64,000 nucleotides of DNA from Amoebophrya sp. A120 (taxonomy: Eukaryota > Protista > Dinoflagellata): the NCBI GenBank assembly GCA_905178155.1, contig CAJINV010000001.1:8817642-8881641 (forward strand). The letters are read 5' to 3'. The notes under the pieces were generated by a model. That model was given only the letters and a program-made list of their open reading frames with translations, was not told the origin of the DNA and searched no databases. Each line of letters opens with the position of its first letter. The first letter of the stretch is position 1. Positions 1-64,000 of this stretch are shown in pieces. Position numbers and translations under genes: made by a program.

Positions 1-100
1 AAGTTGATTTTGGAGGAGGTGCTTGCTGGTGGTGACTCCTTGCTGGTGATGTTGATGCTGCAAAAGATTTCTTAGAAATCCAAATCTTTCTTGGATCAAG

Positions 101-1024
101 ATCTACAATGTGGATGTGCATGTTGTGAAAAAATATGCGTCCTCCCTGACGCTGCCGCGATTCTGCAGGTTGACGTGCCACTAGGGTCGTGGAGGTCGAG
201 GTTGCACTTCTGCTTCGAAATAAATAAATAATCCGTGCATCGACCACAGGAGCCCGTGGCTGCTCCGAAGCCCGAATGTGTGGTGATGTGCGTCCCGGTG
301 GATGAGGTGCCGACGAAGGTGATGGGGGCGGAGGGCGATCCGCAGGCGAAGGTGTGGCTCAACAAGCTGGACGGCGGTCGCCAAACCATGCGCATCGAGA
401 TTGAGCCGGGGTACCACTTGATGATGATTTTAAGGACGACGCAGGAGGAGATCCTGCACGTTGATTTCGCGTTTTTCTTCTTGTAGTTTCTGTACGTGTT
501 TTTTCTTTGGATATTAACATATATCTCAGTGTAGCATGGTGAAAGCATGATGCCAAAGTACCTAGTGACCAATAAAACTTCTTAAACTTCAAAAGCTTTG
601 ATTGGTTGAAATCCGTCTCTCCGCACCTTCCGAATTGTCCGGCCTGGTGCCCGGCGACGCACTTTGGCGTGCTGGAGTCCGGCAAAATGCAGATTAAGAT
701 GGAGGATGGCTCTGAGTTTACCATCAACGCCGGGGACACCTACTTCGTCCCCCCGAATCACCTGCCGGTCGTCGAGGAGAAGACGGTCATGATCGAGTTT
801 ACGCAGGATACCACGTACTTACTTATTCGCGCTACTAGCAGCTTTCTTTGCGTTGTCCACCTGTTTGCTACGGCGCACTATCATGATTTTCGTGATCCTG
901 CTTCAAATTCAGATTCAGTGTGAAGAATGCCCATTGTCCGCTTTTCTTTCAAGAAAGTAGAGATAAAATAGTTCACCCTATTACTCACAGGTACACCAAC
1001 GATAAATTCATCAAGTCTTCGTGA
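101..1024 (+). CDS. Cupin-domain protein (multi-exon; 5' start uncertain, possibly upstream of the window)
   Basis: GT-AG introns at about 169-250, 411-595 and 815-990 join the ORFs into ...IEPGFDWLKSVSPHLPNCPAWCPATHFGVLESGKMQIKMEDGSEFTINAGDTYFVPPNHLP...EFTQDTTYTNDKFIKSS*. It shows both cupin motifs (H-x-G-x-L-x-SG and GD-x-Y-x-VPP-x-H). Confidence 0.7.
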
Positions 1025-1771
1025 TGAAGCGGACACCGGTGCTGGTGGTACTCTGGCAGAATCCTATTGCGGGAGGTGATGATGAGGCGGGGATAAGAGT
1101 CTGAGGACGACAAGAAATAATCGCAGTAAGAAGAAGCAGAGGACGACGAGGACGAGCTTTTGAATGATATAAATATGGAGATGTGATAGCTGCTGCAAGT
1201 AAAGTTGAACAGAATATGAACCGCTTGTATGATCGATGTCTCGAATCTCGGTTACTTCGAATGTTTTCCAGCAAATTAGAAACACGACACACCAACCAAG
1301 AGCAAGAAAAAGCACACTCATGCCGACTAAAACCAAGGAGGTCTTCTAGGTTTTTTCAATCAACACTTGTTCCGCTGTCCATCAGAGTGCGCGGAAAGTT
1401 TTAACAGCAGCTAATCCTCATACTAATGCTCTGCTTTTCTTTTTTCTGTCCGTCACTTCTTACGCTCTTTTGTTTTCCACTTTTTTTTTACGGCCTTTTC
1501 TTTTAGTTGAGGGATCTTCACTGGGTGCGGGACTGAGTGCGGCATAGTGCACTATGACGAGACATGCGTTGAGTGATCAATTTTTTGGTATTGTTATTTC
1601 TGACCCTGATCAACAATAGAATTACAAACCAATTGTACGAGAGAAAAGCAAAAGGACTGCGAAAAGCAAAACTGTACGACTCGGATGTGCCGCTTAGAGG
1701 GCCACTGATTCACGATGTCGTGGTTGTTGGTGCTGGGCAAATCATCTCCATCTGAGGCGAGGAATAAAAAC

Positions 1772-4700
1772 ATGAAGGCATCTTGGTCCAGTATGCTGCG
1801 CGTTTCTGTGCCGTTTCTGCTTTCTTTATGCTTCGTGTTTCTGGGAGATTATGCGGGTGCGGCCACAGCGACCCCGATCGCTGAAGGAGATAGAAGTGGT
1901 GAGGATCAGATAGTGCAAATAGAAACGGCGGATGGAACTGGAACAGAACAAGAACACCATCACGAATTTTGGGACCCAGGCGGAGAACTCGTCATGCGAG
2001 ATAAGATGGAGGAGGGGGAAGGAGGAGCTAGAGCTTCGTATGGAGGTGAAGAAACAAAAAGCGCTTCAACTTCTACACCCGCAAGTGGAAATGAGCGACC
2101 TGCTGCCTCTACCGTATCGGTAACCGCGGGCCGCGAGCCTCGAAACAATGTTCATGTTGGAGGTCCTGCTTATGTGGAATATAATGACGGCACGGCTAAG
2201 CAAGTTGAAGTTCTTCGAGACGACGCCAATTCTGTTTCAACATCGAGATCAAGTTCAAGACCAGGAGTGGCCCCTCCACGACCGCGAGCAACTACATCAT
2301 CCTCGCATGAAAACAGACCCGAGCGTGAATCTGAGGAGGTCCGGGCGAAAAGGAGCAAAAGCAGGGACGACAAGAACGATGGAAAGGACAGACACCGGCC
2401 CACCGCTATGGAGCAAGCGGACCCGGCCCACTCCATGCATCACGACAAGGTACGGAACTTTCAAACTATGGTCAAGTCCCCCCGCGAGCGGGCAGGCTTT
2501 TATCTGAATCAGGCACGAAAACCCATGACTGTGGCGATCGATGAGGTGCACGATTCCTGGTTGGATTCAGTTCTCGAGGCGGAGGAGCTGCATGCCTGGC
2601 AGTACGGCGCGCCCAGTAGTTTCATGCAGCAGGTCACAGAACAAGAGGAGCAGGCAGATAGAGCAGCGACAGAGAGAAGTACTAGAGGCACAAAGAACCA
2701 CATAAGTCGAGCTGGGTTTCGCAGGCGGGGTGATGATGCAAAAGCCAGCGATAAAAATATTAAGGACGAGGAGGACCAAGAACGGGTGATCCGAATCAAG
2801 AGCTATGAATACGACTTAGATGCGTACCCGATGAGCCCCATGGTGCCTCCTTATCTCTGCATCGAGCCGAAGGCCAAGGCCCCGTGCGCAGCTCGGTTCA
2901 AGATGACAGAATTCAAAGAGCCCGATCACGGAGCGCCTCCCCCCAGGATCCTCACGCCTGACCCCGAATCCTTGGACATTGGGGGCCAGAACGTTAAATC
3001 GACGTTGAGTGTTTACACTATCACAATCGAGGCGTGGCTGCGGGATTCGGACCGCTCCAATAACGTGTTTGAAACGGTGAAGCGGCCGGCGACGAATGTC
3101 GCCGATACAGTGAAGGCAATCTCATCCAGTCTCTCCAGTATGATGCCGTCGTTTGCGACGGACCCTGACCACGACAAGATTGCGCAAGAAAACTTCAAAG
3201 TAGCTTACAAAAACCGCGGACGCTTTCTGTTGTCCATGCCCCAGTTTTTGGCTTTGGTGCAGAGGGGCCGAGTGGCAAACACGAAAGACCGGGAGTCGTG
3301 TGCCAACGCCATTCCTGCGCACCGACAGAGCTGGGAGATCCGGCGAGTGGTGGACGCGAGCGTTCGTTCGGGACACATTGCGCTGGGCTCCATGTCGGGG
3401 AGTGTGCGCGCCGACATTGCGATGGATCTGCGCTACACGCTCTTCGTGCCTGAACGGCTGCTGCAAAGCGAATTCGACACGTTCGAGCACGTTCCTTCGA
3501 CCCTGCCGGGCCTTGACTTTTTCGAGAAGGAAGATACCACTAAGGACAGTATGTACGAGGCGCTTGGGGCGCCTTGGGACTTCGGGTGCGAGAAGCACCG
3601 TGCGGCGATCCTCACGGAGCTGTACCTCGTGACGAAGGACCGCGCGCAGTGCCGTCTGAAGAAGCTCCCGACGGCCGCGGACGCGCCCTCAGATTCGAAG
3701 GGGCCCGCAGGTAAAGAACCGGAGGCGGAACCAGAACCAAAGTCGTCTTCTGGTAGTCAAACGACAGCTGCGTCGTCGTCGACGTCGTCGTCGTCTTCTC
3801 TGGAAATCAGGCACGAAGTTGCCTTAGGAAAAGAAGAACATCACACAGAAAAAACAGAAACGGGCCTCCAGCGGTCAACTGGTGAAGTTGTGCTGGAAAG
3901 AAGAACGTCGGAGAAGGCGGAGGTGGACGGCGCGCAGGTGTTCGTGGTGGACAAAGATTTTCTCTCGCCGTTTGATGCTGATGCGACTTGCGGAGACCAT
4001 ACTTACTTTGTCATTGCCACGGCGGAGACCGCTATTACATGGCAGCAAGAGCAGGGCAAGTACACCAGCTCGCTTAAGAAGATGGTGCGGGGTGAGATGG
4101 AAGAAGGCGACAACGAGGAAATAGTGAAAAAGTACGCCGACCAGACGCTGGATCTCGAATTTCGATCGCTGTTTGCGGAACGCGAAGATGCCCTGTATTA
4201 ATACTGCTTATGGGTTGTATTTTTATCGCTTTATATGGAAAGCTCAAGCTGTAGCTAATGATGTATTGGTATTCACGACACGGTTTTAGAAAATAGAAAA
4301 GAAAGCCAGAACCGAGAAAAATATTTCCTCAACACAGCGGCAAGGAGGCTTTGGATTCTTACAAGGAGGCCCTCGCCGAGACCACGCAAGTAGGAAAATG
4401 GTTCGAGACAAATCACGACAAGCTGGATGATCTCCCCAGCGTGGGTCTAGATTTTCCCGATCCCGTGCGGTTGCACCATGCTTTACGCGGGCAGGCGGGG
4501 TACACCGTGCTCTTGATGCCGTTCCCCTCCAAGCAGATCGTGAAAGAGCAGATTTCGTCGGCGCTCGACGGGGAAACCTACCTCTACCCCGACAAGGGTT
4601 CGCACCCCATCGCGGTCGTGCCTTTCCTCGGGGACGAGTTTATCATCCCGATCGCCGATGTGCCAGAAATGCTGATCCGGGGACTGGGAGAGGGCACCGG

Positions 4701-6306
4701 GCGGTGGGAACTGGAGAAGGAAGTCAAGGTGCCCTCGAATCCCGGCGTCCCCGATAAGAAGCTAGAACGCTACGTGACACTGCCCAAGGGCTACACAATC
4801 CGGTTTCCCAAGTCCGTGCAGAAGAGTGCGCACTACATGAAGGACGCGGAAAAGGGGGGCTCCCCGATTACGGTGGGGAAGGAGCAGCTGCAGGCGCTAT
4901 GGCGCGACCGGAAGTCCAATCTGTTGAATCTTGACAATCTCGCGGTCCACAAGGGGGACCCAGACTCCGGGCTAACTTTCGCTGCGCAGCGAAACCCGTT
5001 GCTCCTCGAGCTGTACCGCTACCGAATGATGTTCCCCGAGATGGCGGGCCGGCACGTTTTGATCTATCACCTGAACGTGTACCGGGACGCACAGGCACCC
5101 AAGGGGTTCCGGATCGAGACCCCCACGCGGGAGCCGTTCCAGGAGGAGCTCTTCGCCACGCTGCTTCGGGCCACGTACCGGCGGCATGACGTGGAAGAGA
5201 CGGCCGACAAGTACTTCGTGTCGCCCCTGTTTCCCTTCGTCCTCGTGTACCTCCGTACGCCCGAGGGCAGCGCGGAATTCCCAAACTCGCTGCAGTACAT
5301 GGAGGCCCGGGAGACTGTGTACGAGCGGGTGCAGAAAGTCGTGGAGACCGCGGGCTGGCTTTCGCCCGAGGACTCGCTGCGGCCGCCCGTCGTGCCCGGT
5401 GTGGTCACCGTCCCGCCGGAGGTGCAGGAGGGCGAGAAAGCGCCCGAGGGAAAGAAGATGAGCGTGCTCAGCGACCTGTCCGCGCCCCGTATCAAGAAGA
5501 TCGCTTACGATTGTCAGAACGCGTTCCTCCTGAACGACGACCCGAAGCGTCCGCGACTGTTTACCTTCACCGACTTCGCATCTGTGCTCCTGCGGCTCCA
5601 GGACGCCGGCCACGTGTCGCGGTTCCACGGGTCCACCTGCCCGGTGGCGGGCGACCGCGAGGTTGTGTCCTCCACCCTGGTACGGCACAAGGCGACCGAC
5701 ACCAAGTTTGGCGCCGAGGTTGCGAAGACGGTTGCGAAGAACCGGCAGAAGATGACCAGTTACGCATCCAGCTTCGCGACGAAGGGCGGCACGGCGGCGG
5801 TCGGGGCCTTCGTGAGTGGGACCACCCCGTTTTCCATGATGACCCCGTTCCAGTGGGTCGGGGGGTTGGTTATGAACCCCGCCGCCGCGGCCGGTGCACT
5901 TTCGAATCCCGCCGTCTGGGTCGCGGTTGCCGCCGGCATTGCCCTGTTCGCGACCATACGCCCCGGACTGGCGGCCATTGGAAAGCTCTACGGCTCCATG
6001 ACGGCGGACCGGGATGGCCGATTTATGATCCAGCTGGACCGGTTCAAGTCCGCTTTGGTGGACTCGGTGCTGCGGGCGCCCATGTGCTCCAGCGAGATGG
6101 TGGACCGCCAGCGCCGCCTGTACGAGGCCAAAAGCCTGCTTGACGGGGGCAACACGGTGGGTTACCGCGATTGCTACCTGCAGGAGTTCTGCCCCACCGA
6201 CCGTACGGGCGAGAGCGTCAAGTACGACCTCATCTACACACTCTTTCGCCCGGGGAGCCAGCGCAAGGAAGAAAACATGTACGAGCTGGGTATCACCTGC
6301 AGCTGA
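1772..6306 (+). CDS. Large hypothetical protein with N-terminal signal peptide (exons 1772-4194 and 4338-6306; may continue into the downstream exons)
   Basis: MKASWSSMLRVSVPFLLSLCFVFLGDYAGA is signal-peptide-like. GT-AG intron 4195-4337 joins the 828-aa and 651-aa ORFs in frame (DAL|GKEALDSY). GC-rich coding composition; hydrophobic segment near 5880-5960. Confidence 0.6.
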
Positions 6307-6695
6307 ATGTTACGACCGCGTTTTTTCACACTCTCAGCAACCAAGTAGAATGAGAATCGTGCTACAAGTAAGTACTTAAGTTCGTGGTACAACTTGATTC
6401 TTGCAAACAAAACTTAAACTACAATGTAGGATATGCATAGCTTCGAAGAGGTTTACATTTTACGATACAGTGTCACGAGTGTGGAGGTGAGATCCCCCTC
6501 ATGCGCCGGGTCTCTCGTAGTCGTATCATTTACATCTGCTGAAGAAGTTGTATCTTTCCTATCGGAATGATCCTCTGCCGGAATCATACACTGTTAGTGA
6601 TTCTCTAAAGCGTCAGACATCTTTTTGGTTTATCCTTGCGAGAGCAGGAACAACTACAACCGATCTCCTGTAGTTGAGGGTGCTGAAGAAAACAG

Positions 6696-9600
6696 ACGTC
6701 TGATTTTGTTCTGATACTCTTGTACGACGTTCAGACGGTGTTGGACAACCCGACAAGCTTCTACGAAAAATTTCTGGGAATGAGTTTCAAGCTCGGGAAT
6801 CTCTGGGAAGTGGAGACCGTCTGTATTACAATGAAAAATGCCCCCACCCCCACAGTCGCAAAAATTTGTGATGCGAAGTTTCCAAATGAAATTGAAAACT
6901 TTCTGTCATGCATGAAACAAGTATGAATCTTTCTGATGCAGAGTCTAGGCGTGCATCGCATCGCTTGCATGACAAGCGCCACTCTTGCTGGGGTCTTTTG
7001 CAATGCAGATTTTTGCTGCTAAGGATTGGAAACCTGTGATGCTGATAGATGCACGAGGACGAATGTTTCAATTGGAAAGGTTTGCAATACAAATGCTCCC
7101 AAGTTCGGGGGTGGGGGCATTTTTCACTTTGATAGTCTGCCAGGATCAGGAGCTGGACGAGTGCCCGGCTGCGGACGTGCTCGTGGACGACAGTCTGCAC
7201 ATGATCGGAGAGTCAGAGATGCTCGAGGAGATTTACCTGGCGCCCTTGATCATCAACCCCAGGTAAACATGTAATTCTTGCATCCATTTTTGCAGAGTAT
7301 CAAGCGGATTTCTATTTCAAGACATGTTGTAAAAGCATAGTCCGCCGGCGAATTATATATGCCAGCATGGTTCTGATAGCTCTCACTCTCTGGCTCTCCG
7401 CGACGGCTTACTAGGTGGAAGGTGCATCTGTGTACCTGTAGTTGCTATTCTGGAAGAAATATAATATCACAGATCAACCCGAGAAGTCTCGTCAACATAG
7501 ATCAAGGAATTTATTGGCGTACTACTGATAGAACAAGTGAGTGACGTTGAAAATCATCAGAATCCGTCGGTTTGTGGAGACCAGCCCGGCGTTGCAGGAG
7601 TTTGAAGAGAATCTGATTGACGAAGCGCAACAGCAGTTTTCGGTGGGGACGGAGACCGCGATTGAGGACTGCGAGCGGTGCCAGCAGACCTGGGGACACC
7701 GTTCCTGGGGTTCGGGGCGACCGCGCGCGAAGGATGGCGGCATGTTCAACGGCGCGGGCACGGACCTCAACACGCGGGCCGGGTTCAAGCAGATCTCGGC
7801 GCCCGCAAAGATGGCGCGCATGCAGGACATGATGATGTCGGGTATGTACATTCCGAACCAAGACGGCGGCTACGAGTGCGAGTTCACCGGCGTCCCGTTG
7901 GTCCACACGCCCCCCCAGCCCATCCGCAACTCTGCGGGGTGCAAGGCCGCCGCAAAGGAGAATGGCCACGAGTTTAAGGGCTTGGTCCGCTACCCCAACC
8001 CTGCGCAGGGCGGCCAGGACACTGCGCTCATGACCCGGTGCGCCTGGAGCCTGGAGCACGAGTTCGGGTTCGAAAAGCCGCTCGCGAAGTACATCATGGA
8101 TAAGATCAAAACCATCATCTACACCGTGATGGAGACGACCGGATCCGGCATGACCGAGCGGGAGGCCACGGAGAAGGCCGCCGCAAAGGCCAAGCAGGAG
8201 GCGATGAAAGCCAAAATGGAGGCGATGAAGGGCGGCGGAAAGGGGACAAACGGGCCGCCCGGCGGCAAGGCCGACGCGGCGGGAGCCGCGGCTCCGGCGA
8301 AAGCGGGGGGAGGTGGGAAAGCCACTGCGGCCGCATTTGTGCAACTGAGCGAGGAGGTTCTTGCAGGCGGTCGTGGTGGAACTGGAAATCCTGCTGATGG
8401 TACTACAACGAGTGATGGACGGAAAAGAAGCAAAGCGAGTAGCAGTGTCCTGCAGATATCTGAGTTGGGTCTCGATGACCACTCGGCGGACGGCGAGGTG
8501 GAACAGAGCAGCGGCGCGCGCGATTCATCTACTTCCATGTTAGAAAGAGAAGGAAAATTTAGGCGCGGAAAGCAAGTGCAGAAGAAAAACAAGGGAAAGG
8601 TATCTGTCATGATTCGGCAGCTGATGCAGATCGCGCAGCGAAAGTTTGGGTGGGCAGCGCTCGAATCCTCCTGGCAGCGGGGCTCTTTGCTGCAGCTGCT
8701 TCAGCGCACGGGTACGACAGGGAGGACGATGTTAGGAGGGTCACGAGGAGATCCCGGAGCAGCCGATGCGGCCGAAAAGCCGCAATGCCCGGCGGAAGCG
8801 CGCACGAAATTCCCAGATTTCCGGACGGTGTGGGGCGACACCCTGCAGCAGATTTTGCGAGAGCTTAAAGACCCCAGTCCAGATCCAAACGCGGCCGACG
8901 CAGAGACACACACCAAGGCTGTGGAACAGATTCAGAAGTTGAACGCAGCCCGGGACAAGATGGTGAAAAAGCTCGAGTTTGCGACGGAGAGTGCCTTTTC
9001 CGATTACGGTGGTAAATTCCTCCACGCCGGGAACCACAAGGACGAGGAAGCCAGTAAGAACGAAAGATCAGCGTTTTCGCAAGCACTGATAAAGGATCAC
9101 CAGCTGCCGCCAAAAGCCGCCGCGCGCCTCGCTATCTTGTATCCACCTGCGGTGTCGTGGATGGTCGTAAAGCTACAGCTGTTCTACTCGCTGTCGTGAC
9201 AGAATCTCTACTGCGGGCACGACCACACTATACTTTACACACCAATTGTGTGAAACAGAAAATGTGCATGTTGTGAATTAGTACGAAGATGAGAAGCACG
9301 AAACAATGGTCACATAGAGGCACTGCTCCGCTCAGTATTTATGTCGCTTGAGTGCTGGCCTCCTTTCGCTTTCGGTGCCGGCACCCATGCTCCTGTAGTA
9401 AAGTTGGTTTTGCTCATTTTTTATTTTTTGTCGAACAGCAGTAGCTGTAGCAGAGATCTTCACGGCACTTCTAACCCTTCCGTTTCATACCTTCGGGGAG
9501 AACATGCTGAATGCGTGCCGCTCAAGATGTACCACCAAGGAGGAAGACGAGCAGGTCGCGCGCTCCAAGGCCGAGGGAGCCCGCAAAGCATGGGATGAGA

Positions 9601-12600
9601 AAAAAGAAGGAATGTTGAATCCAGTCACCGGGGATATTTCTCACGCGATTGATGCCGGGGTCACTATGTTGACGGAGTCCAAAACTGTCGTGAATGCTGG
9701 TCCCGTCGACCCGGTAGTCGTCAGCACCGAGACTTTCACTGGTGGCGTGAAACCGCTGGTACAATCCCCATTCAGCAGTCCGGGCAATCTGCAGGCCTGG
9801 CTGCACTACCGCGAACGGATGCTCGGCGAAGTCGGGCTGATGGTGGTCGCCAAAAGTAAAAGCTTTAGAGAAAACCTCATGCAATCAGCCTTCGGCGACA
9901 AGGAGATGTCTGAGTCATTTTCATCTTCTGCGTCCTCCTTCATTGAGGAGGGACAAGGGCGAGAGTGGCTTTTCCACGAGAACACGGACAAAATTATCAT
10001 CAAAGAAAAGCCCAGCTCGTTTGTGGAGCGCTTTTTTCCCACGTGGATGGGCGGCACCGGCATGGGCTCGTCGGGTGAGACGGACGAGCAGTCCGCTACC
10101 ACAGTCGCGCCCAGCACGACTGCCCCCGCCGCCGGAGGTGGAACATCAACTGCTGAAACGAAAACTAAGTCGTCGTCCCCTGCTGTGAAAGACGACGGCG
10201 CGTTGACGTCGGAGGAGCTGGACAAGGAGCACCAGGAGGCCGGGCGGACGGGGTGCATGGAGTACCTCGGGAGTAACAACAAGGACGGAACCGGGCTTCC
10301 GGGCGCCGGCTACTACTTCGCGCAGACCTTTTCCCTCCGCAAGAATCTACGGAACTACCTGACAGAACTGTCTAACAACGCGGTCGCCGGCCACAGCCTG
10401 ACGTACCGGCCCCTGGACGGGCCCGCAAAGGAGATGAAGCAGTACGATCCGGACTCGATGCAGTTCATCACGATTTGCCGCGGCATCCTCGGCGCCATGA
10501 GTCCGGAGGCGGCGGAGTTTTCCTGCACCATGAGCGACGACATGGCGTACGAGCAGATCCAAGCCTCCCGGGCCCTGCAGGAGGACAGCCACGACCAACT
10601 GTGGCGGGAGATGGACTGCCGCAAGCACTGGGTCCGGTTTGACGCCGCCAGCAACAAGCAGGTCGTCGACAAGTTGACCGCCCGGCTCAAGGAGGATGGG
10701 TGCCTGGATCGCGTCTACAACGACACGATCAACTCGCTGTTCCACTTGGAGGCGAAAAAGCTGAAAGAGGAGGGCAAAACGGCGCTGCGGGTGCAGATGG
10801 TGCGGCAGGGCGGGCTGCGGGCCGGAGCCGACTCCAACCCGGCGGGGCAGGCCGTCGTGCGCGGCATCGAGCAGATTCACCTGGCGAACATGAACTGCAA
10901 GAAGCGCGGAAAAAAATACTTCTCCGTCTTCCCCACAGATCCGACCAACGTAATGCAGTCCGCGCAAGAAAACGCCATGGGCAGTAGTGCCTTGCAAAGC
11001 GGCGAAACTCACATAACAGCATCATCTTCGCCACAATTGGTGCACTCCTCAAGAAGAATGAAGAACATGCAGCGGGGAGATGTTGGGAAAGACACTAGCA
11101 GTAGCAGTGTACTGCAAACAGCGCAAGACAAAAGCGGGATGAACAACGCGGCCACGTCAACACGCAAACACAGACGCGGAGATGGAGGTCCCAGCGGCGA
11201 CAAGAATGGGAATAAAGAACCCGGCGCCACTGAAGAGAACAAGAAAGAGCTCAGTCGCTCCGGATTGTGGCCTTACCACGTTATCGCTGTCATCGAAAGC
11301 GCGTTGCACGTTCGCCCTAGCATCCTTTACGACCGAGACATCACGCCCCCAAGTCCGACCTCCAAGGAAGCTTTTGTGACTGGCATAGAGAATTACGCGG
11401 GAGAGATGAACAATGCCTCGGAATGGCTCAGCTCCGGCATGTTTAACAACACCAACAGCCAAAACCGGCACATCAGTGAGTGGCTGGCAGACAAGCACAT
11501 GTTTGACGTACTGGGCGGGAAGCCGGGACTCTTCCACAAGCGGGTGCAAGGAGCCTATCCTAGAAAATAAACGCCCACTCAGAAAATTTGCAAATAATGC
11601 TTGCTTTAGGTAAGTGTAGTCGAACGATTCGTACTAGCGTAGCCAGAATCGGGCTTTAGTGCCGTTTTTAGGACACTCACTTTGCGGCTGCTCTCTCTCG
11701 GATTTTTTGATGTTTTGATCTGAAAAGCTTTTGCATGGATAGCGGCGACTACCACCAGCACGGCCGCGTGTACACCACTTGGATCAACAACATCAACGCG
11801 CTGGCCTTGCGGAAAGACGAGATTGCCGAGGCTGTTCATGGAGACCCAGGTAAGGCAAGAGAACTTTGACGTCTCTACTTGATGTTTATGTTCATCATCC
11901 TGGACAATTGCAGTCCGCAAGTTCGTTTTGGCGCCTCCAATTTGGGAAGGCCAAGCAATATATGCCTCCGATGGTCAAATCCAATCGTCTGTGAGGCAAG
12001 GCAAGTTTCCACGGGCATAGGATTTTGAAAATCTCCACCACCAGGTGCTAACATTGCCTTTATGCAGCTGCCCACGCCGAAGTGCTACAGCGGCAACTTC
12101 ATGGCTCTGGGTGGTAACATGATGGCAAATGCCAAGACCGCAGGCACGATTGGAGACCTGATTACCAATACGCTGGACGACGTGGATCGGGTTTACAATG
12201 AATTCACCGAATCTAGAATGACGGAGGAGGAAAAAAACAACCGTACGGCGGACGAGAAAACGTCGACATGGCGCTATTTGACTATGAGAGTGCACAAGAA
12301 ACCCTCCCCTTCTCCCTCATTTGTCATGCAAAATACGAAGTCGTGCCAGAGCCAGCGTCTTTTTTTTTGCATTGCCTCCTGGTCGTGGCACTGTAGTTGT
12401 TTTCGCCACATGTAGTTCTGGACGCCGAAATAATAGCATCTCCCTGTGACCAACTACTACTTAGCTGCATCTTTCTTGTACGTGCGGCTTTTGCAGCAGT
12501 TTCTGTCGATCATGCCCATCAAAAGATGGGGCGGAGGGGGCCCCAACTTCGTTGTGCGCTGTGATATTCACGAAGGGCAGGCGGCTGCGAGATGTGAAGG

Positions 12601-24942: not shown

Positions 24943-27365
24943 ATGTTGCACAGCCGAGCATCACTATTACTTCTGCTCGGGTCGCTGGCAAGCTCCGCGG
25001 CGGTCGCGAAAGCAAAAGCATCCAGAAGGGATGAAGATATTTTACACCACGACGCTCGCGACAACGCGGCAACTTTGTCCTCCGCTTCTTCCACTACATC
25101 CCAACCAGAGACCTCCACATCGCCAGTGCAGGACGCGGAAACACCACCAGCAGCAGAAGCCGTCGATGGTGAAGCTGGGACCCGGGCCAGCACATCCGAC
25201 GTCGAAATTCACGTCGAGCAGATGCATGAGAGCAACATAGAAGAAAACGAATGGCTTCTCAACAGTGGCAGCGACTATGAAGTAGATAACGAAATTTCTG
25301 CACATCAGGAGGTAAAGCGAGAACACGCTGCCACGAGTTGGGAGAGAGTCACCGCGAAAAATCAGAGTGAAGAGGAGCAAAGTAGTGTTGAAATGCTGCA
25401 AACAACTACCACCTCGACTTCTGAAGTCGTACCCTCAAGAAGTACAGAACCGAATCACGAGGACGGCGAGGCACCAGACGCAGCCCCAGCACCTGTTGCA
25501 GAAAAGAAGAATTTCCAAATTGACCCGTCGCAAACTGAATATCACGTATTAATCCATAGAGCTGAGTACCTAGCTACTGTTACCACAGCAAGCGTTCTTT
25601 TGACTACAATAAGCCACGAGTTTCGTTTCTAGAAGTACTGTGACCCCCGCGCCCGACGTACTTAGTTTAGGACGAGTCGGAGCCCTGCTTTTCAACCCAC
25701 AATTTGCTTTCACTTCAGGTTTGCCGACTGTTTTGCGAGCGACCTGTTCAGTATGCCTCTGTGGAGCGGTTTTGCGACGAAGTCGTGAACGGGGAGATCG
25801 TCAACATGATGCCGATGAATGAACACGTGCACCTACTGAAGACGCTCCAGGAACTCGGCCTCGATTTGCAGGAGCTGGGTCCGCAACTGCGTCGCAAGAC
25901 ACTGGGGCTTTTCTACGTCAGGCGAAGATACCACGACCGAGAAACGGGCAAGGTACGCCAGATGAAAGGCTGTTGCGTGATCGCGGTCGTTCATGTGTCT
26001 GTTTATGGGGTTGCTTTCGTTTCAAGTTTGTTACCTCTAGAAAATCAAAAATACAAACCAACAACGATTCATCATCATGTTGGCATTTTTAACAGGTGAC
26101 TGAAGGGGACACTTTCGAGCTCGTTGAATTTCACGAGCGCCCGAAAGGCTACAAGCGTGAGCGCCAGAACGAGACGGCGCTGAAACAGTTTTTGCGACCG
26201 TATGTGGAGCAAATCCGGGAATTTCTCGCGGACCTGGGGGTATTCCGGGGAATGGAGCAGACCAGAAGCGCGATCAATGCGGCTTCCGCCTTTGCAAAAG
26301 CCAAAGCAGCCAATTTTCTGGCTGCGAGCCACCTGGACGTGTACGCAAAGAGCGCATACCACGAACTGGCAAGAGTGTTCCCAGTGGATCATATTCTAGA
26401 TCTGGCAAAGACCTTCCGACGTGCTGGCGTTACGGATGAGGCAACAAGCAGAAATTATGCAGAAATTAAAGTAAATGAAGAGGAATTTGGTGCCAGTGGT
26501 GAATTAGCAGCGGAAGTACAATCGTCCTCTAGTGCGGCAGAACCCAGCAGCGCAAAAAGTGATGAACAAGAATCTTCGATATCTACATCTACTCTGACGA
26601 GCGCCGGTCAGCTGCACCAAAATGCAGAAGAAAAGGACTCCGAGTTGTCAACGACTCTAGAACCTTCGTCGTCCATGTCCGAGACCGAAACTTTTCAATC
26701 CGTTCTGTACGTCTTCAACGATTACTCGGACGACGAGCGCGCAGAGACGGCGCAGGAAGCACAGCACCAAAAAAGCCATGCTGCTTCTGAAGAGGACAAG
26801 GAGCACGAGCACCAGAGGAAAGATAAAACGCAGCCGCGCCAGGAGCTGCCCTCTATCTGTGCGGAGCAGTGCGTCGATTATCCGTTTTACCCGAAACACA
26901 ATCACATCACGTTCGAGGATATCAAGTGCAAAAGTGTCTGGGTCTGGATCTGGAAGGGTGTAACCTGTGATGCGCATTTCAGAACAAACAAAAATCTCTC
27001 ATGCATAGGTAGCAAAAGCTGCTCACTTTCTGTCACCAAAATGGGGGACTTGTCATGCGGGTTCGGTATTGCGGAAGCTTCCGGAAACCTGTGATGCTAG
27101 AGCTTCCATGCCAGACCTTCTGTGTCATGCAGAAACAGCATGACTCTTCCAGACCCAGACATTTTTGCATTTGATAGAGGACAGCGCCGCAAGCTTCGAA
27201 GAGTACACCGCGTCCCACTCGCTAAGCTCGGATCGAGAGGCGAATCTGGAGAAAAGATTGCTCGCGAACGAGTTTTGCAAAGGCAGCTTTCTACGGACTT
27301 GGGAGGAACAGATGTCGGATCCCACGACGTACATGATGATGTGGCTGCCATTCTTCTTCGCGTGA
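24943..27365 (+). CDS. Hypothetical secreted protein (multi-exon)
   Basis: Signal-peptide-like start MLHSRASLLLLLGSLASSAAVAKA. ORFs 24943, 25704, 26096 and 27165; the last two join in frame (TFED|SAASFEEY) after removing element 26920-27176 plus one TSD. Confidence 0.55.
26920..27176. mobile_element. TIR introner-like element (family A), TSD GAGGA
   Basis: TATCAAGTGCAAAAGTGTCTGGGTCTGGA ... TTCCAGACCCAGACATTTTTGCATTTGATA; same subfamily as 41313-41562. Confidence 0.92.
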
Positions 27366-27639
27366 AGGTGATCAACTCATTATGGACTCACGACCGTACG
27401 CACTTGCGAACAATATCCTACGTTTTCAGAAAAGCAAACGAGAAAAGATTCAAAATTGTGTCACCCATGGTCAATGAATATCTTTCTTTGAATGTGTTTC
27501 ATCACGATGAATGAATCGGATTCGGAGCAGAAGCGTTTGCGTTAAGTAAATCGCACATAGCTCGTCCCAATGGCCACACCCATTGTTTGTTTCGTTTTCT
27601 TTGTCAGGAGTGTCGAAGTCGAAGAGGAAAGTAAAGAAT

Positions 27640-29799
27640 AAAATCGCAAACAAGTTTGGTGAGAGCAGAGCGTTCTTGAAGAGTGACCCACCAGAGGACA
27701 ACCTTTACAAAGTTGTACAAAATGGGGCAGATGAGTTTTTCTTCGTTTTGTTGCTTTTCCTTTTTCCTTTTCACATTGATTCTCGGCGGTCACGAAGTAG
27801 ATGAGAGATGAAAATTTCCGGTTTCGAATTCGACATTTGCAAACACAGGTATAGCAGTTTGCGTTTCTCCATTCCGTTTTTTTCGAAGAAGTTTGAGCGG
27901 ACTGTTTCCAGTCTTTGATCTTCCTTCCCAGAGTTGTTGACTTGAACAGAAACCATGCCTGGAAGTGTCTACTCGGAGCGATCAACATCTTCACGGTCGG
28001 CAGCCTCTACGGCTTATTCGATCCAGAAAGCCAGACCGGTGCGGAAGACCGCCAGACACGACATTGTCAATGGTAATCTACTGGTTGTGCCCACTTGGGG
28101 CTTGAAGATTGATCAACGCTGTCTACTTCATGTTGATGCATGCATCGTAAATTATTGTGGAAGCCGTAGCTACTTGCTACTTGGTCCGTGTAAACAAATC
28201 TCAGGTAGTGTCATTCATAACCCGTACACGCCGGAAGTGATGGCGGCGCTTCGCATAACGTATTTGAAAACGTCCCCACCCCATAGTTGTACTGCAAATC
28301 TGCATGCTAGGAATGTTTCTCATGCGGAGCCCCATAACAAGCATCTTCTAGTCGTGTTTCGGAAACGGAATCTGTCATGCTCCAATCAGCATGATATACG
28401 AGATCTGTTATGCTGTAGTTGAGCTACCTTAAACATAAACAGCACTACACTACGAGTCCAAATTTGTCATGCCAAACATTCATAATTTGGGGACTTGTCT
28501 AGCGGATTACCCCATCTTGACTATGGGGTGGGGACGTTTTTACATAGGATATCGCAGTCGCGGTGGTCCTACGTGGCTTCGCGGCCACGTTGAGCACATG
28601 TCGGGCGTGGACGCGTAAGTTGTTGTCTTCAGTGATGCTTAGTGCATTTTTTGATATGGATTTGAATTTGTTCTTCAGTCACCAGTTACTCGCATACCAT
28701 AAGATGCGTGCCAAGGGTTGAATTTGTTCTTGAGCGGCATAAAGGCAAAGCGCAATCGGAATCGTCGGGGTCGTATGTAAGTAGTTCCTTTTCTTCACAA
28801 AAAATCACTAACGCCAGATGAAACCAAAATCAAAACCAAAACGCAGTTTGGGCTATAATCACGGACTGTATGCGGCGGTGAAAAATCTGGGCAATTTCGA
28901 GGTAAATTTCAACCAGCTGTTCGGGCTCTCCGCAGCGGAAGCCGACCTAAACAAAACGTTGATCAACCGGCTCACGTTGGCGCTTGAGGCGGTGGCCGAA
29001 GATCGCCACGACGGGCAGGTAGTACAATCTAGAGCTTGTTGTCGGACGGGTGGCTTCACTGTTTGTGCTTTCCTGTTTGATTTTTTCTGCACGGGAGGTG
29101 AAAGAATACAAAAATGAAAATGATGTTATGTCTCAATCATCAATTGCATTCTGTGCATCACGGCCAGTAAGTATGGTCGAGGAGCTCGAGGTCGAGAGAA
29201 ACTCGCCCACAATAAAGGAGCCGTCAATAAATCACTGCCAGGGTCGCGCCCTCGACATGCGATTATTCACGGAAGCTTGCCACCAATGCGGGCTGGGTCA
29301 TTTGCGGCCGCAGACGATGAAGAAGATGTTTAGCCGCATCGACGCCTCGCAGGACGGCTGGATGAGCTTTCGCGAGTGGCTCGCCTTGCTGGACTCGGCG
29401 CACCCGAAGACCTCGAACCGGCCATCGGTGAACCTCGACGCCCAGCAGGAGACGAAACAACAGATGATGTCCAGCACGGTCGCGAACAGCACGGGGCGAA
29501 CGAATCTCGTGGGCCTAACTGGTGGAGCAGACCCGAGAGCGGTCTCGCCAAACTATTCCGAAATCGAAGATGACGAGGAGATCATCGAAGAGGAGGAGGC
29601 TGCGGTCGTGCAGGACAGCAAACAAATGACAGGTAGTACGGTGCTCGCATCCTCGGCGAAGCACCTGCAGCCGTCGCGGGCCTCGAGCAAAAGCACTGCT
29701 GCGAGCCTGCGGGAAACCAACGGGTCTTCGAAGCTATCGTCCTCGTCCTCCAGTCCGACCTACGACCACGCGCCGATCGTTGTAACCGCGCCGCAATGA
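27640..29799 (+). CDS. EF-hand-containing hypothetical protein (multi-exon; 5' boundary approximate)
   Basis: MKKMFSRIDASQDGWMSFREWLALL is a canonical EF-hand loop (DxxxDGxxxxxE). An upstream exon reads AALRS|RGGPTWLRGHVEHMSG after removing element 28256-28551. Confidence 0.5.
28256..28551. mobile_element. TIR introner-like element (family C), TSD TCGCA
   Basis: TAACGTATTTGAAAACGTCCCCACCCCATAG ... CTATGGGGTGGGGACGTTTTTACATAGGATA. Confidence 0.88.
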
Positions 29800-30751
29800 A
29801 GATTTACGTTGCATATAGCTACAACATCATGTTTCCAAAATAAGTCTGCCGAAAATTTTGGTGTTTAGGTCATACGACCACGGTTTTTTTTGCTCGTCTT
29901 GCTATGATGTCGTTTCCTTGCAGGGCCTGTTTCGAGATAAGTAAAAATTCGTCGCTTTTTATTTATTACGACAAAAGTCTACTTACTTTTTTGGCCCTTT
30001 GCCGCTGTCGATGTACAATAAAGAAATCAAGTAAACAAACAAAATGGAAATCGACATCAATGCTCCTGGCTGGAAGGGCCGCAAGAAGAAATTGCTAAAA
30101 AATCCGACTCGAGATTTCATCGTTGGCGGTCTGGCACCAAGAAAAGGAAGCTCATGAGCACCATGATCATGCAGCATCCGATCGGCTGAACCTTTCGGAT
30201 TGGCTTTCTGTCTGCGCACGACCATGTTGTTGATGCTGCGCTCCACCTGCGGATTGATTGTATGCGATTGATTATCACCACAACCTCTTCCTGGCTTGAT
30301 CCAGCGGCTCTCGGTAAAAGAAATACTTTTTGGACTCGGTTTTTGCCGTCTCCCCTCTTGAGGGGAGATAAGTATTGCCGCCAGAATTCTGGTCGTGCAT
30401 CTTTTTGAGCGAAAAATTCTGAGAAGGAGTCCAATTAGTTCGTCAAAACTAGTAAAGTAAAGGCAATCGCATCACGTACATTGAGTCATATATCATTCAG
30501 TGAACATGTTGGCACAACAACATGCCCGGTAGTCTACTATATCGGCTTCATTTGCATTTTCTTTTTCAGTAATTATCATAATCATTCTTGAAGGCAGTAC
30601 AACTGCTACTAGTCCTTTTCCTTTATTACTTCTCTTTGACAAGCTCATCGCAAGTTCATCAGCTTGAACCGGTAAAAATTGTACTTGCAAAAATATTCAC
30701 CAATATCTAGCTTCAGATTCAGGTAAAGAAGTAAAAAAAACAAAGAAAAAG

Positions 30752-33700
30752 ATGGCGTGTTGCATCTCCCCGGGCAAAGCCCGCAAAGCAGAAGGCGAAG
30801 CTGTGGTTCCGCCGGTAGAAAGTGGCGGGAGCGTGTGGGCGGACAAAATTTCCAAGGAGCCCTACTGCCAGCCCCACCTACTTACTGATGGTGTCGATGC
30901 AGAGAAGCTCGGGGCACAGTTGGGGAAGCTGGACAAAGGTTGGAATGCTAAAAATTGTGATATTTGTGCCGTTGGTGTTGATCTTTATTCAGGTCTTCTG
31001 AAATGAAGCACAAGCAGAAAAATGACCCTCGCCATCGGTGGAGGATGACAGAGACAATCAACGCTCGTGCAAGCGCAGCATTTGCATTCCGCCAATAGTG
31101 TCGTGGCAAAATTTCGTTGATTCTTTTTTTCCGAAAACTATCGAAGAACACCAGAAAGAAAATCAAATTTCAGGTATTCCCGGCGGTCTGGCGGGGTACA
31201 TCGAACGTTCGAAAAAGTTGTTACACGAAGTGAAGAACGACGTAAACCCTCTGGCCGACTACACAGTCAGCCAAGCGACCGGCGTTAACCTGAGCGGCGA
31301 CGCCGGTCCCGGTTCGTTGCAGTTCGAAGAGTACGAAAAGCTTGGGATGCAGAAACTTGGCAAGCTCGGCTTCGTCCTGGTGGCCGGCGGCCTCGGGGAG
31401 CGTCTCGGCTACCCCGGCATCAAAGTGGAGCTACCCGTTGAGATGGCCACCGAGCTCTGCTTTCTGAACTTGTATTGCAAGTACGTTCTAGCGGCGCAGG
31501 CATACGCGAACGAGGGAAAAGCAGTACACTGTTGTTGTGCTTTTTCTCTATGATCAATGAGCTTGGACCCCTACCGATTATGGTTCGCGCCGGTGTTAAG
31601 AACAAATGAAACAAGGAAACTACTACACATCAACATCAGGACAAGGACAAAGTCGTGCTTCCGCTCTGCATCATGACGTCCGGGGACACGCACGACAAGA
31701 CGGTTGCACTACTCGAAAAGAACGGCAACTTCGGGTTGGCTGCCGACCAGCTGTTTCTGATGCAGCAAGACAAAGTTCCCGCGTTTTCCGGCGAGAAGTG
31801 CGAGTTCGTTCTTATCCCCCAGAAAAAGACCGACAGGTCATATTTGTAATGCAAAAATAAATAGACAAAAATAAAAAATCTGTATTGCATGCCCTAAACA
31901 GGATGTTATGGCCTCGCCCATGACAGATTTTCCTGTGTATTTATTTTTGCATTACAAATATGACCTGTCGGTCTTTTTCTGTGGGATAGTTCTCTCGGAC
32001 AGCAAGGACGGTATCGAGACCAAGCCCCACGTATGCAATGCAAAAATGTCTGGGTCTGGAAGATTCTGAGACTTGTCATGCACGGCTTGCATGAGCCATG
32101 ATGTCTGTGATGCATGCCCTAGCGTCACAGGTTTTCTGAGGGATTCTTGATGCCTATGTCGCATGACAAGTGCCTTCTCCGCGTAGCAAAAATTAGAATC
32201 CTTTTGCTGCTTATGCAACACAAATTTTTTACACATCCAAACGCAGCATCACAAGTTGCATTCTTCCAGACCCAGACATTTTTGCATTCGATACCACGGG
32301 CACGGGGACGTCCACACTCTGATGTACATGAAGGGCATTGCCAAAAAGTGGCTGAAGGACCTGGGGCTGGAGTACGTACTGTTCTTCCAAGACACAAACC
32401 CGCTCGCCTTTCGCGCACTTGCCAGTTGTCTGGGCGTGTCGGTATTGGATGGTGATGCAGAATCTCGTGGTCTTCACGACGTTATTTTGTTTCATACTGT
32501 CAATTATCGCATCATGTGGTCCAAGATCAAGGAGATTTTCTTTATGATTATGACAATGTAAAACTATACTCAAACGCAGGTAAAAAATGAGTTTGCGATG
32601 AACTCGCTTGCTGTTCCGAGAAAAGCCGGGGAAGCGGCTGGTGCCATTGTGCAGCTGGTGCGCAAGCCTGGCGCGGCGGACACGGGCATGCCGGCAAATT
32701 TGGTGATCATATCAAATGCAAATATGTCTGGGTCTGGAAGATTGCCTGGTTTGTCATGCTTGTCTAACATGACTCGGAACTCTGTCATGCGTAGGTGCAA
32801 AAAGATCGATGTGTCTGTGATGCAAAAGCGCAGTCTGCCATGACATGCGGAATACGCTACACATAGCAGCTCAAAAACTTGTCATGCTTGGCCATGTATG
32901 ACAGTGCGCCCAGTATTCCCTAGCTTGCATCACAAGTTTCCAGACCCCCATTTTGCATTTGATAGATCAACGTAGAATACAACCTCCTGGGCGGGCTGCT
33001 CGCGGACCAGGGCGGCGACTCCGCCATCAACGAGGCCAACGACTCGGCCTACCCGGGTAACTGCAACATTCTGCTGTTCCAGCTTGAAAAATACGTGGCC
33101 GCGCTCGAGAACTCCCAGGGGGTGATGCCCGAGTTTGTCAACCCGAAGTTTCAGGACAAGGAAAAAACAAAATTCAAGCCCACCCGGCTGGAGTGCCTCA
33201 TGCAGGACTTCCCGCGGCTTTTCGCCGACGCAAAGGTCGGGTTTACCAAGTACGACCGGTGGCTGTGCTTCACGTGCGTGAAAAACAACTTGGAGGACGC
33301 CAAGAAGAAGTCCGCCGCGCTGCAGCCGCCAGACTGCTGCTTTTCCTGCGAGTCGGACATCTACTACTGCACCAACAAGTTGCTAATCCTTGCCGGGAGG
33401 CCAGCAACGGAAAAAGTGGACGTACAGGACGTGGAGGAAGAGGTAAGTAAGTAGATAGATGATTTGCTCTGGGCGCGTCTTGGTCGCTCTCGATTGCGAT
33501 TCGTGTGGTAAACGCTTCTTTACGCCTGTAGCTTCAATAGAAGATGCTGAACAAATTTGCTCGCTTTTCAAAAATTGGACGCAGTGACATAAAGTGCTAC
33601 TTTGCTCTTCTGTTAAAGGATAGTACTTGTTCCCAACACACCAGATGACCTCCATCAGCGAAAAAACGGAATTTCTCGGGATAGAAAAAAACCTTCCCCC

Positions 33701-34040
33701 GGTCGCGGTGTTACTGCCAAGCTTCGCGTTGAGTCTCGCACAGTTGCGCGAACGCCTGAACAACAAGCCACTCAAAATCGACGCGGGCGGAATGCTTGTG
33801 GTGGAGGGCAATGTGAAGTTTAACGGCTTCACATTGGAAGGCGCCGTGGACCTCCGGTCACCGCTCGGCGCTCCTGCCACCGAAATACCGGCGGATGCGG
33901 TGGCAACGAACGCATCGGCAAAACTGGTCGCTATGGAAGAAAAAGACATGGACACCGATGTGAAGAAAATACGGGGGTACAGCCTGCTCAAAAACGACGT
34001 CTGGGATTTGAAAACGCTGGTTGAAAAAACCGCAAAATGA
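30752..34040 (+). CDS. USP: UDP-sugar pyrophosphorylase
   Basis: Motifs [100 protein letters not shown] and VKN. GT-AG introns 30939-31173, 31524-31639, 32442-32579 and 33443-33644, plus three TSD-flanked elements. Confidence 0.93.
31813..31988. mobile_element. TIR introner-like element (family B) in a USP exon, TSD GTTCT
   Basis: About 50-bp TIRs; removal gives CEFVL|[10 protein letters not shown]. Confidence 0.93.
32032..32293. mobile_element. TIR introner-like element (family A) splitting the USP KPHGHGDVH motif, TSD CCACG
   Basis: TATGCAATGCAAAAATGTCTGGGTCTGGAAG ... TTCCAGACCCAGACATTTTTGCATTCGATA. Confidence 0.95.
32710..32964. mobile_element. TIR introner-like element (family A) splitting the USP INVEYN motif, TSD GATCA
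   Basis: TATCAAATGCAAATATGTCTGGGTCTGGAAG ... TTCCAGACCCCCATTTTGCATTTGATA. Confidence 0.94.
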
Positions 34041-35329
34041 TCTACTCGCACCAGCGACCACCTGCTGAAATAGGAACTGGTTCTTGCGGTACTAGTCCTC
34101 ATGCCGCAATGGGCGCCGGGGGCAAAGCCTGTTTTGCTTCGGCCGAGCGGGATCGAAGACGTTTGCAGCAATTTTCCAAATCTTGTTCGCGGCAAGAGGG
34201 CACAGTATCCAAAAGGTCGAGCGCGTTTCACATTCTTGTAAAACCAAAGCAAAAACAAAAACAAGTGGCTCATATGCATTAACTTCAGATGCAGTTTTTA
34301 GTTTCATTGCGCAAGCACTATACACTTTTTCAAATCTTCCGAAAAGGACAAACAATGAGATGTCCACTGCAGTAGCAAACATTAACATTATCATTGATGT
34401 GAAAATCAAATTACCAACGAGTTTGGGAGCCTCATAAAATAGTGCAAAACAAGAGCAAATCTACGGCCTTGTCTTGCATTACAGCTGCAGCTGCTGACGA
34501 ACATGCGTTGTAATTGAGATACGGTCGTGATGGTAGCGTGTCGCTGAATGATCAAATGTAAATGATTTCGCGGCCGCACTCAGTCTACGACGTAATCGTA
34601 AATTAAGAAGAACAATAGTACACAGAGAGAAAGGATTCGACTGCAGCGTAAATGCAGAAAAGTCGACGACATCATCTGTGCGTGCGATCTGTGCCGATGA
34701 AGATCGAAGTTCGTTTACTTTGCGCAGTGTTCATCGAGCATTGGAACTAAGTTGCGGACCAAGGTCACCACGTGATGCACTGAGTCCATCATTCTACTGA
34801 TTCTGAATTGCAGCTGTGGCGTCGTAGCCGTGACTTCTTTTCGAAGTTTTTCTTTTTGCTGGGTGGGCGGGGCATCTTCATTTCCTTAGTTAGTTATACT
34901 TTTATTCGGAATATTCCGACGATCCAACACCAAAACACCCTTGTCGTGATTTGTCTTGTTTATTGTAAACAAAACAAAGAAGTCGAAAGAAACAAGTTGT
35001 AGCACCGTCGTCGTCGGGGAGTCGTTGAGTGATAGGGATTGACTGGGGATCATTTATCGTCGTCGAAAATAAATGCTGCGATCCATTGCCAAAAGAACCA
35101 TGTGTCGTGTTTCGAGATCGACGTACGAAGTTTTCGGACCTTTCTTTTGTCTTTTTCTGTCTTTCGTACATGAAAAAAACAGCCCCCGCTGAGAAACAAC
35201 TGATCATGGATACATATCAATTTTAGGAAACGCAGCAGGCTTGCGCTTGATGATCTTTTTTTGTTTAGATGTGAAGATGATACCTACTGGGGATTATAAC
35301 TGGGGTAAACAGAAAGCAGAATAATCAAT

Positions 35330-38300
35330 GATATCGCGGCGAGAAATTGGACTTTTTTGACAGACTTTCATCTTACTGTGGATCTCGACGAAAAAATGGC
35401 TCAGCTAAAACCCGTTGACGCAGAGCGGAAACAGAAGTTTCCATCTCTTTACGGCAAAGAAAGCGCCGCCGCTATCATAGAACGAAAGGAGCTGGAAAGT
35501 CTAGACGTATCAAATTGATGACAAGCGTTTAAGTTTTTTCTGCCTATTTTCTTCTAGTTGTCGTTCAGGTTTTGAGTTCGCTTGTTCTGATGTTTGAGAT
35601 GATTAGCCATTGATATCCTTGACTCTATCAGGTCGAACCGGGCCCAGGGGCTTATTTCGGCCCCGACTCGAGCGGATTCAACGCGTTGGGCAACCAGAGG
35701 TTTTCACGATGTAGGTCTGAGCCCTCCGTGAAATTCGCACAAACAGGCTGGCACGAATGGCGTGGGGTCTTTGTAACGAAGCAACACCGGCCGGCGAAGG
35801 CCGGTGACGACGTGCCGGGGGCAGGAACGTACTGAATTTTCCTTCATGTGTTGATGTTGTCTTCACCAGCCAGTCTCCGGCTCTGAAAGCAAGAGACAGG
35901 ATGAAAAATCGAGTTTATTTACGTCACGAACGGGAACCGGATCCGGAACATCAACATGTATGTGCTTGAGCATCTACAACATCATATAATTCACCTACCA
36001 TGTGATTGTCAACCGCTCGAGTACTACAACAACTCAATCGATTTTTCTTTCACTTTCAAGAATCACGTATCACGATAGGTATTTCGACAGCATCGACCAG
36101 TTGAGCACGATGAACGTAGAAAGCGGTGTCGAAATGCCGAAAGCGCAGCGATTTCCGAAAAAGGCATACTCAAGTGCGTCACCGGGCCCAGCGTACGACA
36201 TTCGAGGAAAGCATCAGAAAGACGTCACGACGATAACGAGGTACAGAGCAGTGTCTTCGCATTGCTTGTAATTGTATCATGTGAACGTAGGTGAGTTCAA
36301 TCATGTTCATGGAATTGCAGCAGTGGAATGGGATTATTAGGTCACAGACGTGCAACAAGTAGGGCGTCGTGCAAGTGCGCTCGGGGAAAGTAATCTGGTT
36401 TATCCGAAATGACTTAAATCTACCTCTACTTCAGGAAAAACAACGCCCAGAGATTCGGGAAGGCAGAGCGATTTGATATGAGCACAAAGAAGGACAGCAT
36501 ATCCGGGAATATCGGGCCAGGACAATACGATCGCAAGGACACTGCCATCAAGCTAGGTATACTCGTTGACACTCCACAGTTCTTGCAAATTCATCTCTAC
36601 CACCTTCTTCAATTACGCAAGTTCATTCTCTGACTTGACATCAGTGTCGCTTATCAGCGTTGCTTAGTGCGTCTTGCATATCGTTTCGCATCGACTCTCA
36701 AAAATGTTATTTGATGCATTCATTGCTAATATGATGTACAGACTACGCATCGGCAAAGTCATTTGGACTGGGGTTATGAACTGCAAAAGTGTCTGGGTCT
36801 GGAAGAATGCAACTTGTGATGCTGAATTTGGATTCCAAAAAAATCTGTATTGCACGAGTACCGAAAGGAATGTAATTTTTGCTACGCGGACAGGGCATTT
36901 GTCATGCGGAATAGGCATCGCGAAGCCCTCAAAAAATCTGTGATGCTAGGGCATGCATCACAGACATCATGGCCAATGCAAAACATGCATGACAAGTCTC
37001 AGAATCTTCCAGACCCAGACAGTTTTACATTTGATAGGGGTTCGAAGCATACCAGCGCGTGGTGTGTCCCGGGTGGGAGAAGGTGGGACTGGGTATTGTG
37101 AGGCAAAATCCCCCCTTCCCATATCGAAACGAAGTTTCTGATGCTGGATTTGCGTACACAAATCAGATTGGTCTTGCAGAAAGTGCTTGGCGGCATTTTC
37201 TAAGCCTGTCTTGGCATGCAGAAGGCTAGCAATTGCGCATGGCAAACAGGTTTGCAGTAGTCGAAAGCGCATGACAGACTTGCTCTGGAATGCGTCAAAT
37301 GGCTCCTATTGCCCTACATGCAAGACAAAGATGATTTGTGGCCGCAAATTAGCATCACAAATTATATCCGTTTTGATATGGGGAGGGGGGATTTTTCATT
37401 TTGATACAGGGAAAGGAATCCAAGGGACCAGGACCACCACTGTGGAGAGATCCGCTGAACGGTATGCCTTTTTACATAGTGTTGAACGTAAAGCAAGGCT
37501 GCTTATTATGCTGTGATGAATGAAATCAATGAATAGATAGAACCTGTTGGTAGTTGTACGTAGGAAATCTTTCGCGTTTCCCATGTAAAATAAAATGTAC
37601 CGAGCAAGGAACAATTATGACATACGCAAACAACAGCAAAAGACGTGAAGACGCACCTGATCCCCAAGGCTAACCGGTGGGGTCCGCGGAAAAAGAGCGA
37701 CGAGGTGCCCGGGCTATCAAATGCAAAAATGTCTGGGTCTGGAAGATTGCGAAATTTGTCATGCTTGTCTGGCATGACCAAAAAGTTTGTGATGCGTGCC
37801 CAAGAAGAGACGCTTTCGCCTGTCATGCAAAAACGCAGTTTGTCATGCGAAAAACGCAACAGAAAGTGAAAGAAGCGCGCATATTTCTCATGCTTGGCTG
37901 TGCATTACAGAGCATTCATCATTCCCAACGCAGCACTACAAGTTTCCAGACCCAGACATTTTTGCAATCCATACTGGCCTGGGATGTACGACCGCGGCGA
38001 GCAGGACTGCAGCAAAGTTACGCTGGAGGGCTGCAGCCTGGCCCAGGTGCCAAACCCAACCTCGATCAAGTTCGGCTATCAAATGTAAAAATGTCTGGGT
38101 CTGGAAGGGTCCAAGGTTTGTCATGCACATTTTGCATGACTCCTGATGTCTGTGATGCATGCCCTAGAATCACAGATTTTGTGAGGGCTTCCTGATGCCT
38201 ATACCGCATGACAAATGCTCTTTCCGTGTAGCAAAATTTGGACTCTCTTCGCTGCTCATGCAATACAGATTTTTTTAGAATCCAAATGCAGCATCACAAG

Positions 38301-38573
38301 TTCCAACTTTCCAGACCCAGACATTTTTGCAATCCATATCGGCAAGCCCAGCACGAAACCCCGTTTCCGACAAAAATTGCTCCTGCAGTGCAACTATGCA
38401 TTGCAAAATTATCGTACTAGTATAAATTGCATCACAAATTTTTTCAAGAAGAAAAATGGAATTTGTAATGCTGATTTACCCAAAAAGGGATATTTGTCAT
38501 GCATGATAGCAATTACTACGAGTACGATACTTTTGCACAGGATAGCAACAACGCCGGATGGGGCTATTTTTAG
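35330..38573 (+). CDS. SHIPPO-repeat / ODF3-like (STPG, PGPG-x-Y) ciliary-type protein (5' boundary approximate)
   Basis: Repeated EPGPGAY, VPGAGTY, SPGPAYD, IGPGQYD and VPGPGMYD motifs across small exons. Five TSD-flanked elements must be removed to read through to the stop at 38571-38573. Confidence 0.75.
36775..37036. mobile_element. TIR introner-like element (family A, opposite orientation to 32032-32293), TSD GGGGT
   Basis: TATGAACTGCAAAAGTGTCTGGGTCTGGAAG ... CTTCCAGACCCAGACAGTTTTACATTTGATA; removal gives SFGLGF|EAYQR. Confidence 0.92.
37094..37406. mobile_element. TIR introner-like element (family C), TSD CTGGG/CAGGG
   Basis: TATTGTGAGGCAAAATCCCCCCTTCCCATATCGAAAC ... GTTTTGATATGGGAGGGGGGATTTTTCATTTTGATA. 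Confidence 0.85.
37715..37973. mobile_element. TIR introner-like element (family A), TSD CGGGC/CTGGC
   Basis: TATCAAATGCAAAAATGTCTGGGTCTGGAA ... TTCCAGACCCAGACATTTTTGCAATCCATA; removal gives VPGP|GMYD. Confidence 0.9.
38077..38338. mobile_element. TIR introner-like element (family A), TSD TCGGC
   Basis: TATCAAATGTAAAAATGTCTGGGTCTGGAA ... TTCCAGACCCAGACATTTTTGCAATCCATA; removal gives IKFG|KPSTKPRF. Confidence 0.92.
38395..38544. mobile_element. TIR introner-like element (family D), TSD GCAAC
   Basis: TATGCATTGCAAAATTATCGTACT ... AGTACGATACTTTTGCACAGGATA; removal gives LQCN|NAGWGYF*. Confidence 0.9.
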
Positions 38574-39548
38574 TTGCGGAGTTCTTGCTTTTTTCAAGTT
38601 GGTGTGCTTTGATTTCAATCTGAACGCGATAACATCAACGACTTGTTGCCGCCAGAAAAAGGCCAATGTCTTTTAGAAATGCAAAATTATAAATTTTACA
38701 GTAAATGCTCTTGTGGTGCTTTTTCTTTTTGTGAGCCAACGAAGGCTGCACGCCAGCGATCTCCGTATGCTGACGAAGGTGGAGCTTGTTGCAAGCTGTA
38801 ATGTTGTCAAAGCAACATCGTCGGCATGGAGATGATCATCATTGGCCGGGACAAGTGCAAGACAGTAGAGCGGCTTTTACTTTATTCAAAAACACATTAT
38901 TCAATCTCAATGAACAACAAACTCTCCGTTTCCTTTTTCCTTTTATCTATCGCTATCGCAGAACCGAATCCGAAATGTTTAAGTGTAAGTGAACTCCTGA
39001 AGATGATCCATCAACAAGAACTTGTAAGAAATATGGTACATCATCGAAACCTGTAGGGTCTTCCTCTTCCCCGTTCCGAGGTAGGGACTCTGCTGGTTGA
39101 TGTGGATGGCAACAGCACGGCTCGCATTTTTCAAACAAAAACTGTACATAGGATTGTGGTGTAACAAAATACACGGGGATGAAACCTGTATACTAAAGAA
39201 GGAAGATACGACTGCACAGCTCTTATTTGTGCGGTTGCACTGGGCTAGAAACACGATGTCCCCTTCGGCTGGCGTGGTCGCTGAAACGAGTAAGATTATC
39301 GACGAAGGATGTGGCTCCGAGATCATTGATTCGTTCGCATCAAACGCCACCCTCAAGCGAAATTTCAAATTCAGGCGATCTCATTTACGATCGAAAAAAG
39401 CCGACGATCTTTTGCTTCTAGTGTGAAAGATCATTGTGATCCATGGGATCTTAAAGTGCCCGAATCGATCTTGGTCTTGCTCGATGGTGTTGGTGATATT
39501 GAAAAAGATAGATCCTCATCCTCCACGATAGATTGATTTTGATATAGC

Positions 39549-39851
39549 AAGAGGATCGACCACACCATCCTGCACGACACCTCCTCGACGGGGATATGGA
39601 GGCCGCACGCATGGAAGGCGAAAACTTGCGGTTGGAACCCAGGCGCGTCACCGGAGCGGGTGCCCCAGGACGGGGGGCACCCGAACAGGTATAATTCCAC
39701 TTCATACACATGCGGTTTTTTGGAGAATGAGGACCATCACTCTCATGCTGGCGCGGTTGCTTCCCCCCCATACAACACCCAGGTCCATTTCCACCACACG
39801 GGCAGCATGACCATCGATCGCTACTACGGCCACGGGGCGTCGCGGTGGTGA
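39549..39851 (+). CDS. Terminal exon of a small hypothetical gene (upstream exons unresolved, about 38760-39420)
   Basis: GC-rich open frame after a TAG acceptor-like site, ending ...RYYGHGASRW*; no recognisable domain. Confidence 0.3.
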   Translation, partial: KRIDHTILHDTSSTGIWRPHAWKAKTCGWNPGASPERVPQDGGHPNRYNSTSYTCGFLENEDHHSHAGAVASPPYNTQVHFHHTGSMTIDRYYGHGASRW

Positions 39852-40368
39852 TTGGACGGAACATCTGGAAACGGCACCATGGGAATTTGTTGATCGATGA
39901 ACGGAGAAACGACAACGAACAGAAGATGAAATCTTGAAATCCGGATCGAAGACACAATGACATTTGGATGCTGAATAGAAAAAATTATTATTGGAAAGGA
40001 ACTCATCCTGCTGACGAAAGAATCTTGAAACCTAGATTCTCTTCAACCTCTCTTTGTATTTGAACGATCGAAAAAATATCTCACTTCGAACAGATTTCAT
40101 TAGAATATGTAATTCGGTATTTTATCACTCTGTTGGTTTTTTTGAAGAAAGAAAGAATCGGATCAGGAAATTGTTTTTATTGCGAAAGCAGTTGTCGTTG
40201 CAAATCTAGGAGTCTCTTGTTGTTTATCACTATTTAGAAAAAATCGAAGGTTATACTTTTATAGGAATAGTCTGGTGAAATTGATGGCAATGAGATCGGA
40301 GATGAAGAGATGGCGATCAAGTTGGACACTTTTAGGGCCTTGAACATTTGATGCCGTGCCCGGGCACG

Positions 40369-40370
40369 GA

Positions 40371-40422
<52 letters not shown>
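40369..40422. repeat. (GAAA)13 microsatellite
   Basis: Perfect tetranucleotide run, immediately preceded by the 16-bp palindrome CCGTGCCCGGGCACGG. Confidence 0.95.
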
Positions 40423-40615
40423 GGATCAGGCGAGATCACGACCTATGAATCTATCAGTTCTTTTCGAAAGAGTAACAGTAAGAGCAGGTGTTGCATGTTG
40501 AGTGAGGACAGGTCATTTTTCCCCGAAAACGACCTTAGCAGCAACTGCAACAAAACAATGTTGCGATGCGCTACTAGTTAATTTCTACTTTAATTACGTG
40601 CACACGACAGAAATC

Positions 40616-43600
40616 ATGAAAGCGGAAATGTCTTCTTCGAGCTCCGCAAGCGGTCAGGTCGTGCGAGGAGCGAATCCGCGCACGGCTCAGCGGCAGCGCC
40701 TGGTGGATGAGCAGATTCGTCGCGCCGAGCAGGATCTCCACTGGTGGACACCAGGGCCTGAGGATTCGCAGCGGAACCAAGATGTTTGGCTTTCCAATCC
40801 TTTTGCCGTCGACGCACTGATGCTGCAGCGACACCAGGTGAACCAGTCGCAAGAACAAAGCCGCTATTTGAAAGAGATGGTAAAACATCAAGATCAAGCT
40901 CCTTCGTCGGGCTCTGGTCTTGCATCGAGTGCAGCAGAGCCTCACTACCGCTCCCTTCTCAAAGAGGCGCATCCGCCGTGGTACGAGTGGGCCACCGGCG
41001 CCTTCACAAACGCAGCCTTCAACGAAGTCGATCGGTGGGTAGCGCGCGGCGCCGGACCTTGTCCGTGTTTTATCCACGAGCGTGCTGCAGAAGGTGGAGG
41101 TGCTCCTTCTTGTTCAAATGCACAAGAGGATCAGCTGGGAACGCGGCCAACGTCGTCCGCCGATTCTTGTAAAAGGCAAAATGAAAATACTAAATCGACT
41201 TCAAATATCACCACGTACAACGATCTGCTGCTGCACTCGAGCTTTGCTGCTTCCGAGCTTTTCTCCAAATTGGAACTTCCGGATCGCGTGTTAATCGTCG
41301 GACCGAATATCTTATCAAATGCAAAAAGTCTGGGTCTGGAAGAAAACAAACGTGTGATGCGCATTTTAGAACACAGAAAAATCTCTCATGCATAGGTAGC
41401 AAAAGCTGCCTGCTTTCTGTCACCAAAATGGGGGACTTGTCATGCGGATTCGGCATTGCGGAAGCTTCTCGAAACCTGTGATGCTAAAGCTTCCATGCCA
41501 GACCTTTTGTGTCATGCAAAAACAGCATACTCTTCCAGACCCAGACATTTTTACATTTGATACATCTACGACCACGTGGTGTTTGCCGAGGCGTGCAAGC
41601 GCAAGGGCCTCGTGTACACCTGTCTGCCCGAAACCATATCCGCCGAGATCGCCATCGACCGCATGAAGCAACTGGACGTGGCCGCGGTCGTCATCCTGTT
41701 CCCTTCAACAAACGCGGAGCTGCACCCGGTGGGTGGGTGCTTCATGCCCAGCACACAACCCTTGCTCGCCGAAATCGACACAGATGAGGCGGAGGCGAAG
41801 GTGATCGTGCAAAGAACAGAGGAGTACAACGCCGCAGAGGACACTAGCTCTTGGGTTCCTGCAACAGACGAAGTAGAAAGTAGGAAGCGCGTGAAAATTA
41901 CGAACGGTGCACCGGAATTTTTATCTGCCCCTTCATCATCGTCCACATCGTCTTCACCACCTCTGGCAGCCCCCACCCGCGGGAACGCGAGCTCGAATAG
42001 CATGACAAACCTACTCGACCTGGCAGTGAAACTGGCGCGCCGGGAAGACGAAAAGAAGCGGCCAAAGTTCCAAGTTTTTGTTTCGGATCTGGAGACGTTC
42101 AAGAACTCCGGGCGGATGCGGCAGGGGGAGTACTGCAAAGCACTAAAAAAGTTCGTGTGTATCAAGACGTTCGTAGAACAAAGCGAAAAGATGAAACGGG
42201 CGCGAATGTACTTCAACCTGGCACGGCAGCTGCTCCATCCGGGGACCAGCCGTGCGGCGCTGAGGGAAATGCAAACCAATCGCCTCGAGTACGATTCTGC
42301 CGGAGTAAAGAAAGACAGTGACAAGAACGCCGCTTCCACGATGACGCTCCAGTCGCTCCTGCTATCTAGAACGGAAATAGCGCAAGACGCTGGCTCACTA
42401 TCAGTAATATCTTCCGGTACAGATGAGAAGACGCAAAGCCAAAGTAGCAACAGCACTAAGGAAGAGCTCGACCGTGTCGATGTCCTGCTGCGACGCCATT
42501 TTTGCCAGAGGCAAACCCTTTTCGCGGACCATAACACTACTGCTGCTGGCGTGGAGAAAATACACTCTACCCGCAAAAGAAGTGAAGGAAGCTCGGACAC
42601 TGATGAGTCATCAAGTCGTGATTGTGCAGCATCTAGTTTTAGTACTCCGACTCCAACTACTTCATCTTCATCAGCATCGCCTGACTCTGCATCAAATGGG
42701 GCAACGAACACAAAACCTTCCTCGCTTATCCCGCTTACATTTTACGAGTACTGTTGCACGCACTTCGGTTCGCCGGTTCCGGTCCACCCCTCGTACCCGT
42801 TGTTCATCGTTTACACCAGCGGCTCCACCGGCCCGCCGAAGCCTATCGTGCACACCCACGGCAGTTTATTGATGGGCGTCTGTGCCTCCATGAATGAGAT
42901 TTTTGCGGAAAAGACGAACGACAACGACCTTTGTTCATCTGAAGTGTTGGACACCAGGGCAAAAAACATCGTAGAAGCGGGCGCGACGTCTTCGGGTACT
43001 GAAACTGTCGAAAACGAGGGCCGTGCTGTCACGGCTCCTGGCGCTTCTACAACTGCGACGGTCGTCCGCACCCACAGTGCGAGGAAGTTCCGCGACAACG
43101 ACAAATTTCTTGTCCTGGCTACGCCGGCGTGGATCACGGGGCAGAGCTACATGATCACCGGTGCGCTGGCGATGGGGATTCCATCTGTGCTGCTCGAAGG
43201 TTCACCCACAACCCCGTCGCCGACGCGCTTCGCCGAGGTCATTCAGCGGAATGGCGTCACGCTGTTCAAGGCCGGGAGCACCTTTCTCCGGGGCGTCATG
43301 GCCGATTTTTTTCAACGAAAGAAGAAGACACAAGAAGGCGATGCTGTCCCTTGTCCAGATGGAGGCACGACGGCACTTGAAGGCGTGTTGGAGCAGGAGC
43401 CCAAGGAGCAAGAGGAAACGAGCCAAGAGCCTTGTTGTAAAAGTACATCTCGTCGTCCGGCGCTTTCGCTCAAGCAGATGTGTCAGACGCTTCGCGCCGG
43501 CGTGTTCTGCGCGGAGCCGGTCAGCCCCGTAGTGCATGAGTTTGCAGTCGAAAACTTGTGCGCGAACTACCGAAACTGCTACTGGGGCACCGAGCACGGG

Positions 43601-46600
43601 AGCATCGTCTTTGCGTCACCCGAAGTGGTCACGCCGGGAGAAGTCGGCATGCGTCCGCTCCCCTGGGTCGCGGTCCAGCATCCGAAGAGATCTATGGGAG
43701 CGAATTTTCCTGCATGCAGATGCAGCTCCGATGATCAGGACCGAAGCAGTACCGCTCCTGACCAAGAAGCCGGTGTTGCTGGACGAGTTCCTGTCGACGC
43801 GGAAAGGAAAAGCGCCCCTCGTCAGCCCCAAGAACCAATTACAGACGCCCTCGTCGAGCAGGAACATGAAGCTGCCGCCACTAATGTAGTCGATCTGCGT
43901 CTCGACCTGTCCGACCGTGGGATCCCGTTTCCCTCCCTGGCACAAACCGTCTGGGGAGATTTGAAAGGGTTCGAGCTGCAGCCAGGTGATATCGAGGAGC
44001 AGCGCTCCACCGCCTACGGACGCGCTTTCCCTACCGTCGTCCTGTCGCAGAAAATCGTGAACCGCTGGCGGGGGAATCTCCGGTTGTGGAAGCAAACGTA
44101 CTTTCCAGAGCTGTGGGCGCGCGAAGAAAGGGAAACGAAGTTGCGGCGTGGTGGGGCTGCAGTCGCCGGTGGCTCAGGATTTGGTACGACCGGGGACCGC
44201 GGCCATCATTCACGTTGTAGTGCACCTACTGAAGATGTTGGAGAAAACAACAACGAGCCGCAGAGTTCAACACCATCTTCTTCCAGCAGTTTCTGTCGCA
44301 AAGATCCCGTAGAAGAACCGCCTGTGGTGAGTTTCGTGCAGGGCGACTCCGTCTACTACGACGAAACAGCCGATCTGTACTATTTCCGCGGTCGCAGCGA
44401 CGATGTGCTTAATGTCGGCGGTGTGCGGGTTGGCACCGGCGAGATTGAGTCTGCCTTGCTGCAGAAGCAAAAATCGGCAAAGCTCTGCGTCGCAGCCGCT
44501 CCGGACAAGCTCGCCGGCCAGGTGCCGGTCGTGTTCTACGAAAGAAACAAGAACTCCGCAGCTGGGAACAGTATGAGCGAAAGTCAACAATCGCTAGACT
44601 TTTCCGCTCTGCGGGAAGCGGTGCGAGTCTATGTCGGCTCCGCCGCGGTGCCGAGGTATTTCATTCCTTTGAACCAGCTGCCGAGCACTATCACGGGGAA
44701 GTTTACGCGCGGTCTGCTGAAAAAGATGCTCGAAGACGTCGAGTACCAGCCCGCATCGGTGGCAACGTTGCAAAACGCCGCAAGTGTATTGCAAGACCTG
44801 AGACGCGCGATCAAAAAGCACTTTCTACTGATGGATGTGAACGAGGAAGAAGATGAAGTAGATCGACACGACCCTGGTCGAGTACATCAGAAGAGAGCTT
44901 CTGAGAAGGAAAAAGATGCTGACGAAGCAGGAGATCATTTTCTCGTCTTTGAAAGCGACGATCTGCACCGGCTACTGCAGGACCAGGGCTACGCGCAAAG
45001 CGTCCCCCTCATTCAGCTCGGGCTGGACTCGATGGATCTGACCAGATTGCGCGACTCGCTCGCGCAGAACTACGATATCCGCTTTCCAAACACGTTTGGC
45101 GCGGGCGTAAACAGCCTCCAGAGTCAAACGCTTGAACAGCTCCGGGAGCTCGCCGACCAGAGTTTGGAAAAGCAAGGCTTGCGGAAACGCATACTAGCGA
45201 ACAGTTGGAGTCCTGTTGCAACAGGCGCAGCTGGTGACCACCAGGCCCAAACGGAAAAATCGGAAGGTCCTTTATCTCAGTCAACTACCGCTGATGTGTG
45301 CGCGCTGCACCTCAACACCAGCTGTAAGAAAAGTAGCGCGACCCAACGCGACAGCACCCTTCCTCCAGCGAGAAATGATGCTGTCGCCACACTGCCGGCG
45401 CACGCGAGGGAGCGAGACCTTCCAGAGTACGATGTGGAAGATCCGAATAAGAAGTACTTCTTCTGCAAGAAACAGCAGCGCAACATACCGATTTTGCAGT
45501 ACACGACAAAGTTCGGAGGCCTCAAAGCCTGCAAGGTGGGCGATCTGAAGCACGTTGTCAACTTGCTGATGGACGCTGACCAGAAACTACTCAAGCATCT
45601 CGAAGAGGGAAGTAGAAAAACACAAGAACATTGGGACCCACGCTTTTACCGGTGCCGCAACGACTCGAATGCGTTACACTGGGCCTGCACGTCGGGAAAC
45701 CTCACACTGGTGAAGCTGCTGCTCGACTGGATTTTTCTGCAGGACAGTAAGGATAATCATGGCAAGAACCTGGGGGACACGGTTCTGAACCACAAAAACA
45801 AGGAGGGGCGCACACCCGTGATGTTTGCGTGCAAGTACGGGCATCTGGAGGTCGTCAAATACCTGTATACCCTCGCGGAAGAGGAAAGGAAACGGGAAAA
45901 GGCGGGGAAGATGCATCTATTCCGCAACTCCGTACGCGGCACGTTCCAGCTCAGTCCGGAGCCTCTGGAGCCTGCTGTGATCCACCACCTCCGGATCGCG
46001 AACTTCGAGGTGGAGTCCAACGATGGCAGCAACGCGTTTGACTGGGCAATGTACTCCGGCAATCTGGACTTGATCACGTACCTGTGCGACATGCGCCCGG
46101 ACGCGCTGCTCCGCCGCAACAAGTTCGGGTGCGCCGCCGTCCACTGGGCGGCCAGCGGCGGCCGGGTGCCGGTGCTGCAGTGGCTGGCGCGGGTGGGCGA
46201 GGCAGAGGGGAAAGCGCGCAATAACGCCTATGTCGATATCTTCAACGACGCCGGCCATTCCGCAGTGTCGAAGGCTGCCTGGTTTGGGCACCGGGGCGCA
46301 CTGGAATTTCTGTTGCTCGGAGAGGAAGAGGAGGTATCGCCCACTGCAGCACACGCGGCGACGGCGACCGACGCTCTTGCACAAAAATGCAGTCCGGCCG
46401 TTCGGAGATTGAATCTCAAATGGCAACTCGCCGTACCTGACGCAACGGGGCTGACTCCCATCGACCTCGCCCGCATGGGGCAACACCCGGAACTCGCGAC
46501 TTGGCTCCAGGGTTTGCCCATTCCAGACGTCGAGTGGAGTTATCAGGAAGCTGTGGACGCGGGAAGCGGAGACATGAAAAAGACGGTTGTGATCACAAGC

Positions 46601-46615
46601 ATTCGAGACGTGTGA
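40616..46615 (+). CDS. Acetyl-CoA-synthetase-like adenylation domain + phosphopantetheine carrier domain + ankyrin repeats (about 1914 aa)
   Basis: WYEWATGAFTNAAFNEVDRW (AcsA N-terminal-like), YTSGSTGPPKPIVHTHG, AWITGQSY, AEP, YWGTEHG, GDS...FRGRSDDVLNVGGVRVGTGEIESAL and LPSTITGK; carrier motif LGLDSM; ankyrin repeats NALHWAC, GRTPVMFAC, GSNAFDWA, GCAAVHWAA, GHSAVSKAA and GLTPIDLA. ORFs 40502 and 41576 join in frame (PNIY|DHVV) after removing element 41313-41562. Confidence 0.85.
41313..41562. mobile_element. TIR introner-like element (family A) in the adenylation-domain gene, TSD TATCT/CATCT
   Basis: TATCAAATGCAAAAAGTCTGGGTCTGGAAG ... CTTCCAGACCCAGACATTTTTACATTTGATA. Confidence 0.92.
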
Positions 46616-47148
46616 TGCAGCTGCTTAAGATCTCGATTCATGCACGACATCCCGATCAGATTGTATTCCGGAAAGCCTGTGTAGACTAGTTCTAGATCTA
46701 GTTGTGTAAGTACAACTTTTCTTCCTATATTACTCTATTCCTTCGTGTGAAGTAGACACGAAACAGCGACACCCAGCACATCCGATTACTGAAAATGGTG
46801 CGGTAGTTGTTACACCGACACCAAAAACTAAAACGGAAGAAGGACGAAAGTTCAACCAAGAGTCACGATCTCAATGCAGCTACAACTGCTGCTGGCGCAG
46901 ATGTTCTCCTCCGTTTGTCCGTGCTCGATTTTGCCTGTCCTTGACACTTCAGCTGCGTGTGTAGTTCGCTGAAGCGCTGTACTTAGCAGGATCAGACAGC
47001 GTTACCTTCATGTTTTCATCTGGATCTTCATGTCATTCGATAGCCCACTCATCTCTCGCTCTTCTCAACATCAACTGGAATCAGTATACACTTCTCAGTT
47101 GAAGAGCGAAATCTAACAGAAGAAACTGAGCAAACAAGAAACTGAAAC

Positions 47149-50100
47149 ATGACCTCCAAGCGCAGCATCTGTAGTTCCTCCGATATGGTGCCTGCTCGTA
47201 GCGGAAATCCTGCATCTCACGAAGACGATGAACCGAAGCAGACCATCGGCACAAGCCCGACATCCTCTATTGGTAGTGAACCTCCGCCCTTGTCGTTTGG
47301 TGCGGTGCCGGAGGCGCTCTTCGGGGATCTCTACGGGATGCAGTTGGAGAACGCGAAGGACGTCCGGAGCACGCTGCGCGACATTTTCGTTTTTCGTGAC
47401 AACCTGATCAATTTCAAGAAGCTGTGCCAACGAAATCTTCGCAAAATCGTCGCTCTCCTTGACAAAACCCGCGCCCCGCACCAGTTCTTCCATTACGGCA
47501 TGCGTGTCCTTGCGGTCTCCCCTGACAAGCGCGGCCTGGAAACGATCATCGGGGAATACAAGCTCGTCGCGGAGAACAACAGCACCTGTGTCAGAGGACA
47601 TAACGTCGAGGAGGAAACTTCTCGGAAACGGAATAAAGACGTGGGCGCCATAGAAGTCTCTTCTGGCCCCGCGCCTTGCAATTATGAGTCCGTCCTCTGG
47701 GAAACGGAAGAGGTGGATGGCAAAACTGCACACAACGCTTGTTCTGCCCAAATTCAAGATTCTGTTTGGTCTTCCGACAACGTCACCCTCACTCAACCAT
47801 GCCCGTGGATACGCGAGCCGTGCCACCTAGCAAGTCTCGCCGATGGACGGGACGGCGAGTCGAATGAGCGCGACGAGAGCGAGAAGCTGTCAACTGTGCC
47901 TCGTAACGAAAGAGCCTCTTGCAGCACTGAAAATACAAACACGATTCCCACATTCCGTGACCAGAAGGATCACTATTGGACGGAGAGCAGCCGTTATGCG
48001 GAGATCACGCGTGTCAGGAATCGCTTGCAGGGCTTCCGTGACGTGCTGATGCATTTTCGCAACTTGACAAAGGCGCTTTGCTTGATTTCACGCGCCCCGC
48101 CAGAAAGAAATGCTGCCGGTGTTCAAGGTGCTGCAAGTTCTGTTCTGGAGCCAGCGCAAAGATCTTCCTCGTCTCAAACGAGAAAACGAGTGGACAACGG
48201 TACACACGCAACGACGTTGCTGCAGCCTAGCAACGCACCTCTCGCGGCAGGGGCCGCTTGGTGGAGGATGCAAGAAAAACGAGCAGAATATTCGCCTCCA
48301 GGTGAGCAACTGCAGCCCGACGGTCCGAAAAGAGACGAAGCGCCGCTTTGCGTGCTGCACTTCAAAGATGCTGCGGAAAAACCGAACGGGGATGGCACCA
48401 CTGCGCATGTAGAAGAGAGGGCCGAAGTAAACAAGACGAGGAACCGCCTCGCGGCGTGCGCTTTCATAGCAGATCAGAGTTTCTTCGACAAAGGTGATGC
48501 AGTCACGACGAAGCAAGTGCAAGGCCAGCCGCAAAACAGGAGCAACGAACAAGTAAATTGCCTTCAACTTCAGGGCGCTGTGCGTTTCTTCCTCGTGCAG
48601 TCCGGATCCTACAAGTACTGGCGCGCACGGGAAGGCTTACGGGCTGCGTACGCTGATCTCAAAACAGCGAGTGAGCAGCTGGACAAAAAAATCAAGCAGT
48701 TGCGAGAGGAGTTGGAGGAAGTAGTGCGGGGGAAAAATGGTTGCATGCTGTCCATTCTGGAATATGACCGTGCAGATTCGGGTTCGGGGTCATCTCGACG
48801 TCGCCACAAAAGTAACAAGTCACATGGGCTTTACCGTCTAAAGGCCGATCCCGGGGGAGACCTCATATTTTTGCCTCGAGGGGAGGGCTTTGCTGCCTGC
48901 TCATTGGAAGAGTTCCGCCAAAAGACGTCAGCCTACCATCGTACGACAAAGAAATTGGAAAAACTGGAGGGGACACGCGATGCGCTCTCTCTGCTGCTGG
49001 ATAGTGCGGAGGCTGTGTTGTATCAAAAAGGGCGCATTGTGTCTGCCAGCGATGCGTCTGGATCATCGTCGTTCTTGAAAAAGGGCGCAGGCGCTTCAGC
49101 ATCTTCCGGCATTGGGGGCGTTGCTGATATGAAGATGGGGTTCGGGAGCGATCATGAGTTGTCAGGTGGCAACGAGCTTGGAATTCCGTCCATTTACACC
49201 AGCATATTGGCACCCATGGAAACTGAGATAGAGACACAGACGGCGGTTATGCTAGCCGTTCTCAAAGACGCTGTCGATGTATCTGCTTCTCCAGCGAGCG
49301 ATGCCTCGACAGGCGCAGCCTTCCTCTCGGAAAGATTCGAGAGACACACAAACGAACCGCTGGTGCACTGCGCTGTCTGTAAGGCGCAGCTTCCGCAGTC
49401 CCTGATGCTTTGCAACAATGGAAATGGCGGTGACGCGAGGACTGCGTCTGAGGGCAATCCCAATGGTAATGACGATAAAGTCGCCAAACGCTCGGCTCCT
49501 AACTGCTGCCTTTTGTGTGCGGACCGGATTCGGCACGACAGAAAGATATGCCCGCAGCGTTTCCTCGCTGAAAGTAGACGTCATAATGTCGAAGCAGGCC
49601 AGCATGAGAAGAGCGCCAGAAGTACTGGCGCTGCGCTGAAGTCACATATTTTCTGTCCTCACCAGCATCGATGCTTGGCTTGCGACAATACGGCTTTTGT
49701 TCGTTGTGGCGAGTGCGGACTGGCACGGGGCGGTGCGGATGAAGTTCAAGATTTGGTAACGAAATTAGTACAAGGCGAACAAAGTGCTGCAGCCCAAGGA
49801 AATAAAAGCTTTGCCCATCTCTTTCTCGACTTTGATTTGACGCTTTGCTCTACCAAGGGAGGGGCAAACCCGCTGAAGGGTGCGCATGAGCTCGATTCAG
49901 AGCTTGTGGACGTCATCAAATACCTGCTGTCCGGCGAAAGAAAACATGAATGTGCTGAAATGCCACAATGCACACACGACGACGACCACGTAGAAGATGA
50001 TTCTGCCGCCGGCTTCCCTGAAGAGCAAAACAAGCGCGACCTGACCACCGGGCGAGTGACCATTCTGACCAAAAATCCGCACCGCGAAGAGATCCGGTCT

Positions 50101-50289
50101 TTCGTTCAACGTGAGACTGGTCTCAGTGTGCGCGTAGTCACCGTTCCCGGCCGAAGCAGCAAGCGCGAGTGGGTCGCGGAGAAGCTGCAGCAAGGCAGCG
50201 TGGTGTTTGTCGACGACGACATAAATGAACACGCAGCAATCGGAAATTTGCCTAACCTCTGGAGAATTCACTTCACAAGGGATGAGTAG
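47149..50289 (+). CDS. 1046-aa intronless protein with a Cys/His-rich (zinc-finger-like) region and a C-terminal HAD-like hydrolase domain
   Basis: HAD motif I FLDFDLTL, motif II TILTKN, motif III K and motif IV VFVDDD; CxxC pairs (CAVC, CLLC, CPH, CLAC, CGEC) just upstream. Confidence 0.7.
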   Translation: MTSKRSICSSSDMVPARSGNPASHEDDEPKQTIGTSPTSSIGSEPPPLSFGAVPEALFGDLYGMQLENAKDVRSTLRDIFVFRDNLINFKKLCQRNLRKIVALLDKTRAPHQFFHYGMRVLAVSPDKRGLETIIGEYKLVAENNSTCVRGHNVEEETSRKRNKDVGAIEVSSGPAPCNYESVLWETEEVDGKTAHNACSAQIQDSVWSSDNVTLTQPCPWIREPCHLASLADGRDGESNERDESEKLSTVPRNERASCSTENTNTIPTFRDQKDHYWTESSRYAEITRVRNRLQGFRDVLMHFRNLTKALCLISRAPPERNAAGVQGAASSVLEPAQRSSSSQTRKRVDNGTHATTLLQPSNAPLAAGAAWWRMQEKRAEYSPPGEQLQPDGPKRDEAPLCVLHFKDAAEKPNGDGTTAHVEERAEVNKTRNRLAACAFIADQSFFDKGDAVTTKQVQGQPQNRSNEQVNCLQLQGAVRFFLVQSGSYKYWRAREGLRAAYADLKTASEQLDKKIKQLREELEEVVRGKNGCMLSILEYDRADSGSGSSRRRHKSNKSHGLYRLKADPGGDLIFLPRGEGFAACSLEEFRQKTSAYHRTTKKLEKLEGTRDALSLLLDSAEAVLYQKGRIVSASDASGSSSFLKKGAGASASSGIGGVADMKMGFGSDHELSGGNELGIPSIYTSILAPMETEIETQTAVMLAVLKDAVDVSASPASDASTGAAFLSERFERHTNEPLVHCAVCKAQLPQSLMLCNNGNGGDARTASEGNPNGNDDKVAKRSAPNCCLLCADRIRHDRKICPQRFLAESRRHNVEAGQHEKSARSTGAALKSHIFCPHQHRCLACDNTAFVRCGECGLARGGADEVQDLVTKLVQGEQSAAAQGNKSFAHLFLDFDLTLCSTKGGANPLKGAHELDSELVDVIKYLLSGERKHECAEMPQCTHDDDHVEDDSAAGFPEEQNKRDLTTGRVTILTKNPHREEIRSFVQRETGLSVRVVTVPGRSSKREWVAEKLQQGSVVFVDDDINEHAAIGNLPNLWRIHFTRDE

Positions 50290-51183
50290 ACTTGAACTGC
50301 TTGACTAGCAGGGAAGCAAGAATTTTTATGCAGCAGCACTCTGCCTCTCAATTTCAGTTTGCAGGACTACGAGGTAACCAGCTGGATTGGTGTTGCAGTT
50401 TCATCTTTGATCACCTTCCGCGTGATCGGTCTATCTGAGTTTATTTCTGCGATTTTGATCATAGCAAAAGCGAAGAAGGAAATTTACAAAAAGCAAAACG
50501 AGAAGAATGAAGTGAAGTACAGAAAGTCGAAGGATTGTTCTTGGTGTTGAGGCATGATGTATAGCACGCGGACGAATTGTTGGTTTTGGCTCTCGGGAGG
50601 ATGGGGTATATGATCGAGGATGTTGTTTACATCTGTCCACCTCATTGAAAAGTTGCTCAAGATCCACACTAGCTGCAAATCCTGTGCTGCTAGACTTTTT
50701 TCTTTTTGCAATTCTTTGTTTCCATTGCTATGGTACTTGTAGCTGGTTCGTGTGGATGTCCGTCTGTTTCTGAGGGATTCAGATTCGTATGTGCATTAGC
50801 GTGAAGATCATGAAGAAGCTAAAGATCTAGATCCATGGACATACATAGTGCCGTTTTTTTTTTTCGAGCTAACAACGAGCGCCTTCGGAACGAGCGGAAC
50901 TGATTCTTCTATTTGCAATTTCTGTCTTGTCTTGTTTTATTTCATTTTCGTTCTGAACTAGAATCCAGGATGTAGGCGGGATTGGACCAGGAGCTTGCAG
51001 TTGTACGGGTTCAAATGGACTGCACTCCGAATGAATCAATTACTAGATTTTATTTATGATTTGAGATTGACTACTGACACTGCATTGGAACAAAACCCCG
51101 AAGGTGAGACTATTATCTGAGAACTTCTCTGTTTTGTCCTTACTCCAAATTCGTAAAATTCTCTTCCAAATTTCGTCACAAAA

Positions 51184-52037
51184 ATGTCCGCGTCATCATC
51201 TTCGTCAACAGCAGCTCCTTCAAGCTCCGGTCGTGTAAATTTTGGAGACCTCATGTTACAGAAAGCAGGACGTGGAGACAAGCTGAGCTACGCGGAATGG
51301 ACCAAGCAAATGAAACAACAGCACGACGAATCCTTTCGCCTGCGGGTGCTTGCGTCGATGGTATATCTCGGTGGTAGAGTCTCAGTCTGTGACTGTGAGC
51401 CCTTTGCGGTTGCTTCCTTTTGTGTGCTAATTTTTTAATAGGGCTTCACTTCTATCGTCTCTGTTGTGTTTGTTTCCATTTCATTCGCCGTTTTCCATGT
51501 TGCTGCAACCAGGTATCCGCCTGGACGCAGGCCATCCGCAGAATTACGCCCGGAAATTGTCTTCCCGCGCTCCCAATCGAAGTCCTCAGGATTATCCTGA
51601 GCTTTGTCGGGTCCGTCATGCCACCTCCTGCGATCCCCAGTCGGGATGAAGTTGAGAAGTTGTGTCACGAAAAGCGTGCGGAGGAATACGGAAAAGTGGC
51701 GAAGTACTACGCGGATTTAGCGAAGGCCGCAGCGCTGCAGGGAAAAAGCCGCCTCCTCATCACCAAAGAAGTTGCGAATGCCGCGCCGAGAATCTTCGCC
51801 GGAGACGACGAGGACGGCGGCAGAAGTGCCGGGCGCTTAGGTGTCTTTGGTATCTTGAATCTGCGCTATGGTTATGAAGTGCGCGACAGTGATGGCGACC
51901 CCATTGAAAAGGCTCATCTCTTCATGGAAGACAGCGACGGCTTTCCATACTCCTTGGAGTGGACCGAGAGCAAGCGCAACAAGGCCGACCCGAAGCCGCT
52001 CGTCGAGGCTTTTCGCCGGATGGAGGAGCGGAACTAG
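51184..52037 (+). CDS. F-box-like motif protein, paralog of 60067-61427 (2 exons)
   Basis: GT-AG intron 51361-51512 (ASM|VSAW). LPALPIEVLRIILSFVGSVMP resembles an F-box start; DGFPYSLEW is shared with the paralog. Confidence 0.6.
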
Positions 52038-52984
52038 ACCCGTGTGGGGCAGGCTGCGAAGAAATTGCCGAAGCGCGGAGAATCGTATGTAGTGAGGTCA
52101 CGAACGTTCTATCCTAGCGGTTTTTTTGCCATGCATCACGCAAAACGACCCGCAGTTTTCAAGCGGCCGGAAGTGTTTTGGGGCATAAAAAGTTTTTAAT
52201 TATCAAGCGGCCGGGGCTTTGCCAACAAACAAGCCCGGTCGAAAACTAGCGATTCCCGCTGGATAAAACGACGCAGGGGAGCCGGCAAAAGGGGCGCCCT
52301 TCTGAGGCGCCCACCGCCTTAGTTTCTGGCGGTTTGGGGCGCCCAAAAAGTAGCACTCCGAAAAAAACAGCGAATCCGCATGGTATGGGCCTCATTTTGG
52401 CCCACATTCGGGCCCCGCAAAAGACGCCATCAAAATCCGCCATCTCAGAGGCGGACTCAAGGCCAGAAGATGCGGCATTTTGACAAAAAAAAAAAATAAA
52501 GACCAAAGTCCGCCAAAAGCAGAAAGCCAATCCGCATGCTATGGGCCCGATTTGGGGCTCCCAAGCGGCCGACCATGGCGGGGGCCCTGGCGGGTCCATA
52601 GCATGTGGGGAAGGTTTTTCGATTCGAAACCAAATGGAGGCCAGTTCTGGATCGATATTTTTAGCGACCGCCGTGCCGTCCTGCATAACATTACTCACGA
52701 TGGCACGGTGGGCAGAGAGTTCGCGTCTTTTTTTGGCGTGAAGACAAAAAAACCGCCATGACCTCACTACCCCCGCTGAGGCGGCTATTATTGGTACATG
52801 GAAAGAGGTGGCACACTTCACTTAATTGTTGGAGTCCTCATCATGTGAATCGACAGAGTGCTTAATAAAAGTTGAAAAATTATTGGCGTGTCATGTTTGT
52901 CTTCGGAGAAACTGCACGTGCGCGGTGCTGGATGTGGTGTTTCTGAATCGTCTTCGAAAAAATGCCTGAGTAACAAATAAACAA

Positions 52985-53014
52985 TAGGCGTGGGCCTGCG
53001 GGCCTAAATTCCGG
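52985..53014 (+). repeat. Solo 30-bp copy of the outer end of the 79-bp TIR
   Basis: TAGGCGTGGGCCTGCGGGCCTAAATTCCGG is identical to 53866-53895. Confidence 0.85.
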
Positions 53015-53606
53015 AGTTGAGTCCTGTGCTTTTGCTGGTGAAAGAAGCTTTGCTAAGCGTCCCACCACTTCTGGTGTCGCCAATACTTTTTCTCTGGCGC
53101 TTTGCAGGTGGCTCCATTTTTTCCCCAGCGGGTGCTGGGCGCAAATTTATTTCTCAAAACGTAAGACTAAGAAACTGAAACAAGAGAATGCAAAATTCCA
53201 GCTTTTTTGCGCATCTCCATTGATCATTTACGACGATACACGATATGAGGTTTCTTGGGCTTCTCGTCTGATAATGATATGACCCAAGGCCGCCATCAGA
53301 GGATGACGCTTCACTCAACCTGATCTGAGTGATCTGTTGATCTCACACACATGAAGATCTAAAGATCGAGAAGACGCGAAAGAACCAAAAACGCAGCGTT
53401 TGCCTTGGTTAGAATTGCAAAAACGTCGCATGCTCCTGGCCGAAAAACATCAAATAAGACAAAAGCAAGCAGCACTTTCAAGAGTGACAATTAAAAGAGT
53501 GACTTGTTGTCTTCGCACTTCTGCTTGTCCAAGCCACGCCCAGAAAACAAAAACTGCAAGTGCCCCACCGCGAAATAAGCGGCGCGCTGCCATACTGCGC
53601 AAAAAG

Positions 53607-53677
53607 TTACTCATCCCTTGTGAAGTGAATTCTCCAGAGGTTGGGCAAATTTCCGAACGCTGCGTGTTCATTTATGT
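53607..53677 (-). pseudogene. Inverted 71-bp duplicate of the last codons and stop of the 47149-50289 gene
   Basis: Reverse complement matches 50219-50289 with 4 mismatches (INEHAA[I/F]GNLPNLWRIHFTRDE*). Confidence 0.85.
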
Positions 53678-54293
53678 ATGAACAGGAAGGTGTTATTGAA
53701 GTAAGCACCAATTATACCATCTTTTCGGGTTTATGGCTTCCTACCGTGGTCTGATTACAACAACAACTGCACTAACGCTCGCAGTGTGATTAACTTTCTG
53801 AAATTTGTGAGCTTCGGTTTGCGAGTGTGCCGCGTTTAAGAACAGCAGACGTATTTTATTTGGAGTAGGCGTGGGCCTGCGGGCCTAAATTCCGGTGGGT
53901 TGGTCGGTTGGTTGGTTGGTTTTGGACAGACGACATTTGACCGAATTTACGAAGTATGGAGACAAATCCCTGCTCGCTCTTGGCGAAGAGCGGAAAACCA
54001 TGCACCTGTCGCGGAGACAATAATCTCCTCGAAAAGATTATTGTCTCCCCAACAGGTAGATGGTTTTCCGTGGAGATTATTGTCTCTCTCGCCGATACGT
54101 AGAGGTTGGAAATTGAAAATCGGAGCCCTGCCCTCGGGGGTGGGGCGGCTCCACGGTTTTGAATTTAGAAGACAGCCGCAACGGCAAGGAGGGCGAAACA
54201 TGATAAGGGGGTGGTCGGGGCGCGCGGCGCACCTGCCTCCCTACCGGGGCTGCAGCCCGCCCCTGCGAGGCAGAGTTCGATGTGTCCACGCAA

Positions 54294-54565
54294 CACAGAC
54301 ACAAATCTGTGTTGCGCGGGCGCCAATCTGTGTTGCGCGCACCACAAATCCGTGCTGCGCGCAGCTCGCCGCAGACACAAATCTCCGCTGCGCGCAGCGC
54401 AAATCTGTGTCGCGCGCAAATCTGTGCTGCGTGTTGCGCGCAAATCTGTGCTGCGCGCAGCTCGCCGGAGACAAATCTGTGCTGCGCGGACGCAAATCTG
54501 TGTTGCGCGCAGCACAAATCAGTGTTGCGCGCAGCTCGCCGCAGACACAGATCTGTGTTGCGTGG
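54294..54565. repeat. Minisatellite of ~18-22-bp CAAATCTGTG(T/C)TGCGCG units
   Basis: About a dozen degenerate copies, some extended by GCAGCTCGCCGCAGACA. Confidence 0.85.
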
Positions 54566-54889
54566 ACGCGATCGGAGCTCCGGGGGGCCTCGTGAGAATT
54601 TGCGCGAGATAGAAAGAGGTCGGGGCTCCAGTGCTGCATTTTTCTCCAGCCGCGACCTGCGTTTCCTGCCTCAACCCAAGCAAAGCACATTTGGGAAATA
54701 GAGACATATTCGCGCAAAATTTGGATCAGCCCCCGCTTGGTCATGCCGAGCGGGGGCTTTTTGCGCAACGCAACCCCTTGGCTGCGCGAGTCCCTTGCTT
54801 GCAAGCCCCCTGCTAATAAATTGAGCCCCTGGGGAGGTCGGCAGGCGTGGCCACCGGGTGGCGCGCGCGCGCCGACCCCTGCCAAGGCA

Positions 54890-55830
54890 GGTGGGTGGGT
54901 AGGGTCGGCAGGCGTGGCCAATAGGCAACGCACGCTCGCCCCACCCCCTCCCGCCCCCGCTGGCTTGGCAGGTGGGTTGGTAGGTCGGTAGGCGTGGCCA
55001 ATAGCCAACACACGCTCGCCCCCCCCCCCATTTGGCAGGTGGGTGGGTAGGTCGGACGCACGCTCGCCCCGGCCCCCCCCCACCAGGCAGGTGGGTGGGT
55101 AGGTCGGTAGGCGTGGCCAATAGGCAGCGCACGCTCGCCCCACCCCCCCACCTGCCTGGTGGGTGGGTTGGTAGGTCGCTCGGCAGGCGTGGCCAATAGG
55201 CAGCGCACGCTCGCCCCACCCACCCACCAGGCAGGTGGAGGGTGGGTAGGTCGGTAGGCGTGGCCAAGAGGCAACGCACGCTCACCCCACCCACCCACCA
55301 GCGAGGTGGGTGGGTAGGTCGGTAGGCGTTGTCAATAGGCAGCGCACGCTCGCCCCACCCGCCCACCAGGCTGGTGGGTGGGTAGGTCGGTAGGCGTAGC
55401 CAAGGGGCAGCGCACGCTCGCCCCACCCACCCACCAGCGAGGTGGGTGGGTAGGTCGGTGGGCGTGGCCAATAGGCAGCGCACGCTCGCCGCACCCACCC
55501 ACCAGGCTGGTGGGTGGGTAGGTCGGTAGGCGTGGCCAATAGGCAGCGCACGCTCCCTCGCCCCACCCACCCACCAGGCAGGTGGGTGGGTAGGTCGGTA
55601 GGCGTGGCCAAGGGGCAGCGCACGCTCGCCACACTCACCCACCCACCAGCGAGGTGGGTGGGTAGGTCGGTAGGTGTGGCCAATAGGCAGCGCTCGCTCG
55701 CTCGCCCCACCCACCCACCAGGCTGGCGGGTGGGTAGGTCGGTTGGCGTGGCCAATAGGCAGCGCGCGCTCCCTCGCCCCACCCACCCACCAGGCTGGTG
55801 GGTGGGTAGGTCGGTAGGCGTGACCAGTAG
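54890..55830. repeat. Tandem array of ~68-bp units (about 14 copies)
   Basis: Unit GGTGGGTGGGTAGGTCGGTAGGCGTGGCCAATAGGCAGCGCACGCTCGCCCCACCCACCCACCAGGC(T/A); starts at 55305, 55373, 55441 and 55509 give a 68-bp period. Confidence 0.92.
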
Positions 55831-55997
55831 GCAGCTGTCTCTGGGTGGAAAGGGATAGGTAGGTAGGTGGGTCGGTGCGATCACGGTACTACAATGAATC
55901 GCAAAGGCGCCAGGTAGGTGGGTAGGTAGGCAGCTTCAACAGTAATAGTAGACGAATCTCAGAAAAACACAAAACACAATGCAGCGGGGTCGGTCAA

Positions 55998-57840
55998 ATG
56001 TCGTCTGTCCAAAACCAACCAACCAACCGACCAACCCACCGGAATTTAGGCCCGCAGGCCCACGCCTATTGCAACTCCGATGTTGAAGATGCTCTCGCCT
56101 CGCAGATTGCGTCGTCAGCCGCCGCAGCTGCCTGTGTTGGCTGCACCGGGAAGCAGCCCCGTCGCGGTTGGACGGAGGCGGACCTCATCTCGCAGCCGGT
56201 GGGGGTCTATGCCTTTAAATGCACACCACCGCATCGTGTCCGGTACCACGCTCTGTTTCCAGTTTCGCGAACTGACCAACGCTTCGCAGGCTGCTTTGCG
56301 ACGGCGCAAGAGGCGGCTCAGGCTTGGGACGCAGCAGCTAGAGCCGGCGGTTGGAGAGTCGTAAATGCTCCCAGGGACGTCGTGAGGGAGTTGGCATTCC
56401 CTGACTACCTCCGGGGGAAAATTGCAGCTGCTAAACAGCCGGCCGCAACTTTTCCGCATCCGCCGTCGGAGGTTAGGTGGCGCACGAACGAGCTTAAAGA
56501 AGTACTACGTGACGTGGCAGAACGGCCCGTGTCCAAGATATGGAACGGTCCTCGTGGTCTGCAGCAGGATGACCATGACACAGCCGCGGGAAACGAGCTT
56601 TGCTGGTCCTTTCACCCGCATGCGGCCGAGGTGCGAAAAACGACCGCACGCGGAACGACGCTGCAGGGAACACGCCCATCGGCTCTGGACACCTGGCATG
56701 ACCTCGCGTTGCGAGCCAAATGCGTCCGGTCCTGCATCGAATATCGGGGAGACCAAGAGGTTGGATGAAATCACTTTCTGACACACAGCACGCTCTGCAC
56801 AGCTATAGTCCTCGACAATCACGTTTCTGCATATTGTTATTGACGTCGTGAACAATTAGTATTGCGAGAGTCCATGCAATCCGTCGCTGTACTAGTTGCG
56901 CGCAGCAACAATGTTTTCCTCAAAATTACGTTGGACAGGTATCGCGTATGACGCTTGCAGGAGAGCTTCGGTTTATGCAAGGAAGCTGGGTCTTGAATTT
57001 CCAGCCGCGTGTTGCCGCGGCGATTTATGAGCGGTTTGCAGGTACCCACTAACGAGTTGTTACCCACTAACGAGTTGTTACCCACTAACGAGTTGTTTCA
57101 ATTTCAATCAAAGTATGCACGATGACGGTTCTCGTGGTCTTGTTCCGCAATAAATGGGTCCGTCAGTGACCCCCTCCGGGCTCCAAGCGTCTCGAAGATT
57201 TACCATCCTTCGACAAACGTGCACAGGTAACGCTGCGGTCGTCTACGACAGTTCTGCCGGATGGGGTGGTCGCCTTCTCGGCGCTTTTCTTGCCAGCAAT
57301 GTCAGCAAATACATCGCTTGTGAACCGAGTTCCAACACATTCGCAGGGCTAGAGCAGCTACGAGACCTCGTACTGGAAAAACTTGTAGATGACAAAAAAG
57401 GGGGCTTTGTTGTCTCAACCGAAAATGGCAGGCGGATGTGTTCACTCGACATCGAGCTCCACAAGTGCGGAAGCGAGGACTTCGTGCCGCCGAAAAACTC
57501 CGTCGACCTCGCTTTCACTTCCCCGCCCTACTTCTCTCTCGAACGCTACGCTACAGAACCTTCACAGTCACACGTTCGTTTTCCAACCTTCCCGCAATGG
57601 TGCGCAGGGTTTTTGCAACCAACCCTTACGCACACCTTCGAGGCTCTCAAGCCCGGTGGCGCGATGCTCATCAACATCGCGAATTGCAAAATCTTTACGG
57701 ACCGCGGGATCGATCTCGAGGCGGAAACAGTGCGTATAGCGGTTAAGGTGGTTGGTGCGCGACAAGAGACCACACTCCGTCTGCTGAAGATGGACGGCAC
57801 GGAGGACAATGGGGAGCCAATTTTCGTTTTCAGAAAATAA
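55998..57840 (+). CDS. AP2-like DNA-binding domain fused to an amino-type (SPPY; N4-C/N6-A) DNA methyltransferase, 3 exons (about 492 aa from the ATG at 55998; true start uncertain)
   Basis: Exons 55998-56759, 56939-57041 and 57227-57840 are joined in frame by GT-AG introns. AP2-like GVY...RYHALF...RFAGCFATAQEAAQAWDAAARAGGWRVVNAP. MTase motifs NFQPRVAAAIYERF, VYDSSAGWGGRLLG, YIACEP, DLAFTSPPYFSLERY and LKPGGAMLINIAN. Confidence 0.82.
57043..57096. repeat. 3 x 18-bp tandem repeat at the start of the second methyltransferase intron
   Basis: TACCCACTAACGAGTTGT repeated three times. Confidence 0.9.
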
Positions 57841-58280
57841 GATTATCACAGAATTACACTATTTCCTGGTGGCTTTAAAGCCAACCCTCAAATCCCCAAA
57901 ACAAGGCGATCATACAATTCCTCTAGAAAAAACAACGACACCGATTCTCCATTGCTCAGTTATAGAATTGATTGATATTGCAGCCGTCTCTGCGCACTAC
58001 AGTAGTTTACGATGACGGTGAGGTGCACGCTACACGAAGTTCATAGAAAGCTTCTTTGACTCATTTTCTTTGTGTTCAAAGCCTAGTATGTCTAAAACCA
58101 AACATACGGTCAAAACGGAGCCGGCGGGGCCGTCGCACCCCTTCTCCTTCAGCCCACACGAAAGAAGAGTTTTAGAGACGATTCTTCGTACCACGGTATG
58201 CTAACATCAAGCTGAACAAGTGAAGTACTTCCTACTTTTCTTTACAAAAACGTGATCCCGAAAAGCAAATCACAATCAAA

Positions 58281-59252
58281 ATGGCATCCACGGCAGTGAA
58301 CCCGCGGTCTTTTTCACGATGGTTCGCGCACCAACCGTTGCTTCTCACACTGGTTGTTCTTCTGCTTTCTGGCGTCGACCTCGCGTTTTCCAAAGCTCCG
58401 GAGCAGATCGACCCCAACATTTACGCCCGGCTTTTCCAGAACAACCGCCCCACGTTTGACCACATTGCTTCGAAGGTCCTCGCCGACCTCCCAGAAAGCC
58501 GCAACGGAGTAGCTACCGTGCTGGATTTGGCGTCGGGCCCCGGGGAACCGAGCGTGACCCTGGCGGTGATGGACAAGGACGCACCAAAGCTCGCGAAAAT
58601 CACCACCACTGATTTCCAGTCGATGATGGTCGAAAAGGCCAAGTGGCGCGCGGAGATCGAACACGTCGAGGACAAATTGGCCTTCGCGACCACCTCGGCC
58701 GACGACCTCTCGCAGTTTGCCGACGGCAGTTTCGACGCGGTCACTATGAGCTTCGGTCTGATGTTCGTGCCCGACCGGCAGAAAAGCTTGCAGGAGATCG
58801 CACGGGTGCTGCGCCCCGGCGGTCGGGCGTATTTGTCGGTGTGGAAGGAACTGCCGTTTCAGACCTTCGCCCGCTACGTCTTAGAGCAAATCGCCGGAGA
58901 GGAAAAGAAAGCCACGTTGCCGCCGTTTGCCATCAATCCGCTGGCTCTGCAAGCCGAGAACGCCGTGGAATCGCTGGCGGAGAACGCAAATCTAGTCGTG
59001 AAGGGCGACGAACGGCTCTCCTACGACTTCCACATGGGAACCTACAAGGAAACGGCCGACGGGCTTCGGATCCTGGCGGGCACACTGCTGAAAGAAATCG
59101 AGGAGGAACAACCCGGCGCCCAGGCACGGTTCGACTCACTCGTGCAAGCGGAGATGGAAGCCCGGGGGTGGACGGGCGGCGCGATTCCCGATAATTCCCC
59201 ACAGATCTTGACGCTGCAGAAGCCGGCGCAGGGGGAGGCGTCCGACTTGTAA
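58281..59252 (+). CDS. Class I SAM-dependent methyltransferase (UbiE/COQ5-like fold) with an N-terminal signal peptide
   Basis: VLDLASGPGEP, TDFQSMMV, FADGSFDAVTMSFGLMFVPD and EIARVLRPGGR; hydrophobic leader LLLTLVVLLLSGVDLAFS. Confidence 0.85.
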   Translation: MASTAVNPRSFSRWFAHQPLLLTLVVLLLSGVDLAFSKAPEQIDPNIYARLFQNNRPTFDHIASKVLADLPESRNGVATVLDLASGPGEPSVTLAVMDKDAPKLAKITTTDFQSMMVEKAKWRAEIEHVEDKLAFATTSADDLSQFADGSFDAVTMSFGLMFVPDRQKSLQEIARVLRPGGRAYLSVWKELPFQTFARYVLEQIAGEEKKATLPPFAINPLALQAENAVESLAENANLVVKGDERLSYDFHMGTYKETADGLRILAGTLLKEIEEEQPGAQARFDSLVQAEMEARGWTGGAIPDNSPQILTLQKPAQGEASDL

Positions 59253-60066
59253 GTAATGGTGACGATCGTATTTTTGCGGGACGAAGCAAACCAGAACGCC
59301 TTCTCGGTGTTTAAAACGACTTTGCACGGGAGCAGACGTTTGTGATACGAGTGAGGCCAAATCGAAGTCGCACCAGCCGTCCGTTCGAGTTTTTGATGTG
59401 CGAATTTATTTCAAATCCGAAATTAATGGTTTGCTCGAGTGGTTTCTTATCCGAATAGATTTCGGAGGACTGCGAACGCGAAGAAATACGGTTACGGTAT
59501 ACAAAAATACAAATATTAGTGATTTTGAAGTGGAAGACGAAGAACGACATTAAAGCGAAATACAGCGTGCGCATTTTTCCTGCAGATAGTGTTTCGTTTA
59601 TGAGTGAAGTTCGTCAATATCGCGACTGCCGCCTACGATCCAGGGGAGACAATGCACGGAATTTCGCATGTGATTTCGAAATTTGTCGGCTCTGTTTCTG
59701 GCAGTAGACACACGGACTTTCATGATGTTCGTTTGATTTTCTTTAGTGTTAGTCACGACGACTGTATAAATTTATTGGGTGCCTCTAACTATGTTGTCGA
59801 CCACTTAATGCAACCCCTTTTATGAAATCCAGCGACAGACGCAGCACGGTTTTCAAAAAGAGTTTCGAAGAAAAAAAACCGCTCGACGAGAAACTTACTA
59901 CGGTACCAGCGACAAAACCAATTGATCACATTATATATCCATAAATAGAAGTACAGAGATTCGTTAAGACAGACAGAGATGAAACGCGAAAGCTTGCACA
60001 CTTGCTCAACATCTGTATTAAAGAATTGAAACGTCGACGCGCCCTGCTCGACTCGCATTCAAAATC

Positions 60067-61427
60067 ATGGCCGGTGGTGCATCATCTAGCTCCTCTGCGG
60101 CTCCCGCTCCGTTCGCGATCCCGCTCGGTGGTCCCTCATTTCCTGAAGCCGCCGACGCGTCGAGCGCTCCTCTACCAAAGCCCACCTTCGTGGATTTGCT
60201 GACGCAGGGAAAAAAGAACGCCAAGGGAGATGGGTACGAGAAATGGGTCCTTCGGCTACAGGAGATGAATGAGAAGACCTTCGAAAAACGCCTAGTGTGT
60301 GCCATGGTACGATGTAGAAGATGAGTTTGTTGTGCTTTTGAAGTGATATCATTCATCCATTCAGGAGAGGAGATGAGTCATTTTTATACTTTGTATGTTC
60401 GTTGCGGTGCGGCCCCCGTAGTCAGTCGCTCGCAACGTTTGGTAGGTGTAGGACGCCGGGCTTAATCATTTACCAGGTATCCTCCTTGCACTTCGCTACT
60501 TTTCGCGGGAAGGCGGGTCTGGCGCCGGCGTCGTTACCAAATGAAGTGGTCGGTCTTGTTCTGGAGTTCATCGGGACTGTCATGCCGTCGAACGACACCC
60601 AGGAAAGAGCTTTCTCCGTCAACCATTCCACGAAACTCGCTAAGCTGAGCGATATGCAGCGCGGGCGTGATTGGAAAAGGGCTGCGGACTACCTCGTAAC
60701 CCTTGCCCGCGAATCCGCTGCTTCAACTGGTGCGGGAAGCTTTGCCATTACCGCGGAAATTGCTGCGAGCATGCCCAAGATGTCCGACGGCAGCGCCCCA
60801 CAGCTGAAGCAGATTTTTGAGATCTTGTCCAGCTGGGGACACTTTGACATAACCGACGCCAATGGCGAGGAGTTCTACACCATGCGCGACGACAGAGGTC
60901 GCAACACCCACGTCGGGCGGATTGGTGACGACACCGAATTTGTCGACGGTTTTCCATACAAGCTAATTTGGGACATCCAGGAGCCTCTCGAAGTCGATGG
61001 TGAAGACGCGCGCGACTTGGTGGAACAATTGGAGGCGGGTAACGGTGTGTACGGTGCATTACCAGGCATTCCCGCAGGTAATTGTAACGCAGCGGCAGGG
61101 TCGAGGTTTTTCCAAAAGTTCCGGAACGTCGTTATCGAGACGCAGAAAAAAGTGCTGAAGTACCTCCTCGACATCTTCGAGGAAGCCGTGTCCAAGGCAA
61201 ACACCGAGATTCAGCTGACAGAAGAGCAGTACAATGGTGCGCCCAAGCTGCCAAACGGAAAGCGGTACCCTTTTTTCCAAAACGATGTTGCTGATCTGCA
61301 TGTCCAGCTCGACAGGTCGGATTTCGCCATGTCCAAAATTCTGGCTCAGACGCCCGGCCTGTACGTCCCATTAGCGCAACGCGAACTTGGCGCATTTCCC
61401 ATAACGATCCGTCTTATCTTCGAATGA
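60067..61427 (+). CDS. F-box-like motif protein, paralog of 51184-52037 (2 exons)
   Basis: GT-AG intron 60307-60476 (CAM|VSSL) at the same position as in the paralog; SLPNEVVGLVLEFIGTVMP and DGFPYKLIW. Confidence 0.6.
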
Positions 61428-62689
61428 GCGCCGACGCACTCGCGTTGCATAGTACGGGATCGGATTCTTTTCCGGTGTGAAGAAGCATGATGCTACTGAG
61501 AGTTTAAACTGCGACTGCCTGGCGGGGCCGTGATCGTGGCGAATGAACCAAAATGAATCAGAATCTCAGCTACTCCACTAAGCAGTAGACGGAACAAGGT
61601 TCCAAATCCAATGATTGGCGCCATGGCGTAGACCATCTACACCATGGCGTAGACAAGAACTAGTATCCTGGTGCGAATGCGTAAAGACGTAGAGTCGTGA
61701 TACCAAGAGCACGCTGAGGCTTACTGGGGTTCCAGCTCTGATTTGCGCAAGAAAAAACTTGAACTAAAGAACTGAGCTATTTCTTCGCGCAGCTACCTAG
61801 TTCTGCTTGTGCTGTTTGTGGTTCGGAAAGACGCTCAGAGATGTTCTTCTACCTGTCAGCAATCCGACGCCAAACCGAGCTGGGAAAATTTGAAGCAGAC
61901 GGGGAAACATGGCATTGATACTGGTCAGTACTCGCGTGGTGGTTGTTCGTTGTTGCAGCAATGTCGACAACCTCAACTGGTAAAAGAGAAATGAGAAGAG
62001 TTTTCTCGAGCGACCGCACGCAAGACGACGAGACAAACACTAACACATGCGAGACTAATAAATGTGGAATCGTTCATCGATAGTTCGTCGTGTGACCGGA
62101 CGACAAACAGCAAGACGATGTTCTTGAGCTCGATGAGATTTGTGTATTATCGAACGTGTCTATTCTGACCGTGCGTCGGGTGTCAGTTCATGGCGTATTT
62201 ATGATGCCTTCCAAGTTCTTCGTGGCGGAAAGGAACAGCGAATCTCGTTCCTGAATGCAACAATATTTTTCTCATTGCCTCACATGGTAGAGAATAGAAA
62301 CAGTAGAATAACTTATAGGATATCTTTCTAAATCGCAAAAATAGATATTCCAGCAGACGTCCGGCAAGGACGACATAGAACTTTCGTGCACTTCCACTGT
62401 GGTCGATTGCTCCCAAACGCAAAAATTATTGCGCCCCTCTTTAAGAGCGCATATCCCAAGCCCGCGTCACGCGTTGCCTCGCGTTTGTGAGAGACGAGCC
62501 GCTTCGAGCCGTGAAACTCTTCGCAGGTACATCACAATAAGTGCTATAGCATAACTGTGAATCAGCAGACCGCAGTACTAGACCTCGTATTCATTTCTTC
62601 TGGTTTTCTTCTAACTCTGACGATATGCATCACACCAAAACGCACAGCACGAAGATTGGCAGGACTTGTAGTCCGGCGGTGTTGCGCTA

Positions 62690-63501
62690 ACCTCGACAAT
62701 GAGCACGCCACAGCAGCAGGACGAGCGGGACGACGTTTTTCGGCGTCTTGGCCTGGCCACGGATTCGGAATTCGAAAATCAGCAGAAGCAGAGTCGGTCG
62801 CTTTTACTCCGAAACCAAGCCTCCGTAAGCCGGACCAGTGTGCCACAGCCACCATGTAAAATAAGTATAAGAAATTCGAGTTGTGACTGATGGTTCTCTT
62901 CCAAAAAAAACGACGAGCATAATTCAAGCAACAACGATTCATTACCGGAGTTCTTTCTACATGTCACTGCCTCGGTGCACATGATCTACTTTGCAAAAAA
63001 CAAACAGCACTGCGACCTGGCGGCGCACCATCGTCATCCATGTATCCGCCACAAATGGGAGCGCCAGGAGGTGGCGACTCTGCTGCTTCATCTTCTGGCT
63101 ACGCTTCCCAATATCAACCTTCGCAGCAGCCCTTCAGCGTTGGAATTAGTGCTCCTTCAAGTTACCAGCAGCAGGCCAGCAGCGCAGCGTCAAACTACTC
63201 TGCCTACCAGCAGCAACGGGAACAACTAGCACAGGCCCAGGCGCAGCAGAACCAGATGCTAGCGGCAAGGAGTAAACTGTACCAGCAACAGCAGCAACAA
63301 CCAGGTGTGCACCTGCCACGCCAGCACATGAGCTCAAGCACCTCCGCGGCTTCAGGTTCCGACGGCGAAGATGCGGACGTTTTGAAGCGCTTAGGTTTGT
63401 GCAGCAACGAGGAGTATGAGCGGCAATCGCGTGCGGAGCTAACGGACGCCGTGCGGTCGCTGCGCAACATGCAGGACCGGCTCGGCGGTGGTCTCATGTG
63501 A
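62690..63501 (+). CDS. Q/S-rich hypothetical protein with an internal repeat (upstream exons unresolved)
   Basis: Two similar segments, DDVFRRLGLATDSEFENQ (about 62730) and ADVLKRLGLCSNEEYERQ (about 63370); stop at 63501. Confidence 0.4.
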
Positions 63502-64000
63502 GGAGGTGATGTGTTGAGAACTTATCACAGTTATCAGCTTCTTGTTCATCTACTAGGTAAAGAACGACGCCTGAAGCATTTACTTTTTAAACGTGTTGAC
63601 CCTTCCGCCTTGCCGCTGTAGGTAGTACGACGCGACCCCGGGTCCTGGGCCGTGACAAACAATGTACACTTCTTGCGTATATTATCTATCACTATCAGGG
63701 ATATCATCATACGCACAAAAGAACAGATCAACATGAGGCGACTTGACTAGACCCAGAGCGAACGCACGGCACCGTATGTACTAGCAACTTTGGTCTCGTA
63801 CTCGTACTCGCTCATTGTCCAACTCTTCGCCGGCCTACAACAAACTCGAAATGTTCATTTAGAATAAGAGCAAGACCATACTTTTTTTCGATCAAGAACC
63901 TCCGTCGTCCTCGGAAACGACGAGAGGTGAAACCTTAGCACTGAAAATGATCTGGGTCGATATCTGTCAAACAAAGTAGGTCGATCAATCAGTTGTAAAC

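Follow-up and report, generated by a model that had tools for sequence, protein, structure and literature searches.

Introduction

To our knowledge, enzymes that write N4-methylcytosine (4mC) or N6-methyladenine (6mA) in eukaryotic DNA are few and contested, and every well-supported writer that we know of is a prokaryote-derived methylase that has gained a chromatin-targeting domain. Dinoflagellate chromatin is unusual and largely devoid of nucleosomes, and AP2 is the main transcription-factor fold of alveolates. The N4CMT of bdelloid rotifers (Rodriguez et al. 2022, PMC8885841) is a prokaryote-type SPPY-type amino-methyltransferase that was horizontally acquired, domesticated and fused to a targeting domain, in that case a chromodomain, and its 4mC activity has been demonstrated by experiment. 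Two group-1 eukaryotic clades described by Iyer, Zhang and Aravind (2016, PMC4738411) also share an unpermuted catalytic domain with the protein studied here; clade 5 carries a Ser within its strand-4 motif, and phage ParB-Tls-locus methylases gave rise to clade 6, which shows an expansion in haptophytes.

Here we describe a gene located in a window of 64,000 nucleotides from the dinoflagellate Amoebophrya sp. A120, the window being the whole stretch of DNA that was analysed. Its product, known from sequence and models, resembles N4CMT at the level of concept, with an AP2 domain in place of the chromodomain. The candidate for targeting is an AP2 fold joined directly to a phage-type enzyme, an arrangement that extends across several plankton lineages and that provides a natural example of a fusion between a DNA-binding domain and a methylase.

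A spliced, single-copy nuclear gene

The gene at positions 55998-57840 of the forward strand is expressed, is present as a single nuclear copy and is correctly spliced from three exons (Table 1). An earlier note, made from the letters of the DNA, had read it as a spliced eukaryotic gene of alveolate source in which a hidden exon links two separate ORFs. The source is indeed Amoebophrya sp. A120, both ORFs (55998-56768 and 57154-57840) are present in the ORF list, and the hidden exon 2, with sequence VSRMTLAGELRFMQGSWVLNFQPRVAAAIYERFA, is flanked by two introns that each start with GT and end with AG. The note had also called for a check of the two splice junctions, which were recovered in two transcript contigs, one of 1527 nt for run X1 and one of 2403 nt for run X2, originating from two samples of one study. 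The introns have been removed in these contigs, with joints at 56757/56937 (a skip of 179 nt) and 57038/57224 (a skip of 185 nt), both GT..AG. Intron sequence was present in short contigs of lower depth, as expected of unspliced precursor.

Since exon 3 occurs in one copy in the genome, the joined form represents cDNA, and a retrocopy as its origin was ruled out. Introner copies were also rejected as the identity of the two introns, each of which is unique in the genome, and bacterial contamination was ruled out by the introns, the 16.5-Mb scaffold on which the gene is located and the spliced transcripts. Three tandem 18-nt units were observed inside intron 2 (57044-57097).

The joined product, put at about 492 aa in the earlier note, has 492 aa and is identical to an unnamed public protein of Amoebophrya sp. 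A120 (CAD7926005.1, here P0121). The gene model is already public, though without a name, and the entry described as 'unnamed protein product' can be given a functional annotation; the gene id was absent from the supplements of PMC6176090 and PMC7789003. Full-length analyses were run on P0121, the public protein, and the exons were searched separately. Exon 1 contains a disordered N-terminus, a CxxC and the AP2-like domain, and the N-terminal region of the methyltransferase begins in it.

Table 1. Coordinates, in the window, of the gene and its features, with the evidence for each
Feature	Positions	Strand	Evidence
Right terminal inverted repeat of transposon 53866-56068	55990..56068	.	Inverted-repeat arms
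Exon 1, codons 1-254	55998..56759	+	ORF; X1 contig collinear over 56065-56757; equals P0121 residues 1-254
AP2-like domain, residues ~44-125	56127..56372	+	AF2 model, VIA, Foldseek, profile matches
C46-x2-C49	56133..56144	+	Alignment A1
Exon-1 part of methyltransferase module, residues ~130-254	56385..56759	+	Homology to phage/bacterial N-terminal region (FPxY ... LCWSFHPH ...)
Intron 1, 179 nt, GT..AG	56760..56938	+	Joint in X1 and X2 contigs; single genomic match
Exon 2, 103 nt, with motif X	56939..57041	+	Sequence; X1 and X2 contigs; P0121
Motif X, NFQPRVAAAIY	56996-57028	+	Exon 2; N274, F275, P277 and Y284 nearly invariant, A280 invariant in alignment A3
Intron 2, 185 nt, GT..AG	57042..57226	+	Joint in X1 and X2 contigs; single genomic match
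Exon 3, with the catalytic core (Rossmann) and the stop codon	57227..57840	+	ORF; contigs; 693 homologues
Motif I (SAM binding), D296-S-S-A-G-W-G-G-R-L	57247..57276	+	D296, G300, G302, G303 and R304 without variation across 58 sequences
Motif IV (catalytic loop), F-T-S-P-P-Y; SPPY at 57520-57531	57514..57531	+	T386, S387, P388, P389 and Y390 without variation across 58 sequences
3' untranslated region	57841..58002	+	Transcript contigs; X1 ends at 57955, X2 at 58002

The methyltransferase module and its phage relatives

The DSSAGWGGRL SAM motif and the SPPY that the earlier note had pointed out are read directly from the sequence. The order of motifs (X, I, IV) is that of an unpermuted class-I SAM methyltransferase spanning residues ~130-492; the permuted order of the beta class, with IV before I, was not found here, and structure 2zie has a motif-I-like segment C-terminal to motif IV. 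The motif IV region aligns with the start of Pfam PF01555 and with 2zie. Many of the homologues retrieved with exon 3 carry a precomputed PF01555 annotation; exon 3 itself scored 18.7 bits and P0121 16.6 bits, below the gathering threshold of 26.7. NCBIfam returned nothing for P0121, and only sub-threshold matches for one bacterial homologue (P0009). Conservation of motifs was scored in alignment A3 (n=58 sequences). Because every invariant SAM-binding and catalytic residue is intact, the enzyme is most likely active.

The full-length model displays a Rossmann fold (pLDDT 88.4, pTM 0.86). Its nearest solved structures by Z score are the tRNA m2G enzymes Trm11 and TrmN (17-18), followed by other class-I enzymes (14-16), and structure alone consequently does not favour a DNA substrate.

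The nearest relatives of residues ~130-492 are orphan phage methyltransferases of 330-360 aa, with which this part of the protein is collinear. Examples include NVP2058O_092 of Vibrio phage 2.058.O, a Staphylococcus Twortvirinae 'DNA methyltransferase' and ESM Atlas clusters labelled 'cytosine-N(4)-specific'. The phage enzymes share with the protist module the X-I-IV order, the invariant DxxxGWGGR and FTSPPY motifs and 28-45% identity, and structural alignment in the ESM Atlas matched residues 130-492 to 344-aa phage methylases with a TM of 0.86; unlike the protist gene, they have neither an AP2-like domain nor introns. The phage homologues reside in neighbourhoods of replication and nucleotide-metabolism modules, and fusions among them involve ParB_N or LAGLIDADG+HTH DNA-binding modules. 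Their 'N-4 cytosine' names are automatic labels, and we know of no phage orphan methyltransferase of this type that has been biochemically characterised. Homologues, Atlas structures and the tree of methyltransferase regions all uphold the proposal of an SPPY amino-methyltransferase of phage type, and descent from the orphan methylases of tailed phages is supported.

The AP2-like domain

Exon 1 had been taken to encode the AP2 part of the protein. This is appropriate for residues ~44-125, but from residue ~130 onwards the exon encodes methyltransferase sequence common to the phage enzymes. The AP2-like nature of the N-terminal domain was itself recovered by phmmer, profile and fold, although the expected match to Pfam AP2 (PF00847) was absent, both for exon 1 (E<=10) and for six family members within P0121-P0132 (E<=1). 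The Pfam AP2 model misses the N-terminal domain, and AP2 identity rests on profile and fold.

A phmmer search of 1.8 billion proteins retrieved P0141 (E 1.4e-12), P0146 (E 1.8e-9) and P0154 (E 5e-6), in which Pfam AP2 was matched at 1.4e-5 (under the cut-off), 3e-18 and 1.8e-63, respectively; these direct matches include genuine multi-AP2 proteins. AP2/ERF structures accounted for five of the seven matches of the family profile in the PDB (7wq5, 3e-4; 2gcc, 0.006; 5wx9, 0.009; 7et4, 0.04; also 1gcc). A word-indexed homologue search with the AP2 region was blank, which reflects a limit of sensitivity, since an exhaustive HMMER search gave 44 relatives. The sole PHROGs match of exon 1 was a faint HNH-endonuclease profile (E 0.28).

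The AF2 model of the domain (pLDDT 90.7, pTM 0.81) predicts an extra strand, a short helix, a three-stranded sheet and a long helix (strands 33-38, 44-51 and 57-63; helix 66-79). Its best superposition in VIA was with AtERF1 (2gcc_A; Z 7.1, rmsd 2.1 Å, 59 of 63 residues), with TEM1 (5.9) and WRI1 (5.6) next by Z, and the top nine Foldseek matches were all AP2, with probability up to 0.99. An AP2 fold for residues ~44-125 is therefore supported by these models. The AP2/ERF domain (PF00847; AtERF1 1gcc/2gcc, TEM1 7et4, WRI1 7wq5; alveolate ApiAP2) exhibits the same three-stranded sheet and helix and the same LG.F.T.EEAA.A(Y/W)D..A motif. Unlike AP2/ERF, however, the domain studied here has an extra N-terminal strand with the CxxC, and its strands 2 and 3 bear invariant His and Cys residues. 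In alignment A1, H84 and C99 are invariant and C46 and C49 are conserved at >=90%, whereas canonical AP2 sequences have Thr or Ala aligned with these four positions. This family-specific set suggests a possible zinc site.

AtERF1 contacts DNA through Arg150/152, Trp154, Glu160, Arg162/170 and Trp172. The profile alignment revealed that the corresponding positions are mostly replaced in the family and are mostly non-basic, and in the full-length model the AP2 fold is predicted to pack tightly against the enzyme rather than to stand free. Sequence-specific targeting by the AP2 fold is a candidate role.

A conserved fusion family

The fusion is not peculiar to Amoebophrya sp. A120 but defines a conserved family. 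Searching more widely for the fusion, as the earlier note had recommended, recovered the whole AP2 and methyltransferase architecture in at least eight protein clusters of marine protists (P0122, P0123, P0125, P0131, P0132, P0136, P0129 and L011), with identities of 35-50%. For example, a 588-aa intronless homologue from an 88.5-kb metagenome contig showed 39% identity in an end-to-end alignment (E 7e-90). The named sources of the fusion are dinoflagellates and possibly a haptophyte (one member from Prymnesium polylepis). In the tree of methyltransferase regions, the 12 eukaryote-type sequences, which comprise the fusion proteins and four truncated eukaryote-type models (L011 being left out of the tree), formed one clade on a long branch (SH-aLRT 100). 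The domestication of an acquired gene that had been proposed is borne out by this clade, by the two introns removed from transcripts, by the single copy and by the 16.5-Mb scaffold.

A literature search for AP2-methyltransferase fusions in dinoflagellates or other eukaryotes found no describing paper. Clade 6 of Iyer et al. (PMC4738411) may be the same family with its N-terminal domain read differently; the parallels are the family member from Prymnesium polylepis and the ParB_N on phage relatives.

Mechanism and alternative explanations

We consider it somewhat better than an even bet that this gene expresses a compact protein in which an AP2 fold (residues ~44-125) and a phage-descended SAM amino-methyltransferase of about 360 residues (~130-492) together methylate double-stranded DNA, the Ser of motif IV favouring N4 of cytosine. 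The target base would be flipped into the SPPY pocket and methylated at its exocyclic amine, N6 of adenine being the alternative acceptor, while the helical N-terminal region of phage origin would act jointly with the tightly packed AP2 fold to bind DNA and to set or extend the choice of target. In this mechanism we infer the DNA substrate, the methylated base, the binding of DNA by the AP2 fold and the binding of zinc. Given that the fusion recurs in other marine protists, the protein is a credible candidate for the writing of 4mC or 6mA in eukaryotic DNA, and it offers a clonable protein with which to ask if dinoflagellates carry sequence-directed 4mC or 6mA. The more specific proposal, that it is the first recognised member of a protist family uniting a phage N4-cytosine methylase with a zinc-stabilised AP2 target-recognition module for sequence-directed nuclear 4mC, is possible but doubtful. 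If true, the union of phage N4-cytosine methylase and AP2 module would add to bdelloid N4CMT a second and independent 4mC system in eukaryotes, one of dinoflagellates, and probably of haptophytes and others, operating in chromatin that is largely nucleosome-free.

An N6-adenine DNA methyltransferase of the same architecture is unlikely in our judgement. Enzymes with (D/N/S)PP(Y/F) include both specificities, PF01555 spans N6 and N4 enzymes and the phage labels are automatic, all of which leave room for adenine; however, Ser387 is invariant in 58 of 58 aligned members, InterPro IPR017985 is assigned to the Vibrio phage homologue, and F385-T-S-P-P-Y390 fits the PROSITE N4 signature, [LIVMF]-T-S-P-P-[FY]. 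The enzyme could alternatively methylate RNA (m2G, m4C or m6A, e.g., in tRNA or rRNA), with AP2 as an RNA-binding or scaffold domain. This is decidedly improbable, even though three tRNA m2G enzymes, Trm11, TrmN and Trm14, come nearest among solved structures (Z 16-18), Toxoplasma mitoribosome AP2-fold proteins are among the structures that resemble the N-terminal domain (Z 3.6-4.6), and Iyer et al. (2016, PMC4738411) suggest RNA N4C roles for some PPR-fused Ser-motif eukaryotic clades. Generic class-I enzymes trail by only a small margin in Z, the relatives by sequence are orphan methylases of phages that lie in DNA replication modules, some joined to ParB_N, LAGLIDADG or HTH, and the top AP2 matches are the DNA-binding ERF, TEM1 and WRI1 domains.

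Finally, the methyltransferase descends from phages or viruses, and a transposon adjoins the 5' end of the gene and provides its ATG; the gene could accordingly be left over from the insertion of a virus or mobile element and be transcribed without host function. We find this hardly credible: the gene is single copy with two unique and precisely spliced introns, its catalytic residues are all intact, and its architecture has been kept at 35-50% identity across at least eight protist clusters, which implies long purifying selection.

The 5' end and the adjoining transposon

The arms of the adjoining transposon (53860-53944 and 55990-56074) are 98% complementary, and the genome contains the repeat in at least 18 copies. 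The sole in-frame ATG of exon 1, at 55998, lies inside the terminal repeat; exon 1 harbors no other Met codon, and the first ~24 codons of the gene come from the transposon repeat. This ATG is presumably the start codon. At their 5' ends, the X2 contig, which has an upstream part of 826 nt, diverges from the genome at 56087, and the X1 contig begins at 56065.

Gene structure and expression

The earlier note had claimed that a hidden 103-bp exon and two GT-AG introns join two ORFs into a spliced protein of about 492 aa. Public runs were aligned to window positions 55900-58300, and transcript contigs from two samples of a single study, X1 (1527 nt) and X2 (2403 nt), revealed exact skips of 179 and 185 nt at the predicted introns, confirming the exon and both joints at the RNA level. 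Intron sequence was covered by short contigs of 5- to 6-fold lower depth, as unspliced precursor would be. Exon 3 occurs once in the 115.5-Mb genome of 401 contigs, so that the joined form must stem from cDNA, and a retrocopy is ruled out as its origin.

Exon 1, used as query in an exhaustive HMMER search, retrieved P0121 (CAD7926005.1 / GSA120T00005781001; 492 aa, residues 1-254 identical), an 'unnamed protein product [Amoebophrya sp. A120]' from a 16.5-Mb scaffold whose sequence over both junctions is exactly that of the proposed spliced model. The published assembly comprises 115.5 Mb, with a largest scaffold of 16.512 Mb (PMC7789003). The original observation is thus confirmed, and the gene model is already public and unnamed. 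An introner-copy origin of the two introns was rejected, both sequences being unique. Right after its GT donor, intron 2 repeats an 18-nt unit, acccactaacgagttgtt, three times in tandem (57044-57097).

Features of the AP2-methyltransferase locus and its intronless homologue (window positions unless a locus is named)
Feature	Position	Strand or orientation	Remarks
ORF	55998-56768	+	ORF listing of window
ORF	57154-57840	+	ORF listing of window
Intron 1, 179 nt	56760-56938	+	GT..AG; skipped in X1 and X2 contigs
Exon 2, 103 nt	56939-57041	+	Between the two ORFs, flanked by GT...AG intervals
Intron 2, 185 nt	57042-57226	+	GT..AG; skipped in X1 and X2 contigs
Non-autonomous transposon, ~2.2 kb	53866-56068		GC-rich satellite filling; terminal inverted repeats of 79-85 nt
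Transposon terminal repeat arms	53860-53944 / 55990-56074	inverted	98% complementary
Intronless AP2-like-methyltransferase homologue, 588 aa	L011:2872-4638	+	Contig Ga0210248_100042, also L013

The 5' end and the transposon

The start codon of the public model, ATG 55998, is the sole in-frame Met of exon 1 and sits inside the right terminal repeat of a transposon with at least 18 copies in the genome. Both repeats contain an ATG that faces outward and encodes MSSVQNQPTNRPTHRNLGPQAHAY; the one on the right is the annotated start. Without the transposon, the upstream frame holds no ATG back to the stop at 53791. The X1 contig is collinear with the genome down to 56065, where it starts. The X2 contig diverges at 56087 (region 56044-56087 and upstream), continues for 826 nt without placement on the stretch 55900-58300, and closes with 25 nt that equal the outer end of the repeat as oriented in the left arm; the flank 56050-56150 is unique in the genome. 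This difference may reflect two 5' isoforms; part of the transposon may serve as an upstream exon or be taken out as an unconventional intron. The AP2 frame is kept across the family, and the frame is therefore coding.

The AP2-like domain

Homology, profile and fold agree on an AP2 fold for residues ~44-125, in line with the AP2-like domain proposed in the earlier note, but the expected match to PF00847 was not obtained: the Pfam AP2 model matched neither exon 1 at E<=10 nor six family members at E<=1. Against a library of 1.8 billion sequences, exon 1 matched three multi-AP2 proteins, P0141 (1.4e-12; five repeats), P0146 (1.8e-9) and P0154 (5e-6), which score 1.4e-5 (below cut-off), 3e-18 and 1.8e-63 with Pfam AP2; P0146 also has a RING finger and is therefore eukaryotic. 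A profile from 24 family members gave seven PDB matches, one a methylase and five AP2/ERF domains (WRI1, 3e-4; AtERF1, 0.006-0.008; ERF096, 0.009; TEM1, 0.04). The AlphaFold model of residues 38-140 (pLDDT 90.7, pTM 0.81) is ordered as strand, short helix, three strands and long helix. Its best nine Foldseek matches in the PDB were AP2 domains throughout (probability up to 0.99; E only 0.08, the domain being small), and an exhaustive structural search placed AtERF1 at the top (Z 7.1, rmsd 2.1 Å, 59/63 residues), followed by TEM1 (Z 5.9) and WRI1 (5.6), with unrelated folds at <=4.6. Across the A120 genome, Pfam AP2 gave only two matches, both sub-threshold.

Residues C46, C49, H84 and C99, a possible zinc site, are invariant or almost so in the family alignment, whereas the aligned canonical AP2 sequences carry other residues there. 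The AtERF1 residues reported by Allen et al. 1998 to contact DNA are mostly replaced in the alignment with the AP2/ERF structures. DNA binding is therefore a plausible, candidate function of the domain. Structural neighbours of the 56109-56417 model include the AP2-fold proteins 9hqv_Yn and 9i05_XH of the Toxoplasma gondii mitoribosome (Z 3.6-4.6), examples of how alveolate AP2 folds can associate with RNA.

The methyltransferase and its predicted substrate

The proposed SPPY-type methyltransferase with a SAM-binding motif is borne out by 58 aligned sequences, in which motif I (D296, G300, G302, G303, R304) and motif IV (T386-S-P-P-Y390) are invariant. Exon 3 alone retrieved 693 homologues, mostly metagenomic and of 330-355 aa, including a protein of the dinoflagellate Effrenium voratum. 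The anticipated N6_N4 MTase family match holds for many of these homologues, which carry PF01555, but exon 3 itself stays below the cut-off (18.7 against 26.7 bits), since motifs X and I precede motif IV and the enzyme is thus unpermuted, whereas PF01555 centres on permuted enzymes of the beta class. Homology to these proteins begins well within exon 1 (FPxY ... LCWSFHPH ...). In the ESM Atlas, 344-aa phage methylases matched residues 130-492 (TM 0.86), and further relatives from phages bear a ParB_N or a LAGLIDADG+HTH fusion. The full-length model is confident (pLDDT 88.4, pTM 0.86), and its pTM suggests that the AP2 fold may be packed on the enzyme rather than loosely tethered. The structural interpretation of the gene is supported.

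Among solved structures, the tRNA m2G enzymes Trm11, TrmN and Trm14 come nearest (Z 16-18), only slightly above other class-I methyltransferases; with so small a margin, structure does not discriminate between substrates. Homologues in cultured phages are located in replication and nucleotide-metabolism modules. That of Vibrio phage 2.058.O lies between a helicase/recombination block and genes for dCMP deaminase, DHFR and thymidylate synthase, and that of Staphylococcus Twortvirinae is flanked by DnaB and SbcD. These modules and the DNA-binding fusions of phage relatives point to DNA as the predicted substrate. The F-T-S-P-P-Y motif, which matches the PROSITE N4-cytosine signature, and IPR017985 on the Vibrio phage homologue favour 4mC as the predicted product.

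A conserved protist family

A search for the same fusion elsewhere found eight other members with the whole order of CxxC, AP2-like domain, FP..P.D..WR, QQ.DH.APGN.LC.S..PH and methyltransferase: P0122 (592 aa), P0123 (513), P0125 (497), P0131 (545), P0132 (575), P0136 (477), P0129 and the metagenome locus L011. Named family sources are Amoebophrya, Effrenium voratum (57% identical to P0125 across the enzyme) and Prymnesium polylepis, represented by a transcriptome fragment with an AP2-like N-terminus that may be contamination; the rest are environmental assemblies, including Tara Oceans. In the tree of the methyltransferase region, eukaryote-type sequences formed one clade of 12 (SH-aLRT 100), namely P0121, the members listed except L011, which was left out, and four N-terminally truncated eukaryote-type models. 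A long branch separates them from 46 phage/bacterial-type sequences. Because the tree is rooted at the midpoint only, the direction of transfer was inferred from the much greater prokaryotic/viral breadth.

L011, an 88.5-kb contig of 60-70% GC, was retrieved by scanning JGI metagenomes with the family member P0183. Its single uninterrupted ORF aligns with P0121 over residues 1 to 492 (39% identity, E 7e-90). A homologue that has no introns thus runs collinear with the three exons of Amoebophrya, an independent check of their joins. Next to this ORF lies a gene with a staphylococcal-nuclease domain (PF00565, 6e-23).

In the literature we found no account of a fusion between AP2 and a methyltransferase, be it in dinoflagellates or in other organisms, and neither AP2 nor methylation comes up in the A120 genome paper (PMC7789003). 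Among described cases, the unpermuted group-1 clades of Iyer et al. 2016 come closest (PMC4738411): clade 5 carries Ser within its strand-4 motif; clade 6, derived from phage ParB-Tls methylases and expanded in haptophytes, has an N-terminal domain that its authors named FHA-fold. Clade 6 might be the present family under a different reading. Bdelloid N4CMT is a conceptual parallel (PMC8885841). Both the functional reading and the recognition that the fusion forms a family conserved among protists appear to be new. We class the enzyme as an amino-methyltransferase of probable prokaryote or phage origin that was domesticated together with a candidate targeting domain.

Neighbouring and related genes

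The upstream ORF 47149-50289 (+; 1046 aa) matched no Pfam family at E<=0.01. The downstream neighbour, 58281-59252 (+), encodes a 323-aa UbiE/COQ5-type class-I SAM methyltransferase (PF01209, 7e-19) that has no relation to the DNA methylase family. The same scaffold also holds a second PF01555-like gene, L009:2733-5339 (-) (G000:C1:12767732-12770338), an 869-aa open frame whose C-terminal residues 714-822 match the motif-I half of N6_N4_Mtase above cut-off (27.4 bits). It has FTSLPD near residue 135, and its middle is long and of low complexity, features that suggest a relative of the permuted, beta type.
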